From assembly GCA_963835575.1 (NCBI GenBank), contig CAWIGG010000002.1, positions 768,001 to 832,000 of the forward strand: 64,000 nucleotides of DNA, in the 5' to 3' direction. Source of the DNA: an uncultured Spirochaetota bacterium. Its GTDB lineage: Bacteria; Spirochaetota; Brevinematia; Brevinematales; JAOACQ01. The position numbers and the translations under genes were made by a program. The notes under the pieces were generated by a model, which had not been told where the DNA came from, made no database searches, and saw only the letters and a program-made list of their open reading frames with translations. Below, piece after piece: positions 1 to 64,000 of the stretch (within the stretch, counting starts at the first letter, position 1; the number at the start of each line of letters is the position of its first letter).

Positions 1-2
1 CG

Positions 3-185
3 GTCAACGCCGGGGAGTTACTGGAAAAGGGATACATTACAAAACAGCTTTTAAATGATCCCTGGGGTACGGAATTCCGTTTAGAAGTGGATAACTCCGC
101 TAATACGGTAAAAATCATCAGCGCCGGGCCAGGCAAGCAATTCGGCACTAAGGACAACATAATTGAAGAGGTTTCCGTTCTTTAA
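3..185 (+). CDS. 3' end of a GspG-like type II secretion major pseudopilin (partial, runs off the window start)
   Basis: Own translation from base 3: VNAGELLEKGYITKQLLNDPWGTEF...IISAGPGKQFGTKDNI..., stop TAA 183-185. DPWG and SAGP.G..GT.D.I are GspG C-terminal motifs. Confidence 0.75.
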   Translation, partial: VNAGELLEKGYITKQLLNDPWGTEFRLEVDNSANTVKIISAGPGKQFGTKDNIIEEVSVL

Positions 186-295
186 ACACAGGATTCAGTG
201 TCCTGCCTTAATAAAGGGTTTCATTATGGGCAGTCCTAAAACCGATAGAATATTAAGGAATTTAGAGAATCTTATTTTCCAAGTATAAGATTTTA

Positions 296-368
296 GGCAT
301 TTCCATCCCTCACCAGTTTGTCAGGCTGAACTTGAGTAGCAATCAAACTGGTGAGGGATGGAAATGCC
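296..368. repeat. Long intergenic inverted repeat (25-bp perfect arms, 23-nt loop)
   Basis: GGCATTTCCATCCCTCACCAGTTTG (296-320) / CAAACTGGTGAGGGATGGAAATGCC (344-368); related copy at 62775-62834. Confidence 0.85.
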
Positions 369-511
369 CTTATTCTTTTTTTAGAAAGTAATGAGATGTT
401 TACGGTTCATTCTGTTGCGGCTTTTCATTCATATATTCAGAAGATGATGAAAGTCTGCGGAAAGCAATATCCGGTATATGATCGGGTTTTCTTAAGGTAC
501 GAGGCTGTGTC

Positions 512-1981
512 ATGAGCGTAAAAAAATATTTTTCATCATTTTTAACCCGGATTCTTCGTTTAACGGGTTTTGTAAAGACACTACTGGATTACAGCGGTGT
601 CTCTTTCAGGCTTTATCAGGTTTTTATCCTCGGAAGCTTTGTCCGAAGCCTGCGTTTTGAAGAAATTAAAATTGAAAACTCCCGCGGCAAAGATGCCTTC
701 ATTGATTTATTCCGTCAGATGGGGCTCAAAGCGAATCAATCCCTCCTGTTATCATTTTCCGGAGCATCAATCCACGCCATATCTTTTGACCTTCCCGGTG
801 TCAGGGAAAAAGAGCTTAATACGGCCATTCAGTGGGAACTGAAAAAAAAGCTGCCATTGCCGGATAAGGATGTTTATTATTCGCATAAAAAAATGGCGGA
901 TCCTTTTGCCAGGAAGCAAAAAAGATGGAACATTACTGCGCTGGTGGTAAAAAAGGAAGAACTTGATAATATCCTGGAAAGCCTCCGAAGCGCCGGCATA
1001 CTGGCGGAGAAAGTTTTTCTGATGCCCTTTCACAGTCTGAGGATTTTGTCCATCCCTCCCGATTCCGGTAATCTGGGGCTGTTTATCCTATCCGATCATA
1101 CGCTTGAGATTTACCTGCTCCACTCGGGAAAGGTATTTGACAGCCTGTTTTATTCTTTTGATATCCAGCATGTCAGTCCTATGACCGTTAAAAACATAAT
1201 AGACTTTATTATTCAGTTCGAAAAGAAAAGCGGTGAAAAATTGAATGGTCTTTATTTATTAAATAAGGAAAAGATGTTTCCTGACAATTTAAAACAGGCC
1301 GTTGAAAAAGCCGCGGGAGTTTCATTGTCGCCGGCTGAGAAAATACTGCCTTCTTTCGGCTCTATCAAAGGCAAAGAAAGAATACATTACCTGGACAGCC
1401 TTGGTTTGCTGCTGCGCCCTGACCCTGAACTGGAAATTACCCCTGCCCCTGTTAAAAAAGAATTCTTAAAGAATAGTATTATAAAGGGACTGGCGGCGGC
1501 GCTGGTCCTTCTGAACCTGGTTTCATTAGCTATACTTCCCACACTGATAGGTTGGATGCAGGAATATCAGAGGATTCAGGATGCAAGAAGCGGAAGCAGT
1601 TCCATGGATAGTGAAACTCAAAATCTTGCAAAGCTCCTGACGCAGGAAGATGAATTGATCCAGATGAAGCAAAAACAGGTGGAATTGACGGAAAAGATTC
1701 AGGCGCTTGAAAATACAGGCATCCCGTCTTCCAAAATCAGGTATGTTTTATATGATCTGGCAAGACTGATGCTTCCGGATACCCGCATCCTCAGGCTGCG
1801 CCTGATGCCTCCTAGGGCCGAGTTGGACGGAGAGGCGCCAAATAGTGAAGAAATGGAAGATCTGATCAAAAATTTAAGTCTTTCTAAGAAAATCTCCAAT
1901 ATCATACTTAAACGGGCGGACTTGAATCAGGAAAAAGGCAAAAGTATCCTCTTTACACTGCAGTTTGAGGTAAAGTCATGA
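512..1981 (+). CDS. PilM/PilN-like (GspL-like) assembly platform protein
   Basis: N-terminal PilM-like segment (LPGVREKELNTAIQWELKKKLP), one TM helix, coiled coil and C-terminal PilN-like domain; lies between a GspG-like and a PilO-like gene. Confidence 0.65.
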   Translation: MSVKKYFSSFLTRILRLTGFVKTLLDYSGVSFRLYQVFILGSFVRSLRFEEIKIENSRGKDAFIDLFRQMGLKANQSLLLSFSGASIHAISFDLPGVREKELNTAIQWELKKKLPLPDKDVYYSHKKMADPFARKQKRWNITALVVKKEELDNILESLRSAGILAEKVFLMPFHSLRILSIPPDSGNLGLFILSDHTLEIYLLHSGKVFDSLFYSFDIQHVSPMTVKNIIDFIIQFEKKSGEKLNGLYLLNKEKMFPDNLKQAVEKAAGVSLSPAEKILPSFGSIKGKERIHYLDSLGLLLRPDPELEITPAPVKKEFLKNSIIKGLAAALVLLNLVSLAILPTLIGWMQEYQRIQDARSGSSSMDSETQNLAKLLTQEDELIQMKQKQVELTEKIQALENTGIPSSKIRYVLYDLARLMLPDTRILRLRLMPPRAELDGEAPNSEEMEDLIKNLSLSKKISNIILKRADLNQEKGKSILFTLQFEVKS

Positions 1982-2508
1982 AAAAAAAATACTTTGCCTA
2001 TCTGTTTATTATTCTTTCGGCGGTTTGGCTTATTGCGTTTCTTATCCTTTTCCTGAATTCCCAGAAAATACAGGATCAGATAGATTTCATTAAGGAGAAT
2101 CGCCGTGAGCTGGTGAACCTTCCCTTCTATAAGAGAGAGGTTGAGAAGCTTCAAAGCGAGCTTAAGAATATCGAGTGGGATGCATTTTCAAGCAGGCCTG
2201 TCAGCGAGTTTGCGGCCCTTCTTCCAAAGCTTGCTGAAAAAAAGCAAATAGAGACCCTGAGAATCGAAAATAACGGAACCCGTATGGAAAACGGGCGTGA
2301 GGTTTCGGAACTTCAAATCAGTATAGTATCATCCTTTTCCAAAATAGCTGGTTTTATCGATTTGCTGGAGCAATCGCGCCTGCCTATTCAAATAGTCAAC
2401 CTGAATCTGGAAGAAAACAACGGCCAGATACGGACCCTGCTTTCAATAAGAATATATAAGCCGTTGGATTTAAAGCCTGCTGTTGATTCAAAAACAAATA
2501 ACCAGTAA
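1978..2508 (+). CDS. PilO/GspM-like membrane protein
   Basis: N-terminal TM helix, coiled coil, C-terminal SFSKIAGFIDLLE..RLPIQI.NLNL pattern typical of PilO; overlaps the upstream stop. Confidence 0.55.
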   Translation: MKKKYFAYLFIILSAVWLIAFLILFLNSQKIQDQIDFIKENRRELVNLPFYKREVEKLQSELKNIEWDAFSSRPVSEFAALLPKLAEKKQIETLRIENNGTRMENGREVSELQISIVSSFSKIAGFIDLLEQSRLPIQIVNLNLEENNGQIRTLLSIRIYKPLDLKPAVDSKTNNQ

Positions 2509-2808
2509 ATCATTTTTTAAAACATTCGGATTTATTAACTATTGTCAAATACCTGTGTCCTTGTAGTTTTTCGCCTGTCTTCAGCCCTGGAAAATTGTGT
2601 TTCTTCAGATGAAATGTTTATTGATCTTTAGAGCACCGCTTCACAGCCTGCCTTGAGCACTTCGAGGAGTTTATCCTGAGTGAACACGGAGGGCTTCAGG
2701 ATAATCTAACGGATGTACGGCAGAGTCGTTTTTATCAGGTTAAAGTTTTGTATTAAAAAGGACAGTCCCAAAAACCTTGATTTTTTAAAACTATGCCTTT
2801 AAATAAAA

Positions 2809-2839
2809 CAGGCAGGTTAGTCAAAAACTAGCCTGCCTG
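2809..2839 (-). terminator. Probable intrinsic terminator of the GH48 gene
   Basis: CAGGCAGGTTAG...CTAGCCTGCCTG hairpin followed by a T-rich tract on the minus strand, just downstream of the stop at 2883. Confidence 0.6.
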
Positions 2840-2882
2840 AGATTCTAAATATTTTTCCTGCTTATATTTGCTTTTGCCTGAT

Positions 2883-5384
2883 TTAGTAAAGTGTGCAAGC
2901 CGTTCCGTTTAAAGTAAACGCTGTCGGTTTGGCGTTCGAGCCGCTGTAGCTCAGATTGAAGCCGAAGCTCTGCGTCCCGCCGTTCGCGCCGATGACGTTG
3001 TTATAGCTCATATTATTCACCGTTATTGTTTCTCCGCTTGTTGTTTGAGTGGCGTTCCATATCTGAGTGATCGTCTGATTTCCGGCAAATGTCCATACAA
3101 GAGACCAGCTCGAAAGGGCTGCGGTAGTATTGTTCTTTATTGTCACTGTGACGGTAGCTCCAGCACCCCAGTCATTATTGACGGTATAATTAACCGCGTA
3201 ACCGCCGCTGGAAACAGAAGAAGCAACACTTGAAGCAACACTTGATGCCACACTGGATGCGGCCCGGCTGGAGCTGACAGGGACTGAGGATGCGACGCTC
3301 GACCGGCTGGAGCTGACAGCAACTGAAGAGGCTACACTAGACCGGCTGGAGCTGACAGCAACTGAAGAAGCCACACTGGATGCGGCCCGGCTGGAGCTGG
3401 CAGCAATTGAGGATGCGACGCTCGACAGGGAACTGGACGCAACCGAGCTGCTGGATGAGGAATTGGAAGTACTCGCGATAAAAATATCATAGTAAGCATT
3501 CGCTGTTGCAAACTCGCACTGCTGCCATGTCCTATGATAGTTGTATGTCGGTGCAGGATTACTGGTCGTGTAAGGTCCCTTAGGAGGCGTTGTTCCATAA
3601 CTCGGACGGTCCTGGTAGAATACGTTTGTCCAAGCGATAGTAGCTCCCCACGGCATAATTTTGGTTGTGCCTGAGGGCATATAATCTACCTGGGTCCAGA
3701 AGTTTGTATAATCGCTTCTCGTTTCGGGGGCCGAAACGCCCATGGAATCTTTATGCAGGGTCCATACCCTGTCAAGAATTTGTTTGGCCAGATAAAGCGC
3801 GTTTGTGTCTTCTGTGCTGTATTTCTTTGTTGCAATGTCCCACCAGATAAACACTTTCGCTAATGCACCCATTATTCCGATATCTTTGCCGTAATCGTTG
3901 GTCGGTTCCTGAACCGTCAGGTCGACATTAGGTGTTGTTGTCTGCGGGAGCGTATCGGGATTTGCCCCGTCATAAGGAATATGGGTCCCTTGTATATACC
4001 ATTCCATTCCCACGGGGATTGATACGTCCCCATCCGATGAGAGGGTAACCAACGGCTTTATCCATGCAATGAATTTCTGCAATGGAATTAACGCATTGGT
4101 ATCACCGGTAAAATAATAATACTCGGCCAATCTTTCCGCGAACCAAGCCTGATACCCTGTCCAGTCATTGCTGCCCGGATCAAGGTAGACCGGGTTGGGG
4201 TCAAACTGCATTCCATGGAATGCGTTGGCTGTAAGTGTGGGATAAGGTGTTTCTCCTGCGATATGATTTGCTACGCCGCCGCCGAAAGCTCCGTTAGTGG
4301 ACTGGACAAACTTTGCCAGCTCAAGCTGACGCTGCAGCGATGTGCCCCAGTCGGTTTGTCCGAAAGAGGTACTCAGGAAATAAGCGGCCATCGGATTTTG
4401 ATAGCCGATATGAGCCGAATGACAGCCGATGCGCCATGCCCAGTTTTGTCCGCTTCCGATCCCGGCGCCCCAGGCTGTGTACCAGCTGATTAAGTAATGG
4501 CAGGAATTGTAGCCTGATCCTGCTGTGGCAGTCTGTCCGATGACCCGGAAGTATTTGTCGAACATCGCATACCGCAGCCAGTCTCCCATCTTGGCCGCCT
4601 TGTTCGTGTAAACGGAGATATCAACACCCTGCTGGCCGGCCCAGATGTTTGCCAGATACATCGCCTGTATAATGCGGGCTTCTGCATCGGGAGCGCTGGT
4701 ATAACGCCACTGTGGTGCTGTGGACTGTACAAATACATCGTACATGCTGTAGTTACCCGGGCTGTTGCTGTCATATTCCACCTGGGCGATTGTTTTCCAT
4801 ACGCCCTCGTTTGGTCCTCTCTGGAATGTGTTTATCAGTACAGGTGCGCTTGATCCGAATTTTCGCCAGTTATCAGCGTCAATAAGCCAGTGCATCAAAT
4901 ATGTAGTTGAACCCCACTTTGACTGTAGCGAACTATAGATAGGATCGGACCCAACCGGGGCTCCCGAATCCACAGCGGCCGGATAATTGGTAGGGCTTCT
5001 AAATTCCGGGCAATAACTGGCAACTTTTGACGGGTTGTAAGTACTCCAGTTTTCCGTTGTGCTTGGAATATAGTAAGTGTCAATAACCGACCAGGCATTC
5101 TTGAACGGTGTCCAGTTGCCTGATAACTTCGCATATACGGTATCCAGCCATACCAATTCGCTGATTGATTCGCTTGTTGCGTCATGACCATAGTCTACTG
5201 CCTCAACAATAAGCGGCTCTACACAGTGGTAAGGAATCCCCTGCGGGGATAAATTATTGGCATGAATATTTGTCCACAATGTCATAAACCGGTCTGCATA
5301 AGTTCCGGCGCTTGCGCGTGTCGATAAACTTAATGCCATTATGACAAGAAACAAAACAAACCCTATAACTCTGAACTTTCCCAT
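2883..5384 (-). CDS. Secreted glycoside hydrolase family 48 cellulase with Ser-rich linker and C-terminal CBM2
   Basis: Signal peptide; GH48 motifs GIPYH..E.LIVEA.DYGH..TSE, MHWLID.DNW, INTFQRGP.E.VW.T, QWRYT.APDA.AR, CHYL.SWY.AWG; poly-Ser linker; CBM2 (NDWGAG..VTVTIKN..W..VW.F...Q.I..WNA). AGGAGGAG RBS. Confidence 0.95.
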   Translation of the reverse strand: MGKFRVIGFVLFLVIMALSLSTRASAGTYADRFMTLWTNIHANNLSPQGIPYHCVEPLIVEAVDYGHDATSESISELVWLDTVYAKLSGNWTPFKNAWSVIDTYYIPSTTENWSTYNPSKVASYCPEFRSPTNYPAAVDSGAPVGSDPIYSSLQSKWGSTTYLMHWLIDADNWRKFGSSAPVLINTFQRGPNEGVWKTIAQVEYDSNSPGNYSMYDVFVQSTAPQWRYTSAPDAEARIIQAMYLANIWAGQQGVDISVYTNKAAKMGDWLRYAMFDKYFRVIGQTATAGSGYNSCHYLISWYTAWGAGIGSGQNWAWRIGCHSAHIGYQNPMAAYFLSTSFGQTDWGTSLQRQLELAKFVQSTNGAFGGGVANHIAGETPYPTLTANAFHGMQFDPNPVYLDPGSNDWTGYQAWFAERLAEYYYFTGDTNALIPLQKFIAWIKPLVTLSSDGDVSIPVGMEWYIQGTHIPYDGANPDTLPQTTTPNVDLTVQEPTNDYGKDIGIMGALAKVFIWWDIATKKYSTEDTNALYLAKQILDRVWTLHKDSMGVSAPETRSDYTNFWTQVDYMPSGTTKIMPWGATIAWTNVFYQDRPSYGTTPPKGPYTTSNPAPTYNYHRTWQQCEFATANAYYDIFIASTSNSSSSSSVASSSLSSVASSIAASSSRAASSVASSVAVSSSRSSVASSVAVSSSRSSVASSVPVSSSRAASSVASSVASSVASSVSSGGYAVNYTVNNDWGAGATVTVTIKNNTTAALSSWSLVWTFAGNQTITQIWNATQTTSGETITVNNMSYNNVIGANGGTQSFGFNLSYSGSNAKPTAFTLNGTACTLY
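3205..3475 (-). repeat. Imperfect 39-bp tandem repeat encoding the Ser-rich linker
   Basis: CGGCTGGAGCTG recurs at 3265, 3304, 3343 and 3388; unit SSVASSVAVSSSR. Confidence 0.8.
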
Positions 5385-5992
5385 AACTCCTCCTAAATTT
5401 TTATAATTATTTTATGACCTCTCAAGAATGCTCAGGAAATACTACTTTAATTACTTTAAGTGATCAGGACTACGTTAGAATCTAACAAATTCCTCCGGGT
5501 CATATAATTTCTCCTGAACATTCCAGTTTGGCATTCTATATTAAGAGAGATATTGCAATATTTGAAAACAGGAGCACACTGCAATTAAAATTATAAAATT
5601 AATTATATAATAAAATATTCCCATTGATACTATACCTTAGGTACCGTTTTAACCGTACCTTTGGTCTGGTTTTTTTCCTGTTAGTGTTTTTTTTAATGAA
5701 ATGCGGCAGAAGTGAATATGTGTTTACGGCTATTACCATAACTAAAGACGGCTCAGTAAAGCCGGCAAAGCTTTGCCGTTGCCGTGCAAGGAGGGACTTT
5801 TTGAAAAAATCTTTTTCTATGATCATAGTTATTATTTATAAGAAAGTAATAGACATATAATGGAAGAACATGGTATCTCATTAATGGTGTGTTTTTTAGG
5901 CCAACGGCCGGAGGCGATAGAAATCGGCCTGTATTATTCAGCCGCCGGTTCATAATGGATTGGAAGTTTTAAATTATGACTGATAGAGCAGG

Positions 5993-6580
5993 TTAATATT
6001 CTACCGATTTACCGTTTGTTATGGAAAGTTCGTAATACTTGCCGTCTTTTTTAAGGATTATGCTGTCGCTTTTTATTTTAAAAACCTCTTCTCCATTAAC
6101 AACGGAGCCGTTTTTAACAATATAAGTCTGTCCCATTTCAGACTCAGGAGTCCCCTGCATCCTGAATGAATTGATGGTATTCTCATCCATACTTCCGTAG
6201 CTTGGGATTTCCTGAAGTATGGCGGTATACTCGTTATTCATAAAAACAATGGACTTGAGTATAAACCTGGAAATATATTTTTCTTCTTTAATTTCTGTAT
6301 GAACAACCGCCGTGACGGGATTCGCTATTCTTCTCGATTTTTCTTTAACTGGCGTCTTTTTATTATTAATTGCTGAAAAAGCAAAGGGGTCTCTTGTTTT
6401 TCCGAAATCCAGGTCTGTAATCTCTTCATTTTCAGCCGGCGGGCTGTTAACGATAGATACGGTTTCCTTTAGAGGTGCCTTCTGGTTGAACAGATGAAAT
6501 ATCCCAGGCACTATAAATAATATCCACAGTATTACGTTTATTAAGATTAAAGCTCCGGCCATTATTTTTTTATTATTCAT
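5993..6580 (-). CDS. Membrane-anchored PilP/GspC-like protein
   Basis: N-terminal TM helix, RDPF motif and C-terminal beta domain (LKSIVF...AIL...YIVKNG.VVNG..V.KI..DSIILK); pilin gene context. Confidence 0.55.
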   Translation of the reverse strand: MNNKKIMAGALILINVILWILFIVPGIFHLFNQKAPLKETVSIVNSPPAENEEITDLDFGKTRDPFAFSAINNKKTPVKEKSRRIANPVTAVVHTEIKEEKYISRFILKSIVFMNNEYTAILQEIPSYGSMDENTINSFRMQGTPESEMGQTYIVKNGSVVNGEEVFKIKSDSIILKKDGKYYELSITNGKSVEY

Positions 6581-6661
6581 GTCTCTTTTCCTTTTTTTCC
6601 AAGATCAGCTCCAAGCATATTGATTTTTTTGAAAGCTGACTCCAGCAATAAATATTATTTT

Positions 6662-7192
6662 TTATTCTTCTCTGTCAAATCCTGCGCAGAACCATCTTTC
6701 TAAAATAAAATTTGAGCCTTCTATTTTTAAATAGAGGGCATAAATTTTATTTATTTCCACGGGCATGACCTTCAGCTCTTGTATACCGCTGAAACGATAT
6801 TCTACACTATTTTGAATAAAATTGAAATTTTTATCTGAAGAAATAATAATGGAAGTATTGCTGATGGAAATATAATAATTATTTTTCCCCCATGTTTTAA
6901 GCACAAGATTTCCCCCTTCAGACGTTAAATGATAGCTTCTTTTAAATATGCCTTCGAGGGATTTTGTAAGCCTTGTGGCTGTAATAGAATTTCCGTCGGT
7001 CATAATAAGCTTTTTTGTCCAGTTAATGGATGTCACAAATAAAATGACAGTCAGGTTCATCACGATGGAAAAAATAAGCACGCCGACAATGACTTCGATA
7101 AGTGTGAAACCTTTCAAGGAAATGTTAAGGTTCCTGTATTTCGTGCAGAAACGCTTCAGAAAATGTCGTTTCAATCGATAGCTCCTTTTCAT
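6662..7192 (-). CDS. Prepilin-type N-terminal cleavage/methylation protein (minor pilin/pseudopilin)
   Basis: Basic leader, then KG|FTLIEVIVGVLIFSIV. Confidence 0.85.
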   Translation of the reverse strand: MKRSYRLKRHFLKRFCTKYRNLNISLKGFTLIEVIVGVLIFSIVMNLTVILFVTSINWTKKLIMTDGNSITATRLTKSLEGIFKRSYHLTSEGGNLVLKTWGKNNYYISISNTSIIISSDKNFNFIQNSVEYRFSGIQELKVMPVEINKIYALYLKIEGSNFILERWFCAGFDREE

Positions 7193-7610
7193 ATGACAAT
7201 CCAGTTTGCCCGCGAAGTTTTCCTTCTATGGCAATATCCACCAGTAAGGGTCTGATTCTCCTGATTTTTTTGTAAGTATATATTACGAGATCATTCTCAA
7301 TGTTTGTTCCCATATCGTTTAAATAGATTGGCGGATAAGCGCTATTTGAAATAACGCTTTTATCTTCCTCGGAAAAAAGAGAGTCAAAAAGATTTGTAGA
7401 AAGATAGATTTGGGTCAAATAGTTATAAGAATACTCGGTGAATTTGTGAATGACATTGTCCCGCACACTGACTTTAAGCTGGCTGCTGAGTATTATAAGG
7501 AAGAAAGTGATGGAAAATGCCAGGATTGATAAGCTTACAAGAACTTCTATGAGTATATATCCGTCCAGAAATCTTTTCTGCTTCAGAAAGAGTAATATTG
7601 ATCGTTTCAT
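7125..7610 (-). CDS. Prepilin-type protein (minor pilin/pseudopilin)
   Basis: DG|YILIEVLVSLSILA class III signal; start placed at MKRS (7610) rather than 7682. Confidence 0.75.
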   Translation of the reverse strand: MKRSILLFLKQKRFLDGYILIEVLVSLSILAFSITFFLIILSSQLKVSVRDNVIHKFTEYSYNYLTQIYLSTNLFDSLFSEEDKSVISNSAYPPIYLNDMGTNIENDLVIYTYKKIRRIRPLLVDIAIEGKLRGQTGLSYEKELSIETTFSEAFLHEIQEP

Positions 7611-7715
7611 ACTTTTTTTCCTGCAGATATTGTTTTTCGAATCATTAAAAAATAATGAAGGAACCCTTATTAAGGGGGACAATATCCTAAATTATACCCT
7701 TATTTTAATTGAAAA

Positions 7716-8348
7716 TTAAAAAATATCAAAAATTTTCCCTAAAACATTTTTTCCATATTCCCGGAAAGGATAGTAAAAAAATAAAATTATATGAAAAAAC
7801 GGGATTAATGGGATAAGCGGTTGATCCTTACTCCACATTTTTGATAGTCTCAGAAACAAATAAAATACGATTGCTGAAATTGATGCAAGAAACAGCATTA
7901 TAAAAATTTCCTGAGGTTGAATAAGCAGGCAAACCACTGCAAAGACGATTATATCGCCGGTTCCCATTCCTTTACCCCGCGTCAGAAGGTAAGGCAGCAA
8001 TAGAGTAGTAAGACCTATAATTCCGGAAAGAAAAGCCGTTAAGAGTGAATGATTCTGAAAAAGAAGAATCAGTATGATGTTTGTGAATAATAAAATAACC
8101 GGAATAATTGAGACCTTTTGCTCTATAAAATCTTCAAGAGACAATTGCAGCAGTATGGAAAACAGTGCGGCGAATAAGAAATACTCATTCAAAGGAAGCC
8201 CGGTGTAAATGAAGCAGAAAAGAATAGCGTGAGATAGACAAACAAGCAAAACTATAAAAGGTTTTTTTCTATAAAAAAGCCAGAACAAAAAACCGCTTGA
8301 AAAAAAAATCGCTGCAGGAAGGACGAAATGGAAAAGAGTCTCAATCAT
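7716..8348 (-). CDS. Prepilin peptidase, family A24 (no N-terminal Zn/methylase domain seen)
   Basis: Polytopic membrane protein with the two catalytic Asp motifs SLEDF and GMGTGD plus IPLIPF; next to pilin genes. Confidence 0.85.
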   Translation of the reverse strand: MIETLFHFVLPAAIFFSSGFLFWLFYRKKPFIVLLVCLSHAILFCFIYTGLPLNEYFLFAALFSILLQLSLEDFIEQKVSIIPVILLFTNIILILLFQNHSLLTAFLSGIIGLTTLLLPYLLTRGKGMGTGDIIVFAVVCLLIQPQEIFIMLFLASISAIVFYLFLRLSKMWSKDQPLIPLIPFFHIILFFYYPFREYGKNVLGKIFDIF

Positions 8349-8419
8349 AATATTCTAAAATACCTTATTTTTGAATCATTTCTTTCGTTAAGATTTTAAA
8401 AACGGCTTTCCGGGGGTTT

Positions 8420-9985
8420 TTATTTTTTCCGCATCAGTTTAGACTGTGCGCTGTATTCCACCGCTTCCAAAGAATAGAGATCTTTGAAACCGTTATCATT
8501 GTAAATCACGTTATATTGCTTTATTATACTTTCTTTCCATTGATCATAATTCTGCCTGAACAGATCGCCTTTCAACCGCTCAGCGATTTGATGTTCTGCT
8601 TGATTATAGCTTAATTGGACTATTTTTCCACCTATGTTGGTAATAAATCTTGCCTTATATTTATTATAATAATCCTTTTTAGCCTCGGGAGTCAGCAGAG
8701 CTTCTGCTTTAGTAAGCAGTTCTTTTTCAAAAACCTGCACGGAAAGATTTTTGGTAATGCTGTCTTTTGATTTTTCAAGTTCCTTCAAAAAAGAAGGGTC
8801 TTTTTCAACGCCCTGTTTTTTAGCGGTTCCCAGCACAAAGGCAAAGTTTTTATAATTCTGCATCTGGAGAATGAAACTTTCAAAGGTTATATTTGAATTA
8901 AAATCCGGGACATAGAGTAAAATGAATCCCTGACAATCTTTCCATGTTTTAGGCTGGCCGAAAATATTCACTAAAACCAGATCGGGCGGCAATTGTGCCG
9001 GCTTATAGGTTTTTCCGTCAATTATAAGCGTTTTATTTGTATAATCCGGAGTATAAGCATCTTTTATATTTTCTTTTTTTATCCTGTCCAGGAATGAATT
9101 CCCGTAAAAAGATTCAAGCCTTTTGAAAAGATCCTTTCCTTCTGAATTTTTAATTTCATCAAGAGATTTCTTTTGATGTGGGGATTTTATATAGATAATG
9201 TAATATCCGCTGGTTGTTAAAACAGGCTTGTCCAGTAAGCCGCTTTTCCCGGCAGAAAAAGCCGCATCTTCGTATTCCTTTGCCATATAGCCTTGAGGAA
9301 TAAAACCATTATCTCCGCCGTTGCTGGCGGTTGTATGATCCTCCGATAGGACGGCCGCTGTTTTGGCAAATTCTTTTTCAATATCCTTCGATTTTTTCAG
9401 GCTGTCGATGATGTTGAGAGCGGCCATTTGCTTTGATTTGATTAAATTGTCATAATCCTTGTCTGAAAGGATTATTTGCTTTTCCTGGAAATTTGTAATC
9501 GCCTTTTTTGTCCGGTAAATATTTGTAAAGCCTGCAACCGGCTTGATGATGTTTGTGAATCTGCTTGCCAGAAGAAGTATATGAGCGGTATGGGCTGCAT
9601 CATACCTTTCATTTTTAGCCGAACTTTTTATCGATTCTTCTCCCTTCTGATAAAGAAGCAAAAGGTTGTTTTTATAATATTCCAAGTCGAAATCTGTTTT
9701 AAATCCTGGAATATTGGTAAAACCTGTTTTGGCTTTTTCAAGAAAAACCAGATTCCGGGTGAGATAACTGTCAAAAATAAAATCTCTATGCCAGCCAGTA
9801 TTGGATATGATGGAGGGATTATTGACAACATAAGGCAGGATATTATTTTTTATATCTCCTATTGTTACAGAATATGTTTTTACTCCGTCGTTATAAGTCG
9901 CAATGACTGATCCGTCTTTTGAACAGCATGCCAAAAAGAAGAATGCGGTGATAATTAACAGACTTGAATGCTTTAGACTTTTCAT
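8420..9985 (-). CDS. Parvulin/PpiC-type peptidyl-prolyl isomerase lipoprotein (PrsA/SurA-like)
   Basis: Lipobox-like FLACC; AHILL, FAK.A..LSED..TASNGGD.G and M.KEYEDAAFS rotamase motifs. Start moved to the ATG at 9985, which follows a GGAGG RBS. Confidence 0.85.
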   Translation of the reverse strand: MKSLKHSSLLIITAFFFLACCSKDGSVIATYNDGVKTYSVTIGDIKNNILPYVVNNPSIISNTGWHRDFIFDSYLTRNLVFLEKAKTGFTNIPGFKTDFDLEYYKNNLLLLYQKGEESIKSSAKNERYDAAHTAHILLLASRFTNIIKPVAGFTNIYRTKKAITNFQEKQIILSDKDYDNLIKSKQMAALNIIDSLKKSKDIEKEFAKTAAVLSEDHTTASNGGDNGFIPQGYMAKEYEDAAFSAGKSGLLDKPVLTTSGYYIIYIKSPHQKKSLDEIKNSEGKDLFKRLESFYGNSFLDRIKKENIKDAYTPDYTNKTLIIDGKTYKPAQLPPDLVLVNIFGQPKTWKDCQGFILLYVPDFNSNITFESFILQMQNYKNFAFVLGTAKKQGVEKDPSFLKELEKSKDSITKNLSVQVFEKELLTKAEALLTPEAKKDYYNKYKARFITNIGGKIVQLSYNQAEHQIAERLKGDLFRQNYDQWKESIIKQYNVIYNDNGFKDLYSLEAVEYSAQSKLMRKK

Positions 9986-10198
9986 AAAATCTTCCTCCAA
10001 CTACAGAGATAAATTACCTGGGATATTCTATACGACAGTCTAATATTTTGCAAAAAAGAGGGAAATAACTTAAAAAGGAAGTGATTATTCAGCCCTAAAA
10101 ATAATTCATTGCCGGCTTCTGTGTCCGGCGCCTGTTCTAAGCGACCATGAGTGCAGCCGGATGGAAGTCAAAGGCTGTTTCCATGACAATCTTAAATT

Positions 10199-11164
10199 CT
10201 ACTCAATAGTATTGAATTTTCCCAGCTTCCGGAAGCGTTCGTAGCGTTTCTGGACAAGCTTCGGAATGGAAATCTTCTTGATCTCTAGATAATGCCTGAG
10301 GACGGCTTCTTTGGTATTCCGGAATGTTTCTTCATAATTCCGGTGGGCTCCGCCCTTTGGTTCTTTGATGATTTCTTCAATTACGCCGAACCCGTAAAGG
10401 TCTTTAGCGGTAAATTTCAAAGCCTTCGCGGCCATTTCCATTTTTGAGGCGTCTCTGTAAAGAATGGAAGCGCAGCCTTCAGGCGATATGACGGAGTAGA
10501 ACGCGTTTTCCAGCATTAAAACCCTGTCTGATACCGCTATGGCCAGCGCGCCGCCGCTTCCGCCCTCTCCGATGACTGTTGTAATAATAGGTGTCTTAAG
10601 GGCGGACATTTCGAAAAGGTTCTTCGCGACAGCCTCTCCCTGTCCGCGCTCTTCGCTTTCGATGCCGGGGAAAGCGCCCTGTGTATCGACGAATGTCAGG
10701 ACAGGCAGATGGAATTTTTCGGCGATCTTCATTGCCCTTAAGGCTTTGCGATAGCCTTCAGGATTGGGCGATCCGAAATTGCGGTAAATTTTCTGCTTTG
10801 TATCTTTACCTTTTTCCTGGCCGATGACCATGAATTTTTCGCTGCCGATCCTGGCGAATCCCGCAACAATAGCCGGATCGTCGCGGAAAAGCCTGTCGCC
10901 ATGGATTTCCAGAAAGTCCTCGAAAATCCCGTTCAGATAATCAAGAAATAAAGGTCTTTTGGGATGGCGGGCTACCTGCACAACCTGCCACGCCGTCAGG
11001 TTTTTATAGATAGTATCCATAATATAATTCCTCTGTTTTTCCAATTCGGTTATTTCGATCGAAAAATCCAGCCCTTTTTCTATATTTGTGGTTTTTTTTA
11101 AATCATCAATGTTATTATCAATTTCCTGTATCGGTCCTTCAAATTCAAGATAATGATCAGCCAT
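10199..11164 (-). CDS. accA: Acetyl-CoA carboxylase carboxyltransferase alpha subunit
   Basis: ARHPKRP, HGDR.F.DD.AIV.G, GYRKALR.M, IGEGGSGGALAI, YSVISPEGCASIL. Confidence 0.97.
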   Translation of the reverse strand: MADHYLEFEGPIQEIDNNIDDLKKTTNIEKGLDFSIEITELEKQRNYIMDTIYKNLTAWQVVQVARHPKRPLFLDYLNGIFEDFLEIHGDRLFRDDPAIVAGFARIGSEKFMVIGQEKGKDTKQKIYRNFGSPNPEGYRKALRAMKIAEKFHLPVLTFVDTQGAFPGIESEERGQGEAVAKNLFEMSALKTPIITTVIGEGGSGGALAIAVSDRVLMLENAFYSVISPEGCASILYRDASKMEMAAKALKFTAKDLYGFGVIEEIIKEPKGGAHRNYEETFRNTKEAVLRHYLEIKKISIPKLVQKRYERFRKLGKFNTIE

Positions 11165-11240
11165 TTTCCTTCCTCTATTTTTTTATGTTATGCCTATAAA
11201 TGCGATTCCCACCGGCTTGCGCCGGTGGGAATATTATTTT

Positions 11241-13346
11241 CTAAGTATTTTTACGCTCTTCTTCCTCTTTCTTCATCTCTTCAGCCTGTTTTTTCGCTTT
11301 TTCATATTCGTTCTGGGGGAGGGGTTCATAATGGTCGATTTCCATTTCAAAGCGGCCCCTGCCGCTCGTCAGGCTGTTCAGCACGGGCGAATAGGAAAGC
11401 ATTTCGCTGTAAGGAGCGGTCGCGTTTATAACGGTCACATCCTCGGAAATTTTGTCCATGCCGATCACCTTGCCGCGCTTTGTGCCCAGGTCGCCCATGA
11501 CATTTCCGATGTCGTTTTCATCGATGTAAATCCTTACTTTCGCAATCGGCTCAAGTATGACGGGCTTGGCAGCTTCGATGGCAATTTTCGTCGCGTGCAG
11601 ACCGGCGATGCGGAAAGCCATATCCGACGAATCGACTTCATGGAAAGAGCCGTCGTAAACGGTCACTTTGAAATCGACAATGGGATAACCGGCTATCACG
11701 CCGTTGTCGCATGCTTCCATGGCGCCCTTTTCAATTGCCGGTATATAGTTTTTAGGGATTGAACCCCCGAAAATATCTTCCTCAAACAGAAACCCGGCGT
11801 TTCTGGGCTGGGGCTCTATTCGGATATAAACCTCGCCGTACTGGCCGTGGCCGCCGCTCTGCTTTTTGTGCTTGTATTGGGCTTCGGCCTTCGCTGAAAT
11901 TGTTTCTTTATAAGAAACGCGGGGCGTGCGCGTATCGAAAGCAAGCTTATGCTTATGCTTGATGTTGTCGAACAGGATCCTGGCCTGGATTTCACCCATG
12001 CAGGATACGACCATTTCCTTTGTGATATCGTTATAACCGTATTTAAAAGTGGAATCCTCCTGAGCGATGACATGGAAAACAGACGCCAGCTTGTCCTCCG
12101 ACTTCCTGTCCGTGGAATGAATAGCCACGAAATAGGATGGATTGGGCAGCCGGATGGGCTCATAAACGAGGGGTTTGGCAATATCCGCCACCGTATTGCC
12201 GGTATCCAGGGACTCAATTTTTGTAAGAACGGCTATATCGCCCGCTTCGAGGGTCTGGATTTCCTTGACGGTCTTTCCATTGATCATATAAAGGTGGGGG
12301 ATTTTTTCCTTATGGTTTTTATTGACATTAAGGATTTCATCGCCGGTGCTCAGTACTCCTGAACGGATCCTGCAGAAGGAAATCCTGCCGATAAACGGGT
12401 CTATCCTGGTTTTGAATATAAATCCGCTGAAAGGTTCCTTGGGATCGGGATGCCTCTTAACGGTCTGTTCAGCATGCAGCGGGTCCTGGGCTATGACCTC
12501 GCCGATGTAGAGAGGCGAAGGCAGGTAAGACAGGATTGTGTCAAGCAATACAGTTGTTCCGATATTATTGACGGCTGAACCGCAGAGAATGGGGATGACT
12601 TTATTGTTCAGAGTGCAGGATTTAACGCCGTTCTCGACTTCTTCGGCGGTCAGCTCCTGCCCGTTAAGGAATTTCTCGATCAGGGCGTCATCGGTTTCCG
12701 CTACGGCGTCAAACAGTTTTTCTCTATATTCTTTTACTTTATCCTTCATATCTGCGGGGATTTCCCCTTCTTTTATTCCGGTTTTATCGGGATAATAAGC
12801 CTTCATATGCACAAGGTCAACCGTGCCTTTAAAATCCTTGCCTTTACCTATGGGAAGCTCTATCGGAATGACAGGCTTTTTGAATTTTTTGCCCAAATTT
12901 TCGGCAACGGAATAAAAATCCGCGGCCTCATCGTCCATTTTATTAATGAAAACGACCCGGGCGATTTTATAATCGTCGGCGAAATGCCAGTCTTTTTCCG
13001 TATCGATCGTAATGCCTTCAGCGGCGCTGACGACAAAAACTATTCCTTCCGTCACGCGGAAGGCGCTTCTGACTTCGGCAACCAGGTCCGGTATGCCGGG
13101 GGTGTCGATAATATTGATTTTAATTTCTTTCCATTCTACAAAAGCGAGAGAACTGCGGAGGGACATTTTTTTCGCGATTTCTTCTTCATCAAAATCCATC
13201 ACGGTTGTGCCTTTGTCCACACTGCCCATCTGGGTGATCTGTCCGGCAGTATAGAGGAGGGCTTCGGCCAATGTGGTTTTACCCACGTTGGGGGCGCCGG
13301 AAATACTGATATTTCTGATAAATTTGGGATCATATATTTTCCCCAT
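11241..13346 (-). CDS. fusA: Elongation factor G paralogue (EF-G2/EF-G II-like)
   Basis: GKTT, DTPG, NKMD, HKKQSGGHGQYG, DGSFHEVDSS. G1, effector and G3 motifs are divergent. Start at 13346 after GGGAGGAG. Confidence 0.9.
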   Translation of the reverse strand: MGKIYDPKFIRNISISGAPNVGKTTLAEALLYTAGQITQMGSVDKGTTVMDFDEEEIAKKMSLRSSLAFVEWKEIKINIIDTPGIPDLVAEVRSAFRVTEGIVFVVSAAEGITIDTEKDWHFADDYKIARVVFINKMDDEAADFYSVAENLGKKFKKPVIPIELPIGKGKDFKGTVDLVHMKAYYPDKTGIKEGEIPADMKDKVKEYREKLFDAVAETDDALIEKFLNGQELTAEEVENGVKSCTLNNKVIPILCGSAVNNIGTTVLLDTILSYLPSPLYIGEVIAQDPLHAEQTVKRHPDPKEPFSGFIFKTRIDPFIGRISFCRIRSGVLSTGDEILNVNKNHKEKIPHLYMINGKTVKEIQTLEAGDIAVLTKIESLDTGNTVADIAKPLVYEPIRLPNPSYFVAIHSTDRKSEDKLASVFHVIAQEDSTFKYGYNDITKEMVVSCMGEIQARILFDNIKHKHKLAFDTRTPRVSYKETISAKAEAQYKHKKQSGGHGQYGEVYIRIEPQPRNAGFLFEEDIFGGSIPKNYIPAIEKGAMEACDNGVIAGYPIVDFKVTVYDGSFHEVDSSDMAFRIAGLHATKIAIEAAKPVILEPIAKVRIYIDENDIGNVMGDLGTKRGKVIGMDKISEDVTVINATAPYSEMLSYSPVLNSLTSGRGRFEMEIDHYEPLPQNEYEKAKKQAEEMKKEEEERKNT

Positions 13347-13540
13347 AAACTCCTCCCGTATTTTTTTCAAATATCATAACATTTTTTTCGCTTTTATGAA
13401 AATTTTTTAAAAGGAAAAATAAAAAAATCCTATCCGGGTTTTAAGCTTATAGATAAAAAGTCCGGCACAGGCTGGAATTATGAGCCGCATAATATTGAGA
13501 ATAAAGTTAATGATCTATCATCCTGTTCGGTCCCGGCCGT

Positions 13541-14146
13541 CTATCTGGCTCCTTTTTTCTTACTGATGAGCTGGACAATATCTGTCAGCCGTTCAATATA
13601 TTCTTTTTTAATGTTCTCAAAATCATCCGGGTCGCTGTAATCAATTCTTTCTTTTATCGTAACAAAATTAATGATAAGGTTTATGCAGAGCATTTTATCG
13701 GTGATTGAAATATCGCCGAATTCGAAGGAATTGGCCTGCATGGTCGCTTCGATCTTATCCCAGATCGGATTGATGAAATTAATGATATCGATCTTTGTTT
13801 TGGGAGTTTCAAGAAGGGTTTCGACCAAAAGTATTTTAATGATATTGGTGTTTGTATCAATATAATTCACCGCGATCGCCAGCATATCCCGGATGATGCT
13901 GCGGTAATTATTGCTGGGTTTTACTTCAATCGAACTGAGCAGGGAATCGATTTTACTGATATGCTTCTGGAGCAGGCTGATAAAGAGGCCTTCCTTGCTG
14001 GAATAATAATAATAAATCATTGCCTTGTTGATTTCTGCTTTTTTAGCGATTTCATCGATCGAGACGCCGTCATAGCCTTTTTCCGCGAAAAGGATCTCGG
14101 CAGTGTTCATGATTTTTATTTTGATATCCTGTTTATCGATACTCAT
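13541..14146 (-). CDS. TetR/AcrR family transcriptional regulator
   Basis: LFAEKGYDGVSIDEIAKKAEINKAMIYYYYSSKEGL helix-turn-helix. Confidence 0.93.
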   Translation of the reverse strand: MSIDKQDIKIKIMNTAEILFAEKGYDGVSIDEIAKKAEINKAMIYYYYSSKEGLFISLLQKHISKIDSLLSSIEVKPSNNYRSIIRDMLAIAVNYIDTNTNIIKILLVETLLETPKTKIDIINFINPIWDKIEATMQANSFEFGDISITDKMLCINLIINFVTIKERIDYSDPDDFENIKKEYIERLTDIVQLISKKKGAR

Positions 14147-14269
14147 TAACGGCTCCTTAAATTAATAAGACGCCCGGCCGGAATAATATCAATGTTAATA
14201 CTCACATAATAACGTTCAAAAGTCAAGAAAGAAGTCGGGGAATCTATAAACTGTTGACTGCCGGCTGTA

Positions 14270-14716
14270 TTATTCGGTTTCGAGAAGCTCAAAGCCGGTA
14301 TGTCCGTCGATTTTTCTGACCGCGGCCGTATTGATCAGCTCTATGATGATAACCTCGCCGATATGCCAGACGGACACACCCTGCCTGGTACATCCTGTAA
14401 CCGTTTCAGACTGCCTTCCGAAAGAGGCGTGAAGATGGAGTTTTGGAATGCCGGATTCATTCAAAAACAGAGTGCCGACGCCGGCCGCTTCGCTTGCTCC
14501 TTTAAGTTTTGTCACAGTCGGCTTCGGCTTTTCAGCTTTCCCGTCCTCCGGGCCCGTGACGATTTTGCTTCCTTCATCCGCTCCGCCCAGAAAAAGCACA
14601 GCTGCCGAACGGATTTTATGCGTTTTCGCGAAGTCCTCTATGACATCCGGGATCCTGTCATGGTGCTCCAGCCGCAGAATGAATGTACGGCCCAAACCGG
14701 CCTCTGTGTATTTCAT
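14270..14716 (-). CDS. PPC domain (DUF296) protein
   Basis: GRTFILRL, GVGTL, PKLHLHASFGR, GEVII motifs. Confidence 0.85.
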   Translation of the reverse strand: MKYTEAGLGRTFILRLEHHDRIPDVIEDFAKTHKIRSAAVLFLGGADEGSKIVTGPEDGKAEKPKPTVTKLKGASEAAGVGTLFLNESGIPKLHLHASFGRQSETVTGCTRQGVSVWHIGEVIIIELINTAAVRKIDGHTGFELLETE

Positions 14717-14950
14717 AAGACCCGCCTTTATTATTTCGAATATTTTAGCATATTATACTCTATGATACAAAATAAATGATTCAAGGTTCCCAAAAAAATG
14801 TTTGCTGATCTGTCTGAAATATTCTGCTACGGAATTACACAGAATCACACTGAATTTAAATATTTTTTGTATGAAAACGGTTCTACTTATTTAAAATGCA
14901 TTAAATGTTTATTTCCGTGAACTTCTGTGAAATTCTGGCTAAATAGCGAT

Positions 14951-14987
14951 AAAAAAAACCTGCCCCTTTTAAAAGAAGCAGGTTTTT
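14951..14987 (-). terminator. Intrinsic terminator after the tRNA-Val pair
   Basis: AAAAACCTGC...GCAGGTTTTT hairpin with a T-run on the minus strand. Confidence 0.7.
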
Positions 14988-14995
14988 GATCATTT

Positions 14996-15070
14996 TGGGC
15001 GGTACTGGGATCGAACCAGTGACCCCCTGCTTGTCGAGCAGATACTCTAAACCAACTGAGCTAACCGCCC
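14996..15070 (-). tRNA. tRNA-Val(GAC)
   Basis: Reverse complement GGGCGGTTAGCTCAGTTGGTTTAGAGTATCTGC-TCGACAA-GCAGGGGGTCACTGGTTCGATCCCAGTACCGCCCA folds as a cloverleaf; CCA not encoded. Confidence 0.93.
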
Positions 15071-15128
15071 TGATCTTTATCCCGTACGGCCGGGCATATT
15101 TCACAAAAGCCGTATAAAATTCTTTACA

Positions 15129-15202
15129 TGGTCGATGCCGGGCTCGAACCAGCGACCTCATGCATGTGAGGCATGCGCTCTAACCAGCTGAGCTAATCGA
15201 CC
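15129..15202 (-). tRNA. tRNA-Val(CAC)
   Basis: Reverse complement GGTCGATTAGCTCAGCTGGTTAGAGCGCATGC-CTCACAT-GCATGAGGTCGCTGGTTCGAGCCCGGCATCGACCA. Confidence 0.95.
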
Positions 15203-15514
15203 AATTAATTGATGCTCAATTAAAAGCTCAATATTATATAATAGGCTTAAGATTTTATCAAAAAAAGTGAAAATTGAATGATTCTTTATCCTGAATAGAA
15301 CATCTTGATTAATCCTTTTTCTATTTCTATTTTCAAATATATTTGAAAATACAACAGCCTATTAATAAACTTTTGTTAGAAAGAACCGCTTAATTCAGGT
15401 TATTATTTTACCCGAAATCGTATTTTTTTTGCATTCTTCATGATTATATTGTAAAATTACCGGTTAATAGTTTGGCCGATCAAATAAAATAATATATAAA
15501 AATAGGGAGGTAGT

Positions 15515-16141
15515 TTGATGAAAAAGAGAATTTTAGTTTTGTTAACCGCAGCGGTTTTTATGACGTTTGCAACAGGGGCTTTTGCGGCGAAGAAGGCAGA
15601 TACTACTGCATCAACTGAAACCGGTTCGATTAAAGTTTACGACTCCGGAATGATGGCGGCCCAGCTGGGCATTGGTTTTGGGGTTCCCGGTACGGTGGGT
15701 GATATGACATTTCCACCTTTAGTAGCCAGTTTTGAATATGATTACAGGTTCGCGCCGAAAGTGCCTCTGTCATTTGGTGTTACTATAGGTTATTCGGCTT
15801 ATGAGTATAAATATGATTTATCATCTTATGAATGGAAATATGATTACAGTTATCTTTTAATCGGGGCACGCTGTTCCTACCATTTTATTGATCTGTTCAA
15901 TCTACCGAATGCTGATATTTATGCCGGTGTTTTGCTTGGATTTACGGTAGTATCATTTAATGTAACAGTGCCTTCCGGTCTGCCTTCCAGTATTTCGTCA
16001 GCTTATACCGAATCGCCCAGTTTTTTCGACTTCGGGGTTTACGCGGGGATACGCTACTACTTTACACCGATGATCGGCGTCTATGCTGAAGTCGGTTATT
16101 CCTTCGGTTATATCAACGCCGGTGTAGTGTTTAAATTCTAA
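15515..16141 (+). CDS. Outer-membrane beta-barrel protein
   Basis: Signal peptide, alternating aromatic-rich beta strands, C-terminal ...GVVFKF. Confidence 0.75.
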   Translation: MMKKRILVLLTAAVFMTFATGAFAAKKADTTASTETGSIKVYDSGMMAAQLGIGFGVPGTVGDMTFPPLVASFEYDYRFAPKVPLSFGVTIGYSAYEYKYDLSSYEWKYDYSYLLIGARCSYHFIDLFNLPNADIYAGVLLGFTVVSFNVTVPSGLPSSISSAYTESPSFFDFGVYAGIRYYFTPMIGVYAEVGYSFGYINAGVVFKF

Positions 16142-16157
16142 TTATCAAAAAAAAAAT

Positions 16158-16192
16158 AAGAGGGTGCTTTAAAAGGCACCCTCTTTTTTTTT
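16158..16192 (+). terminator. Intrinsic terminator
   Basis: AAGAGGGTGC-TTTAAAAG-GCACCCTCTT followed by a T-run. Confidence 0.85.
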
Positions 16193-16330
16193 AGCAGGAT
16201 GTCAAAAATCCTGCCGGATAGATTAAAATGAGCGTGGTTTTTGGAACCGCCCTTCAATTTTAGTTTCAATAATTTGAATTAATATTACAGATGATTTATA
16301 GTATTAGAAATAAATAATGAGGCCGGCGGA

Positions 16331-17215
16331 ATGATCGTAAAATTGAACGGTGAAGTCCTGGATGTCACTCTTGAGAATGAGAAAACAGCCCTTGATGTCG
16401 TTGATTCTTTGAGCAGGGAATTGAATAAAAAAGAGATCATCATGACTTCTATTTCCATCAATAACACTCAATATAATGTTGAAGATAAAAAAATGAAAGA
16501 TATTAAGATCAGCCAGATTGATGAAATAAATATTGAGGCCTCAACCAAGGACGAACTGGTCGGCAGCCTTCTTGAGGAATGCAGAAAGGTCCTGATGAAT
16601 ATCGCATCGGATATAAAGAAAAATGAATTTGCCCATGTAAAGGAATTTAACGAGCTGTTTTTATGGATCAAAGAGACAATTGAGACCATTAACCGGCTTT
16701 CTCTTTTTAATCTGGTGGAAGTAAAACTGCTCATTTCCACTATTGATCAGCTGACTGCCTATCTTAACAGCAAGGAAAAGGATGACAGCAAAATCGGCTC
16801 CATTATCAGTATTTTAGAGAGCCTGATTAAATATATCGATGCGATCCATTTAAAGATTTCGACAAATTTCTCGATCACAAGCGGCGAGTTGATGGACGCG
16901 ATCCAGGAAAGCATTCTGATCCTGCCTGAGATTTCCGAGGCTTTCCAGGTCGGGCATGACAAGGACGCTTATGACAAAATTAATAAAATCATCAGTATTC
17001 TGGAGATATGCTGCATTTATTTAAGGAAGAATATTTCGTCTTTTTCAGCGGATGAGAAAGATGAAATCGAAGGTTTGTACGAGGAAATCAATTCGTTGTT
17101 GACCCAGATTGTTGAAGCCTTTGAGAACGGCGACGCTGTATTATTGGGCGATTTGCTGGAATATGAACTTCCTGAAAAACTAGAGAATTATAAAAGGATT
17201 ATATTGAAAGGATAA
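16331..17215 (+). CDS. Hypothetical helical protein, first gene of the chemotaxis operon
   Basis: 294-aa ORF ending 3 nt before cheR; C-terminal AFENGD..LLGDLLEYEL segment. Function not recognised. Confidence 0.7.
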   Translation: MIVKLNGEVLDVTLENEKTALDVVDSLSRELNKKEIIMTSISINNTQYNVEDKKMKDIKISQIDEINIEASTKDELVGSLLEECRKVLMNIASDIKKNEFAHVKEFNELFLWIKETIETINRLSLFNLVEVKLLISTIDQLTAYLNSKEKDDSKIGSIISILESLIKYIDAIHLKISTNFSITSGELMDAIQESILILPEISEAFQVGHDKDAYDKINKIISILEICCIYLRKNISSFSADEKDEIEGLYEEINSLLTQIVEAFENGDAVLLGDLLEYELPEKLENYKRIILKG

Positions 17216-17218
17216 ACA

Positions 17219-18049
17219 ATGTGGCCTGAACCTTTACTGCCGGGCGATCCTGCTATAAAATTTATAGCTGATCTTGTTTATGAAAATTGCGGAATTGTTT
17301 TCAAGGATTCAAATCTAAGCGTTTTAATCAGCAGGCTCACGACAAAATTAAAAGAAAAGGAAGTAGATTCCCGCCGTTATCTTGCCCTTCTCAAAGAAGA
17401 TAAAAATGAACTCGCTTCTTTTATCGATTTTGTAACGACAAATTTCACCAGCTTTTTCAGGAACCCCAGGCATTTTGAGATATTAAGCGAAGTGGTCCTG
17501 CCTGAATTGGAAAAAAGAAACTCGTCGTCGAGGTCGATAAAAATCTGGAGCGCGGGCTGCGCTACGGGCGAAGAGCCTTATTCAATCATGATGGTTGTCT
17601 ATCATTATTTTAATAGACATAATCTTTTTGCTTCCGGGTGGAATTTCTCGGTCATCGCTTCCGATATCAGCCTGGAAAGCCTTTTTACAGCAAAGGAAGC
17701 GAAGTTTCCTGAACGCAGCGTTCAGAAAATTGAAAAACCCTACCTGGATAAATATTTTATGGAGATTGATAATTCATTTCTGGTTAAAGAAGAGTATAAA
17801 AAATGGGTAAAATTCGATTATCATAATCTGATTTATGATAACGGCATCCGGGATATCGATATAACATTCTGCAGGAACGTATTGATCTATTTCGATGAAG
17901 ACGTGCAGAAAAAGGTCATGTCCAATATTTACCTTTCAATGAAGGAAGACGGCTTTCTTTTCCTGGGCCATTCGGAAAGCCTGATAGGGTTGTTCGAAGG
18001 TTATAAACCCTTCTCAACTGAAAAGGGTATTATATATGTTAAGCAATAA
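17219..18049 (+). CDS. cheR: Chemotaxis protein-glutamate methyltransferase
   Basis: TTNFTSFFRN, IWSAGCATGEEPYS, FCRNVLIYFD, LFLGHSE. Confidence 0.96.
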   Translation: MWPEPLLPGDPAIKFIADLVYENCGIVFKDSNLSVLISRLTTKLKEKEVDSRRYLALLKEDKNELASFIDFVTTNFTSFFRNPRHFEILSEVVLPELEKRNSSSRSIKIWSAGCATGEEPYSIMMVVYHYFNRHNLFASGWNFSVIASDISLESLFTAKEAKFPERSVQKIEKPYLDKYFMEIDNSFLVKEEYKKWVKFDYHNLIYDNGIRDIDITFCRNVLIYFDEDVQKKVMSNIYLSMKEDGFLFLGHSESLIGLFEGYKPFSTEKGIIYVKQ

Positions 18050-19163
18050 TAAAATAAAAGTCCTTATTGTTGACGATTCCGTCCTGGTCAGAAAATATGT
18101 GTCCCAGATTTTATCGGAACTGGATAATATTGAGATTGTCGGCCTGGCGTCCAACGGGCAGATCGCGCTTCAAAAAATATATCTTTATAAACCGGATGTG
18201 GTCATTCTGGATATTGAGATGCCTGAAATGACCGGTCTGGAATTATTGAAACATGTAAAAGAGAAAAGCGATAATACAGGCGGGATCTTTTTTATTATGT
18301 TCAGTTCTCTTCTGGAAGAAGGGTCTTCAATTATATTTGAGGCTTTATCCTACGGAGCCGCTGATTTTATAAAAAAGCCCGTTGGTCCTATTTCCGGTAA
18401 TCTGGAATATTTAAAAAGAGAATTTGATTTAAAGATAAAAGGGCTCTATCAGGGCAAAAGAGAGATGAAATCCTGGCATACCTTTGAACATGAAGTGATC
18501 AAAAAAGATTTAAAACATGAAACGCCGGATGATGTTGTGGAAGGCCTTGAAAAACTGGAGGATGTTTTCAAAAAAAAAGAAATAAAACCGGAATTAATCG
18601 CCATCGGCTCATCAACCGGCGGTCCTGTCGCCGTGAGGAGCATCCTGGATAATCTCCTGGAGCTTCCTGTACCACTTGTAATAGCTCAGCATATGCCGGC
18701 GGGATTTACCACGGAATTCGCAAAAAACCTGAAAAGTATTTACCATCGTGAAGTTGCAGAGCTGTCTGACGGCGCCATTCTGGAGAAGGGGATTGTTTAT
18801 ATATGTCCCGGCGGCTTTCATTCCAGGATAAATAAAGCCGATGGAAATTTGATTTATCAGTCAGATGCAAATAATTACGAAGGTATTTTCTTTAAACCGT
18901 CCTTAGATATCTTTTTTCATTCGCTTATGGAATCTGTCGGGAAAAACATGGCGGGGATAGTCCTCAGCGGAATGGGCAAGGACGGTTCTCATGAATCGGT
19001 CCATTTAAGAAAAATGGGGGCGCTCATGATAGCCCAGGACCAGGAAAGCTCTGTGATCTGGGGGATGCCCGGCAATTCAGTTAAAAGCGGGGGCATAGAT
19101 ATCATTATTAATATTAAAGATATCGGTGAAGCCATCAATTTAATAGCGGGAAAAAGCCGATAA
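18036..19163 (+). CDS. cheB: Chemotaxis response regulator methylesterase
   Basis: Receiver domain plus GSSTGGP, QHMP.GFT and GMGKDG catalytic motifs. Confidence 0.96.
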   Translation: MLSNNKIKVLIVDDSVLVRKYVSQILSELDNIEIVGLASNGQIALQKIYLYKPDVVILDIEMPEMTGLELLKHVKEKSDNTGGIFFIMFSSLLEEGSSIIFEALSYGAADFIKKPVGPISGNLEYLKREFDLKIKGLYQGKREMKSWHTFEHEVIKKDLKHETPDDVVEGLEKLEDVFKKKEIKPELIAIGSSTGGPVAVRSILDNLLELPVPLVIAQHMPAGFTTEFAKNLKSIYHREVAELSDGAILEKGIVYICPGGFHSRINKADGNLIYQSDANNYEGIFFKPSLDIFFHSLMESVGKNMAGIVLSGMGKDGSHESVHLRKMGALMIAQDQESSVIWGMPGNSVKSGGIDIIINIKDIGEAINLIAGKSR

Positions 19164-19262
19164 AAATAGCATTGGAAAGCCATAGAATAAGAAAGAATGT
19201 TGATATAAATGCACTTTTGAAATATACTTAATTGCAGTGTCAGTCAAAAAAAGGGAGGCGAG

Positions 19263-21491
19263 ATGCCGGACTTTTCGGAAGAGTTGATTAAGGACTTTTT
19301 AGATGAAGCGTTTGATCTTCTGGATAATATGGAGAAAAGCCTTTTGACTCTTGAAAAAAACACCAGCGATGATAAATCCATTAATGAAATATTCAGATGC
19401 GCTCATACCATCAAAGGCGGCGCCGGAACTGTCGGTTTTAATGAAATTCAGAAATTTACTCATACACTTGAGGATGTTTTTGAATTAATAAGGAAAAAAG
19501 AAATACCGCTCATATATGAGGACATTTCTCTTCTTTTACGGTCCAGGGATGAACTTGAAAAGATGCTGAACGCGAGAGCTGAAAAAGAAGTATATTTAAA
19601 TGACAGTACCGAGAATGTAAAAAAAGAGCTGATTGCCATAAAAGAATCGCGGGGCATGAAAAAAAAGCCGGAAGCGGTAAAAAGCGCGCCTTTGCCTGAG
19701 AAAGAAATAAAAGAAACAAAAAAATCCATTACTATTAATCCAAAAGAACTGATTGAAACCGCGGGAATTACCCATTATGATCTTTCACTGATCGCGGACC
19801 TGATGGGCCATGCTAAAAGTGTTTATGTATTAAAATATTATTTCAATAAAAATTATGAGATGAAAGAGGTTTCTTCCTTTCAAATTTATGCCCTCCTGAA
19901 TGATATTTCTGAAATAATAAAGATCCACCCGTCCATAGAGGAACTGGAGAAATCTTTTTATCAGGAAGTCCTTTTTATTATCAGCACCGATAAGAATGAA
20001 AACAGCATCAGGGACAAGACGAATTTGACTGAAATGGTCGAAACATTATCAATCATCAAAATAACCAGCGATATTGTTAAAAACCTGGAAAGCATGATGA
20101 TGGTTAAAAAACCGGCGGAAAAGGCGGGGGAAGAAGGCAAAAAAGAATTAAAAGAAGAAAAGGAAATCGATATACAGAAAAGAAATGTCGCGACGCTCAG
20201 GGTTGAAAGCTGGAAAATAGACGAGCTTCTTAACCTGATCGGTGAAATGGTCATAACAAAGGCGGCTTTTCTCCAGCTTGATAATGAATTTGATATATCC
20301 CTGACGGATATCAAATCAACGCTCAGGGAATTTATCAACGGCGTTCATAAGCTTAATCTTACGGGAGAAAGCGAAGTTGTCAGGGAAAAGAACTCCCTGC
20401 TGTTGAACGCTCTGGGCAGCCTTTTTAATTCTTATGAAGTATATACAGACAGCATTCAAAAACTGAATAGAATAGCGACATCCCTCCAGGAAAATGTGAT
20501 GAATATGAGGATGGTCCCTATTCAAATGGTCTTTTCGCGCTTTCCGCGGTTGATCCGCGATATGGCCGATAAGATGGGCAAAAAAATAGAACTGATCGGC
20601 GAAGGCGTGGAGACTGAAATCGATAAAGGTATGGTCGATGATATTTTTGACCCGCTGATCCATATTCTGCGTAATTCGGTGGACCATGGTATTGAATTGC
20701 CTGAAGACAGAATAAAGAAAGGGAAACCGGAAACGGGGAAGCTGGTCATGAAAGCGAATCATGAGGGAGACAGCATTGTAATAGAAATCAATGATGACGG
20801 GAACGGCATTGATGTTGATGCCATCAAGAAAAAAGCCGTGGAAAACGGTTTTATCTCTAAAGAAGCCGCTTCTAAACTTTCTCAGAAAGAAATGCTCGGG
20901 CTGATATATATTCCCGGCCTGTCAACGGCAAAGGAAATTACGGATATGTCCGGCCGGGGCGTCGGCATGGATGTTGTAAAACGAAAGATCGAGGAGATCG
21001 GCGGGAGCGTCGGCATCGCTACCGTCAAAGGCAAGGGGACCAGAATAGTTATCCGTCTTCCGCTGACGCTTGCCATTATCCAGGGCCTCTTGATCGTTGT
21101 CCATTCCATGTATTATGTCATACCGGTGGCTTCTGTTGAGGAAACAGTCATAATATTTTTCAAGGACCTCAAAGATATAAACGGAAGAATGGCTTTTGAA
21201 TTAAGAGGAAAATTCATTCCGGTTATGTCCCTTGAAAAGTATTTTTATCATAATGAACTGAAGCCGGATCCGGAAGGGAAAGCCTACTGCATAGTGTCAA
21301 AATACGGCGAAAATTATGTCGGCATACTGGTCAGCGAGGTTATAGGAGAGCAGGATATAGTCATAAAGTCCCTTAATACAAAGCTCATAAAAAGTCCCGG
21401 CATATCAGCCGCGACAATTATAGGAAATGGGGATATCGGTTATATTCTGGAAACCGCCCAGATCATCAGTCATCATTTTAAAGGCGATTGA
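19263..21491 (+). CDS. cheA: Chemotaxis histidine kinase
   Basis: Hpt IFRCAHTIKG, HILRNSVDHGIE, SGRGVGMDVV, C-terminal CheW-like domain. Confidence 0.97.
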   Translation: MPDFSEELIKDFLDEAFDLLDNMEKSLLTLEKNTSDDKSINEIFRCAHTIKGGAGTVGFNEIQKFTHTLEDVFELIRKKEIPLIYEDISLLLRSRDELEKMLNARAEKEVYLNDSTENVKKELIAIKESRGMKKKPEAVKSAPLPEKEIKETKKSITINPKELIETAGITHYDLSLIADLMGHAKSVYVLKYYFNKNYEMKEVSSFQIYALLNDISEIIKIHPSIEELEKSFYQEVLFIISTDKNENSIRDKTNLTEMVETLSIIKITSDIVKNLESMMMVKKPAEKAGEEGKKELKEEKEIDIQKRNVATLRVESWKIDELLNLIGEMVITKAAFLQLDNEFDISLTDIKSTLREFINGVHKLNLTGESEVVREKNSLLLNALGSLFNSYEVYTDSIQKLNRIATSLQENVMNMRMVPIQMVFSRFPRLIRDMADKMGKKIELIGEGVETEIDKGMVDDIFDPLIHILRNSVDHGIELPEDRIKKGKPETGKLVMKANHEGDSIVIEINDDGNGIDVDAIKKKAVENGFISKEAASKLSQKEMLGLIYIPGLSTAKEITDMSGRGVGMDVVKRKIEEIGGSVGIATVKGKGTRIVIRLPLTLAIIQGLLIVVHSMYYVIPVASVEETVIIFFKDLKDINGRMAFELRGKFIPVMSLEKYFYHNELKPDPEGKAYCIVSKYGENYVGILVSEVIGEQDIVIKSLNTKLIKSPGISAATIIGNGDIGYILETAQIISHHFKGD

Positions 21492-21524
21492 AGACCGTCC
21501 GGACTAAATTAAAGGAGGAGGATT

Positions 21525-22037
21525 TTGGAGGAAAAAATCCTGAATAAGAAAATCGAAGAGACAAAAAAAGAAAGAAAAGCGGAAGTATTGTTCCAGACCG
21601 TTTCTTTTAAGCTGGACCCTCATATTTACGCGATGGATGTGATGAGCATTCAGGAGATTATTTTCGCGCATAAAATTTATAAAGTCCCCAATACTGACGA
21701 AAAGCTGCTCGGCGTATTGAACCTGAGGGGAAATATTCTGCCGGTTTACAGCATTAAAATGATACTGGGAATGGAAGACACGGTTAAGAACCTTGATATT
21801 ATTGAGGATGAAGAAAAATTTATCATTATGATAAAAAGAGAGAAGGACATATTCGGGATTTTGATCGACGGAATATATAAAAATATAAACGCCACTGATG
21901 AAAATTACAGGACCGGTAAATTTATTCAAGACTGGTCGAAGAATTCGCTTTTTAAAGGCGTGGTTCTGGAAGGGAGCAAGGAAATTCTTGTCATTAATGT
22001 GGAGAGCCTTTTAAAGTATATTATTACATTGAAGTAA
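21525..22037 (+). CDS. cheW: Chemotaxis coupling protein
   Basis: VPNT...LLGVLNLRGNILPV; TTG start after GGAGGAGG. Confidence 0.93.
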   Translation: MEEKILNKKIEETKKERKAEVLFQTVSFKLDPHIYAMDVMSIQEIIFAHKIYKVPNTDEKLLGVLNLRGNILPVYSIKMILGMEDTVKNLDIIEDEEKFIIMIKREKDIFGILIDGIYKNINATDENYRTGKFIQDWSKNSLFKGVVLEGSKEILVINVESLLKYIITLK

Positions 22038-22050
22038 CAGGGAGGAATTC

Positions 22051-22512
22051 ATGCGGATAGAATATATCAACCCGTTTGTGGAAGCCTCATTTGACATATT
22101 AAATGAGGTCCTTCAAACTACAGTAAAAAGGGGCCAGCTTTATTTAAAAAAACTGGGCGAATCGATGAAGGGTGTGGCAGTTGTTGTCGGTGTGGTTGGT
22201 AAAATAAAAGGAAGGATTGTTTTTGACCTTTCCGAGGAAACCGCGCTTAAAATCGCATCAAAAATGAATAACGAGGAATTCAAGACCTTTAACGATATGG
22301 CAAGAAGCACAATAGCAGAGATTGCCAATATGATTACGGGACGCTCGGTCACAAAATTGGAAAAAGACAAGCTGAATTTCGCTTTTACCCCTCCCACTCT
22401 CATCACCGGCGAAAACCTGAATATTTATGAATATGCCGATATGGAAGCTTTGATCATTCCGATCGATACCGGTATGGGTGTGATTGAAATCAACATCGCT
22501 TTTAAAGAATAA
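22051..22512 (+). CDS. cheX: CheY-P phosphatase
   Basis: MRIEYINPFVEA, STIAEIANMITG, FTPPTLITG. Confidence 0.93.
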   Translation: MRIEYINPFVEASFDILNEVLQTTVKRGQLYLKKLGESMKGVAVVVGVVGKIKGRIVFDLSEETALKIASKMNNEEFKTFNDMARSTIAEIANMITGRSVTKLEKDKLNFAFTPPTLITGENLNIYEYADMEALIIPIDTGMGVIEINIAFKE

Positions 22513-22525
22513 AAGGAGGTCAGGC

Positions 22526-22948
22526 ATGCCTATCATTTATGATGAAAACGGTCTTCCAACAGGAAGAAAGGTCAATGGAGGAAATGTAAAAGTACTCGTC
22601 ATTGATGATTCACAGTTTATTATAAAACACCTCAGCCAGATATTTATGTCCCGGGATTTTGAGGTAATCGGCACCGCTGATAACGGTAAATCAGGCGTTG
22701 AGTTGTTTAAACAGCACCATGCCCAGACCGATCTGGTCACCCTGGACATTACCATGCCGGAGCTGGACGGGCTTGAAGCTTTGAAGCAGATAAAAGCGAT
22801 TGATGCGAACGCTGTTGTTATCATGGTTACCGCAATAGGCACGGCGGAAGCCGTCAAAGAGGCTATTAAACTCGGGGCAAAGGGCTATATTGTCAAGCCC
22901 CTGGACAGGGAAAAAGTAATAGAAAGAATAGGGCAGATCTTAAAATAA
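22526..22948 (+). CDS. cheY: Chemotaxis response regulator
   Basis: VLVIDDS, DLVTLDITMP, AKGYIVKP; ATG at 22526 after AAGGAGG. Confidence 0.93.
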   Translation: MPIIYDENGLPTGRKVNGGNVKVLVIDDSQFIIKHLSQIFMSRDFEVIGTADNGKSGVELFKQHHAQTDLVTLDITMPELDGLEALKQIKAIDANAVVIMVTAIGTAEAVKEAIKLGAKGYIVKPLDREKVIERIGQILK

Positions 22949-22971
22949 TGACCGGAGAGGATTTTTAAAAT

Positions 22972-23919
22972 ATGGGTTTGGTTATAGGTATTGATCTGGG
23001 CGGTACGGCGATAAAGGCCGGTTTGATTGATGAAAAGGGAACGGTCCGGAAATCCATGGAAGTCCCGACCGGAGTTGAAGCGAATTCCTGCCATGTTGTC
23101 ATGCAGAACATTAAAGACTGCGTATCGCATTTATTGAAAGAAAATAAGGGAAGCCATATAGACGTTGCCGGCGTCGGGGTCCCCGGTATTGTTCATGAAA
23201 ACGGCAATATCACTATTTTTTCCAATATCCGGGTTTTTGATGATTACCCGATGGGAGCTGAAATAGAAAAAGAATTTAAAATCCCGACTTTTGTTGATAA
23301 TGACGCTAATAATGCGGCGCGGGGCGAGTATGTTTTCGGCGCCGGAAAAGGGAAAAATAATTTTGTCCTCATAACGCTCGGGACAGGGATCGGCGGGGGC
23401 ATTTTTATCAACGGGGACATCTACAGCGGGGCGAACGGCTGCGCCGGCGAGATCGGGCATATGGTCATCGTTCCCGATGGAAAGCAGTGCGGATGCGGGA
23501 ATTTCGGGTGCTGGGAAGCTTACGGTTCGGCAAGCGCCATGGTAAAAAGGGCGAATTGCCTTGCCGGGCGGGGTTTAAAAACTTCCCTCATTAAATATTC
23601 CCCTGAAAAAATGGACGCAAAGGTCATTACTGCGGAAGCGGAGGCCGGCGACCCTGTAGCGCTTCAGGTTTTTGAAGAAAGCGCTTATTATATCGGACTG
23701 GGCCTGGCTAATATTATTAATAATTTTAATCCCGAGCTCTGTATTCTGGGAGGCGGATTATCGCATGCCGGCAGGTTTCTGCTGGATAAAGTGAAATTTT
23801 ACGCTATGCTGAATTCTGTACCGTCAGCCTGGAAGGGAGTGGAAATAACCGCCGCAAAATTGGGCAATAAAGCGGGAGTATTGGGCGCGGCGGCCCTTGC
23901 TTATATGAAAATAAAATAA
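22972..23919 (+). CDS. ROK family sugar kinase (glucokinase-like)
   Basis: GIDLGGT, DNDANNAARGE, GTGIGGG, GEIGH...CGCGNFGCWE. Confidence 0.93.
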   Translation: MGLVIGIDLGGTAIKAGLIDEKGTVRKSMEVPTGVEANSCHVVMQNIKDCVSHLLKENKGSHIDVAGVGVPGIVHENGNITIFSNIRVFDDYPMGAEIEKEFKIPTFVDNDANNAARGEYVFGAGKGKNNFVLITLGTGIGGGIFINGDIYSGANGCAGEIGHMVIVPDGKQCGCGNFGCWEAYGSASAMVKRANCLAGRGLKTSLIKYSPEKMDAKVITAEAEAGDPVALQVFEESAYYIGLGLANIINNFNPELCILGGGLSHAGRFLLDKVKFYAMLNSVPSAWKGVEITAAKLGNKAGVLGAAALAYMKIK

Positions 23920-23935
23920 GGAAAGCGGAAATCCG

Positions 23936-25069
23936 ATGAATAATGAAAAATTAGATTTTTTTAGAAAATTCATCCTGTTTTTTATATTTATAATAATTTA
24001 TGTCCGGGGTTATTCCGGTTTAATCATCAATTGCGAAGGATTGACATACGAGGAAACCCTTTCTTTTATTTCTTCAAATTCAAATCTGTCTCTGGAAGGA
24101 GTGATAATCGGAAGCCCTTTTAAGGGATATGATTATAAAAAGAAAGACGCAGTCAACTATGATTATTTTGATACCGGAACAAAGTTTCAGAGAGGTTCGC
24201 TGGAAACAGCGTCAGGTACAACCGCTTCTTTTACCAATCTTGTTCATGTTTTAAAAGAAAAAAAGATAGCGCTTTATTCCAAAATCAACCTGTTTGTACA
24301 GAAGGACGGTTTTAAAAGGGATTTCTGGAACAGCACTGATTTTACGTCCGACAGCTATCTTTATTCCGATTTGTATTATCTTAATATCGATAATAACAGC
24401 GCCAGAGCAAAATTGCAGAGTATAATTCAATTTATGCTGTCGCTTTCAATAGATAAATGGCTGGTTGATCTCAGAGATCTTCCCGGCAGCCTGGGAAAAG
24501 ACTATGGAGTATTTTTGAGAGGGAATTACGGAGATAAATTTCTTGTTCTTTCCGACAATATGAATGAAAATGAAACGAGAATAAGCGCGGATGATTACTA
24601 TTTTTTAAGAAATAATATATTCATACTACCGGTCCCTCAGCTGACAAAAGTGAATTCATTCCGGGCTCATTCCGGCTGGATCCATTATATTGACAGCGAA
24701 AGCCTTTCAATGAATAATTATGCCGCGGCCGCCTATTTGCTGTCGCAGAAACAGCGCGTCGTTATTCCTTATGCTATGATCAATACTTTAGGTTCGCGGA
24801 TTTTCCAGTTTTTTCTGCCGGCCGCTGATTTTAAAGTTAAAACCATTTCGGATGAAAAATTAGTCATTTATAATAAAGATAAACTGGCGGCTTTAAATTT
24901 TAATGACAATTTTTCCTTCTGGGAAACGGAAAATCTGCTGAATAAAAAAGGCTTTTTTAAAAGTGTTTTTGGAAGCTCCACTCTTTATCTTAAAGCAAAT
25001 AAAATGCGTTTTTTTATGTTTCCTGAATCGATCGCATTGTGGGATACAGGAATTTCTTCCGGTGAATAA
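23936..25069 (+). CDS. Exported protein with a degenerate GH13 alpha-amylase-like domain
   Basis: N-terminal hydrophobic segment; YDYFDTG..FQRG.LET..GT resembles the YDYFDLGE..QKG..ET.FG stretch of liquefying alpha-amylases. Confidence 0.5.
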   Translation: MNNEKLDFFRKFILFFIFIIIYVRGYSGLIINCEGLTYEETLSFISSNSNLSLEGVIIGSPFKGYDYKKKDAVNYDYFDTGTKFQRGSLETASGTTASFTNLVHVLKEKKIALYSKINLFVQKDGFKRDFWNSTDFTSDSYLYSDLYYLNIDNNSARAKLQSIIQFMLSLSIDKWLVDLRDLPGSLGKDYGVFLRGNYGDKFLVLSDNMNENETRISADDYYFLRNNIFILPVPQLTKVNSFRAHSGWIHYIDSESLSMNNYAAAAYLLSQKQRVVIPYAMINTLGSRIFQFFLPAADFKVKTISDEKLVIYNKDKLAALNFNDNFSFWETENLLNKKGFFKSVFGSSTLYLKANKMRFFMFPESIALWDTGISSGE

Positions 25070-25090
25070 ATTGGCAGGAGTATATTTGAA

Positions 25091-25912
25091 ATGTTGAGAA
25101 AATTTGTTTTTTCGTTCTTTTTTTTAATCCTTTTTTCCTGTTCTCAATATTACCGTTTTGATGAGCTGTATGATAAAGGGGAATTTATAAAGGCCTATCA
25201 TCTCCTGGATAATATCAGTAATAAGACGAATGCCCATTTTCAGAGAAGGTTTTACCGTGTAATTATTAAGCTTGCGCTGGACGGCGATTCGGATTTTATT
25301 GAGATGCTGAAAGGCATGGTGAGCAATCGTTCCCAGATAGAGATTAATCCTTATCTTTCTTTCGGCGGCGCATATCTGTCCTATCTGGCGGCAAAAGATT
25401 CCTCTGAATATCTTTCGGTAATATCAAATCTGCAGGACATAAAAAATGTTCCCGAAGAGTTTGTTGTATACGCTTATAAATTAAGAGGCATTTCACACTA
25501 TAAACTGGGTAATTATAATGAGGCGGTCGATGACCTTAATAAAAGCTATAGGATGATACCTTATGTGGATGATCTCTATTTTATCGGAAAATGTTTTTAC
25601 GGTCTCCAGGATAACAAACAGGCCTATTATTATTTCAGCAGGGTCGTACAGAGTACCCAGAACGGTTTTTTCCGGGGCCTCGCAAACTTTGAGATAGGCG
25701 AGATATTCTATTACGAGGCAAAATACGCTGAGGCGCTCGCTAAATATATTGAGGCTGTCAATTATTATTCCAAAAACGCTGATTGCACATATAAAATAGC
25801 GAAATGCCTGGAAAAGTTAAAATATAACCGTTTAAGTCCGAAGTTTTATAAGGCGTCTCTCAGAATACAGAAAGATTACGCGAGCGCATGGTTTTTTCTT
25901 AATATCAATTAA
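25091..25912 (+). CDS. TPR-repeat lipoprotein
   Basis: ILFSC lipobox; TPR-like helices (AYKLRGISHYKLGNYNEAVDDLNKS). Confidence 0.8.
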   Translation: MLRKFVFSFFFLILFSCSQYYRFDELYDKGEFIKAYHLLDNISNKTNAHFQRRFYRVIIKLALDGDSDFIEMLKGMVSNRSQIEINPYLSFGGAYLSYLAAKDSSEYLSVISNLQDIKNVPEEFVVYAYKLRGISHYKLGNYNEAVDDLNKSYRMIPYVDDLYFIGKCFYGLQDNKQAYYYFSRVVQSTQNGFFRGLANFEIGEIFYYEAKYAEALAKYIEAVNYYSKNADCTYKIAKCLEKLKYNRLSPKFYKASLRIQKDYASAWFFLNIN

Positions 25913-25916
25913 AAAA

Positions 25917-26933
25917 ATGGAGAGGCTCATGCAGTCAAAGAAATATAATTACCTTGTCGCCGATGATGAATTTCCGGTGCAGAAGATCATCTGCGATATT
26001 CTTGCCATCCATCCCAATACAATCTCAATTTATACGGCGAATGACGGAGAAAAAGCTTTTCAGCTCTATCTGTCAAATGATATCGATATTGTGATTACCG
26101 ATGTGCTTATGCCGAGGCTATCAGGCCTGGACCTGATAAAAAAGATCAAAGAAACAAATCCTGAGGCCAGCATCATTGTTGTTTCGGCTTCCAGCAACCT
26201 GGATATAGTCCGTGAGGCGCTGAGGAACGGGGCTTATGATTATATCATCAAGCCGTTTTCTGTTGACGATATCATGTTTTCAATAAACCGCATCATTGAA
26301 AGGCTTAAATTGATTGAGGAAAAAAAGAATTACCTTATTTCCCTGGAAGAAGAGATCGCCGAAGTCACAAAAAGGCTCCAGTCTTCTTTTTTTGATTCTT
26401 TAAGACTGATCATTAACAGTCTTGAATTAAAGGATAAAACAATGTCCTCTCATTCAAAGAATGTGGCGAAATATTCGGAAAAGCTGGCCCTTGTTCTTAA
26501 TATTGAACAGGAAAGGGTTGAAAATATTAAAATCGGCGGATTTCTTCATGATATAGGTAAAATCGGCATTCCTGACAACATCCTCTCCAAGCCTTCGTTT
26601 CTGGACCTGGATGAATTCGGGCTGATAAAAAATCATACCGTTTTAGGAAAGAAAATTGTTGAGCCGATGATTAATAGGGAGGATGATATACTGCATTTTA
26701 TCTATTATCATCATGAGAGATATGACGGGAAGGGTTATCCGGAAGGCTTGAAAGGCGAAGAGATTCCTCAGGTTGCCAGGATCGCGGCGATAGCAAATGC
26801 TTATGACGCGATGACTTCGGACAGGCCTTATAAAAAGGCAAAGAGTAAAAAAGAAGCTCTTGTTGAATTAAAAGCAAACAGCGGACTGCAGTTTGACCCG
26901 GAAATGGTAAAGAGGTTTATAACTTTATTGTAA
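25917..26933 (+). CDS. Response regulator with HD-GYP phosphodiesterase domain (RpfG-like)
   Basis: Receiver domain; LHDIGKIG; HHERYDGKGYP.GL.GEEIP. Confidence 0.93.
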   Translation: MERLMQSKKYNYLVADDEFPVQKIICDILAIHPNTISIYTANDGEKAFQLYLSNDIDIVITDVLMPRLSGLDLIKKIKETNPEASIIVVSASSNLDIVREALRNGAYDYIIKPFSVDDIMFSINRIIERLKLIEEKKNYLISLEEEIAEVTKRLQSSFFDSLRLIINSLELKDKTMSSHSKNVAKYSEKLALVLNIEQERVENIKIGGFLHDIGKIGIPDNILSKPSFLDLDEFGLIKNHTVLGKKIVEPMINREDDILHFIYYHHERYDGKGYPEGLKGEEIPQVARIAAIANAYDAMTSDRPYKKAKSKKEALVELKANSGLQFDPEMVKRFITLL

Positions 26934-26988
26934 ACGTTAAGAATCGCACCGCTTTCCGGAGACTGCTAAAAAATGATTAGAGGTTCAA

Positions 26989-27558
26989 ATGAATAGAGTT
27001 GTTAACAGGGCACTTGTCTTTTTCTTCTTGCTGACTTTTTCATGTACTCAGGAACAGCAGAAAATAGTAAAATCCGCGCATGATTATCAGGTTTCGACGC
27101 TGATTTTCGGCGTAGGTTATGATCAGAGCAAAGCCGAAAGCGACCTGAACTCGGTTTTTTACGCTTATAAACAGGGGGTCTTATTTCAATACTCAAAGAT
27201 TGATTTAAAACTGAAGCTTGATTATTCAAATAAACCTCAATTATTGACAATAGAAGATTTGACAAAAGCCAATATGAAAAAGATAATGGATCATTTTTAT
27301 GTCGATGAATTGCCGTATTCTTCCGTCATAAAAATCCAGGGCAGTTCAGAAAAGGAAATATCTACTTCACTTAATATTTCCAAACCTTTCAGTTATTTGT
27401 CTCGGCTTTTGGCTAAGGGAATTGATGAGGCAAATGGGAATAGCGTGAAAAAAATCAAAAGGGGATATGTTTATATTCTATCTCTTAATTATGAGAAGAA
27501 TGCTGATCAATCGCTGACTATCAACGCGGATCTCCTTTTAACAGAAGAGGTTGAATAG
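26989..27558 (+). CDS. Hypothetical lipoprotein
   Basis: LLTFSC lipobox after a short basic N-terminus. Confidence 0.7.
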   Translation: MNRVVNRALVFFFLLTFSCTQEQQKIVKSAHDYQVSTLIFGVGYDQSKAESDLNSVFYAYKQGVLFQYSKIDLKLKLDYSNKPQLLTIEDLTKANMKKIMDHFYVDELPYSSVIKIQGSSEKEISTSLNISKPFSYLSRLLAKGIDEANGNSVKKIKRGYVYILSLNYEKNADQSLTINADLLLTEEVE

Positions 27559-27561
27559 AGG

Positions 27562-30351
27562 ATGAATAAGGTTGGCGCTTTTTTAAATGAATTGGAAGCC
27601 GAGGCTTTGCTTGCGCAGGGAAAATTCACGGAGGCTTTGCCGCTTTTGCGCAATGCGCTTGAAAAAAATGAATATCTTAATAAGGAAAGCCTGCTCTGTA
27701 ATATTTCTCTCTGCTATTTTAAAATGCAGGATTATAAGCAGTCGGTTTTTTATCTTCAGGAGCTGTTCAAAATTAATCCGGAATATCCGACTGTTGTTTA
27801 TAATCTGGCATATTCTTGTTTAATGTTGAATGATTATAATCAGGCGGTTAAAAATTTTGAGGCTGTGCGTGAGAAGGAAGGTATGAACCAGGATATCGCT
27901 TACAACCTTGGGACGGCATATATGGGCCGTAAAGAAGGGAAGAAAGCCATGGAATGTTTTAATTATTTGATTGATACAAGGCCCCTTTCACCTCAATTGA
28001 TTTACAATGCGGGAATAGGCCTTGTGAACAATGGATTTTCAAAAGAAGCGAGGGACTTTTTTATTAAATACCTTTCTTCAGCTCAAAATGATATAGACGC
28101 GACATTCGGGCTTGGAATAGCTTATAATCAGCAGAAAGATTACCGCAAAGCCATTGAGTGTTTTCTCAGGGTCATATCATGGGACGAAATGCGTTATCCG
28201 AGCGCTTTTGTCAGCCTTGGTATGGCCTATTTTCAAATCGGAAATATATCAAAATCCCTTGAATACCTGAATGAAGCGGCAAGGTTTAATTTGGCCGAGG
28301 CATGGTATTACCTGGGCGTTGTCTATGAAGCTACCGAACAGCTTGATAATGCTGTTCTTGCCTATAAGAAAGCCGGAGATATTGATCATGCGTTCTGGGA
28401 AGTATGGGAGAAGCTGGGAAATCTCTATCTTAAAAAATCCTCTCTTCCGGAATCGCGCATCTCTTATAAAAAAGCGTTCAAGCTGACCGGCAGGCCGTTT
28501 TTCGCCTTTAAAGCCGGATTGATTTCAATGATGCAGAAAGAATACCCGCAGGCCCTGGAATATTTCCTGATCTGCTTTGAGAAAAAGAGTGAGGATGAAT
28601 TCCAGGAAGCGGACCTTTATCAGAATCTGGCTGTCTGCTGTTATTATCTGGATAAGCACGCCGAATCCGTCAATTACGCAAGGAAAGCGCTCGAAATTGA
28701 TAAAAAAAGGGAATCAGTTTATTTTGTACTGGGAAGCTCGCTTTTAAAAACCGCCAGAACGGCAGAAGCCCGTACAATACTCCTTGAAGGTCTTAAATTC
28801 TGCCCGGAAGATGTGAATCTTCTCTATACTTTAGGCGTGCTGGAAGGGAGCCTCGGCGATTACCGTTCTTCATCCGATTATTTCAGCAGAGCGGTAAAAA
28901 TCACCAGAAGCCCTGATGTTCTTTACGCTCTCGGGCTGGCAAAAATGAAATTAAACGATAAGGATTCCGCGGCGGAACTGTTTGATGAATTCAAGCAGTA
29001 TCATAAGGATGATCCTGATATGCTCTACAAACTCGGTCTTTTATTCATAGAGCTCAAGAATTATAATAAGGCGAAGACCGCATTTAAAGAAGTGCTTTCA
29101 ATCAATCCGGGCGAGGAAAAAGCGAAAAATTATCTGTATTCCCTGGAAGAAAAAATCAATAAAACAAAAAAGCGGGGCTCTTTATTAAACATCGGTAAAA
29201 ACTTTCTATTTTTATTACTCCTTCTGCCTTTTATCAGCTGTTCCCAGGAACATCTCATTCTGGTAAAAAACATTCAGAGATTAAAGCTTTTAACAATCCA
29301 GGACATGCTCCAGGAAAGCGGGTTCGGAAAGAAAAGACTAAAACGGGAGATCCTGACAAATCAGACCGTTCAAAACGAAGCAACGGATGAGAAAATAGAA
29401 AAAAGCAAAGTCGTTTCCTATAATAAGCAGCTCAATATCCCTGAAAACCAGGATTTTTCCATTAATATAAAACCGCTGAACGATTTTATCATTCTCAAGT
29501 CCGTTCAGGGGGACGTCCAGTATGTAAAAGCGTCTTCCCAGCAGGAAAAAGGCCTTTTTATGTTCCACAGCGGAAAAAGGGATTCGAAAATCCAGTTTCA
29601 GCAGTTTGATGTCAGCGGCGCGCTGGTAAAAAATCTCAATTATTATGTAAAAATCCAGGCCGCGGTCAGCCAGCCGTCCGTAACAGTATCACACTCCAGC
29701 GCTATGGCCTCGAATACAAATAAGACGGGAGAGGAGAATGTTCAAACTTTGACAGTTAACCCGAACATTTCCACTCTCATTATTACATCCATCCAGGGTC
29801 TGTCGCCGACAGAGGCGTTAAGGGAACTCAGAGGCATGCTTTCCTCAAGCGAATTTACCGATGATGATAAGGAATTGATCCGCTATAAAATGACGGAAAT
29901 CCTGATCGAAGAGAGGAGCTTTAAAGACGCCCAGGTTCAGATAGACGCTCTTAATAATAAAAACAGAAAGTCCCTGTACACCGGCAAACTGCTGATGGCG
30001 CGGAAAAATAATAAAGAAGCGCTCAGGTATTATATGGATGCCCTGGGCGGGGATGATGAAACGAAAAAGACCGCTGTCATTGATATGGAAAAGCTGATTC
30101 TTGCGATGGGCGCCGCCGAAAAGAATTTATTGGAAAGGCTCCGGGCTGAAACAAAAAAGTTTAAGAATGACAAGGATTTTTATGTCAACTCAATGATAGG
30201 TATAGCGAGGATTTATCAATATCTGCCTGACATCTATTCCGCCAAGGATATCTACGAATCAATTTTAAACGGCGATTATGACGAGGATTTAAAGGAAAAA
30301 ACACGGCAGTCGTATGAGGAATTAAAAAAGGATTTTCTGGAATACCGGTAG
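27562..30351 (+). CDS. Large TPR protein with an internal TM/lipobox-like segment and a C-terminal extracytoplasmic region
   Basis: Many tandem TPRs in the first ~530 aa, then NFLFLLLLLPFISCSQ. Confidence 0.75.
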   Translation: MNKVGAFLNELEAEALLAQGKFTEALPLLRNALEKNEYLNKESLLCNISLCYFKMQDYKQSVFYLQELFKINPEYPTVVYNLAYSCLMLNDYNQAVKNFEAVREKEGMNQDIAYNLGTAYMGRKEGKKAMECFNYLIDTRPLSPQLIYNAGIGLVNNGFSKEARDFFIKYLSSAQNDIDATFGLGIAYNQQKDYRKAIECFLRVISWDEMRYPSAFVSLGMAYFQIGNISKSLEYLNEAARFNLAEAWYYLGVVYEATEQLDNAVLAYKKAGDIDHAFWEVWEKLGNLYLKKSSLPESRISYKKAFKLTGRPFFAFKAGLISMMQKEYPQALEYFLICFEKKSEDEFQEADLYQNLAVCCYYLDKHAESVNYARKALEIDKKRESVYFVLGSSLLKTARTAEARTILLEGLKFCPEDVNLLYTLGVLEGSLGDYRSSSDYFSRAVKITRSPDVLYALGLAKMKLNDKDSAAELFDEFKQYHKDDPDMLYKLGLLFIELKNYNKAKTAFKEVLSINPGEEKAKNYLYSLEEKINKTKKRGSLLNIGKNFLFLLLLLPFISCSQEHLILVKNIQRLKLLTIQDMLQESGFGKKRLKREILTNQTVQNEATDEKIEKSKVVSYNKQLNIPENQDFSINIKPLNDFIILKSVQGDVQYVKASSQQEKGLFMFHSGKRDSKIQFQQFDVSGALVKNLNYYVKIQAAVSQPSVTVSHSSAMASNTNKTGEENVQTLTVNPNISTLIITSIQGLSPTEALRELRGMLSSSEFTDDDKELIRYKMTEILIEERSFKDAQVQIDALNNKNRKSLYTGKLLMARKNNKEALRYYMDALGGDDETKKTAVIDMEKLILAMGAAEKNLLERLRAETKKFKNDKDFYVNSMIGIARIYQYLPDIYSAKDIYESILNGDYDEDLKEKTRQSYEELKKDFLEYR

Positions 30352-30364
30352 AGGGGAGCTTTTC

Positions 30365-31405
30365 ATGTCTTTTATCAAGGGCGTCGAGGTTTTTCTCCAG
30401 AAACCCAGTCCTGAATACCTGCCTATTATTGAGCAGATGAAACAGTATGGGATCATCGGACAGTCGCAAAGCATCATAAATGCCTTTATCAAAGCGCAGA
30501 AAGCGGCCAAAAGCAACGCCAATATATTAATTGAAGGCGAAAGCGGAACGGGAAAAGAGGTTTTTGCCCAGGCGATCCATAATATCGGAAGAAGGAGCGG
30601 CGGGCCTTTTGTCAAGCTGAACTGCGCCGAAATACCCGAAACCCTCCTGGAAAGCGAACTGTTCGGCTATGAAAAAGGGGCTTTTACCGGCGCCGGAAAA
30701 CGGAAGATCGGTAAATTCGAGCTGGCGAATACAGGCACTATTTTTCTGGATGAGATCAGCGAAATGTCCCTTTCCCTGCAGTCAAAAATGCTCCGCGTTA
30801 TAGAGGACAAGACGATCACACGGGTCGGCGGGCTTGAAAACATTCCGATCAATGTACGCATCCTTTCCGCGACAAACCGCGATCTCTGGCAGCATGTGAG
30901 CAGGAAGCAGTTCCGCGAGGACCTTTATTACCGGCTTAATGTCATCTATTTTCATATTCCTCCGCTGAGGGAAAGAAGGGAGGATATACCGCTTCTGATA
31001 GATTATTTTATCAAAGCGTATATGAAAAACGAAAGCGTGAAAATCAGCTCCATAGATGAAGAAGTGATCCGTCTTCTGATTTCTTTGACCTGGTCGGGCA
31101 ACGTCAGACAGCTGGAAAACGTCATACATCATGCGATCATTATGACTTATGACGACCGGATATCACTTGAGGATATTCCGGAGAATATCTATTCCAGCAT
31201 ACCGGCAGGCGCCATTCATTCCGTCGACGGCTATGTCAAGAAAGACAATGTGATTATTACGGATATAGACCTGAATGAAATGGAAAAAACCCAGATCCTC
31301 AAAGCGCTGGAGCAGTCCCGGTGGAGAATTTCCGAAGCCGCCGAGATACTGGGCATCCACCGCAACACCCTCCGCCAGAAAATAAAAAAGCATAATTTAA
31401 AATGA
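30365..31405 (+). CDS. Sigma-54-dependent enhancer-binding protein without a sensory domain (AAA+ plus Fis HTH)
   Basis: GESGTGKE, ESELFGYEKGAFTGA, FLDEI, FREDLYYRLNV, AAEILGIHRNTL. Confidence 0.95.
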   Translation: MSFIKGVEVFLQKPSPEYLPIIEQMKQYGIIGQSQSIINAFIKAQKAAKSNANILIEGESGTGKEVFAQAIHNIGRRSGGPFVKLNCAEIPETLLESELFGYEKGAFTGAGKRKIGKFELANTGTIFLDEISEMSLSLQSKMLRVIEDKTITRVGGLENIPINVRILSATNRDLWQHVSRKQFREDLYYRLNVIYFHIPPLRERREDIPLLIDYFIKAYMKNESVKISSIDEEVIRLLISLTWSGNVRQLENVIHHAIIMTYDDRISLEDIPENIYSSIPAGAIHSVDGYVKKDNVIITDIDLNEMEKTQILKALEQSRWRISEAAEILGIHRNTLRQKIKKHNLK

Positions 31406-31541
31406 CCATTCTGAATGTTTTTATCAGCTTTAGTTAAGTCAATTATTGATATTGATTTCAGATATAATATTAAATTATTGCATTTCGATATTCTTTATCT
31501 TAAAATAATTAAACACATGAATAAACATGGGGGGGTAATAT

Positions 31542-32555
31542 ATGAAAAGAATCCTGATAACAGCCATTATTCTGCTTTTATTTGGTTTTTTATATTCTGA
31601 AGATAACAAAATCAGGATCGTTGTTTTTGATCTGGACGTGAATTCAAGTGATGTAAATAAAAGCGAAGCTATAACCCTCAGCGAATATTTGAGGGACGAA
31701 TTTATTAACGCCGGCGCATTTGAGGTTGTATCCCGCAAACAGCTGAATAAATTGATGGAAGAGTATAAATTTCAAGCCACAGGGCTGACCTCTGAATCCA
31801 ACGCTGTTGTACTGGGTAAATTATTGAATGTTAAGAGAGGAGTTATAGGTACTATAGGGAAATTCGGCGATACACTTCTTATCAGCCTGAAGCTTTTTGA
31901 TCTTGAATCCGGTAAATATATCACGGCGGAAAACATCAAGGATAAGACCAAAGAGGCCATACTGGATAAAATCAGCCAGGCCGTTAAGGTACTGACGGAA
32001 AGGGCATTATCTAAAAATGAAGTAAATACACAGACTACAAATGATTCTCAGCAAAAAAACAAGGAACCATTAAAGAATAAAGAGATCATTCAGATCCCTG
32101 CCGATAACCTTTTTCAAAACGGAGATTTTAACCAGGGTAAAGACGGATGGCAGTTATGGACCGGAGAGGGCGGAGTGGGAAGATTTGAGATTGATCAGTT
32201 TTCCAGGCTGAACGGTATCAACAGCGCAAAAATTCAGGTATTAGTCGTTGGTAATTACGATTGGAGCGTTCATTTACGGCAGCATTTTCAAACAAAAACC
32301 AATAAAGCTTATATTCTCAGTTTTATGGCAATGGCTGATGACAATATTGAGTTTTTTACCTCATTAGTTGAAGATAAAGAGCCTTTTAAGCCATTATTGG
32401 TAAAGACAGTTAAAGCCGGTCCTGATCCTCAGGTTTTTACATATACTAATGATTATCCATCATGGAATTCAGGTAATATGATGATTAATATGTGTTTTGG
32501 CAAATTAGGAAAAAGAACAATCTGGCTTGACGTTATTTCACTGGCGGAGAAATAA
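31542..32555 (+). CDS. Secreted protein: CsgG/TolB-N-like domain plus CBM4/9-like carbohydrate-binding domain
   Basis: Signal peptide; FEVVSR.QL.KLMEE..FQ.TGL...A..LGKLL.V N-domain; NLFQNGDF..G..GW...W.V.L.Q C-domain. Confidence 0.7.
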   Translation: MKRILITAIILLLFGFLYSEDNKIRIVVFDLDVNSSDVNKSEAITLSEYLRDEFINAGAFEVVSRKQLNKLMEEYKFQATGLTSESNAVVLGKLLNVKRGVIGTIGKFGDTLLISLKLFDLESGKYITAENIKDKTKEAILDKISQAVKVLTERALSKNEVNTQTTNDSQQKNKEPLKNKEIIQIPADNLFQNGDFNQGKDGWQLWTGEGGVGRFEIDQFSRLNGINSAKIQVLVVGNYDWSVHLRQHFQTKTNKAYILSFMAMADDNIEFFTSLVEDKEPFKPLLVKTVKAGPDPQVFTYTNDYPSWNSGNMMINMCFGKLGKRTIWLDVISLAEK

Positions 32556-32567
32556 AAATCTATTTAA

Positions 32568-34685
32568 TCATCCATTTTCGTCTGTTTTTTTAATGGGCTT
32601 AAATGTTTTTTCAACCCTGGCATCTATACCGGCTTCCTTCTTTTTAATCAACTGATAGATATTCTCAAAACTGTCCGGAGCTTTTCTTTTGGTCTTTCCC
32701 TTTACAAGCCTGTATGATTGATCATCTCTCAGTTCCCAGAGATTTGTGCAGTCCTCAAACTGCAGATCCAGGATTTTCTTTATAAACGAACCGTTGTTTT
32801 CGTCTTTGACAGGGAACAGGATTTCTATTCTTCTATCCAGATTGCGTTCCATCCAGTCCGCGCTGGAAAGATAATACTCATCTTCGCCGTTATTATAAAA
32901 ATAATAAATCCTCGAATGCTCAAGATACCTGCCGATCAGGCTGACGATTGAAATATTATCGCTCAAATTTTTTATTCCCGGGACCAGCGAGCAGATACCC
33001 CTGACAATTAGGCTGATTTTAACGCCGGCCTGTGAAGCCTCGTATAGATGCCTTATGATTTCAATGTCGGATAGCGAATTCATTTTCGCGGTAATTTTCG
33101 CCTTCAGGCCGTTTTTCGCGTTTTCCTTTTCCCTGTCAATCAGGCGCAGGAATTTCATCCTGAGATCGACAGGCGCCAGCGTGATTTCATTCCATTTTTC
33201 GGCCAGAGAAAAACCCGTCAGGAGGTTGAAGAGTGAGGAAATATCTTCCGCCGTTTTATCATTTGAGGAAAAAAAACTGAAATCGCTGTAAAGACGGGCC
33301 GTTATTTCGTTATAATTACCGGTAGCCAGGTGGACATAGCGCTTCAGCCTGCTTTTTTCCTTTCTGATGATGAGCAGGGCTTTGGCATGGGTTTTATAAC
33401 CGGCCACTCCATATGTCACATGGGCGCCGGCGTCTTCCAGTTTTCGGGCCCATTCAATATTCCTCTTTTCATCGAAGCGCGCTTTAAGCTCATCTATGAC
33501 GGTGACATACTTGCCGTTTTCCGCCGCGCGGATCAACGCCGGGATTATTTCCGACAAAGGACTGGTCCTGTAGAGGGTCTGTTTAATGGCTATTACTTCC
33601 GGGTCATCCGCGGCCTGGCAGATCAGTTCGACAACGGGATCATAGGAATGATAGGGATGAAAGAGGAGAACATCATTATTCTTGATCACATTAAATATAT
33701 TTTTATTTTTCAAAATACGGGGATAAACAGGCGTTACCGGCCTGTATTTCAGCTTTTCATTATCGATTATTTCATAAAGCAGCATCAGGTCTTTTAGATT
33801 TAAAATCCCGTCAATGGAATAAATGTCCTCCTCATTTATTATGTTTTTCTCCAGCAGGGTCTTAAGGATAAATGAAGGCGTATCCTTCTCATATTCCAGT
33901 TTGACAGCGGAGCGGCGGTGCATCCTCTTTATGGAAGACTCGATCTCTTTAAGAAGATCGGGGGCGTCCTCTTCCTGCAGGCTGAGATCGGCGTCGCGCG
34001 TAATCTTGATGACATGACAGGATGTGACCTCATATCCCTTGTATATTTGATTGGCGAACAACCTGATAATATTTTCCAGAGGGATAAAACAGTTTTTATC
34101 ATTCTCCGGCTGATAAAACCGCCCGAAAACATTTGTCGGGATTTCTAAGAATGAAAGCCGGCTCTTTTCAATATCCGGGTTTGCCGACAACGGGTTCAAG
34201 CCGGCGGCAATATAAAGCCGGCCGGTTACCAGTGTGATAAAAGGCTGTGTCGGGCCGATGGAAAGCGGTGTCAGGGAAGGCTTCAACTCGTTTTCGAAAA
34301 AGGGCAGAAGATTATTTTTTATGGGGATGATTTCATCCTGTTTGAGCAGGAGCTTTATCCCGATTTTATTGAGTTCCGGGATGATCTCCTGATAAAAAAG
34401 AGCATACTGCTTATTTATCATTTCATTCGCTTTTAAACGGATCGTTTTTAATTGTTCGGCCGGGCTCCGGGAAAGATTGCTCTCATTATCATTAATTTTT
34501 GCCCGCTTCTTGTTTTTTAATGCGGCCACCCTTACCATAAAAAATTCCTCAAGATTGGACGCTGTGATGGATAGAAATTTTATTCTTTCAAGAACAGGGT
34601 TATCGGCCTCAAAAGCTTCGTACAGGACTCTGTCGTTGAACTCAAGCCAGCTGTATTCCCTGTTGATAAGGGGATATTCGTTCAT
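32568..34685 (-). CDS. ppk1: Polyphosphate kinase 1
   Basis: NREYSWLEFNDRVL, HPYHSY, IKQTLYRT, ELKARFDE, GRYLEHSRI, SSADWM.RNLDRR.E. Confidence 0.97.
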   Translation of the reverse strand: MNEYPLINREYSWLEFNDRVLYEAFEADNPVLERIKFLSITASNLEEFFMVRVAALKNKKRAKINDNESNLSRSPAEQLKTIRLKANEMINKQYALFYQEIIPELNKIGIKLLLKQDEIIPIKNNLLPFFENELKPSLTPLSIGPTQPFITLVTGRLYIAAGLNPLSANPDIEKSRLSFLEIPTNVFGRFYQPENDKNCFIPLENIIRLFANQIYKGYEVTSCHVIKITRDADLSLQEEDAPDLLKEIESSIKRMHRRSAVKLEYEKDTPSFILKTLLEKNIINEEDIYSIDGILNLKDLMLLYEIIDNEKLKYRPVTPVYPRILKNKNIFNVIKNNDVLLFHPYHSYDPVVELICQAADDPEVIAIKQTLYRTSPLSEIIPALIRAAENGKYVTVIDELKARFDEKRNIEWARKLEDAGAHVTYGVAGYKTHAKALLIIRKEKSRLKRYVHLATGNYNEITARLYSDFSFFSSNDKTAEDISSLFNLLTGFSLAEKWNEITLAPVDLRMKFLRLIDREKENAKNGLKAKITAKMNSLSDIEIIRHLYEASQAGVKISLIVRGICSLVPGIKNLSDNISIVSLIGRYLEHSRIYYFYNNGEDEYYLSSADWMERNLDRRIEILFPVKDENNGSFIKKILDLQFEDCTNLWELRDDQSYRLVKGKTKRKAPDSFENIYQLIKKKEAGIDARVEKTFKPIKKTDENG

Positions 34686-36220
34686 AGTGCTCTCTCAATA
34701 ACAACCTGAATCCCGAAAAAGTTCTCCAGCAGATCGCTTTTCTTTTTCACGGAATTTTTGATGATATCCAGAAAATCATAACGGTTGTCTTTTATCTTAA
34801 TGAGGATTTCGCACCTGTCGGCCGTCAGGTTTACTTTAAGGTCTTCGACAATCTGGGCATGCGTATTATCCAGCGCGTCCGCTATCCGGAGGATGCCCGC
34901 CATGCGTGAAATAATCATTCTGTCTTCAAGCGGGAGTTCTATATAATCCGCATGGGTCGGCTTTGGCGGTGATTTTCTATGGTAGCGGGATATCTGAGCG
35001 ATGATCTTCATTTCCGCTTTCTGCAGGCCTATTATTTCAGAGGATGAGATCAACTGGGCCGAGTATTTATTATGACTGCTGGCGCCGACAAAAAAGCCGA
35101 TATCATGCAGTAAGCCGGCAACCTCTAAATATATTCCCTCACGCTCGCTGAAATCATAAATATTTTTGAGCCCTTCAAAGATTTTCATCGCCAGACGCGT
35201 CACGATAAAAGCATGTTCCTTGTCGTATTGATATTTCTTTCCAAGGGCCAGCGCGGACGAAATAATATTGTCCCGGATTTCCTTTTTGATCGCTTTATTC
35301 TTCGTAAACGCTATTTTATAGAGCTTGAAAAAAGAAGGGCTGATGTCAGGAATCAGTATGTAATTTGATGAGGTCAGGTTATAAAACATGCCGAAAAGGA
35401 GAAAGGCCACCTTGGATGTTTTCAGCAGCGTTTCGTTCAAATCGAATTTTTCCTTCATTTTTTCAAGGCTCATTTTTTCTATCTGCGTCAGCATCTTATT
35501 GAATTCCTTTCTGGGGATTTTATAAAAGCCTTTAAGCAGGAAATCCTGGAACAGTTTCTGAATGAGAAGAAGTATATCGTCATTAATGCCGATGAAACCG
35601 TTGATTTTTTTGATATCCGGGAATCTTTTCAGCGTATTGACAAAACTCATCGGGAAAGGATTGAGGGTAAATTGAAAATTATCGTTAAAATTATATTCTT
35701 TGACAAATTTGATGGTGCCGATATGATGGGTTTCGGAGAAGACTATCCTGCCTTTTGACTGCAGTACTATATGGGTTGAACCGGCGCCTATGGAAAAGAG
35801 AATAAAGTTTTTCTTGAGGAACCCGTATTTTTCCTTTATCAGGTTTTTAATCCCTTCATAAACGATTTCCGTTTCCTCGGATGAATCAATGGTTTCCACT
35901 TTTATGGAGGTCGCTTTTTTTATTCTTTCCAGCAAAACATCGCTGTTACCGGCGGCCTGTATATTGCCGGTTATATAAGTTTTAAAGTTGTTGACACGGA
36001 AGGAATGGAGAGATTCCTTGTACTTTTTGATAATCTGTATCGCTTCCTGGATCGTCTGGTTCGAAATGACCCCTTTATTGAGGATATCCTTGCCGATGGA
36101 AATATTATTCCAGAGATACTCTATGGGATAAACATTCTTTTTTTTTGTGACTTCGGCGATATGCATTTTGATGGTATGCGAACCGATATCGATAACCGCT
36201 ATGAGACGGTCTTTTTTCAT
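34682..36220 (-). CDS. ppx: Ppx/GppA family protein with C-terminal HD domain
   Basis: AVIDIGS N-terminus, IGAGST, LLHDIG, RYHRK, LRIADALD; overlaps ppk1. Confidence 0.85.
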   Translation of the reverse strand: MKKDRLIAVIDIGSHTIKMHIAEVTKKKNVYPIEYLWNNISIGKDILNKGVISNQTIQEAIQIIKKYKESLHSFRVNNFKTYITGNIQAAGNSDVLLERIKKATSIKVETIDSSEETEIVYEGIKNLIKEKYGFLKKNFILFSIGAGSTHIVLQSKGRIVFSETHHIGTIKFVKEYNFNDNFQFTLNPFPMSFVNTLKRFPDIKKINGFIGINDDILLLIQKLFQDFLLKGFYKIPRKEFNKMLTQIEKMSLEKMKEKFDLNETLLKTSKVAFLLFGMFYNLTSSNYILIPDISPSFFKLYKIAFTKNKAIKKEIRDNIISSALALGKKYQYDKEHAFIVTRLAMKIFEGLKNIYDFSEREGIYLEVAGLLHDIGFFVGASSHNKYSAQLISSSEIIGLQKAEMKIIAQISRYHRKSPPKPTHADYIELPLEDRMIISRMAGILRIADALDNTHAQIVEDLKVNLTADRCEILIKIKDNRYDFLDIIKNSVKKKSDLLENFFGIQVVIERAL

Positions 36221-36331
36221 ATGCTTGTCCTAAAAAATGAATTTATACAGAACATTAAAAATATTTTAAATTGAAAGGATAAAAATGTCTAACAAAAACA
36301 GACGGGAAACTTTCCTTTACTGTCATTATTC

Positions 36332-37851
36332 GTAACTATCCAGCCGCATATTTAATAGCGGAGCCGTTCAACGCGTCAATAAGGGCTTGATAAACACTGA
36401 CGCCCATCTTTTTTACTGTAGATATATAACCCCTGATTCTGCAAAAGGCAGCCGCTCCATTCCAGCTTCTGAATGTACCTGATATTTTCTGCTGGACTTT
36501 TATCATTCTGATATCCCGTTCCGCCAAATTGTTGCTGAATGGAACATCTTTTTCCCGCATAAATAAAAGGACAGATTCTTTATATTTTCTTAATCGGTCT
36601 AATAGGCATAAAACCTTGCCCCGCTTTTTTCTGCCGCGTTTAACAAGTCCTTCCGGCTTTTCAGGCGTTGGATTTACAGCAAATCCTTTCGCGATGATCC
36701 GGTCATATTCCGTATCATATTCTATAATCCTTTCCGCCGGTATTGGAAAACTTGCCTCTTTATCATTCTTAATCCTTATAAGAAGATTACCCATCTCCTT
36801 AGCCCATTCCTGACCCATTTCCTCATGTATCCAGATTAGCTCTCTCAAATGGTGTACATTACACAATCCATGACGGCATAAGAATTCCAGATAACTTTTC
36901 CATCCATCGTGGATAATAATACCGGTAAATCTTGTGAGAATGTCCATCGCACGCATCGCCTCTGTGCCGCGTTTGTCATGAGAAAAATAATAGGTAAAAC
37001 GTTCATTCGAGGCAACATGGAGCCATTTTAATAACCCTTTTATCCGAATACCGGTTTCATCACAGTGAAGAACCACTTCTTTTAGTATCAGTTCTATGAC
37101 TTTCTGTTCATACTCTTCTAATTTATTGTAGGTCTCCCGGATAAATCCTTCAATCGTTGCCTTGCTGAGCGGCACTCCCAATAAACATTCGGCGTATTCC
37201 GAAAGCCTTTCATAGGGTATCAACCCATATGTTTTCATATAGACCAGATGCGCTTTAATGTTTTTTCCATACTGTGCCTTATTGGTTATGCCTTCCGGAA
37301 ACTCCGCCGTTACTCTCGCACCGCAATGCGGACAATCTTTTACTTCCGAGCGATGTTCGGTAACTTCCACTTTTATCGGAGGTATATCGAACACCTGCCT
37401 TCTTTCCGTCCGCTTAACTGATTCGGAACTTAAATCAATTCCACAACAGGAACATTTTTCAACCTGATGTTCTATGATCTTATCAGGGCTTTCTACTTTC
37501 TTCAGAGTATTTCCCTTATGTCCAAACTGGCCGCCTTGTTTTTTACCGCTCTTTTTCCGTAAATTCTTTACTGTATTTTGGAATGGATTATCGGAAGACG
37601 GCGGTTTATTGCTGTTATGGCTGTCCTTATTAAGCTGTTCTTCCAATTTCTTAATCTTTTCCGCTTGTCTTTGAATGATTAAACCCTGCTCCTTTATCTG
37701 GTTTTGTAAATCAGCAATGATGCCTTCAAATCGTTTTAAGCAGGCCGCACAGTCTTTTTCTCTTCTATCTTCATTCATGCTATAGAATAGCATGGTTTCA
37801 TGCTCAATGCAAATATTTCATGTGACTATTTTTTAGTGGCTGGATAGTTAC
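36332..37851 (-). mobile_element. IS66-family insertion sequence, single-ORF type (ISBst12-like), 1520 bp
   Basis: 14-bp perfect terminal inverted repeats GTAACTATCCAGCC (36332-36345 / 37838-37851); 8-bp target duplication CATTATTC (36324-36331 / 37852-37859). Confidence 0.95.
36336..37793 (-). CDS. IS66 family DDE transposase
   Basis: Coiled coil, NS.KPPSSD, GGQ.GH.G, CxxC zinc ribbons, HCDETG, C..H..RE, NN.AER.IR..K...K.SG. Confidence 0.96.
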   Translation of the reverse strand: MLFYSMNEDRREKDCAACLKRFEGIIADLQNQIKEQGLIIQRQAEKIKKLEEQLNKDSHNSNKPPSSDNPFQNTVKNLRKKSGKKQGGQFGHKGNTLKKVESPDKIIEHQVEKCSCCGIDLSSESVKRTERRQVFDIPPIKVEVTEHRSEVKDCPHCGARVTAEFPEGITNKAQYGKNIKAHLVYMKTYGLIPYERLSEYAECLLGVPLSKATIEGFIRETYNKLEEYEQKVIELILKEVVLHCDETGIRIKGLLKWLHVASNERFTYYFSHDKRGTEAMRAMDILTRFTGIIIHDGWKSYLEFLCRHGLCNVHHLRELIWIHEEMGQEWAKEMGNLLIRIKNDKEASFPIPAERIIEYDTEYDRIIAKGFAVNPTPEKPEGLVKRGRKKRGKVLCLLDRLRKYKESVLLFMREKDVPFSNNLAERDIRMIKVQQKISGTFRSWNGAAAFCRIRGYISTVKKMGVSVYQALIDALNGSAIKYAAG

Positions 37852-37887
37852 CATTATTCTTTAAAATAAAAAGGAACAACGTAATGG

Positions 37888-38132
37888 AACCACAGATTTC
37901 ACAGATGACACAGATTATAATTTTGCAGGTATCAGTGAAATCATGTTATAATTCTCAATATGAAAAAGAAAAGAACGGTACGCGAACATATGGTTCGAAT
38001 GTGATCAGAGCAATTGGGATTATTGATGTGGCAAGACGTTCCTAAATAATATTTTAATAAAGGAATAGGAAATTTATATCATCTGTTATCATTCCTTTAG
38101 AAATATCAGTGAAATCAGTGTAATCTGTGGTT
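37888..38132. repeat. Inverted pair of 9-bp-period triplet motifs (CACAGAT x3 ... ATC(A/T)GTG x3)
   Basis: AACCACAGATTTCACAGATGACACAGATT (37888-37916) and ATCAGTGAAATCAGTGTAATCTGTGGTT (38105-38132). Confidence 0.7.
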
Positions 38133-38227
38133 TCAACTCGTAAGATTGAATTACTAAGATAGTTAAATAAAGTTTTTAGATGAGTCTGAGAGTACCCCTA
38201 ATATAAGCCTGGAAAAGGAGGTTTTGA

Positions 38228-39211
38228 GTGGAGCCTGTCAGATTGGGAATAATCGGATGCGGTATTGCCGCCCATGAACTGCATTGGCCGGCGCTGGAAA
38301 AGCTTCAGGATAAATTCAGGATAGTCATGGTATGCAATCATACCGAAGAGAAGGCCAGGGATTTCGCAGAGATGGCAGGCGGCGTTCCTTATACTCTGGA
38401 TTACAGGGAACTGCTGAAAAACAAGGAAATCGAAGCCGTTGACATTGCGCTGCCGATCCATCTCAATTATGAAGCGGTAAAAAACGCGATCCGCTCTAAA
38501 AAGCATGTGATAGTGGAAAAACCTCTGGCCGCCAATCTGGATGAAGCGAAAAAAATGGCGGCATATGAAAAAAGATACCCCCGTGTTCTGATGGTCGCGG
38601 AAAATTACCGCTACAGCCCGCTTTATAAAAGGGTAAAAGCGCTTATAAAGGAAGGCGCGATCGGCGAGCTGTACGGCGCGTTCTGGGATGCCTTCAGGCG
38701 CATGGACCTCAATGATAAATACGCGAAAACGCTCTGGAGGATAAACCATCAGTACGAGGGCGGTTTTGTTACAGACGCCGGTATTCATAATATCGCGGTG
38801 CTCAGAAGCCTCTGCGGCGAATTCTCTTCCGGCATCGCCGCCATCGAGTGCATCAATCCGGCGATAGGGAGAATGGATTCGATGAGCTTTCTCTTCGCGA
38901 CGACCCATATGGTAAAAGGGGTTTTTAATATGTACTACAGCGTGAACGGGTACAGGAAAGACAGTCTGCTCCTGCTGGGTACGGAAGGGAGCATGGTTGT
39001 CGGGGAAAATAAAATCATTATCAAAAAAGAGGGTGAAGCGGATAAAATAGAGGAAATCCAGAACGACGGCGGGTACCTGGAGGAATTTGAGGATTTTTAT
39101 CTCTCAATCCGCAAAGGTAAAAAAACAGAAAGTACTTTCCAGGAAGCTTATATTGACCTGTCGGTTATGATCGGCGCCATTCAATCGGCGGAAGGAAATT
39201 CAAAAAGTTAA
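38228..39211 (+). CDS. Gfo/Idh/MocA family oxidoreductase
   Basis: LGIIGCGIAA Rossmann motif, KHVIVEKP, DAGIH. Confidence 0.93.
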   Translation: MEPVRLGIIGCGIAAHELHWPALEKLQDKFRIVMVCNHTEEKARDFAEMAGGVPYTLDYRELLKNKEIEAVDIALPIHLNYEAVKNAIRSKKHVIVEKPLAANLDEAKKMAAYEKRYPRVLMVAENYRYSPLYKRVKALIKEGAIGELYGAFWDAFRRMDLNDKYAKTLWRINHQYEGGFVTDAGIHNIAVLRSLCGEFSSGIAAIECINPAIGRMDSMSFLFATTHMVKGVFNMYYSVNGYRKDSLLLLGTEGSMVVGENKIIIKKEGEADKIEEIQNDGGYLEEFEDFYLSIRKGKKTESTFQEAYIDLSVMIGAIQSAEGNSKS

Positions 39212-39232
39212 GTATGAATAACTCTAAGGTTT

Positions 39233-40975
39233 ATGAATAAAAGAATACTGTTTACTATTCATTTATGTTTTATCATGAATATCTTTACCGCGTCTTTTTC
39301 ATTATTCAATTATAACGGCGAAGAAGCCATGATTTATTCCGATTCTGAAATGCGGCCTGTTGAACTGGAAGATGTCAACCGGCTGATTAAACGGCAAAAA
39401 GATCAATTAAACGATTTTTTCAATAAAAGGCTTTCACAAAAGCCGGCGGTCTATTTTTATTCGAGCGTCAATTCCTTTGAGAAAAATCATTCATTAGACC
39501 GGCATTTCGGCGGCCTGTATCAGAATGGAAAGATCACTCTCCAGCCTTTTACTGTATTAAAGAAGAATGGAGTTCTCTGGAGTATGCTCTCCCATGAATA
39601 CACGCACTTTTATGCGGACAGCTTTTATACCAATCTGCCTTTTTTTATCCGGGAGGGATTGGCCTCTTACCTGGCGGGGAATAAAGTACGGGAGGCTGAA
39701 CCTCTTCTGTACGAAAGCATACAAAATCCTTCGAATTTTACAAACGCTTTGGACTTCGAGTATTATTTATACTCATCCCGGAATTATATTCAGTATTTAC
39801 TGACGCAGATGAAGAAAAAGGAATTCCTGGGATTTCTAGAAAAGGCCTCTCCGGCGGACATTAAAAGCAGGTATCTTGATTACTACTACGCGGATTGCGA
39901 TACCGTCAGGGTATGGATCAATCCGAGGAGCGAAAAAAGGTTCGTTATAACATTTAACGGAAACTGCAGGGTCCTTGAAGATAACGGTCTTACGAATATT
40001 TATGATAACAGTATAGATATTGAACATATCAATAATAAGCTTTATCTGAACAATAACGAATCCGGTAATGTGTCGCTTTATTTTAAGGACGGCTTTTCTG
40101 TTGATAACGGAAGGGAGAAATCAAGGGATTACAGGGGGAATTTAAAGATCATTCTCAGTAATCAGAATATTTATTTAATCAACCTGGTCCCTGTCGAGGA
40201 GTATCTTTACAGCGTCGTGAAAAGCGAAATGCCTTCCGCCAGCCTGGAAGCTTTGAAAACGCAGGCGGTCCTTTCTAGGAGCCTTGTGAATTACAAAAAG
40301 AGGCTGAACAGGAATGAATTGTACGATGTCCTGACTTTGACCAGCGACCAGTCATACCAGGGCCGGGGATGGGAAACAGCCCTTTCCCGCAGGGCCGTCC
40401 GGGAAACGGATAAGGAAGCCCTTTTTTACCATAATAGCATGGTTTATCCCTACTACTCGTCAACCTGCGCCGGGCATACGGCGCTTTCCGCCGATGTCTG
40501 GAATAAAAGCCTGCCTTATATCAAAAGCGTCGAGTGCGGCCTGTCGAACAAAATCCTCTGCTCCCTGTCGCCGCATTTTAAGGATTGGGAAAGGGAGATC
40601 ACAAGGGATGAGCTTTCTGAAATAATGAATTTTACGGTTAATAAATTTGAAATTGAACAGGCTGATCCCTTCGGGAGGGTGAAATATATCAAGGTGAACG
40701 AACGTTCTTACCTTTTCGATAACCTGAAAAGCCTGACGGCCAGGAAAAAGGGCTGGGCTTTTTTAAAGAGCAATCTTTTTACCATACGGAGATCGAGCGA
40801 TGGGCTTGTCTATCATATCAGGGGCAAAGGCCTCGGCCATGGCGTGGGTCTCTGCCAGTATGGGGCCATCGAGCTGTCGAAGGTGAAGAACTATAAGGAG
40901 ATTTTGAAGTTTTACTTCAATGAAGTGGAAGTGAGAAGGGTCCATCCGGAGGATGATTTGTACTTCCAGTACTAA
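39233..40975 (+). CDS. SpoIID/LytB domain protein with N-terminal HEXXH metallopeptidase-like domain
   Basis: LSHEYTH...EGLA.YL at the N-terminus; EEYL.SVV..EMP...EALK.QAV..R, DQ.Y.G and G.GHGVGLCQ.GA SpoIID motifs. Confidence 0.88.
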   Translation: MNKRILFTIHLCFIMNIFTASFSLFNYNGEEAMIYSDSEMRPVELEDVNRLIKRQKDQLNDFFNKRLSQKPAVYFYSSVNSFEKNHSLDRHFGGLYQNGKITLQPFTVLKKNGVLWSMLSHEYTHFYADSFYTNLPFFIREGLASYLAGNKVREAEPLLYESIQNPSNFTNALDFEYYLYSSRNYIQYLLTQMKKKEFLGFLEKASPADIKSRYLDYYYADCDTVRVWINPRSEKRFVITFNGNCRVLEDNGLTNIYDNSIDIEHINNKLYLNNNESGNVSLYFKDGFSVDNGREKSRDYRGNLKIILSNQNIYLINLVPVEEYLYSVVKSEMPSASLEALKTQAVLSRSLVNYKKRLNRNELYDVLTLTSDQSYQGRGWETALSRRAVRETDKEALFYHNSMVYPYYSSTCAGHTALSADVWNKSLPYIKSVECGLSNKILCSLSPHFKDWEREITRDELSEIMNFTVNKFEIEQADPFGRVKYIKVNERSYLFDNLKSLTARKKGWAFLKSNLFTIRRSSDGLVYHIRGKGLGHGVGLCQYGAIELSKVKNYKEILKFYFNEVEVRRVHPEDDLYFQY

Positions 40976-41024
40976 GGTGCTGCCTCCGGCGGTAGTGTCA
41001 ATGTCTTTTATTAACTTTATATTG

Positions 41025-41402
41025 GATTTTTGTTACGACTGGCAGTCGAGGGATTTGCGTACTTTTTTTCTTTTCGAAAAGAAAAAAAGTACGCGCGAAA
41101 AAAATAAAACAGGTCGAGGCCATTTTCATACGAAGCTGTCGGATTGGTTGGAGGTGTGTCATCCGGCTTTTAAAAAACGATTCCTTAATTTAATAGCCGC
41201 CTTATTACGCTGTCCTTGCCCAGCACCACTTTGAGGACGGGCAATCAAAGTGGTGCTGGGCGTGGCTTTATGCGGCGGTTTTGACATCCTTGTCAAAAAC
41301 ATGTACTTCTCTTCTATTATTATATTAGCGAATGACACGACTATATATCGAGATATTTTGTGTGCTGATTATGGTTTGGAGGAAAATGGCCTCGGGAACG
41401 GA
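41025..41402 (+). repeat. Left copy of a ~380-bp structured non-coding element
   Basis: Reverse-complement match to 51620-51996; 99 bp identical (41191-41289 vs 51732-51830); nested stems. Outer boundary approximate. Confidence 0.85.
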
Positions 41403-41629
41403 CTATTTTTTTAAAATCTTTTTGATTTTTATTCGTTTCATTGAGGATTAAATATACTTTTTAAAACATAGTATAACAGGCATTCTGTTGCCATATAAAG
41501 TTGTACAGAACGGTAGCGTCCATTCCGTAAATTGAGAGGTTAATGTAATAAGCGACTTTTTTCTTATTACAACCATATTATAAAACATTGCGAGGGACAC
41601 AGAATGTCCCGGTGTGAAAAATTTAATTT

Positions 41630-42450
41630 TTGTAAATCCCCACAAATGTGGGTAATACGATGACGGGCTTCGAACATCGGCAATTCCTCCGGTTCATCCC
41701 CATGCGTATGGGGAATACGAAAGTCCGGTGCTGCAATCGTAGGTAATTTCCGGTTCATCCCCATGCGTATGGGGAATACGAGCTTGTTGCCTTCAGCATA
41801 GAGTTTGCTGCCGGTTCATCCCCATGCGTATGGGGAATACTAACATAAACATCAATATGATTTGTCGTCGAACGGTTCATCCCCATGCGTATGGGGAATA
41901 CCACCGGACTTTCTTATGTTTTCGGGATTTTAGCGGTTCATCCCCATGCGTATGGGGAATACCACCGGACTTTCTTATGTTTTCGGGATTTTAGCGGTTC
42001 ATCCCCATGCGTATGGGGAATACTTGTTGCTTTCCGCCAGAACGAGTTCCATCGCCGGTTCATCCCCATGCGTATGGGGAATACTATTCCAACTATGGTG
42101 TCGAATGCATACGCTGCGGTTCATCCCCATGCGTATGGGGAATACAACCGGGCAGCATAAATTTGTTTGGAGAAATTCGGTTCATCCCCATGCGTATGGG
42201 GAATACTCCAGGAACCCCGGGAACTCTTTTCCATCTAACGGTTCATCCCCATGCGTATGGGGAATACGGTTGACGGAAGGGCTTTCAATGCTTTGCTTGC
42301 GGTTCATCCCCATGCGTATGGGGAATACAGCTGGTGCAAGTTCTTCCAATAGAATGATTACGGTTCATCCCCATGCGTATGGGGAATACAAATATTGCGA
42401 GATATAAATTGAAGCATATTACGGTTCATCCCCATGCGTATGGGGAATAC
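41630..42450 (-). CRISPR. Type I-E CRISPR array: 13 identical 29-bp repeats plus 1 degenerate terminal repeat, 13 spacers
   Basis: Repeat GTATTCCCCATACGCATGGGGATGAACCG (minus strand) every 61 bp from 41690 to 42422; 32-bp spacers (the distal one 31 bp); degenerate copy at 41630-41658 marks the trailer end. Confidence 0.99.
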
Positions 42451-42478
42451 TGTATAGTTTGCTTTATTTAACAAAAAA

Positions 42479-42757
42479 CTATTTATCTACAGGTTTACTC
42501 AACAATGTAATGCCGTCAAAATCAACCGCCGTTCTTGAAGGATCGCCATTCACCAAAATCTTGAAAGACTGCTCGGCATTTGTGGAATACAGCATAATCG
42601 CGTTCAACTTCCAATCCTCCACGATTTTTCTCCAGAGCTTTTCCCTGATCCTCGCTCCGATATCAGCCACAAACACACCTGATTTAAGCTCCAATGCTAA
42701 GCGCGACATCTCGCCTTTCTGAGACGGCTTCGAATTCTCCATCATAATCACGACCAT
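42479..42757 (-). CDS. cas2: Type I-E Cas2
   Basis: MVVI.ME.....KGE.SR..LE..SGVFV......RE.LW...EQ.F...DFDG..L. Confidence 0.95.
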   Translation of the reverse strand: MVVIMMENSKPSQKGEMSRLALELKSGVFVADIGARIREKLWRKIVEDWKLNAIMLYSTNAEQSFKILVNGDPSRTAVDFDGITLLSKPVDK

Positions 42758-43577
42758 ATATCAATTCCTTCAGGTCGGGAATAATTCGCTGCATGATCCT
42801 GTTTTTCCTGAACGCGTCCCGGCACCGATACCGGACTTCCCTTTCCAGATGCTCAGGGTTATCCTTGACTGTCTGAAAAGCTATAGGAACAGTGACATCC
42901 GTCTTATAAAGATCGGCAATGTCATAAACAAAAGATAACTGCTTGCCGGTATGAACAAAACCGATGGCAGGGGACATGCCGCACGCCAGAACCGCCGCAT
43001 GAGTTATCCCGTAAAGACAGGAATTCGCTGAAGATAGGGCCCTGTTCAACGGGTCGCCGTAATCCCAGTGCTCCTGATTGTAATTCCTGCCTTTCCATTC
43101 AATTCCGTATTCCTCAGACAGCAAGTTGTAGCTTTTACGCACGCGGGCGCCTTCCATTCCCCTGAGCTGTTCGATGCTTTCGCTTCCTGTCAATTCATTC
43201 CCTCCGAAGCGTTTCCTGTACATTTCACGTACTATTTTCTCACGCGCCGCTTTGTCCGCCCATAGTTCCGCTTGCTTAAGCAGATTTCTTGAAGAATAAG
43301 TTCCCGGGCATCCGTATGAATAAAGCCTGACCCCCATCTCGCCTGTCCAGGCCACCAGGCATCGGCTTTCCGACAGGCATTTTACGGCCTCGTGAGTTAT
43401 GGAAGTCCCCGGCCCGAGCATCAAAACGCAGAGGGTTTCGACCGGAATAGGTATCACCTTGTCAAGATAATGAAACCCTATGGATTTTTGATATTGGTCG
43501 ATCAAGCCCTTTTCAAAATACAGATAACTCCATTCGTCCTCAAACTTCGGCAATTCCTGCAAATCCCGATTTTTCAT
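42684..43577 (-). CDS. cas1: Type I-E Cas1
   Basis: LMLGPGTSITHEA, LRGMEGARVR, N.ALS.AN.CLYG, GFVHTG..LSFVYDIADLYK; ATG at 43577 after AGGAGG. Confidence 0.97.
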   Translation of the reverse strand: MKNRDLQELPKFEDEWSYLYFEKGLIDQYQKSIGFHYLDKVIPIPVETLCVLMLGPGTSITHEAVKCLSESRCLVAWTGEMGVRLYSYGCPGTYSSRNLLKQAELWADKAAREKIVREMYRKRFGGNELTGSESIEQLRGMEGARVRKSYNLLSEEYGIEWKGRNYNQEHWDYGDPLNRALSSANSCLYGITHAAVLACGMSPAIGFVHTGKQLSFVYDIADLYKTDVTVPIAFQTVKDNPEHLEREVRYRCRDAFRKNRIMQRIIPDLKELIYGRDYDGEFEAVSERRDVALSIGA

Positions 43578-43709
43578 AAACTGCCTCCTTCCTTGGGAAA
43601 TTTCCCCCTCCCAATAAAGAAAGCTGACTATATGATTATCGGTTTGCGCCACTACAGAATATTCGCCTAATAGTAAAGAAAATATTCTGATAAAACAATT
43701 TATCTATCT

Positions 43710-44435
43710 TTATATTTTACGAACCATCAACATTCCAGAGCCGAAAGAACGCGAGTGGCCGATACCTTCAAACAAAACCTGCTTAAATCTTTCAGGGTCT
43801 TTAACAATTAGAATACCAGAGAGTTCAACACTATTAAACCGGATTTCATTTCCTCCTTTTTTACGCAATAAGTTTTGCCGATGTGCGGAAACTTCAATCT
43901 TTCTGTTTTCGCCTTCATTAACCGCAATCTGAAACCCTGATGCTTCTCCCTTTTTGACCATCCATTCTATTACCGCTTCTTCCATCCTTCGTTTGATTTC
44001 TTTGCGGTCAGTAATACCTTCTTTCTGAGCCCTAAATTTTGCATCCATTTGCACATCATGCTTAGAGGAATTCTCTTTTCCCTCAATTTTACGCGCAACT
44101 ATGGGATTTACTCTTATATTAAAAACCAACTTCATTCCTGATTTAAGTTTTGGATTATACTCCTTGGTTTCAACCCTCAAAAGACCGTTAACCGGAACCG
44201 GTTTTTTCTTCGATAAGACATAAAAAATAGGCATACCGCGTCTCGAATCGACAAATGGCATTTGCTCTTTTTCGAATTCCTGCCGGTAAAGAAATTCACG
44301 TCCGGAGTCGGGTTGATCGGGGAAAAGTTTCCAGATCAATTGATGTATGGCATAAATATCATTATTAAGCACTTTTATCAGATTCATATTAGCCTGAACC
44401 CCGCTCTCAATTCTAACCCTTGAGAAATACATCAT
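43710..44435 (-). CDS. cas6e: Type I-E Cas6e (CasE)
   Basis: Y..HQ.IW.LF, NP motif and C-terminal G-loop GIGHSRSFGSGML. Confidence 0.95.
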   Translation of the reverse strand: MMYFSRVRIESGVQANMNLIKVLNNDIYAIHQLIWKLFPDQPDSGREFLYRQEFEKEQMPFVDSRRGMPIFYVLSKKKPVPVNGLLRVETKEYNPKLKSGMKLVFNIRVNPIVARKIEGKENSSKHDVQMDAKFRAQKEGITDRKEIKRRMEEAVIEWMVKKGEASGFQIAVNEGENRKIEVSAHRQNLLRKKGGNEIRFNSVELSGILIVKDPERFKQVLFEGIGHSRSFGSGMLMVRKI

Positions 44436-45175
44436 GATTCACCTCCCGCCGTCATAGAGTGTTCTTTTCGGGGAGAAAACTGCCAGCGTCTGCGGTTTAG
44501 TGGTTCGTCAAAACGTTCGGTAGTCATTTGAGGCTGCATATCACCGGCTTCACCTTCCCATAAATAACGCGGATTTACAAATTCTATGTATCTTCCGGTA
44601 ATATCTTCATCTGAGTAATTTGTAACAAGCGGAGGAAATGACGCACCGTCCAGAGCGCCGCGAAATCCTGCGGATTCAATAATCTGCGGTTTGAGCGGTA
44701 CCGCCGGAGGACAGGATTTTCTCCCCAGATATATTACAAATTCCGGATAATTTAACTTTTGTTGCAGTTTTTCCAGGGAATAAGGTGCAACTTTTCTTGA
44801 ACGTAACGCAACTATGGACAGAGCGTCACAACGGTATTCCCGGCTGGTTAAAATAGTCCCTAATCGGTCTTTGCCAACCACTATTTCATCACGACGAGTC
44901 ATATAATGATATTTCCCGGTGCTATCCGGGACCTGTACCGTATGATAATCTTTAAGTAGTGTGCCGGGACTAAATACCTTTACCGAGACATCATAACCGA
45001 GAAACAGTGCTGTCAGTTTATCTGTTTCATCCCTTCTGATTCCCAGGGCTGCAGAAACCAATCCAAGAATTGCAGAACGGCTCGGATAAGATGAGCTTCT
45101 CCTGACCTCTCCGACAGCGATTTCACCCCAGGCGGCCAGAGGCCCGTAAAGTCTGAAAACAAGGAATTTCTCCAT
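44432..45175 (-). CDS. cas5: Type I-E Cas5 (CasD)
   Basis: L.GPLA.WG, PSRSA.LGL..AALGI.R, DYHTVQ, YLGRKSC.P. Confidence 0.96.
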   Translation of the reverse strand: MEKFLVFRLYGPLAAWGEIAVGEVRRSSSYPSRSAILGLVSAALGIRRDETDKLTALFLGYDVSVKVFSPGTLLKDYHTVQVPDSTGKYHYMTRRDEIVVGKDRLGTILTSREYRCDALSIVALRSRKVAPYSLEKLQQKLNYPEFVIYLGRKSCPPAVPLKPQIIESAGFRGALDGASFPPLVTNYSDEDITGRYIEFVNPRYLWEGEAGDMQPQMTTERFDEPLNRRRWQFSPRKEHSMTAGGES

Positions 45176-45178
45176 AAG

Positions 45179-46240
45179 TTACTCCTGAATAAATTTAATC
45201 AAATCAGCCGCGGAGCCTTTACCTTCAAAAGCGTTTAAAGTCTTTCTTTCTACTCCTTTAATATCATAAACTTTATCCATTTTTGCATATGTTGTTTCAA
45301 GCGCACTTACAGCATCTTCTCCAATATTATCCCCCTTAATCGGCTTGAGAAACGCGACAGAAAGTGAACGTGGCTGTTCATCACCTTTTTCCAAGAGTAC
45401 ATAAGATGCCCAAGCGCGGCTGGCATAGCTGTTCTGTTTGCCCTCGGGAGCAATCTTCACGGCTGATTCCAGTAAAGCGGCAAGTGTTTTATTAGCCAGA
45501 GTTTTATCATCCCCGAGATTTTGTATCAAAAGTTCCCGGTCAATACAGATATAGCTGTAGAAAAGGGCAGATGCGAAACCGCTTTCACCGATATGCGCCG
45601 CACCCATATCGTCTTTACCATTGTTAAGATCATCCACAGCGGTAAAATAATCATCTTCAATGACAACCGGATGAACGCTTATGGGGTGTGATACCTGGCA
45701 GGCGGCTTCCACATTATAGGCCGGACTGGAAGCCAGCATACGACCAAAAAGAGCGATATCGACAGCCGTTTCAGGATGGCGTAATAGTTGCAGTTCCGTC
45801 TCATTTGGCACCCGGTTTTCTTTAATCAGTCTGTCTGCCAATTTATAAACAGCTTCTATTTCTTCCGGTGAAATGTGCGCCAATTGCTCAATTTCAAGTT
45901 CTTCGTGTTTTTCAGGCTGTTTCTTGTTCTCACCTTTGAGTTTGCCAAATACACCTGCTATCGATTGCGCCCATTCTTTCGCGCTTTTTTCTTTAATTTC
46001 CCCTTTTATCAACCTTTCATATATTTTATGCCCAAGCTCTTTGGTTCTAGTTCCAATATGTCCGCTCATAGCCGATTTAAACAAATCAGAGGTTCTCCAG
46101 GCTCTTTTGATGCTCTGAGAAGAAATCCGAAGTCGATCAACTCCGCCCATTTTCGCTGTCTTCGGCCGGCCCATGTCGTCTCGGTTCAAATTTGCTGGTG
46201 GATATGATGTCAGGGTATGAATCTGAATAAACTTACTCAT
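45179..46240 (-). CDS. cas7: Type I-E Cas7 (CasC)
   Basis: NLNRDD.G.PK, R.RISSQS.KRA.R, DIALFGRMLA, DYFTAVDD. Confidence 0.97.
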   Translation of the reverse strand: MSKFIQIHTLTSYPPANLNRDDMGRPKTAKMGGVDRLRISSQSIKRAWRTSDLFKSAMSGHIGTRTKELGHKIYERLIKGEIKEKSAKEWAQSIAGVFGKLKGENKKQPEKHEELEIEQLAHISPEEIEAVYKLADRLIKENRVPNETELQLLRHPETAVDIALFGRMLASSPAYNVEAACQVSHPISVHPVVIEDDYFTAVDDLNNGKDDMGAAHIGESGFASALFYSYICIDRELLIQNLGDDKTLANKTLAALLESAVKIAPEGKQNSYASRAWASYVLLEKGDEQPRSLSVAFLKPIKGDNIGEDAVSALETTYAKMDKVYDIKGVERKTLNAFEGKGSAADLIKFIQE

Positions 46241-46270
46241 AAAAAATTCTCCTTTTAATTTTATTTTTCG

Positions 46271-46807
46271 TTATCTCGGAAGGTGTTGAAAATAATCCAG
46301 TCCCCATCGTATTAAAATCCTGTTACGCGGATTATTTTCCTCTTCACCATTTTCCCTTTCTTTGTACCAGTGAAGAATGCTGTCAGCGACAGAAACAGGG
46401 TCTGCTTTCTCACGCAAAAGGTGTATTGCCCTAATCATACGGATATATAGTTCATCCAATGTATGGCTTTTCTGGAGCTGAGCGAAACGAAGTTCACTCA
46501 ATGCCGGTTTATCTTTACCTTCTGGCGATGCTGCGCAGGATGCCGTAAAAGACTTTTCATCGATATACTTAATATGCGACACAATACCGGCCGCCGCCGC
46601 AAGTCCGAGTAAATTCCGTTCCTGAGTCCAGTATCCAGCTAGTTCATAATAGAGATAGCGGAAACCATGGCATAACAGAACATCTGCCGGGTTTTCCGAG
46701 CGTCGAAGTTCCGCCCTCCAGCCGGAATTTTCCTGAAGCTTCCCCCACCATGACTTCATTTTTTCCGGGTCTTCTTTGTTTCTGAACCCGTAATAATATT
46801 GGCTCAT
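46271..46807 (-). CDS. cse2: Type I-E Cas11 (Cse2/CasB)
   Basis: RAELRR, SELRF..L, W..DYF; position between cas8e and cas7. Confidence 0.93.
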   Translation of the reverse strand: MSQYYYGFRNKEDPEKMKSWWGKLQENSGWRAELRRSENPADVLLCHGFRYLYYELAGYWTQERNLLGLAAAAGIVSHIKYIDEKSFTASCAASPEGKDKPALSELRFAQLQKSHTLDELYIRMIRAIHLLREKADPVSVADSILHWYKERENGEEENNPRNRILIRWGLDYFQHLPR

Positions 46808-48375
46808 ACACCCTCCTGATTTAAGATTTGTAATGATTTCGTTTTAGGACTATTTAAAATACTGGTCAACGTTTTTGCGGCTTCGGCAACCCGCTTCATA
46901 TTCCTGGGTTCATCAGTTTCCTGCAAAGCAAACCGGTCGAAAATTCTTTCTACAGCTTTGATGATGATAGAACGCCATTCTTTTAAGATTGTAAAAGTAG
47001 GTTGGTTTCCTTCTATGCTTTTGCTTAGCTCATCGGTTATGGCATAAAAATCGGATTCTGTTTCTTCCCAGAAAGCGGAACGGATAAAAGATATATCGCC
47101 CTTTTTGTCACCGGGCCTATCAAACAAGGCTGATTTAACTTGATCTTGGAGTAATTTTGACATTTCATCGGCGGCGGTGATTATTTTTTGAACCTCTTCG
47201 ACAAATCGCTCTTTTTTATCTTCACTGATATTCAACAAGGGCATAGTCTGGTCGTACCAGCAACGGGCTTTCATATTATCCATATCATAACCAAAGCACC
47301 ATATTCTATTTTGCCCAGAATTACTTATTTTATATACCTTATGCGTAATAAAAGATTTTACAATTGCGGCTGCCTTCTCATTTTCCGATCCACCTAAAGT
47401 CAAAGAAAGCCAATCAGGATAAGAAAATCCTCCTTGTTTACCTTTGATTGCAATAAGGCTTGTACTTCCATCTTTTTCTTTCTGTTGTCTATAGGGGCTA
47501 AGAGTATGCTGCCAAATTGAAGAATAGCTTATACCATAGTTAATAGCTTTGAATTCTACCCAAACAGAACCAGTGCTTCCACAAATGCTACATGTTTTAG
47601 ATTCTATTTTTTTCAATAATCGAATACGGCGAGGCATGCCCCAATACATTTGTAATTCATTGACATCTGAAGGATTAGTTTGTATATCATTTTTACTTTC
47701 GCGAGTCAAAGCCATCCATGGAAAAATATTAAAAGGTGCGTTTTGGACTGGTTCTCCGAATTTTTCTTCTTTAGTCAAAATATTCAACCAAACCATTTTC
47801 CACAAAGAATCTTCTGAAGCCTCATTAATTATCAGTGTAGTTAAAGGACCACCACCCCTCATACCCGTTCTATGACCCTGACCACCTGATGGTGCATTAA
47901 TCTGTAAGGTGCTTAATGCCGTAGTCACACACCTATCACAAAGACATTCAACGACATCCCTTTTTACAAAATGATCTAAATTATTTTTTACAGTATTTGC
48001 CCCCGGTGAATCAATAAGAAGAGATCGTATATTTGAAACTTCTGCTTTTTCAGGAAGATTAAAATCCTGCATAAACGCCGGGCCATGCTCATTCACCAGT
48101 TCAAAAGCTTCTACGAATTTACTAAAAACCCCTCTCAATTCTTCACATGAAGGTGTTTTATCCCACCTATCTTTCCATTCCTTGTCATCTTCGGGAGCGT
48201 AAGCGGTTTGAACAAGTCCAATCATAAACTGGTAAAGCGCCCCTCGGAAATCCGGACGCGGCGCGGTAATTTCAGTAACAGGATTATCCGAAAGCCCAAT
48301 TTCCCAGGGAGCAATAACACATTCTGTTCCATCCGCACGTTTTACCGGAATCCACCGGTCTTTAATTAAATTCAT
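46804..48375 (-). CDS. cse1: Type I-E Cas8e (Cse1/CasA)
   Basis: MNLI.D.WIPV, PRPDF, APSGG.GHR...RGGGPLTT, YW.MPRR.RL. Confidence 0.95.
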   Translation of the reverse strand: MNLIKDRWIPVKRADGTECVIAPWEIGLSDNPVTEITAPRPDFRGALYQFMIGLVQTAYAPEDDKEWKDRWDKTPSCEELRGVFSKFVEAFELVNEHGPAFMQDFNLPEKAEVSNIRSLLIDSPGANTVKNNLDHFVKRDVVECLCDRCVTTALSTLQINAPSGGQGHRTGMRGGGPLTTLIINEASEDSLWKMVWLNILTKEEKFGEPVQNAPFNIFPWMALTRESKNDIQTNPSDVNELQMYWGMPRRIRLLKKIESKTCSICGSTGSVWVEFKAINYGISYSSIWQHTLSPYRQQKEKDGSTSLIAIKGKQGGFSYPDWLSLTLGGSENEKAAAIVKSFITHKVYKISNSGQNRIWCFGYDMDNMKARCWYDQTMPLLNISEDKKERFVEEVQKIITAADEMSKLLQDQVKSALFDRPGDKKGDISFIRSAFWEETESDFYAITDELSKSIEGNQPTFTILKEWRSIIIKAVERIFDRFALQETDEPRNMKRVAEAAKTLTSILNSPKTKSLQILNQEGV

Positions 48376-51117
48376 TCAAGCCTCCTCATTTAACTCCGCA
48401 CCCCACCCAAGTCGCGGATCATAATATTCCGATATCGGTTTATTACCAGAAAGTGCTTCGCTTGACCTGCAATTAACCAAAACGATTTCACTATATTTCA
48501 GTCTCGAAATTTCAGATTTTAATTTCTTTTCTAATTTTAAATAATCCGCAGACAGTTCATAATTAATTTTCTTCCAATTACACAAAGAAACAGAAAGAGT
48601 ACTCCAGTCCCAAGCATTATTTTCGACTTCCGCATAAGGAATCAGCTTGCCATTCTGGATAACAGCCAGGGCTATTTCCTGATTTTCTTCCATTAAACGG
48701 GTGCTTTTTTCTTCCTCTTCGCCCCAATCACTCAGTTTATCCGCATCCCAGCAATAACCCTTTTCAAGAATAATAGCACTCAAATCTCCCTGGGCCTCTT
48801 TTTTCCTGTCTGCACCCTCCGCCCTTGACACTTTTTCTTTCAGACCCTCCGGCAATTCCTGAGAATTATTCTCATCATAAACATTTTCAATTAAATCCCT
48901 TGCTTCCTCCGGCATCTTCCAACCCTTTTTCCCTTCCAATAATCTCTGCGTTCTCCAGAGAATCCCAACATTTTGATAAACAGATGATGTGCCTTTAAAA
49001 TCACCCGACAGCCAATTTTTATCAGCGTTATCGTTAAATACAGGACAGAACAAATAAATAACGGGAACCCCTCTTTCATCAACTGCATTGTCTTCAAGTC
49101 TGTTACCCTCTTTATCCCTGACATGCCGGCGAAGGCGCCCGGCTCTTTGAATCAATAAATCAATAGGGGCAAGGTCGGAAAACATAGCATCAAAGTCAAG
49201 ATCTAAAGACTGTTCCACAACCTGAGTTGCAATCAATATTCGGCCTTTTCGTTTATCTTTGCCGCTCATTATTCCAAAATTGTCAATAGTCGCCTTTTCA
49301 ATTCTTGCCCGATCGATCATAGCAAACCGGCTATGGAAAAGATCAATATTTTCACACTCAATACCAGACATGTTTCTTAAATCAAAATAGGCTTTTCTGG
49401 CATCCTTGACGGTATTGCGCACCCAGCAGACACATTCTTCCTTCTCGGCTTTCTTAATGATTTCAGCCAACACATCGGAATAATTGTAAGTAAATTTCAC
49501 ATCAACTTCCCTTTTCAACTTTTTACTGGTTTGGACAATATCAATCTTTAAAACATCTTTAGCTACTTGAGTTATTGAAGGAAAAGCTTTTTCACCGGAG
49601 TATTCTGTCACATCATCCTGATTCCCCAAACCTCTTCGGAACGCCTTTAAAATATCCCTTTTTTTCTTCAGTGGAATCGTCGCGGAAAGTAGTATTGCCG
49701 TACCTCCACTCCGTGCATGCGCTTCTAATAAAGTTTCTAATAAATGACCCATATAAGGGTCATACGCATGAACCTCATCTACAACAAGTACTTTTCTTTG
49801 CATTCCCAATAACCGAAGGGATTGATGTCTCACCGGTAAAATACCAATCAGAGCCTGATCGATAGTGCCTACCCCCACATCCGCCAGCAGGGCTTTTTTC
49901 CGATTGTCCGTAAACCATTCATTACAATAAGCACTTGCTGTTTCCTCAACATTTCCATAAGATTGATCCTCTTTTTGCAACAGCTTTATGAACACATCAT
50001 ATAAATGGCTTGATCCATGAGATAATATAATCGAAGGTTTTGAATTATCTGTATAAAGTTTGTAATAAGCTTGTTTCATTCTATTAAACATAGCGTTTGC
50101 CGTCGCCATTGTGGGCAACCCGATATAAAGCCCGTCCGCTTCCCCGGCAGCCATAATACGGGCGGCCAGTACCATAGCGGCTTCTGTTTTCCCCGCCCCG
50201 GTAACATCTTCTATTATGAATAACTTAGGTCCCGTACTTAAAGGTGTGATTTCAGCCAAAGACTGAAGAGGTGTCGGACGATGAATAAAAGGGAACATAG
50301 ATGAAATATCGCTGTATTTACTTGCTTTCCCCACGTTCCACCGGATTTTATCTAAAGCTATGCTCGCCTGTGATAAAGCCCTATTATTCCAATAATCTTT
50401 TAACTCTACTATATCAGATAGGTAAGGAAAATATTCTTGATTAGAACCAACCCAGTCCGCCAGAATACCAAGCCCGGCTATCTGCCAAGATAGTTCTTTT
50501 AATATTTTTTTAGGAATAATGTAATTTTCAGGAAACTCAGGAATTATACCCAAAAGATCAAAACAGGAATTTATAAAACTTTGGGCAGCTTTAACATCAT
50601 TATCATCAAAAAAAGAAGATACATATAATGGTGTATTTCCTCCTCTGCTAGACTCAAGCGGCGGAATTCCATGGTGACCAAATGCCGCTTTAATAATATA
50701 GTCAGCAATCTGCATCAAGATATTGTTTTTTGAATCGAATAAATATTTTATAGAATTTTCATTTCTATTCGGATCACCGCGCCAAAGAAGAAAACCAAGA
50801 GTATCATGCCTCTCTTCATAAATTTTAATTTTATGTAAAGGAAACAGAATACAATATAAACCAGGCACTAAGGATTGAAAGGTTTTTGAAAATTTTCCAA
50901 GGTCGTGAATGATCATAATCAATGTAATAACATAACGAACCGTTTTTCCAGGAAAGGATAGTTTTTGAGCTATATCCTTGCATCTCCGGGATTCCGGATC
51001 AAGCAACAGCCAAGTTACAGCGGCTACATCTAAGCAGTGGTATGGCAAAAGATGGTAAGAAAACTCTTTATCTCCTTTTTTGGTTGATTTTCCCCAGTAG
51101 AAATAATAATCTTTCAT
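48376..51117 (-). CDS. cas3: Cas3 HD nuclease-helicase
   Basis: YHCLDVA, HDLGK, GHHG, LADW; TG.GKTEA, DEVHAY, HSRF, ATQVVEQSLD.DFD, QRAGRL.RH. Confidence 0.98.
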   Translation of the reverse strand: MKDYYFYWGKSTKKGDKEFSYHLLPYHCLDVAAVTWLLLDPESRRCKDIAQKLSFPGKTVRYVITLIMIIHDLGKFSKTFQSLVPGLYCILFPLHKIKIYEERHDTLGFLLWRGDPNRNENSIKYLFDSKNNILMQIADYIIKAAFGHHGIPPLESSRGGNTPLYVSSFFDDNDVKAAQSFINSCFDLLGIIPEFPENYIIPKKILKELSWQIAGLGILADWVGSNQEYFPYLSDIVELKDYWNNRALSQASIALDKIRWNVGKASKYSDISSMFPFIHRPTPLQSLAEITPLSTGPKLFIIEDVTGAGKTEAAMVLAARIMAAGEADGLYIGLPTMATANAMFNRMKQAYYKLYTDNSKPSIILSHGSSHLYDVFIKLLQKEDQSYGNVEETASAYCNEWFTDNRKKALLADVGVGTIDQALIGILPVRHQSLRLLGMQRKVLVVDEVHAYDPYMGHLLETLLEAHARSGGTAILLSATIPLKKKRDILKAFRRGLGNQDDVTEYSGEKAFPSITQVAKDVLKIDIVQTSKKLKREVDVKFTYNYSDVLAEIIKKAEKEECVCWVRNTVKDARKAYFDLRNMSGIECENIDLFHSRFAMIDRARIEKATIDNFGIMSGKDKRKGRILIATQVVEQSLDLDFDAMFSDLAPIDLLIQRAGRLRRHVRDKEGNRLEDNAVDERGVPVIYLFCPVFNDNADKNWLSGDFKGTSSVYQNVGILWRTQRLLEGKKGWKMPEEARDLIENVYDENNSQELPEGLKEKVSRAEGADRKKEAQGDLSAIILEKGYCWDADKLSDWGEEEEKSTRLMEENQEIALAVIQNGKLIPYAEVENNAWDWSTLSVSLCNWKKINYELSADYLKLEKKLKSEISRLKYSEIVLVNCRSSEALSGNKPISEYYDPRLGWGAELNEEA

Positions 51118-51161
51118 TTTCTTACATCCAATGACAATTTACTAAAACCCATAAAACTTAC

Positions 51162-51452
51162 TTATGCCCACTTAATCCTTCCTATCACCCTTCCATTATA
51201 CCACATCCCCCGCGACACAGGACGTCCCTGTACAAGATAAATAAAAACCGCGCAAATCCGCCTCATCCGTGCTGATCCGTGTGAAAAATCGGATTTTATA
51301 ATAAAGATTCTTTTATTGTCGAGCATATATTCGATATCCTGCTTGACAGTGCTCTTGTTCACCTCGAATTTTTTGCTGATTTTTGAAACAGTAATTTTTC
51401 CTGAGTCTTTGATGTGCCGATTTATGTAGGCAATGCGCTCTGAAAGGCTCAT
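51162..51452 (-). pseudogene. Truncated winged-HTH regulator (N-terminus of a WYL/DeoR-type repressor)
   Basis: MSLSERIAYINRHIK...TVSKISKKFEV.KSTVKQDIEYM resembles the HTH of WYL proteins. After ~45 aa the frame runs into a short periodic repeat, and no WYL domain follows. Confidence 0.55.
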
Positions 51453-51619
51453 ATCCACCCCCTTGTCATCAGTGAGCCGTCAAACCCCCGCTATTGCACA
51501 AAAAGATAACCAATTATACACCCGTCTTCATTTTAAAACCATATTTATTTGATTCTCTATATCAATAAGGCTAATTTTAATTTTTTCATTATGTTTCCCC
51601 CGTGGTTGCTTCCCGTTCC

Positions 51620-51996
51620 TCCGTTCCCGAGGCCATTTTCCATTAGCCATAATCTGCGCATTAAATATCTCAATATCAAGTCGTGCTATCCGCTTTAATA
51701 ATAGAAGAGATGAAGCACATTCTTTTGACACGGATGTCAAAACCGCCGCATAAAGCCACGCCCAGCACCACTTTGATTGCCCGTCCTCAAAGTGGTGCTG
51801 GGCAAGGACAGCGTAATAAGGCGGCTATTATAAACGGGAATCATAAATTCAATAGACGGATAGCACACATCCATATCATCAGACTTCTTAGTATGAAAAT
51901 GGCCTCGACCTGTTTTCTTTCTTTTTTGCTCCTTTTCTTTCTTTTCGAAAAGAAAGAAAAGGAGCTTCCCCCAACAGCCTGTCGGAATAAAAAATC
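51620..51996 (-). repeat. Right (inverted) copy of the ~380-bp structured non-coding element
   Basis: Reverse-complement match to 41025-41402. Confidence 0.85.
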
Positions 51997-52071
51997 TCTT
52001 TAAATTTCATTAAAAAGAAAAGATTATCAAAAGAAAGTGACCCCCGCGGTAAGTGTTACCGCATAACACAT

Positions 52072-52108
52072 AAAAAAACCCGTAAGGTTAACTCCCTGCG
52101 GGTTTTTT
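52072..52108. terminator. Probable bidirectional intrinsic terminator
   Basis: AAAAAAACCCG...CGGGTTTTTT just downstream of the stop at 52130. Confidence 0.65.
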
Positions 52109-52129
52109 GTATTTTTGCGTGAAAAATAA

Positions 52130-53068
52130 TTATTCCAAGATTTCCTTTACATCGATGGTACCGCTCCATTGGGAATCCTTGATGATGTCTCCCCTTGCCC
52201 TGATCATCCTTCCGTTTTGTCTGAACAGGCTTTTCTTATAATCACCGATGACTTTGAGAGATATTCTGGACCGGGATTCGGGCTTGATGACCAGATAGAC
52301 TTCATTATCGCCCGTGCTGACTTCAACTTTTACATTAATAAAACCTTCATCGTCTTCGCCCTGTGTTTTGATTTCAATATCATGCGGACGGGACTTAACG
52401 TAATTTGTTATTGTAATGTAATTGGTTATGGTCAAATAAACATAATTTGTTATAGTTGCGATGTTGACCGTTGCCGGATTTCCGGCATTAATAACGCCCA
52501 GAATGGTTTTTATCTCGATTGTCCCGAACCTGCCGGTTTGCTTGTCTATTTCGCCTTTAACATCAATGATTTTTCCGTCATATTTAAAAAGCTCATTTCT
52601 CAATTTCCCGGTAACTTTCAGGTAAAGCTTTGATTCGGAATCCCAATTCTGGATGAAAAACACTTCATTACGTTTCAAAGTTGCTTCTATTTTACCCCTG
52701 TAGACTTCTCTGTTATCAATAATCACAGGTGCAGAAGAATACTGACCTGCCGCTGTGCTGATTATTTCATAGATATCAATAGTGCCCAGACTGGCGGTCT
52801 GTTTTTGAATGATGCCTTTAACTGTAATTATCTGGCCGTCATATTTGAAAAGCTCATTTCTGTATCTTCCAGTGATTTTCAATAATGCTTTTGCGGAAGA
52901 ATCCCAGTTTAATATAAAGAATACTTCATCACGCTTCAGCGTGACCTGGATTTTGCCCTTGCATACATCTTTGAGATTGGGGCTAATCATGTTCCCATTA
53001 TCGGGTTCGCCGGCAAAACCGCCTCTGAAGAAAGCTAATAAACATAAACTTAAAATAATAGTTTTCAT
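52130..53068 (-). CDS. Secreted hypothetical protein with three ~67-aa internal repeats
   Basis: Signal peptide; repeat consensus G.I..TL...EV.F...W.S.....LK.TG..R..LF..DG..I.V.G.I.K.....GTI.I..I. Confidence 0.75.
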   Translation of the reverse strand: MKTIILSLCLLAFFRGGFAGEPDNGNMISPNLKDVCKGKIQVTLKRDEVFFILNWDSSAKALLKITGRYRNELFKYDGQIITVKGIIQKQTASLGTIDIYEIISTAAGQYSSAPVIIDNREVYRGKIEATLKRNEVFFIQNWDSESKLYLKVTGKLRNELFKYDGKIIDVKGEIDKQTGRFGTIEIKTILGVINAGNPATVNIATITNYVYLTITNYITITNYVKSRPHDIEIKTQGEDDEGFINVKVEVSTGDNEVYLVIKPESRSRISLKVIGDYKKSLFRQNGRMIRARGDIIKDSQWSGTIDVKEILE

Positions 53069-53309
53069 TTTATTCTCCTTTGTTTTACTCTGAATATTAT
53101 TATAACAGGGTATTTATTTAATTGAAAAGCATTTTAATAAATTTTATATTTATAACAAAATTATTTCAACAATTTTTAATTCTCAGTTATGGCAACTCTT
53201 TATTTATTTTAAGTTTTATTTTAGAATATGCCGTTTACATTATCTAAAGCAGTTCAAAAAACCTGAAACATTTTGGAACTGACAATAATTTTAAAGCTGG
53301 AGAGTATCA

Positions 53310-53720
53310 ATGCCGGTTAATTTATTTGAGCGTTTAAAAGTGGTCAATGACGCGTTTTTTCAAATGCCTGAATTGCCTTGTATTAAATGGAGCAGGGGAG
53401 TCATAAAGAAAAAATACCGTAAACTCACATTCGGGACTTATGATATCAAAAGAGATCAGATCAGGATCCACCCGATATTGGAAAATGAAGCCGTTCCCGC
53501 TATTGTATTGAATTTTGTCATTTATCATGAGCTTCTGCATTATCAGGACAGGGACGCCTTAAAGGAAAGGTACAAAACGCCTTTCTTCCATAAAAGATCG
53601 TCGCACAAAGTGCATAATCCGCATTTTCACCGGCGTGAAAAAGCTTTTCCTGAAAAAAAGGAAGCGACAAAAATCATGCGCGAATTGACCCTGGGCACCT
53701 ATTGGAAAAATAAATATTAG
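53310..53720 (+). CDS. Small HEXXH metallopeptidase-like protein (YgjP/SprT-like)
   Basis: IRIHP.L....P..VL.FVIYHELLH...H...F...E. Confidence 0.75.
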   Translation: MPVNLFERLKVVNDAFFQMPELPCIKWSRGVIKKKYRKLTFGTYDIKRDQIRIHPILENEAVPAIVLNFVIYHELLHYQDRDALKERYKTPFFHKRSSHKVHNPHFHRREKAFPEKKEATKIMRELTLGTYWKNKY

Positions 53721-53865
53721 CCTTGCAGGCAAAGTGCCGATGTAGTTTATGGGGCTGAAGATGATTTTAAGGCCTTTCCGGGTATTGATATTCATAAACC
53801 TTGAATAATTTTTGAAAGCCAGTTAAAATATAAATTAAAATTTAGAAATGAGGGAAGGAGAATAT

Positions 53866-54894
53866 ATGAACTTTTTTTCTGTAATAAAAGACGCTTTTGT
53901 CAATGATCTGGCGATTGATCTGGGCACTGCGAATACCCTCATTTATATAAAGGGACAGGGCATTGTTCTTTCCGAGCCTTCCGTTGTCGCGATCCAGACC
54001 GGCACGGGGAAAGTAATGGCGGTGGGGAAAGAAGCGAAGAATATGCTGGGCAAAACCCCCGGGGATATTGTGGCCATCCGCCCGATGAGAGAGGGGGTGA
54101 TCGCAGATTTTGAAGTTGTCGGAAAAATGATGAAATATTTTATCTCAAAAAGCCAGACGCGGCGGAAACTGGTCCATCCCCGCGTCGTTATCGGCGTGCC
54201 TTCCGGAGTGACGGAAGTGGAAAGAAGGGCCGTAAGGGAAGCGGCCGAACAGGCCGGCGCGACAAAAATCTATCTGATAGAAGCGCCTAAAGCCGCGGCC
54301 CTCGGAGCGAACATTCCCATTGATGAACCGGCCGGACATATGGTAATCGATATCGGCGGAGGCACGACCGAGGTCGCTGTTCTGTCGCTGGGGGGAATCG
54401 TGATCAGCAACTCCATCCGCGTCGGCGGCGATAAATTCGACGAAGCAATCATGTCTCATCTGAAAAAATACCATAACCTGATCGTCGGCGAGAAAACGGC
54501 CGAGGAGCTCAAGATAAAGATCGGCAGCGCTTATCCTTTGAAAACCGTGGAAACAATGGAAATAAAAGGAAGGGACGCTATCAGCGGCCTGCCGAGAATA
54601 CTTAAAATCGACAGCGTTAAGGTCAGGGAAGCTCTTCAGGAAACCGTCAATAAAGTGCTGGACGCCGTCAGGCAGACGCTTGACCAGACGCCGCCGGAAC
54701 TTTCCTCGGACATAATCGAGAGGGGTGTTGTCATGGCGGGAGGCGGGTCTCTTTTGCGCGGTTTGCCTAAATTTATTTCAAAGAATACGGGAGTGCCCGT
54801 GTTTTTATCTGAAAATCCTCTTACCTGTGATGTACTGGGTGCGGGTAAATATCTTGAGAATATTAAAAAATATGAAAATCAGTATTATGGATAG
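53866..54894 (+). CDS. mreB: Rod shape-determining protein MreB
   Basis: [38 protein letters not shown] at 53866 after AAGGAG. Confidence 0.98.
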
Positions 54895-54913
54895 GGGCGA
54901 TTGGTAATATCCA

Positions 54914-55793
54914 ATGCAAAACCTTTATTTTTATAAGAACAAACCTTTCGTTTTTTCTGATCCTTCTCCTTTCCATTTCGGTTTGTCTGATGTTTTTCCA
55001 GGTCCGGTTTAATTTTTTAAACCTCAGGCCGGTATTCTTTTTTATCACATACCCTGTTCAATATTCCCTTAAAGCCATAGGGGATTTTTTCTCAAATTCT
55101 TTTGTCGGCATTTCCAAAATTCAGGAATTGGAAGATGAATTAAAAACAACGAGGGAGAGCCTGGACAAGTATAAGAGGACTCTTCTGCCTTTTTCTCAGC
55201 TGCAGAAAGACAATGAGGAATATAAAAAGATTCTGGGTGTAAAGTCCAAAATTGATTATAATACAAAATATGCCCGCATTGTATTCAGGGACCCCAGTTT
55301 GACCGGGGATTATTTTATTGTTGATAAAGGCGCGTTTGACGGACTTAAAGAAAATATGCCGGTGATTTCATATAATGAGGACGGGAATATTTATTTAATA
55401 GGTAAAACATCGGAAGTCAATCTTTCCGCGGCCAAGGTCAAGCTGATCACGGCGGCGGATTCTTTCATCGGCGTGGCGCTCAAATCCAGCGGATATGTCG
55501 GCGTTCTCAGGGGCAACGGTTCCTGGAACCAGAACTGCATCGCGGAGTATATTCCGATTGAGGCCGACACTTTCGCGGGAGAGGAAGTTGTCACATCCGG
55601 CGAAAGCGATATATTTCCCCCCGGTTTATTGATAGGACATGTAGTGGGCATCGGTAAAGCGCCTGTCGAGGAATTTTTTAAAAAGCTCTATGTAAAGCCT
55701 GAGTTTAAATACTCAAAAACCAGAAATGTTTTTATCATGGAATGGAAGCCCAATGTGGATGTCGGAAATCTGATAGAACATACGAGCGAGTAG
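54914..55793 (+). CDS. mreC: Rod shape-determining protein MreC (apparent 1-nt frameshift near 54944)
   Basis: Main frame has IVDKG..DG....MPV, LIGK..EV, GE.VVTSG...FP.G..IG.V. Its TM helix lies upstream of the first in-frame ATG (54990), and the plausible ATG at 54914 is in another frame. Confidence 0.85.
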
Positions 55794-55797
55794 GGAT

Positions 55798-56298
55798 ATG
55801 AAGAAAGGATTATTCAGAAATATTGTCTTCGGATTGATCATTTGTCTGCTGCTGGCCCTTCAGATGTCTTCGGTCATTTCGATTTTCAGGATAAATCCTG
55901 ATTTATTATTGATCCTCTGCATACTTCACACCATTAACAGAGGAGAATTGAAAGGCGAAATATTCGGTTTTATTATCGGGATTTCAGTCGATGTTTTCAG
56001 CGGCGAGATATTCGGCATCAACGCATTTGTTTTTACTTTTATCAGCTGGTTTACCGGCATTTACAGAAAATACATATTTGTTTCGGACGTTGTGGCCTAT
56101 TTGATATATCTGGGAATCGCCACTATAATAAAATATGTCCTGTTTGTGCTGCTGAGCCTGATTTTTAAGGGCGTCTGGATCATGGACGGAATGCTTCTGC
56201 TCAATATGGGCGGTGAGATTGTTTATAATATTCTGATAGGGACTTTGTTTTTCTACCTGTCGCCTTTTCTTTATAAAAAAGAGGAATTTTCATATTAA
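55798..56298 (+). CDS. mreD: Rod shape-determining protein MreD
   Basis: PDLLLI, FGF..G...D......G..A; polytopic; follows mreC. Confidence 0.92.
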   Translation: MKKGLFRNIVFGLIICLLLALQMSSVISIFRINPDLLLILCILHTINRGELKGEIFGFIIGISVDVFSGEIFGINAFVFTFISWFTGIYRKYIFVSDVVAYLIYLGIATIIKYVLFVLLSLIFKGVWIMDGMLLLNMGGEIVYNILIGTLFFYLSPFLYKKEEFSY

Positions 56299-56300
56299 TT

Positions 56301-56374
<74 letters not shown>

Positions 56375-56386
56375 GTTTTTATATAG

Positions 56387-56437
56387 GGCATTTCCAAAAA
56401 CAACCATATATACCAAATTGGTGTTTTTGGAAATGCC
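56387..56437. repeat. Intergenic palindrome of the TCCAAAAAC/GTTTTTGGA family
   Basis: 16-bp arms GGCATTTCCAAAAACA / TGTTTTTGGAAATGCC. Confidence 0.75.
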
Positions 56438-56514
56438 TAAAGATATTGTACCTGGAGAATAATATGTTCTTAAATATTAACTATTTTGTTGGTTTTTAGA
56501 ACTTTTCTGTATTT

Positions 56515-58341
56515 ATGAATCAAATTGAATTATTATCCCCCGCTAAGGATCTGGAATGCGGCATCGCGGCCATAAACTGCGGCGCCGACGCTGTTTATAT
56601 CGGCGCGAGAAAATTCGGCGCCAGGTCAGCCGCGTCCAACGATCATCTTAATATTGAAAAACTGGCATCTTACGCGCATCAATATAAAGCAAAAATCTAT
56701 ATTACTCTCAACACAATACTTTTTGATCATGAACTGGATGAAGCCCGGAAAATCGCTTATGAAGTTTACGATGCCGGAGCGGACGCGCTTATTATTCAGG
56801 ATATGGGCCTCTTAGAAATCGATATGCCGCCCCTGCCGCTCATCGCCAGCACTCAGATGAATAACCGGGACCGGCAGAAGATCAAATTTCTTGAGGATAC
56901 CGGTTTTAAAAGGGCGATTCTCGCCAGGGAATTGACTCTTGCCGAAATTAAAGAAATCAGGGCGCATACAAAATTGGAACTGGAGTTTTTTATCCATGGC
57001 GCCCTCTGCGTTTCCTACAGCGGCCGCTGTTATTTCAGCCAGGCGGTCTGTGGAAGAAGCGGCAACAGGGGTGTCTGCTCTCAGCCCTGCCGCATGTTTT
57101 ACAACCTCATGGATGAAAAAGGAAATATTATCGGCAGGGAAAAGTATTTTCTTTCGCTCAAGGACCTCAATCTCTCGGATTCCATAGAGCCATTGCTGGA
57201 CGCGGGGATCACTTCTTTTAAAATAGAGGGCAGGCTTAAGGATGAAAGTTATATTAAAAATATTGTCAGTTATTATAGGAAAAGGTTCGATGATATATTG
57301 GATAAAAAAGGCCTTGCCCGGTCCTCAACCGGCGAAAGCCGCATCAATTTCGAACCTGGCCCGTATAAGACATTCAACAGGGGTTATACGGATCATTTTA
57401 TAAACGGGAGGAAAAAAGGGATCATATCTCTTCATACCCAGAAATCGATCGGGGAATACATCGGAGATGTCAAGGAAAAAGTCAATGATTATTTTATCAT
57501 AAATTATGATGACGCTGATAAAAAAATGCTTCATAACGGCGACGGGATATGTTTTTTTAATGATCAAAACGTTCTCTGCGGCATGGCCGCCAGTAAAGTT
57601 GAAAACCGGAAGATTTATCCTTTCGATAACCGGTGGATCAGTGAAGGGTATAAAATTTACAGAAATCATGATCATGCGTTTATTCAGTTATTAAAAGGCG
57701 GTAAAATTGAAAGGAAAATCGCCGTTGAAATAAAATGCGCTGAGACCGATGACGGTTTAAAGCTGGAAGCGCTCGATGAAGACGGCATACAAGCGGAATT
57801 AATCGTCAAAATGGATAAAAAAACAGCGGAAAATAAGGAAGCCGCCGTCCAGACGCTTGATAGAAATATGACGAAATTAGGCGATACTATCTATTACTGC
57901 AGAAAACTTACAGTTAATGTAAAAACCCCGCTTTTTATGCCTGTAAAGATGATCAATTCAATGAGAAGAGAGCTTATATTGAAATTAGAAGAAGCAGGAA
58001 TAAAAGCATATCGCCGGGAAACCGCCCCTATAGTAAAGAATACTGTTCCCTATCCTGAAAAAGAACTGGATTATACATATAATGTCCTTAATCAGAAAGC
58101 AAGGGAATTTTATTTCCGCCATGGCGTGAAAAAAATCGATGACGCGGCCGAAAGCGGTCTGGATTTAAAAGGGAAAAAAATCATGACCAGCAGGTATTGT
58201 CTGAAATACGAGCTGGGCGAGTGTGAAAAGGAAAATACCGGATTGTCTAAACAAAGGAAGCTTTATTTAACCGACGGCAGAAATAAATACGCTTTGAAAT
58301 TCAACTGCGGCAGATGTGAAATGGAAATATATCTTGAATGA
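56515..58341 (+). CDS. Peptidase U32 family protein (RlhA-like RNA hydroxylation factor)
   Basis: ELLSPA, GADAVYIG...FGAR, ASTQ, HGALC.SYSG.C, NRG.C.QPCR, FKIEGR.K; long C-terminal extension. Confidence 0.92.
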   Translation: MNQIELLSPAKDLECGIAAINCGADAVYIGARKFGARSAASNDHLNIEKLASYAHQYKAKIYITLNTILFDHELDEARKIAYEVYDAGADALIIQDMGLLEIDMPPLPLIASTQMNNRDRQKIKFLEDTGFKRAILARELTLAEIKEIRAHTKLELEFFIHGALCVSYSGRCYFSQAVCGRSGNRGVCSQPCRMFYNLMDEKGNIIGREKYFLSLKDLNLSDSIEPLLDAGITSFKIEGRLKDESYIKNIVSYYRKRFDDILDKKGLARSSTGESRINFEPGPYKTFNRGYTDHFINGRKKGIISLHTQKSIGEYIGDVKEKVNDYFIINYDDADKKMLHNGDGICFFNDQNVLCGMAASKVENRKIYPFDNRWISEGYKIYRNHDHAFIQLLKGGKIERKIAVEIKCAETDDGLKLEALDEDGIQAELIVKMDKKTAENKEAAVQTLDRNMTKLGDTIYYCRKLTVNVKTPLFMPVKMINSMRRELILKLEEAGIKAYRRETAPIVKNTVPYPEKELDYTYNVLNQKAREFYFRHGVKKIDDAAESGLDLKGKKIMTSRYCLKYELGECEKENTGLSKQRKLYLTDGRNKYALKFNCGRCEMEIYLE

Positions 58342-58415
58342 AAATAATGAATGCCGTATTGTACAATTCTATATAAAACCCTATAATACAAACTACATTT
58401 TATAAGGATTAACAT

Positions 58416-59396
58416 ATGGTTTCTATCGGAGAATTCGCCCTTATCGATAAAATTAAAAAAAGTTTTAAACCTCTCGATCTGTCTGTCATAGGGATCGGCG
58501 ATGACGCGGCTGTAATAAAAAAAAGCAAAAATAAAGAAATGCTCATCACGACAGACACGCTGGTTGAAGGCGTCCATTTCCTGCCGGGAAATACCAAATA
58601 CTCCCATCTGGGCTATAAAGCCATTGCGGTCAATATCAGCGATATCGCGGCCATGGGCGGGACACCTTCTTACGCCCTGCTGACGCTGGGAATTACCGAT
58701 AATACAAAAGATTCCGAAATCGATGAACTGATAGAAGGGATGCTGCTCATCCGTAAAAAATGTCCTTATGATCTCATAGGCGGCGATATTGTTCATTCAA
58801 AGACATTTTTTATTACCATTGCCATGATAGGTTTCTTGAAAAAAAAGCCTCTGCTGAGAAGTTCGGCAGGGAAAGGCGATTATATTTACCTGACGGGGAA
58901 TATCGGCGGCAGCGGCATAGGGCTTTCTATCATTAAAAATACGCTTAAATACCCTGTAAAAAATCAAGATTACTTTATTCAAAAACATTTCCTTCCTGAA
59001 ATACGCGTCGAACTGATGCAGTATCTCAGGAAGCATTATAGAATGGGCGCCGCCATAGATATCAGCGACGGTGTTTTGTCCGATCTCATACACATCGCAG
59101 AAGAGAGCGGAACAGGTTTTAAAATTGATATCGATAAACTGCCGGTTTCTTCCGATAAAATAGGGGACGCTTTTTATCGGGACGAGTATTATTTTTATGA
59201 AATGGCCCTTGGTTCCGGCGAAGACTATGAGATCCTCTTTACATCGCCGGACCAATTGAACAGAGAAAAGATACTTCAGGATACAGGAACAGCTGTCGCC
59301 TGCATAGGCCGTATTGAGCCTGAAGACATGGAAGCATACTACAAAGGAAAGAAACTGGATATCAATATATTAAAAAAAGGATATACACACTTTTAA
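58416..59396 (+). CDS. thiL: Thiamine-monophosphate kinase
   Basis: GEF.LI, GIGDDAA, TD.LVEGVHF, N.SD.AAMGG.P, ID.SDG...DL.HI, GEDYE.LFT. Confidence 0.96.
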   Translation: MVSIGEFALIDKIKKSFKPLDLSVIGIGDDAAVIKKSKNKEMLITTDTLVEGVHFLPGNTKYSHLGYKAIAVNISDIAAMGGTPSYALLTLGITDNTKDSEIDELIEGMLLIRKKCPYDLIGGDIVHSKTFFITIAMIGFLKKKPLLRSSAGKGDYIYLTGNIGGSGIGLSIIKNTLKYPVKNQDYFIQKHFLPEIRVELMQYLRKHYRMGAAIDISDGVLSDLIHIAEESGTGFKIDIDKLPVSSDKIGDAFYRDEYYFYEMALGSGEDYEILFTSPDQLNREKILQDTGTAVACIGRIEPEDMEAYYKGKKLDINILKKGYTHF

Positions 59397-59429
59397 GCAT
59401 ATCCAAAAACTAAAGGTTTTTGGATATGC
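59397..59429. repeat. Intergenic palindrome of the TCCAAAAAC/GTTTTTGGA family
   Basis: GCATATCCAAAAAC-TAAAG-GTTTTTGGATATGC directly after the thiL stop. Confidence 0.75.
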
Positions 59430-59457
59430 CCGGTTAAATGAGAGAGGAGCGATTAAA

Positions 59458-60501
59458 ATGAAAAAGTCTTTTTTTGATGTCCACTTTCATATATTTAACG
59501 TGACGCATATACCGATGATGACAATGCTTAAAAGGTATGGTTTGCCGCTTCAAATCGGAATAATGAACTGGAGCTGGTTAAAAATAGATGACCGGGTCAG
59601 GAAATATGTCCAGTTATCCGAATACCCGGTTTTAGACATATTATTAACAATTGAGAAAGAGATCCTGGAATCCTTTCCTGAAGCCGCTGATTTTGAGGCA
59701 CCCGAAGAAATAGTCCTGACCCCTTTATTAATGAATTTTGAATATGAAGACGGTTTAAAAACAATCAGGGTCCAGATTGATGATACCCAAAAGGCCGTTA
59801 AAGAATTTCTGAAAATGCTCCATAAAATTCCCGTTAAAGTATATCCTTTTCTGGCCGTTGAACCGACAAAAAAAGACGCCGTTCCCCTGATAAAGAAATA
59901 TATTAAAAGGAAAAAAGGCGTCTCCAAAATTAAAAACGGCGATTTTATCGGCGTTAAAGTTTATCCTCCCCTGGGTTTGAATATTGATCTGGATATTTAT
60001 CCGCAGCTGCGTGATTTTTTTGATTATTGCCTTAAAAATGACATTCCCATTACAACTCATACGGCGCCCGGCGGATTCATATCAAAAAACATTACACATA
60101 ACAGTCTTGCTAATTCTTACTGCAATCCCGATAAGTGGGGACCGGTTCTGGAAGCCTATCCGGGGCTCCGGGTCAATTTCGCTCATTTCGGGGCTTTTAA
60201 ATATTCCTGGAAGAATACGATCATCAAATTCATGAAAAAATACAAAAACGTCTATTCGGATGTCTCTTCGGTCCTCAATTTCAGGTTTCTCTGGTTCAAT
60301 CATTTCGGCCTGTTAAAAAAGCTGGTCAGTCATCCGTTGATAGGGGAAAGGATGTTGTACGGCACGGATTATTATATAGTCATGCCGTTTATACGTAATT
60401 ACGGTTTTTATAAGGATTATTTATTACCTGTTATAAAGCATCTGAAAGGCAGTTTTTATAAAATAGCCGAGGATAATCCGAAAAAATTTCTCAGATTATA
60501 A
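59458..60501 (+). CDS. Amidohydrolase family protein (Amidohydro_2-like)
   Basis: DVHFH, GVKVYPPLG, PITTH, NFAHFG, YSDVS, LYGTDY. Confidence 0.88.
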   Translation: MKKSFFDVHFHIFNVTHIPMMTMLKRYGLPLQIGIMNWSWLKIDDRVRKYVQLSEYPVLDILLTIEKEILESFPEAADFEAPEEIVLTPLLMNFEYEDGLKTIRVQIDDTQKAVKEFLKMLHKIPVKVYPFLAVEPTKKDAVPLIKKYIKRKKGVSKIKNGDFIGVKVYPPLGLNIDLDIYPQLRDFFDYCLKNDIPITTHTAPGGFISKNITHNSLANSYCNPDKWGPVLEAYPGLRVNFAHFGAFKYSWKNTIIKFMKKYKNVYSDVSSVLNFRFLWFNHFGLLKKLVSHPLIGERMLYGTDYYIVMPFIRNYGFYKDYLLPVIKHLKGSFYKIAEDNPKKFLRL

Positions 60502-60556
60502 TAAAACAAAAAATGGATTATTCATTTTTTTATTTAAAAATAACTTATATATTATT

Positions 60557-60597
60557 GCGGTTTTCCACCCCGCGCGAAGCGCGGGGTGGAAAACCGC
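60557..60597. repeat. GC-rich perfect hairpin (19-bp arms, GAA loop)
   Basis: GCGGTTTTCCACCCCGCGC-GAA-GCGCGGGGTGGAAAACCGC. Confidence 0.8.
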
Positions 60598-60809
60598 CTA
60601 TTAATTAGCTTAGTAATTTATTAAAAGTATCGCCCATTTCAGGGAAAAGTTAGAATCATGCTTATGCTGTATTGATTTTATAAGAATTAGTTTTACAATA
60701 TTAGCAAATTTATCAAAGCTGTGGTAAAATCAAATTAATTGGGGAAAACTGGAATTACCTTCATTAAATCAGGGTTTTTTAACCGGTACAAAGCAGTAAG
60801 GAGGAACGC

Positions 60810-61772
60810 ATGCAGAAAGCTGTCGCTTTGCAAAGGACCTCGGGCGGATGGTTATCCTTCAAGCGTAAGGCCGCTCCGTATGTTTTTATAGCGCCTTTCT
60901 TTATTACATTTATGATTTTCCAGGTCTATCCGATTTTCTATACGCTTTATCTCAGTTTTTTCCAGTGGGGAGGGAACGCGGCCGCCGAGATGGTGCCGGT
61001 CGGTTTTGGTAATTATATCAATATTATAAAAGATCCTCTCTTCTGGCAGTCGCTCTTAAACACTCTGGGGATTGCTGTTATAACGGCGTTTCCTCAGCAT
61101 ATTCTGGCGCTCTTTTTCGCTTTTATTTTAAACCAGGGCCTTGTCCGTTTAAAGGACTTTTTTAAAGGCATCCTCTTTCTGCCTTATATCACTTCCGCGG
61201 TCGCTGTTTCGCTTGTATTTCTCATTCTTTACGGCTACCGCTACGGCCTTCTTAATTTCGGATTGGCTCAGCTGGAAAAGCTCGGGATCATAGGCGCGGG
61301 CGCGTTATTTCCCATTGAGCTGCCAATAAACTGGTTCAGAGGCTTTATCTGCTGGTTCACGATCGCTACCGTGGCCATCTGGAGATGGACCGGCTGGAAC
61401 GCCATTATTTATTTTGCCGGACTGCAGGCCATTCCGGACACGCTTTATGAAGCGGCAAGGATTGACGGGGCAAACTGGAGCCAGGTTTTCTTCAGAATCA
61501 CTCTTCCGCTTCTCAGGCCGATTATTTTTTTTGCGACGACCATGACGATCATAGGGCAGATGCAGTTGTTTGATGATCCGATGGTATTGATCGGAGGAGT
61601 GCCGGGGATGGGCACTTTCTCCAATATGGGCATGACGCTGGCTGTGTATCTTTACGGCAATGCTTTCGCGTGGTCAAGCTTCGGCAAGGCGGGAGGCATG
61701 TCCTATATCATTTTGATCCTGATTGTGGCGTTCTCCGTGGTGAATAATAGAATATTCAGAAAAGAGCAATAA
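60810..61772 (+). CDS. Carbohydrate ABC transporter permease (MalF-like)
   Basis: YVFIAPF, LYEAARIDGA EAA loop, ITLPLLRP. Confidence 0.95.
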   Translation: MQKAVALQRTSGGWLSFKRKAAPYVFIAPFFITFMIFQVYPIFYTLYLSFFQWGGNAAAEMVPVGFGNYINIIKDPLFWQSLLNTLGIAVITAFPQHILALFFAFILNQGLVRLKDFFKGILFLPYITSAVAVSLVFLILYGYRYGLLNFGLAQLEKLGIIGAGALFPIELPINWFRGFICWFTIATVAIWRWTGWNAIIYFAGLQAIPDTLYEAARIDGANWSQVFFRITLPLLRPIIFFATTMTIIGQMQLFDDPMVLIGGVPGMGTFSNMGMTLAVYLYGNAFAWSSFGKAGGMSYIILILIVAFSVVNNRIFRKEQ

Positions 61773-61786
61773 TAAGGCGGTTGATA

Positions 61787-62701
61787 ATGGAAGATATTAA
61801 TTCTTTAGAAAGCAGAGTATCCAGGCAGGATGAAAAGTTCAGACTTCAGCATAGAGAGAGCCGCTTTAAAGCTATATTCAAGCTTTTATTGCTCTATTTA
61901 CCGCTCATCATATGGACAGTCATTACGATCTACCCGTTCTGGTATATGATTGTTGTGTCCACCAAGAGCCAGGCCCAGATATTTTCATTCCCGCCCCCGA
62001 TGACACTGGCCGGCGATTTCTGGAACCAGTTTCTGGAGAATTACCGTTCTCTTTTAAACAGGATACCGTTTTGGAGAAATTTATGGAACAGCGTTTATAT
62101 CGCCGCGATGTCGACAATCCTGTCCATCTTTTTCTGCTCGCTGGGCGGGTACGGGTTCGCGATGTACAGGTTTAAGGGAAAATCGGTCTTTTTCGCCTTT
62201 ATGCTCTTTACTCTGATGATCCCGCCTCTTATCAGTATCATTCCTTATTTTCTCATAATGAGATACTTCGGATGGCTTGATACGGCAAAAGCAATTTATC
62301 TGCCGGGTATAGCCAATTCTTTCGGTACTTTTCTTATGAGGCAGTACATAGAGACGTCCATTCCCGTTGACCTGATCGACGCGGCGAGAGTGGACGGGTG
62401 TTCCGAGTTTATGATTTACTGGCAGATCGTCTTTCCATTGATACTGCCGGTTGTCGGATCATTCGGTATTATCACATTCCTGGGAAGCTGGAATAACTTC
62501 CTGGTTGCCCTTGTTGTGATGACATCCAAAACCTCGTTTACAATTCCGGTGGCGCTCAACTCGCTCCGCGGACTGCAGAATGTGGATTACGGCGCAATCA
62601 TGGTCGGAACCTTCATTTCAGTATTTCCACTTGTGTTCATGTTCATTTTGATGTCGCGGCTTATCATATCCAAGGTAACTGAAGGGGCTTTGAAGGGATA
62701 A
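61787..62701 (+). CDS. Carbohydrate ABC transporter permease (MalG-like)
   Basis: IYPFWYM, LIDAARVDG EAA loop, FLGSWNNF. Confidence 0.95.
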   Translation: MEDINSLESRVSRQDEKFRLQHRESRFKAIFKLLLLYLPLIIWTVITIYPFWYMIVVSTKSQAQIFSFPPPMTLAGDFWNQFLENYRSLLNRIPFWRNLWNSVYIAAMSTILSIFFCSLGGYGFAMYRFKGKSVFFAFMLFTLMIPPLISIIPYFLIMRYFGWLDTAKAIYLPGIANSFGTFLMRQYIETSIPVDLIDAARVDGCSEFMIYWQIVFPLILPVVGSFGIITFLGSWNNFLVALVVMTSKTSFTIPVALNSLRGLQNVDYGAIMVGTFISVFPLVFMFILMSRLIISKVTEGALKG

Positions 62702-62740
62702 AATAACAGTTCCAAAAACTGAGTTTTTGGAACTGTTATT
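62702..62740. repeat. Near-perfect 39-bp palindrome of the TCCAAAAAC/GTTTTTGGA family
   Basis: AATAACAGTTCCAAAAACT-G-AGTTTTTGGAACTGTTATT. Confidence 0.8.
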
Positions 62741-62774
62741 CGGTAATATAAAACTTTTATTTAATATCAAAGAC

Positions 62775-62834
62775 GCTGTCCCTCACCATTTTGTTCGGCT
62801 ATACTGTGTAGCCCGCAAAATGGTGAGGGACAGC
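62775..62834. repeat. Inverted repeat related to the 296-368 element
   Basis: GCTGTCCCTCACCATTTTG / CAAAATGGTGAGGGACAGC with a 22-nt loop containing GGCTA...TAGCC. Confidence 0.85.
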
Positions 62835-62853
62835 AAATTTCAGGACAATAGTC

Positions 62854-62882
62854 AGGCGGCTTTAAACAGCCGCCTTTTTTTT
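62854..62882 (+). terminator. Intrinsic terminator after the ABC permeases
   Basis: AGGCGGCT-TTAAAC-AGCCGCCT followed by a T-run. Confidence 0.85.
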
Positions 62883-62986
62883 GCGAAAAACGCGCCTTGC
62901 AATTTTTCATTAATAGGATTATAATTTCTTAAACACAACTGAAGACTCAGCCATGATTTAAAAAAAGAAGGGAAAAGCGCCGTCAT

Positions 62987-64000
62987 ATGAAAATCGCGGA
63001 TTTTTATGAAAGTAAAGAAGAGAAAAAGGTCTTATGCAGGCTTTGCCCTCATAATTGCCTGATCAATCCCGGGAAATCGGGAATATGCGGGGCCCGGAAG
63101 AATAATGACGGGGTGCTGTACAGCCTTAATTACGGCGTCATATCCGGTTTGTCTTTTGATCCGATAGAAAAAAAGCCGCTTTATCATTATTATCCTTCTT
63201 CCGAGATTTTATCCATCGGCACTGTCGGCTGCAATATGCATTGCCCTTTCTGCCAGAACCATCATATTTCACGCTTTTTTGATGACCAGAACCGTTCCAT
63301 TGATGATACATCAAAGCCGGGCGATATTCTGTCAGCACTGGAAGGCAGGCGAAAAAAAGGCCCTGAAAATGTATTTTCCGGCGCCGCTTATACCTATTCC
63401 GAACCTCTTGTCTGGTTTGAGTTTGTAATGGAAACGGCTTCATTGCTGAAAGAAAGGAATTATAAAAATGTTCTGGTTACCAACGGGTTCATCAGCCGGG
63501 GGCCGCTCGCCGAATTACTGCCTTTGACGGACGCGGCTAATATTGATTTAAAAGCCTTCACGGAAGAACACTACCGCCGGCTCGGGGGCAGACTGAAGCC
63601 GGTTTTAGACTCCATCGGGGCTTTTAAGAAAGCCGGCGTGCATATTGAGCTGACCACACTGGTTGTGACAGGATTAAATGATAATCTGGATGAACTGGAA
63701 AATCTGGTTAAATGGATCGCGGAACTGGATAAATCAATTCCCTATCATATTTCCCGTTATTTTCCGCAATACCGTTATAATGAAAGAGCAACGGACATTC
63801 AATTCATGAACCGGGCAAAAGAGATGGCGGACGGCTATCTGGATTATGTCTATACGGGGAATATTCATGGAGAAAGCGGCAGCGCATGCCCTCAATGCAA
63901 AAATGTACTCGTTAAAAGAGAGGGATATTATACTAAAATAACAGGCATCAAAGACGGGCATTGCTCAGTCTGCGGAAGAAAAGCGGATTTTATTTTATAA
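62987..64000 (+). CDS. amrS: AmmeMemoRadiSam system radical SAM enzyme
   Basis: C.LCPH.C, DPIEKKPLYH, GCNMHCPFCQN (CxxxCxxC), YTYSEP, H.SRYFP.Y, C-terminal CxxC pairs. Confidence 0.9.
   Translation: MKIADFYESKEEKKVLCRLCPHNCLINPGKSGICGARKNNDGVLYSLNYGVISGLSFDPIEKKPLYHYYPSSEILSIGTVGCNMHCPFCQNHHISRFFDDQNRSIDDTSKPGDILSALEGRRKKGPENVFSGAAYTYSEPLVWFEFVMETASLLKERNYKNVLVTNGFISRGPLAELLPLTDAANIDLKAFTEEHYRRLGGRLKPVLDSIGAFKKAGVHIELTTLVVTGLNDNLDELENLVKWIAELDKSIPYHISRYFPQYRYNERATDIQFMNRAKEMADGYLDYVYTGNIHGESGSACPQCKNVLVKREGYYTKITGIKDGHCSVCGRKADFIL

Follow-up and report, generated by a model that had tools for sequence, protein, structure and literature searches.

The DNA analysed here, a stretch of 64,000 nucleotides from an uncultured Spirochaetota bacterium (the window), carries two copies of a folded repeat, A and B, and a complete type I-E CRISPR-Cas locus lies between them (Table 1). 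We wondered what kind of element this repeat is and how it might come to stand on both sides of a defence system. The original prediction had already described two copies. Both are real and 79% identical, but they are mutually inverted at a distance of 10.2 kb, copy A extends to 41402, and they are only two of 34 copies in the genome. Our model R2 matched copy A with 117.9 bits (41154-41340, minus strand) and copy B with 99.6 bits (51681-51868, plus strand). The two copies have one long identical tract in common, which surrounds a 44-bp insert. The GC content of the CRISPR-Cas island equals that of its flanks (0.416), and none of the CRISPR spacers found a full match elsewhere in its own genome. 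One repeat-spacer unit of the array is exactly duplicated (41873-41994). A transposase-like ORF of 485 aa is located at 36336-37793 of the window, and the same N-terminus occurs in an ORF beside an element copy elsewhere in the genome (C5:242917). The genome also has FlaA genes, a protein regarded as specific to spirochaetes, which points to a spirochaete as the host.

Table 1. Parts of the paired element copies and of the enclosed locus, in window coordinates.
Feature	Position	Strand	Remarks
Copy A, TwoAYGGAY-class element	41036..41402	-	GGA-loop strand; 5' end toward CRISPR-Cas island
Copy A, conserved 5' end and 5' arm of outer stem P1	41382..41401	-	partner 41115-41127
Copy A, 3' arm of P1	41115..41127	-	
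Copy A, 5' arm of basal stem P2	41329..41338	-	partner 41156-41165
Copy A, 3' arm of P2	41156..41165	-	
Copy A, first GGA-capped hairpin	41279..41298	-	hairpin iv of the original prediction
Copy A, second arm: tandem-GA-type stem P4a and second GGA hairpin	41196..41278	-	split by insert
Copy A, 44-bp passenger palindrome in loop of second hairpin	41218..41261	.	stem iii of the original prediction
Copy A, pyrimidine tract	41098..41109	-	predicted third strand of triple helix
Copy A, pyrimidine/purine hairpin	41058..41093	-	predicted duplex of triple helix
Copy A, small distal hairpin	41036..41048	-	hairpin v of the original prediction
CRISPR array	41690..42450	.	cargo; 13 repeats, 12 spacers (11 distinct)
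Type I-E cas operon	42479..51117	-	cargo; cas3, cas8e, cas11e, cas7e, cas5e, cas6e, cas1e, cas2e
Copy B, TwoAYGGAY-class element	51620..51985	+	GGA-loop strand; divergent partner of copy A; 5' end toward island
Copy B, first GGA-capped hairpin	51723..51742	+	exact AYGGAY loop
Copy B, 44-bp passenger palindrome	51760..51803	.	
Copy B, pyrimidine tract and pyrimidine/purine hairpin	51913..51965	+	predicted triple helix

All five stems of the original prediction were found, and folding of each strand of both copies gave z scores of -6.3 to -7.7 compared to shuffled sequences. On the strand that presents GGA in its loops, the fold consists of two basal stems (P1 and P2), two GGA-capped hairpins and a stem with tandem G-A pairs. 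We aligned 31 copies by sequence only (12 short copies from G000, the genome that holds the window, as well as nine from G006 and ten from G009, which belong to the same family but to another genus) and scored a hand-written structure of 26 pairs. Within this structure 81% of the cells were paired. Changes on both sides of a pair numbered 112, compared to 42 in shuffled alignments (0/500 shuffles) and no more than 28 in slid controls, a count that is inflated by the kinship of the three genomes, as is the number of covarying pairs (16, not above shuffle with 70/500). P2 was paired in 95% of the cells, each of the two inner hairpins had a stem of at least 3 bp in 30 of the 31 sequences, and GGA was present at both hairpin tips in every one of them, with an exact AYGGAY in part only. 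The stems of the inner hairpins are swapped wholesale between copies, and stem alleles are shuffled among copies. A protein-coding reading of the element was rejected; indels of 1 nt are frequent. The claim that selection acts on pairing is thereby supported by an alignment across three genomes, and the data support a fold whose pairing is probably under selection and whose folded strand would be either RNA or single-stranded DNA.

Several details of the fold had to be revised. The hairpin that had been taken for an invariant centre turned out to be the 44-bp insert, which is present in 11 of the 34 copies, A and B included, and breaks the second GGA loop. It resembles a separate group of palindromes, only about 50 bp long, whose arms are constant and whose loops vary; a loose pattern finds this family at 54 places in G000, and it is represented in the window at 287-377 and about 62780-62830. 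Hairpin iv had been thought to vary in its loop only; its stem differs as well, with full compensatory swaps in other copies. The double compensatory change in the long-range stem ii, our P2, is genuine, but among 29 parsed G000 copies the variable dinucleotide is matched in 19 only, while five are of the wobble type and five are mismatched. Because of the GGA loops and the tandem G-A pairs the strand can be assigned (minus for 41036-41402, plus for 51620-51985); in P4a, Watson-Crick pairs alternate with tandem G-A pairs, with 34 G-A cells versus two U-C cells. Counter to this call, the folding energy of the whole element is lower on the opposite strand, and the wobble pairs of P2 are split (five G-U versus seven A-C cells), as the original prediction had correctly seen. 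RNAalifold, when run on the G000 copies alone, missed P4a on one strand.

The original prediction had found no match to a known RNA family, yet the architecture is that of the TwoAYGGAY RNA motif (Rfam RF01731; Weinberg 2010, PMC2864571). As described for this motif, two sequential GGA-loop hairpins stand on a basal stem together with a tandem G-A stem (PMC2864571, PMC4333381), and tandem G-A pairs are reported as a TwoAYGGAY feature (Gardner and Eldai 2015, PMC4333381). The search against Rfam that had been suggested as a check returned only tRNAs and chance miRNA-type hairpins from the window, at gathering thresholds as well as at E<=10, and RF01731 had no match in G000, the window copies included. 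The relatives were informative: five homologous copies of G006 and G009 were matched on the GGA-loop strand, the best one (G006) with 37.2 bits against a gathering cut-off of 43. Among 150 other genomes of the phylum, RF01731 matched five, two of them above the cut-off. Since the scores remain below 43 bits and G000 gives none, the element is a variant of the TwoAYGGAY class and not an Rfam member. It also differs from RF01731 in that many of its loops read A(N)0-2GGA instead of an exact AYGGAY, and it is longer, with the outer stem and a 3' tail added.

An extended form of TwoAYGGAY was described in a recent preprint as multi-copy and patchily distributed, with upstream repeats of 5-6 nt, divergent doublets and a terminal 3' hairpin; mobility and CsrA sponging were both proposed and both left open (bioRxiv 10.64898/2026.09.22.753630). 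Our element is alike in its many copies, its patchy presence, its divergent doublets and its terminal 3' hairpin (bioRxiv 10.64898/2026.09.22.753630), and it likewise has an elongated basal stem (P1 and P2). Divergent doublets are enriched here too (11 of 17 close pairs at <=12 kb), albeit without an excess in G000 alone. In contrast, the extended motif is found largely in Pseudomonadota, its doublet spacers have a median of 249 bp and its 3' contact is described as a pseudoknot (bioRxiv 10.64898/2026.09.22.753630), whereas our element resides in a spirochaete, has spacers of 1-10 kb that mostly hold defence genes, and ends in a tail that fits a triple helix. The words 'triplex' and 'cargo' are absent from the main text of the preprint (bioRxiv 10.64898/2026.09.22.753630).

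A second TwoAYGGAY type was encountered in the same phylum. The genome G133 carries 33 near-identical copies of about 194 nt (e.g. L176, L179, L182), which have inverted repeats at their termini and lack a triplex tail; three of ten copies are flanked by an exact 5-bp duplication. Shorter deletion forms share the same ends, and the type appears MITE-like. No transposase-like ORF was noticed as its autonomous partner in 20 windows, based on visual inspection of N-termini alone. In three genomes of genus g70 (L169, L171, L172), one or two TwoAYGGAY-like matches per genome lie directly upstream of a tRNA-like sequence on the opposite strand.

In a pyrimidine-motif triple helix, the third strand must match the purine arm of the duplex in parallel. 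The 3' tail of our element has an arrangement of this kind: a pyrimidine tract follows the outer stem and is joined by a short linker to a pyrimidine/purine hairpin, and the tract mirrors the pyrimidine arm of the hairpin, so that it matches the purine arm in parallel. Tails could be parsed in 42 of 56 flanks and represented 27 distinct haplotypes. The mirror match was better than the direct match in 19 haplotypes, worse in none and tied in eight (permutation p<5e-5, overall and within genomes); the tail of copy A gives a tie, owing to one mismatch. Reading the tract as a direct repeat, i.e. as an alternative pairing, also scored above shuffle yet never beat the mirror. Of 22 such modules of tract and hairpin in the genome, 20 were attached to a copy of the element, and none occurred in three shuffled genomes. 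A similar tail is found behind the Rfam-positive copies of three of the seven positive genomes (G236, G293 and G327, of the class of G189), where a short automatic score favoured the mirror in eight copies and the direct repeat in two; the other four RF01731-positive genomes lack such a tail, and so does G133. From this layout the 3' end of the element is predicted to form a pyrimidine-motif triple helix.

Triple helices at RNA 3' ends have a precedent in MALAT1, where a U-rich third strand lies on a U-A-rich duplex with C-G interruptions near the 3' end. The predicted tail shares the U-rich third strand, the U-A-rich duplex with its C-G interruptions and the position near the 3' end. MALAT1 differs in being a eukaryotic lncRNA with another strand order (PMC6379651). 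Among bacterial repeats, the intrastrand triplex repeats BoxC, PIT and TM are dispersed in intergenic regions and were linked to locally variable parts of genomes (Holder 2015, PMC4666352). Like our element they combine a dispersed intergenic mirror repeat with a hairpin, but TM is a short, G/C-rich stand-alone motif, whereas the tail described here is T/A-rich, of the pyrimidine motif and the end of a larger fold (PMC4666352).

These features also bear on another reading of the repeat, an ordinary MITE with P1 as its terminal inverted repeat, whose symmetric changes arise from palindrome repair alone. The 13-bp perfect inverted repeat, the size and the copy number would suit a MITE, but palindrome repair does not give rise to invariant loops, tandem G-A pairs or a mirror repeat. 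Around single copies we found no target duplication: matches involving a copy's own tail, scored as 5-8-mers in 31 copies with an ill-defined 3' end, were at the cross-copy background. Since conservation of the family passes P1 by 8 nt on one side and by >80 nt on the other, and since there is no target duplication, we disfavour a plain MITE and consider it very improbable.

How widespread is the element? A combination of BLAST, anchor motifs and a profile identified 34 copies in G000, some of them truncated or interrupted; the structure model matched 28 in G000, 27 in G006 and 35 in G009. With a sequence-only model, homologues were found in two of 42 other genomes of the class, namely G006 and G009, and in none of four genomes of the same genus. 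The structure model, used with stricter filters, had no match in 150 other genomes of the phylum. BLAST with copy A found no full copy in 60 relatives, and profile models were required. Exact-pattern scans returned nothing from metagenomes (0 and 0) or viral contigs (0) and two matches from a genome collection that looked chance-like on inspection; as a control, the second exact pattern matched 61 of 167 loci. Because of this patchy presence combined with dozens of copies, we infer that the element is a non-autonomous mobile element.

Some copies are themselves interrupted by IS1182-like elements, a group II intron or a second transposase. These inserts of 1.8-2 kb were considered as an autonomous form of the element and rejected, being of these diverse kinds and located at differing internal sites. 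One IS1182-family element (transposase of about 490-500 aa) was repeatedly found in the loop of the triplex hairpin in three genomes, and another IS1182-like element and the group II intron sit in GGA loops (insertions at G000 C5:49400-51200, C6:286200-288000 and C6:309000-310800, and at L102, L108, L111 and L118).

The conserved GGA loops point to another possible role. Copies might be transcribed, stabilised by the 3' triple helix and titrate CsrA, with the proximity to defence genes being secondary. Such a role was proposed for TwoAYGGAY (PMC4333381; bioRxiv 10.64898/2026.09.22.753630), csrA is present in G000 and G006, and GGA at both tips of all 31 aligned sequences would suit CsrA binding. 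However, two genomes without the element, G001 and G002, have csrA as well, the second loop is broken in the 11 insert-bearing copies, promoter signal was not above chance (promoter and terminator scans were at chance level), and dozens of copies with patchy presence suit mobility. We therefore regard a regulatory RNA as improbable. A cis-regulatory leader is argued against by the genes next to the copies, whose strand is not biased with respect to the element.

We then considered how copies are oriented towards each other and towards their neighbours. Adjacent copies at <=12 kb in the three genomes are divergent in 11 cases, tandem in six and never convergent (p=6e-4; p=0.11 at 6 kb and 0.006 at 20 kb), whereby the kinship of the genomes makes pooled p-values overstate the effect. 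G000 alone (two divergent and three tandem pairs at <=12 kb) shows no enrichment. Of the 11 divergent pairs, eight enclose PADLOC defence matches and three do not, although the ORFs of L103 and L157 were scanned in part only. The cargo of the eight comprises the CRISPR-Cas locus of the window, three type I restriction-modification (RM) loci, a SIR2/Dsr1-like locus, a Ppl-like gene with a methyltransferase, Fic with a type IIG enzyme, and an HNH nuclease with a weak match. Outside the divergent pairs, the neighbours are mostly housekeeping genes. Two divergent pairs of 24-25 kb have core genes inside, and at L105, L106, L117 and L118, where some loci were hand-chosen as pairs, the divergent position is taken by a solitary 3' tail. 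Unannotated genes inside divergent pairs (L101:3261-5502, L111:1062-3829, L154:1989-4204) are candidate defence genes by position.

The asymmetry extends to copies in general. Across all 34 copies of G000, GC3 of the first gene is 0.41 on the 5' side versus 0.57 on the 3' side (lower on the 5' side in 26 of 34, p=3e-4). PADLOC matched 23 of 66 genes on the 5' side and seven of 65 on the 3' side, and on either side several of the matched genes are homologues of housekeeping genes; unambiguous RM or Cas genes account for 12/66 and 0/65, respectively. Among 58 proteins from the 5' sides of G006 and G009 copies, 11 have a homologue in G000, and seven of these homologues are located no more than 10 kb from a 5' end; regions this close to a 5' end make up 6.8% of the genome. 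Two of the seven are 83-87% identical over the matched stretch. A type IIG RM protein with an internal Y1 transposase-like domain (L162; G000 C5:410121-410444, ORF of 1207 aa) adjoins a copy. In other lineages, four of four long divergent pairs inspected (G293, G236 and two in G133) hold mostly housekeeping-looking genes, and bracketing of defence genes is therefore so far a trait of this subfamily. In the literature on TwoAYGGAY we found neither a triplex nor defence bracketing reported, the preprint's supplements, which may bear on both, lying outside this search; the triplex tail and the copy polarity with its defence bracketing are apparently unreported features.

How might such an arrangement arise? 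Two inverted copies could be the ends of a composite non-autonomous transposon that moves with its cargo by means of a trans-acting transposase. Whole systems that are cleanly bracketed, with housekeeping genes outside, would agree with this, and so would the inverted repeats and flanking duplications of the G133 type. However, most copies are unpaired and we found no transposase with matching ends. In addition, the partners in the window are no more alike than random copies (mutual similarity ranks 26/30 and 13/30), and their outer ends lack a duplication, with no shared repeat of >=8 nt. Because of the partner ranks and the missing outer repeat, the pair is not a recent composite transposon, and we rate this explanation as rather unlikely.

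Alternatively, a selfish repeat and defence genes may merely share tolerant gaps, if the element inserts at the borders of islands in a single orientation. The insertions that have hit the copies themselves (IS1182-like elements, group II intron, second transposase, small palindromes) speak for such gaps. Long divergent pairs of other lineages are without defence cargo, and about half of the distinct N6-methyltransferase loci of G000 are not beside a copy. Nevertheless, passive co-location needs separate reasons for the strong asymmetry between 5' and 3' sides, for the lack of close convergent pairs and for same-side cargo common to two genera, and we hold it to be unlikely.

We favour a different explanation over these two, the CsrA sponge and the plain MITE: divergent pairs of the TwoAYGGAY-fold element could well be slots in which foreign defence genes are exchanged, a reading that we give about an even chance. 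The element would spread as a non-autonomous mobile unit moved by an enzyme in trans. Once folded, its strand (RNA or single-stranded DNA) would display two GGA loops of the CsrA type and end in the triple helix on its 3' side, and the spacer between two 5' ends would take up or swap cargo, most simply by recombination of resident and incoming copies. Such recombination would explain the mosaicism of copies as well as partners that are not each other's closest relatives. We saw no empty site, excision or transfer of cargo, and the same-genus genomes are not syntenic at spoIID/mreB.

No cognate enzyme was found; Y1/RAYT-like genes near some copies are flanked by other small palindromes. G000 has four RAYT-like genes (C2:257021, 456247 and 500570; C4:784590), some with unrelated short palindromes at their flanks; one is directly beside a copy and one lies 9 kb from another copy. 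As cognate enzymes they are unsupported, the palindromes at their flanks being unrelated to the element. REP repeats and the REPIN/RAYT system resemble our element as non-autonomous palindromic repeats that occur in inverted pairs, as described (PMC3733652, PMC3337134). Compared to REPINs, the units are about 300 nt instead of 20-40, no GTAG/CGTC tag was noticed, the spacers hold whole gene systems, and the RAYT-like genes nearby have different flanking palindromes.

A more far-reaching version of the exchange-slot explanation is possible, though on balance doubtful: the triplex-tailed divergent pairs may serve in cis as the ends of a so far undescribed, protein-free kind of cassette by which entire anti-phage systems (CRISPR-Cas, type I, IIG and III RM, SIR2-type) are captured and exchanged between spirochaete genera, which would give TwoAYGGAY a role in the turnover of defence islands.

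TwoAYGGAY has stood as an orphan among structured motifs since 2010, and the 2026 preprint, in its main text, leaves its mobility and function unresolved. The subfamily described here offers two direct tests: the covariation of three strands, from which a triple helix at a bacterial 3' end is predicted, and the constant polarity with which defence systems are placed between the 5' ends of a pair. Should the pairs be exchange slots, this would account for the way in which some defence islands keep their borders and are renewed in the absence of a resident integrase, and the unannotated genes enclosed by the pairs would be candidates for new defence systems.

Follow-up and report, generated by a model that had tools for sequence, protein, structure and literature searches.

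The window analysed here is a stretch of 64,000 nucleotides from the genome of an uncultured Spirochaetota bacterium (G000, 4.39 Mb); G004 is a congener of this source genome, and G006 and G009 belong to one other genus. The window contains a CRISPR-Cas locus (Table 1) that belongs to type I-E, as it combines cas3, cse1, cse2, cas7, cas5, cas6e, cas1 and cas2 with 29-nt repeats at a period of 61 nt, the spacers being 32 nt long. None of the spacers is self-targeting when checked against the genome, and the repeat sequence of the array is found in no other array of G000. Spacers 4 and 5 (41873-41994) are identical and correspond to a duplicated repeat-spacer unit. The GC content of the cas block, 41.5%, is the same as that of the genome. 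Next to the operon lies a 98-aa HTH fragment that aligns with the N-terminus of a 319-aa WYL regulator of G004. Regarding the genes at either side, no orthologue of the SpoIID-domain gene was found among four congeners, and a search of these congeners with the sequence of the 312-aa right flank gene found nothing. An IS66 element at 36336-37793, which has many near-identical copies in the genome and matches a contig of run X1 at 100% identity, splits a ppx-gfo region that is contiguous in the congeners. Short-word palindromes of another repeat family, which we take to be the GxxExxY-associated one, are present at 37885-38135 and at 51262-51290, the latter within the margin of the cassette.

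Table 1. Features of the CRISPR-Cas locus, its two bracketing elements and its flanks (window coordinates).
Feature	Position	Strand	Remarks
Left flank gene, 580-aa SpoIID-domain	39233..40975	+	best match in four congeners 29-35%
Left element, outer head hairpin 1 (small GC hairpin, then G run)	41036..41052	+	stems compensatory among copies
Left element, head hairpin 2 (T-rich/A-rich perfect palindrome), A-rich linker after	41057..41094	+	
Left element core, TwoAYGGAY-like fold	41115..41402	-	13-14-bp closing stem; tail at 41402
99-bp tract identical between brackets	41191..41289	+	= reverse complement of 51732-51830
46-bp palindromic insert, loop of first core hairpin	41216..41261	.	both window copies and a minority of others
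Second core hairpin, loop AAGGAT, CsrA-site-like	41279..41298	-	
Type I-E CRISPR array	41690..42450	-	13 repeats of 29 nt, 12 spacers
Operon cas3-cse1-cse2-cas7-cas5-cas6e-cas1-cas2	42479..51117	-	orthologous locus in congener G004, 55-85% aa
Truncated HTH-WYL regulator, 98 aa	51162..51458	-	full form 319 aa in G004
Right element core, TwoAYGGAY-like fold	51620..51907	+	tail at 51620 faces cargo
Right element head (hairpins 2 and 1)	51928..51984	-	
Right flank gene, 312 aa, in no Pfam family	52130..53068	-	no match with this query in four congeners

A preliminary description of this DNA had reported that the locus is enclosed by two inverted non-coding stretches of about 380 bp, with no transposase or integrase between them. 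This account was confirmed: 41025-41402 and the reverse complement of 51620-51996 are 81% identical over an alignment of 403 bp, the 99 identical bp were found again, the inner ends of both brackets are identical over 22 nt, and nothing lies between the brackets except the 13-repeat array, the eight cas genes and the HTH fragment. The nearest gene for a transposase is that of the IS66 element, which sits outside, 3.2 kb beyond the left bracket. Each bracket is composed of an outer head (a small GC hairpin, a T-rich/A-rich hairpin and an A-rich linker), a core of about 240 bp that in each copy is closed by a stem of 13-14 bp, and a short tail. Compared with shuffled sequences, the left copy folds much better (z = -7.3). 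Among 22 copies, 96.8% of the cells pair and six of the 40 pairs vary on both sides; the structure was built from these same 22 sequences, and the controls are therefore flattering. At the position of the 46-bp insert a contig of run X1 carries a shorter allele. The 99-bp tract shared by the two brackets likely results from gene conversion or from common descent of the insert allele.

The brackets are not peculiar to the CRISPR locus, which the preliminary description had taken for a possible carrier of its own kind. The count of copies that it had called for showed that they are two of 34 dispersed copies of a structured repeat, that is, one copy per about 125 kb. These copies, which were counted by anchoring on the conserved ends (29 of the 34 have both ends, and 22 of these 29 are uninterrupted), are mutually 70-85% alike, and three further, diverged copies exist in G000 beyond the anchored ones. 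A second, more diverged repeat subfamily with a different closing stem occurs in the same genome (G000:C2:711949, C5:133648 and C5:235850). Identical tracts of 99-192 bp connect distant copies, the 192-bp one including 91 bp of an intron; the tract shared by the brackets ranks 7 of 561 copy pairs by length, the median being 27 bp. The presence of still longer tracts between other distant copies points to recombination or conversion among copies. An IS1182, a group II intron or an IS1380 is inserted in the cores of seven copies, at fixed loops, and four heads carry another IS1182 element, of which there are 24 copies in total. Three of the four copies of the group II intron lie in the identical hairpin arm of the repeat, and five of the six copies of one IS1182 element are located in a core loop (L017:10300-12400, L037 and L045). 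G000 also contains orphan palindromic units that consist of a head only, and four small cargo blocks end in such an orphan head 0.8-1.1 kb past the tail.

Based on their sequence and predicted fold, we classify the brackets as TwoAYGGAY-like structured repeats, that is, as resembling this family and not as members of it. The TwoAYGGAY motif was listed, without a function, by Weinberg et al. (2010, PMC2864571), and binding of CsrA to it has been proposed (PMC4333381). Li et al. (bioRxiv 10.64898/2026.09.22.753630) describe an extended form, largely confined to Pseudomonadota and present in up to 202 copies per genome, that is characterised by an elongated basal stem, additional 3' hairpins, a 3' pseudoknot, short 5' repeats of 5-6 nt and divergent doublets; they call its spread mobile-element-like and leave that link open. 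In Pseudomonas, 68% of the doublets are divergent, with their 5' ends facing each other, at a median spacing of 249 bp. In these terms, our tail is the 5' end of Li et al. and our inward pair is their divergent doublet; the left tail, at 41402, is thus the 5' end in TwoAYGGAY orientation and points at the cargo. The likeness to TwoAYGGAY (RF01731; PMC2864571; 10.64898/2026.09.22.753630) consists of two sequential hairpins with GGA loops on a common, long basal stem, additional 3' hairpins, tens of intergenic copies, a patchy distribution, and pairs with their 5' ends facing. The relaxed loop motif A(N0-2)GGAY is present in both core loops of 11 of 24 G000 copies and 10 of 19 G006/G009 copies, and in one loop only of 9/24 and 7/19, respectively. 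It is restricted to the strand read from tail to head, where 35 or more of the 43 copies have at least one such loop, and the other strand has none (0/43). Each copy in the window has one A(N)GGAY loop, the other being broken by the insert, and many loops read AGGAT or AGGGAT rather than AYGGAY. Whereas the RF01731 model finds nothing in G000, it aligns from end to end with three homologous copies in G006 and G009; the scores, 30.7, 35.3 and 37.2 bits, are all under the 43-bit Rfam cut-off, and the matches lie on the strand opposite to that of our core model. These three are the sole matches among the 12 genomes of the family, and across the phylum the model matches 5/151 genomes. Inspection of five loci of Pseudomonas type, out of 80 viral-contig loci, showed the linker, the T/A-rich hairpin and the small GC hairpin in the same order, and in some copies the word GGAAC comes up two or three times beyond the tail (without a null). 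The element differs from TwoAYGGAY in scoring under the Rfam cut-off, and from the extended form (10.64898/2026.09.22.753630) in its host, a family of Spirochaetota whereas the known form is mostly from Pseudomonadota, and in its facing pairs, which are 1.4-10.6 kb apart with genes between them. At the gathering threshold, Rfam yields one tRNA and nothing else for 36000-58000 of the window; at E<=10 the left copy gives unrelated weak matches only, and the insert may break its fold. Two other identities were considered and rejected: a coding remnant, on inspection of the alignment, without codon periodicity, and IS1111-like sub-terminal repeats for the closing stem, the sequence of which differs between genera yet still pairs.

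Covariance models of the core, scoring 150 candidates per genome, gave 29 matches in G000, 18 in G006 and 28 in G009, and none in the other nine of the 12 family genomes, including the four congeners (94-96% complete). The repeat is therefore patchy, being present in 3/12 family genomes and 0/4 congeners. A first DNA search of 30 relatives had missed the homologues, which were recovered with a shorter copy and the covariance models; the closing stems differ in sequence between the two genera and pairing is kept. Two weak matches in congeners were dismissed as chance. A DNA and pattern search of 401 genomes of the phylum revealed no further genomes, exact-pattern scans gave no match in genome contigs (one of these scans covering the long size class only) or in viral contigs, and BLAST of the element against plasmids and phages returned nothing. 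Five pattern matches in metagenomes turned out to be an unrelated palindromic element, and four matches of viral contigs to the head pattern are not the element. One Pseudomonas plasmid match is located inside a type III secretion cluster, a setting that is uninformative on polarity. In another family of the phylum (L296, L298, L299 and L300; G149, G123, G155 and G161), an RF01731-type element is found behind a tRNA-Pro/Arg/His cluster; the genes beyond it differ per genome, one having an integrase, and in G123 the element is present as two tandem copies, with a duplicated 3' end of tRNA-His ahead of the second.

The placement of defence genes beside the element is far from chance, and it is polar. 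Of the 18 DNA methyltransferase loci in G000, among them three identical copies of a single gene, eight lie no more than 3.5 kb from an element on its tail side and none on its head side; random placement gave a mean of 0.47 tail-side loci and a maximum of six in 20,000 trials. Similarly, four of the eight small nucleotidyltransferases of G000 are at a tail and one at a head (P=0.00025). Within 3.7 kb, the second genus shows tail-side methyltransferase loci in 4/7 cases in G009 and 2/6 in G006, and none at a head. It should be noted that G006 and G009, being of the same genus, are not independent, and that the two methyltransferase-side copies in G006 came from a targeted search and one of those in G009 from a DNA search. 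The base composition is also asymmetric: the 2-kb flanks in G000 have a GC content of 39.1% at the tail versus 44.4% at the head, the tail being lower for 21 of 29 copies (p=0.0009), and for G006/G009 the contrast is weak in a first set (13/20, p=0.16) and clearer in a second (15/20, p=0.024). Other tail neighbours include HicAB, RelE/HigA, MNT-HEPN, MazF, Fic, HNH, GmrSD, DRT, Dsr1 and RloC-like genes, and several uncharacterised tail-side genes match Dsr1, DRT or other PADLOC models. The PADLOC counts, 9/27 tail-side versus 1/32 head-side proteins, come from hand-picked sets that were chosen differently and hence do not constitute a test. Heads mostly adjoin housekeeping genes or IS1182. The separation is not perfect: three heads in G000 have a toxin-antitoxin (TA) gene on the head side, one of which is cargo of the next tandem copy, and several tails adjoin housekeeping genes (GAPDH, aminotransferases, EamA and a PTS permease). 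In genome G132, the 11 RF01731 copies, 10 of which score above the RF01731 cut-off, are head-less and show no polarity; GC is lower at the tail in 5/10 (p=0.77), and housekeeping genes are found on both sides where annotated. Thus, the polarity belongs at most to the extended form.

Several individual neighbourhoods deserve mention. Tails in G006 (L281:3253-6347, L276:1418-4712 and L278:5808-8375) adjoin a two-ORF UG5 RT-nitrilase system of DRT type and two Dsr1-like genes. At L035:4561-6453 a kinase gene is located at the tail of an element, and neither a second copy nor a head of the element was found on the far side. [quoted passage not shown] Finally, L013:4850-8473 encodes a 1207-aa type IIG-like restriction-modification (RM) protein with an internal Y1 transposase-like domain, and this gene is 70% similar in DNA to a gene of the cassette array of G000.

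The arrangement of neighbouring copies is biased as well. Among the 83 copies of the three genomes, the pairs within 12 kb comprise seven inward, seven tandem and no outward ones; 1.98 inward pairs were expected (P=0.004), and the ratio of 7:0 between inward and outward pairs has a P of 0.016. Besides the pair around the CRISPR-Cas locus, G000 has a second inward pair, which encloses a 10-kb type I RM locus; those of G009 surround, respectively, another type I RM locus, MazF, HNH and a block that has decayed, and the pair in G006 encloses three genes of no assigned function. Five of the seven thus carry CRISPR-Cas, RM (in two cases), MazF or HNH genes. For G000 taken alone, the two inward pairs within 11 kb are compatible with chance, since 14% of random placements yield as many or more (P=0.14). 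No cargo block was found at two element sites, except for IS elements and the intron.

Did the CRISPR unit itself move as one? The preliminary description offered, among other readings, a non-autonomous mobile cassette, and the evidence obtained does not show this: neither a target duplication nor an empty site nor an enzyme was found, and the partner copies are unlike. Outside the shared tract, they rank 16-29 of 33 with respect to each other and are not close kin. The outer flanks share no 8-mer, showing scattered 6-7-mers only, and the outer ends are not sharply defined; a terminator duplication at insertion was not seen either. A search for the empty site found none, the flanks coinciding with a synteny break in the four congeners, where the flank blocks are far apart or on different contigs, and the reads of three metagenome runs gave no contig that spans the site. 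Nor does any enzyme family recur beside the copies with annotated neighbours, except for the IS1182 members inserted into copies, and no relative of cas7 was found in viral contigs. One of the four congeners, G004, has an orthologous CRISPR module at another site, without the element or any inverted repeat; homology with it spans 41636-51374, so that each bracket is within about 250 bp of the module border. The CRISPR module thus does not need the repeats. The preliminary description had held that its cassette would fall if the element were a high-copy dispersed repeat flanking the locus at chance frequency and relatives carried the cas locus at this site without it. Part of this came true, as the repeat is high-copy and dispersed and a congener has the cas locus without the element; however, that locus lies at another site, and the adjacency to defence genes is beyond chance.

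Taking these data together, we tentatively lean, at a little short of an even chance, towards the view that copies of the element act as portable recombination arms, or cassette ends, for the swapping-in of foreign gene blocks. This view builds on the repeat family, its covarying fold, the defence-side polarity in three genomes, the bias towards inward pairs and the long identical tracts. The repeats would spread through an enzyme acting in trans. DNA at the inner end of a copy, once closed by a second copy or an orphan head module, would then become a cassette, and cassettes might enter or replace one another via recombination between incoming and resident copies. Such recombination would explain why unlike brackets share a converted tract.

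Other explanations have to be considered. One is that the repeats entered, in a preferred orientation, intergenic gaps at the borders of pre-existing islands, in which case the bracket would be a by-product and nothing would move as a unit. That G004 has the same CRISPR module without repeats agrees with this, as do the kinship of partner copies, which are not mutual nearest relatives (rank 6-29 of 33), and the fact that the repeats are hotspots for other mobile DNA (IS1182, the group II intron and IS1380). However, secondary insertion would require a rule that points one end of the element at foreign DNA, given that there are no outward pairs and no head-side methyltransferases in three genomes, and we consider it rather unlikely.

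A true non-autonomous composite transposon, in which head-to-head units and their cargo are moved by a trans-acting enzyme that recognises the folded outer heads, is likewise an unlikely explanation. The heads are outermost and inverted in the inward pairs, orphan head-only units exist, the copy number and patchy distribution look mobile, and the outer hairpin has 9 nt in common with the terminal repeat of the 24-copy IS1182-family element. On the other hand, this 9-nt match is the sole trace of a cognate transposase, and the outer hairpin drifts from the IS1182 end by compensatory changes; no enzyme family recurs beside annotated copies, bar the inserted IS1182 members; the outer flanks of the CRISPR unit have no direct repeat of 8 bp or more; and its brackets, at 81% identity, are not the near-identical flanks of a composite MITE. 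Of the earlier reading as a composite of MITE-like or structured-RNA elements, what stands is that the ends are structured repeats and that bracketing recurs, around the type I RM locus of G000 and in five inward pairs of two other genomes; what is not borne out is a composite transposon.

Chance flanking at a density of one copy per about 125 kb could account for the inward pairs of G000 if taken alone, as mentioned above, but the defence polarity and the 7:0 orientation bias in three genomes, together with the tight fit to the module borders, have already largely refuted it, and we deem it very improbable. Even less can be said for a purely regulatory role, in which the repeats would be CsrA-binding RNAs that are transcribed outward from the cargo and kept by selection: A(N)GGAY loops on one strand only, the presence of csrA in G000 and the proposed binding of CsrA to TwoAYGGAY (PMC4333381) are in line with it, but csrA occurs as well in genomes of the family that lack the repeat, promoter-like matches are about as frequent as expected by chance, one loop is broken by the insert in both window copies, and G-U pairs are at least as common on the opposite strand. 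Finally, the segment is most improbably an invertible one flipped through recombination of its inverted copies, as the preliminary description had also envisaged, since despite the inverted orientation and the 99-bp identical tract, the covarying inner stem of each bracket matches its own other half across that tract (GTCATCC/GAATGAC at the left, GCTATCC/GGATAGC at the right), which a single crossover would scramble, there is no recombinase inside, and no promoter-gene join would change.

We return to portable recombination arms, and to how these would relate to known systems. Composite cassettes of MITEs and REPIN/RAYT doublets have non-coding inverted ends that are mobilised in trans, and they are targets for IS elements. 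The element described here has such non-coding inverted ends, would be mobilised in trans and is an IS insertion target; its ends lack near-identity, unlike in those systems, and it has neither a cognate transposase nor a RAYT linked to it, the palindromes that flank the RAYT-like gene of G000 being different from the element. Like the attC sites of integrons, it is a folded non-coding site beside TA, RM and uncharacterised genes that can form tandem arrays, whereas its cargo occurs in both orientations, in blocks of up to 10 kb, and an attC site is much shorter than the repeat. Matches to the cassette array of G000 were found in 5/34 tail flanks, 0/34 head flanks and 18/300 random windows. 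Furuta et al. (2010, PMC2853133) reported RM genes between imperfect inverted repeats without a transposase, including two empty-site cases in which the repeats measure 26 bp and 65 bp and the unit has a target duplication of 8 bp; their analysis excluded high-copy repeats. These RM units (PMC2853133) resemble the loci described here in having defence genes between inverted repeats and no transposase, and differ in that the ends are here high-copy structured repeats of about 380 bp, with no duplication found.

It is also possible, if doubtful, that extended TwoAYGGAY doublets terminate cargo elements of a class not yet described, which lack an enzyme of their own. The short doublet of Pseudomonas would then be the empty form, and in their loaded form the elements would transfer complete CRISPR-Cas, restriction, DRT or toxin-antitoxin systems from one genome to another, mobilised by an enzyme that acts in trans and recognises the folded ends. 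A search of the literature on repeats with defence cargo brought up no paper in which TwoAYGGAY elements bracket or face defence genes; the words "cargo", "restriction" and "genomic island" are absent from the main text of Li et al. (10.64898/2026.09.22.753630), whose supplement on doublets may bear on the point. The new part is the polarity and the cargo of a known but unexplained repeat family, and not a unique CRISPR carrier.

TwoAYGGAY has been an orphan motif since 2010. Its strict defence polarity, and doublets enclosing CRISPR-Cas or restriction genes over as much as 10 kb, give it a testable role in the arrival of anti-phage systems, and the element would provide a simple non-coding marker for new defence genes.
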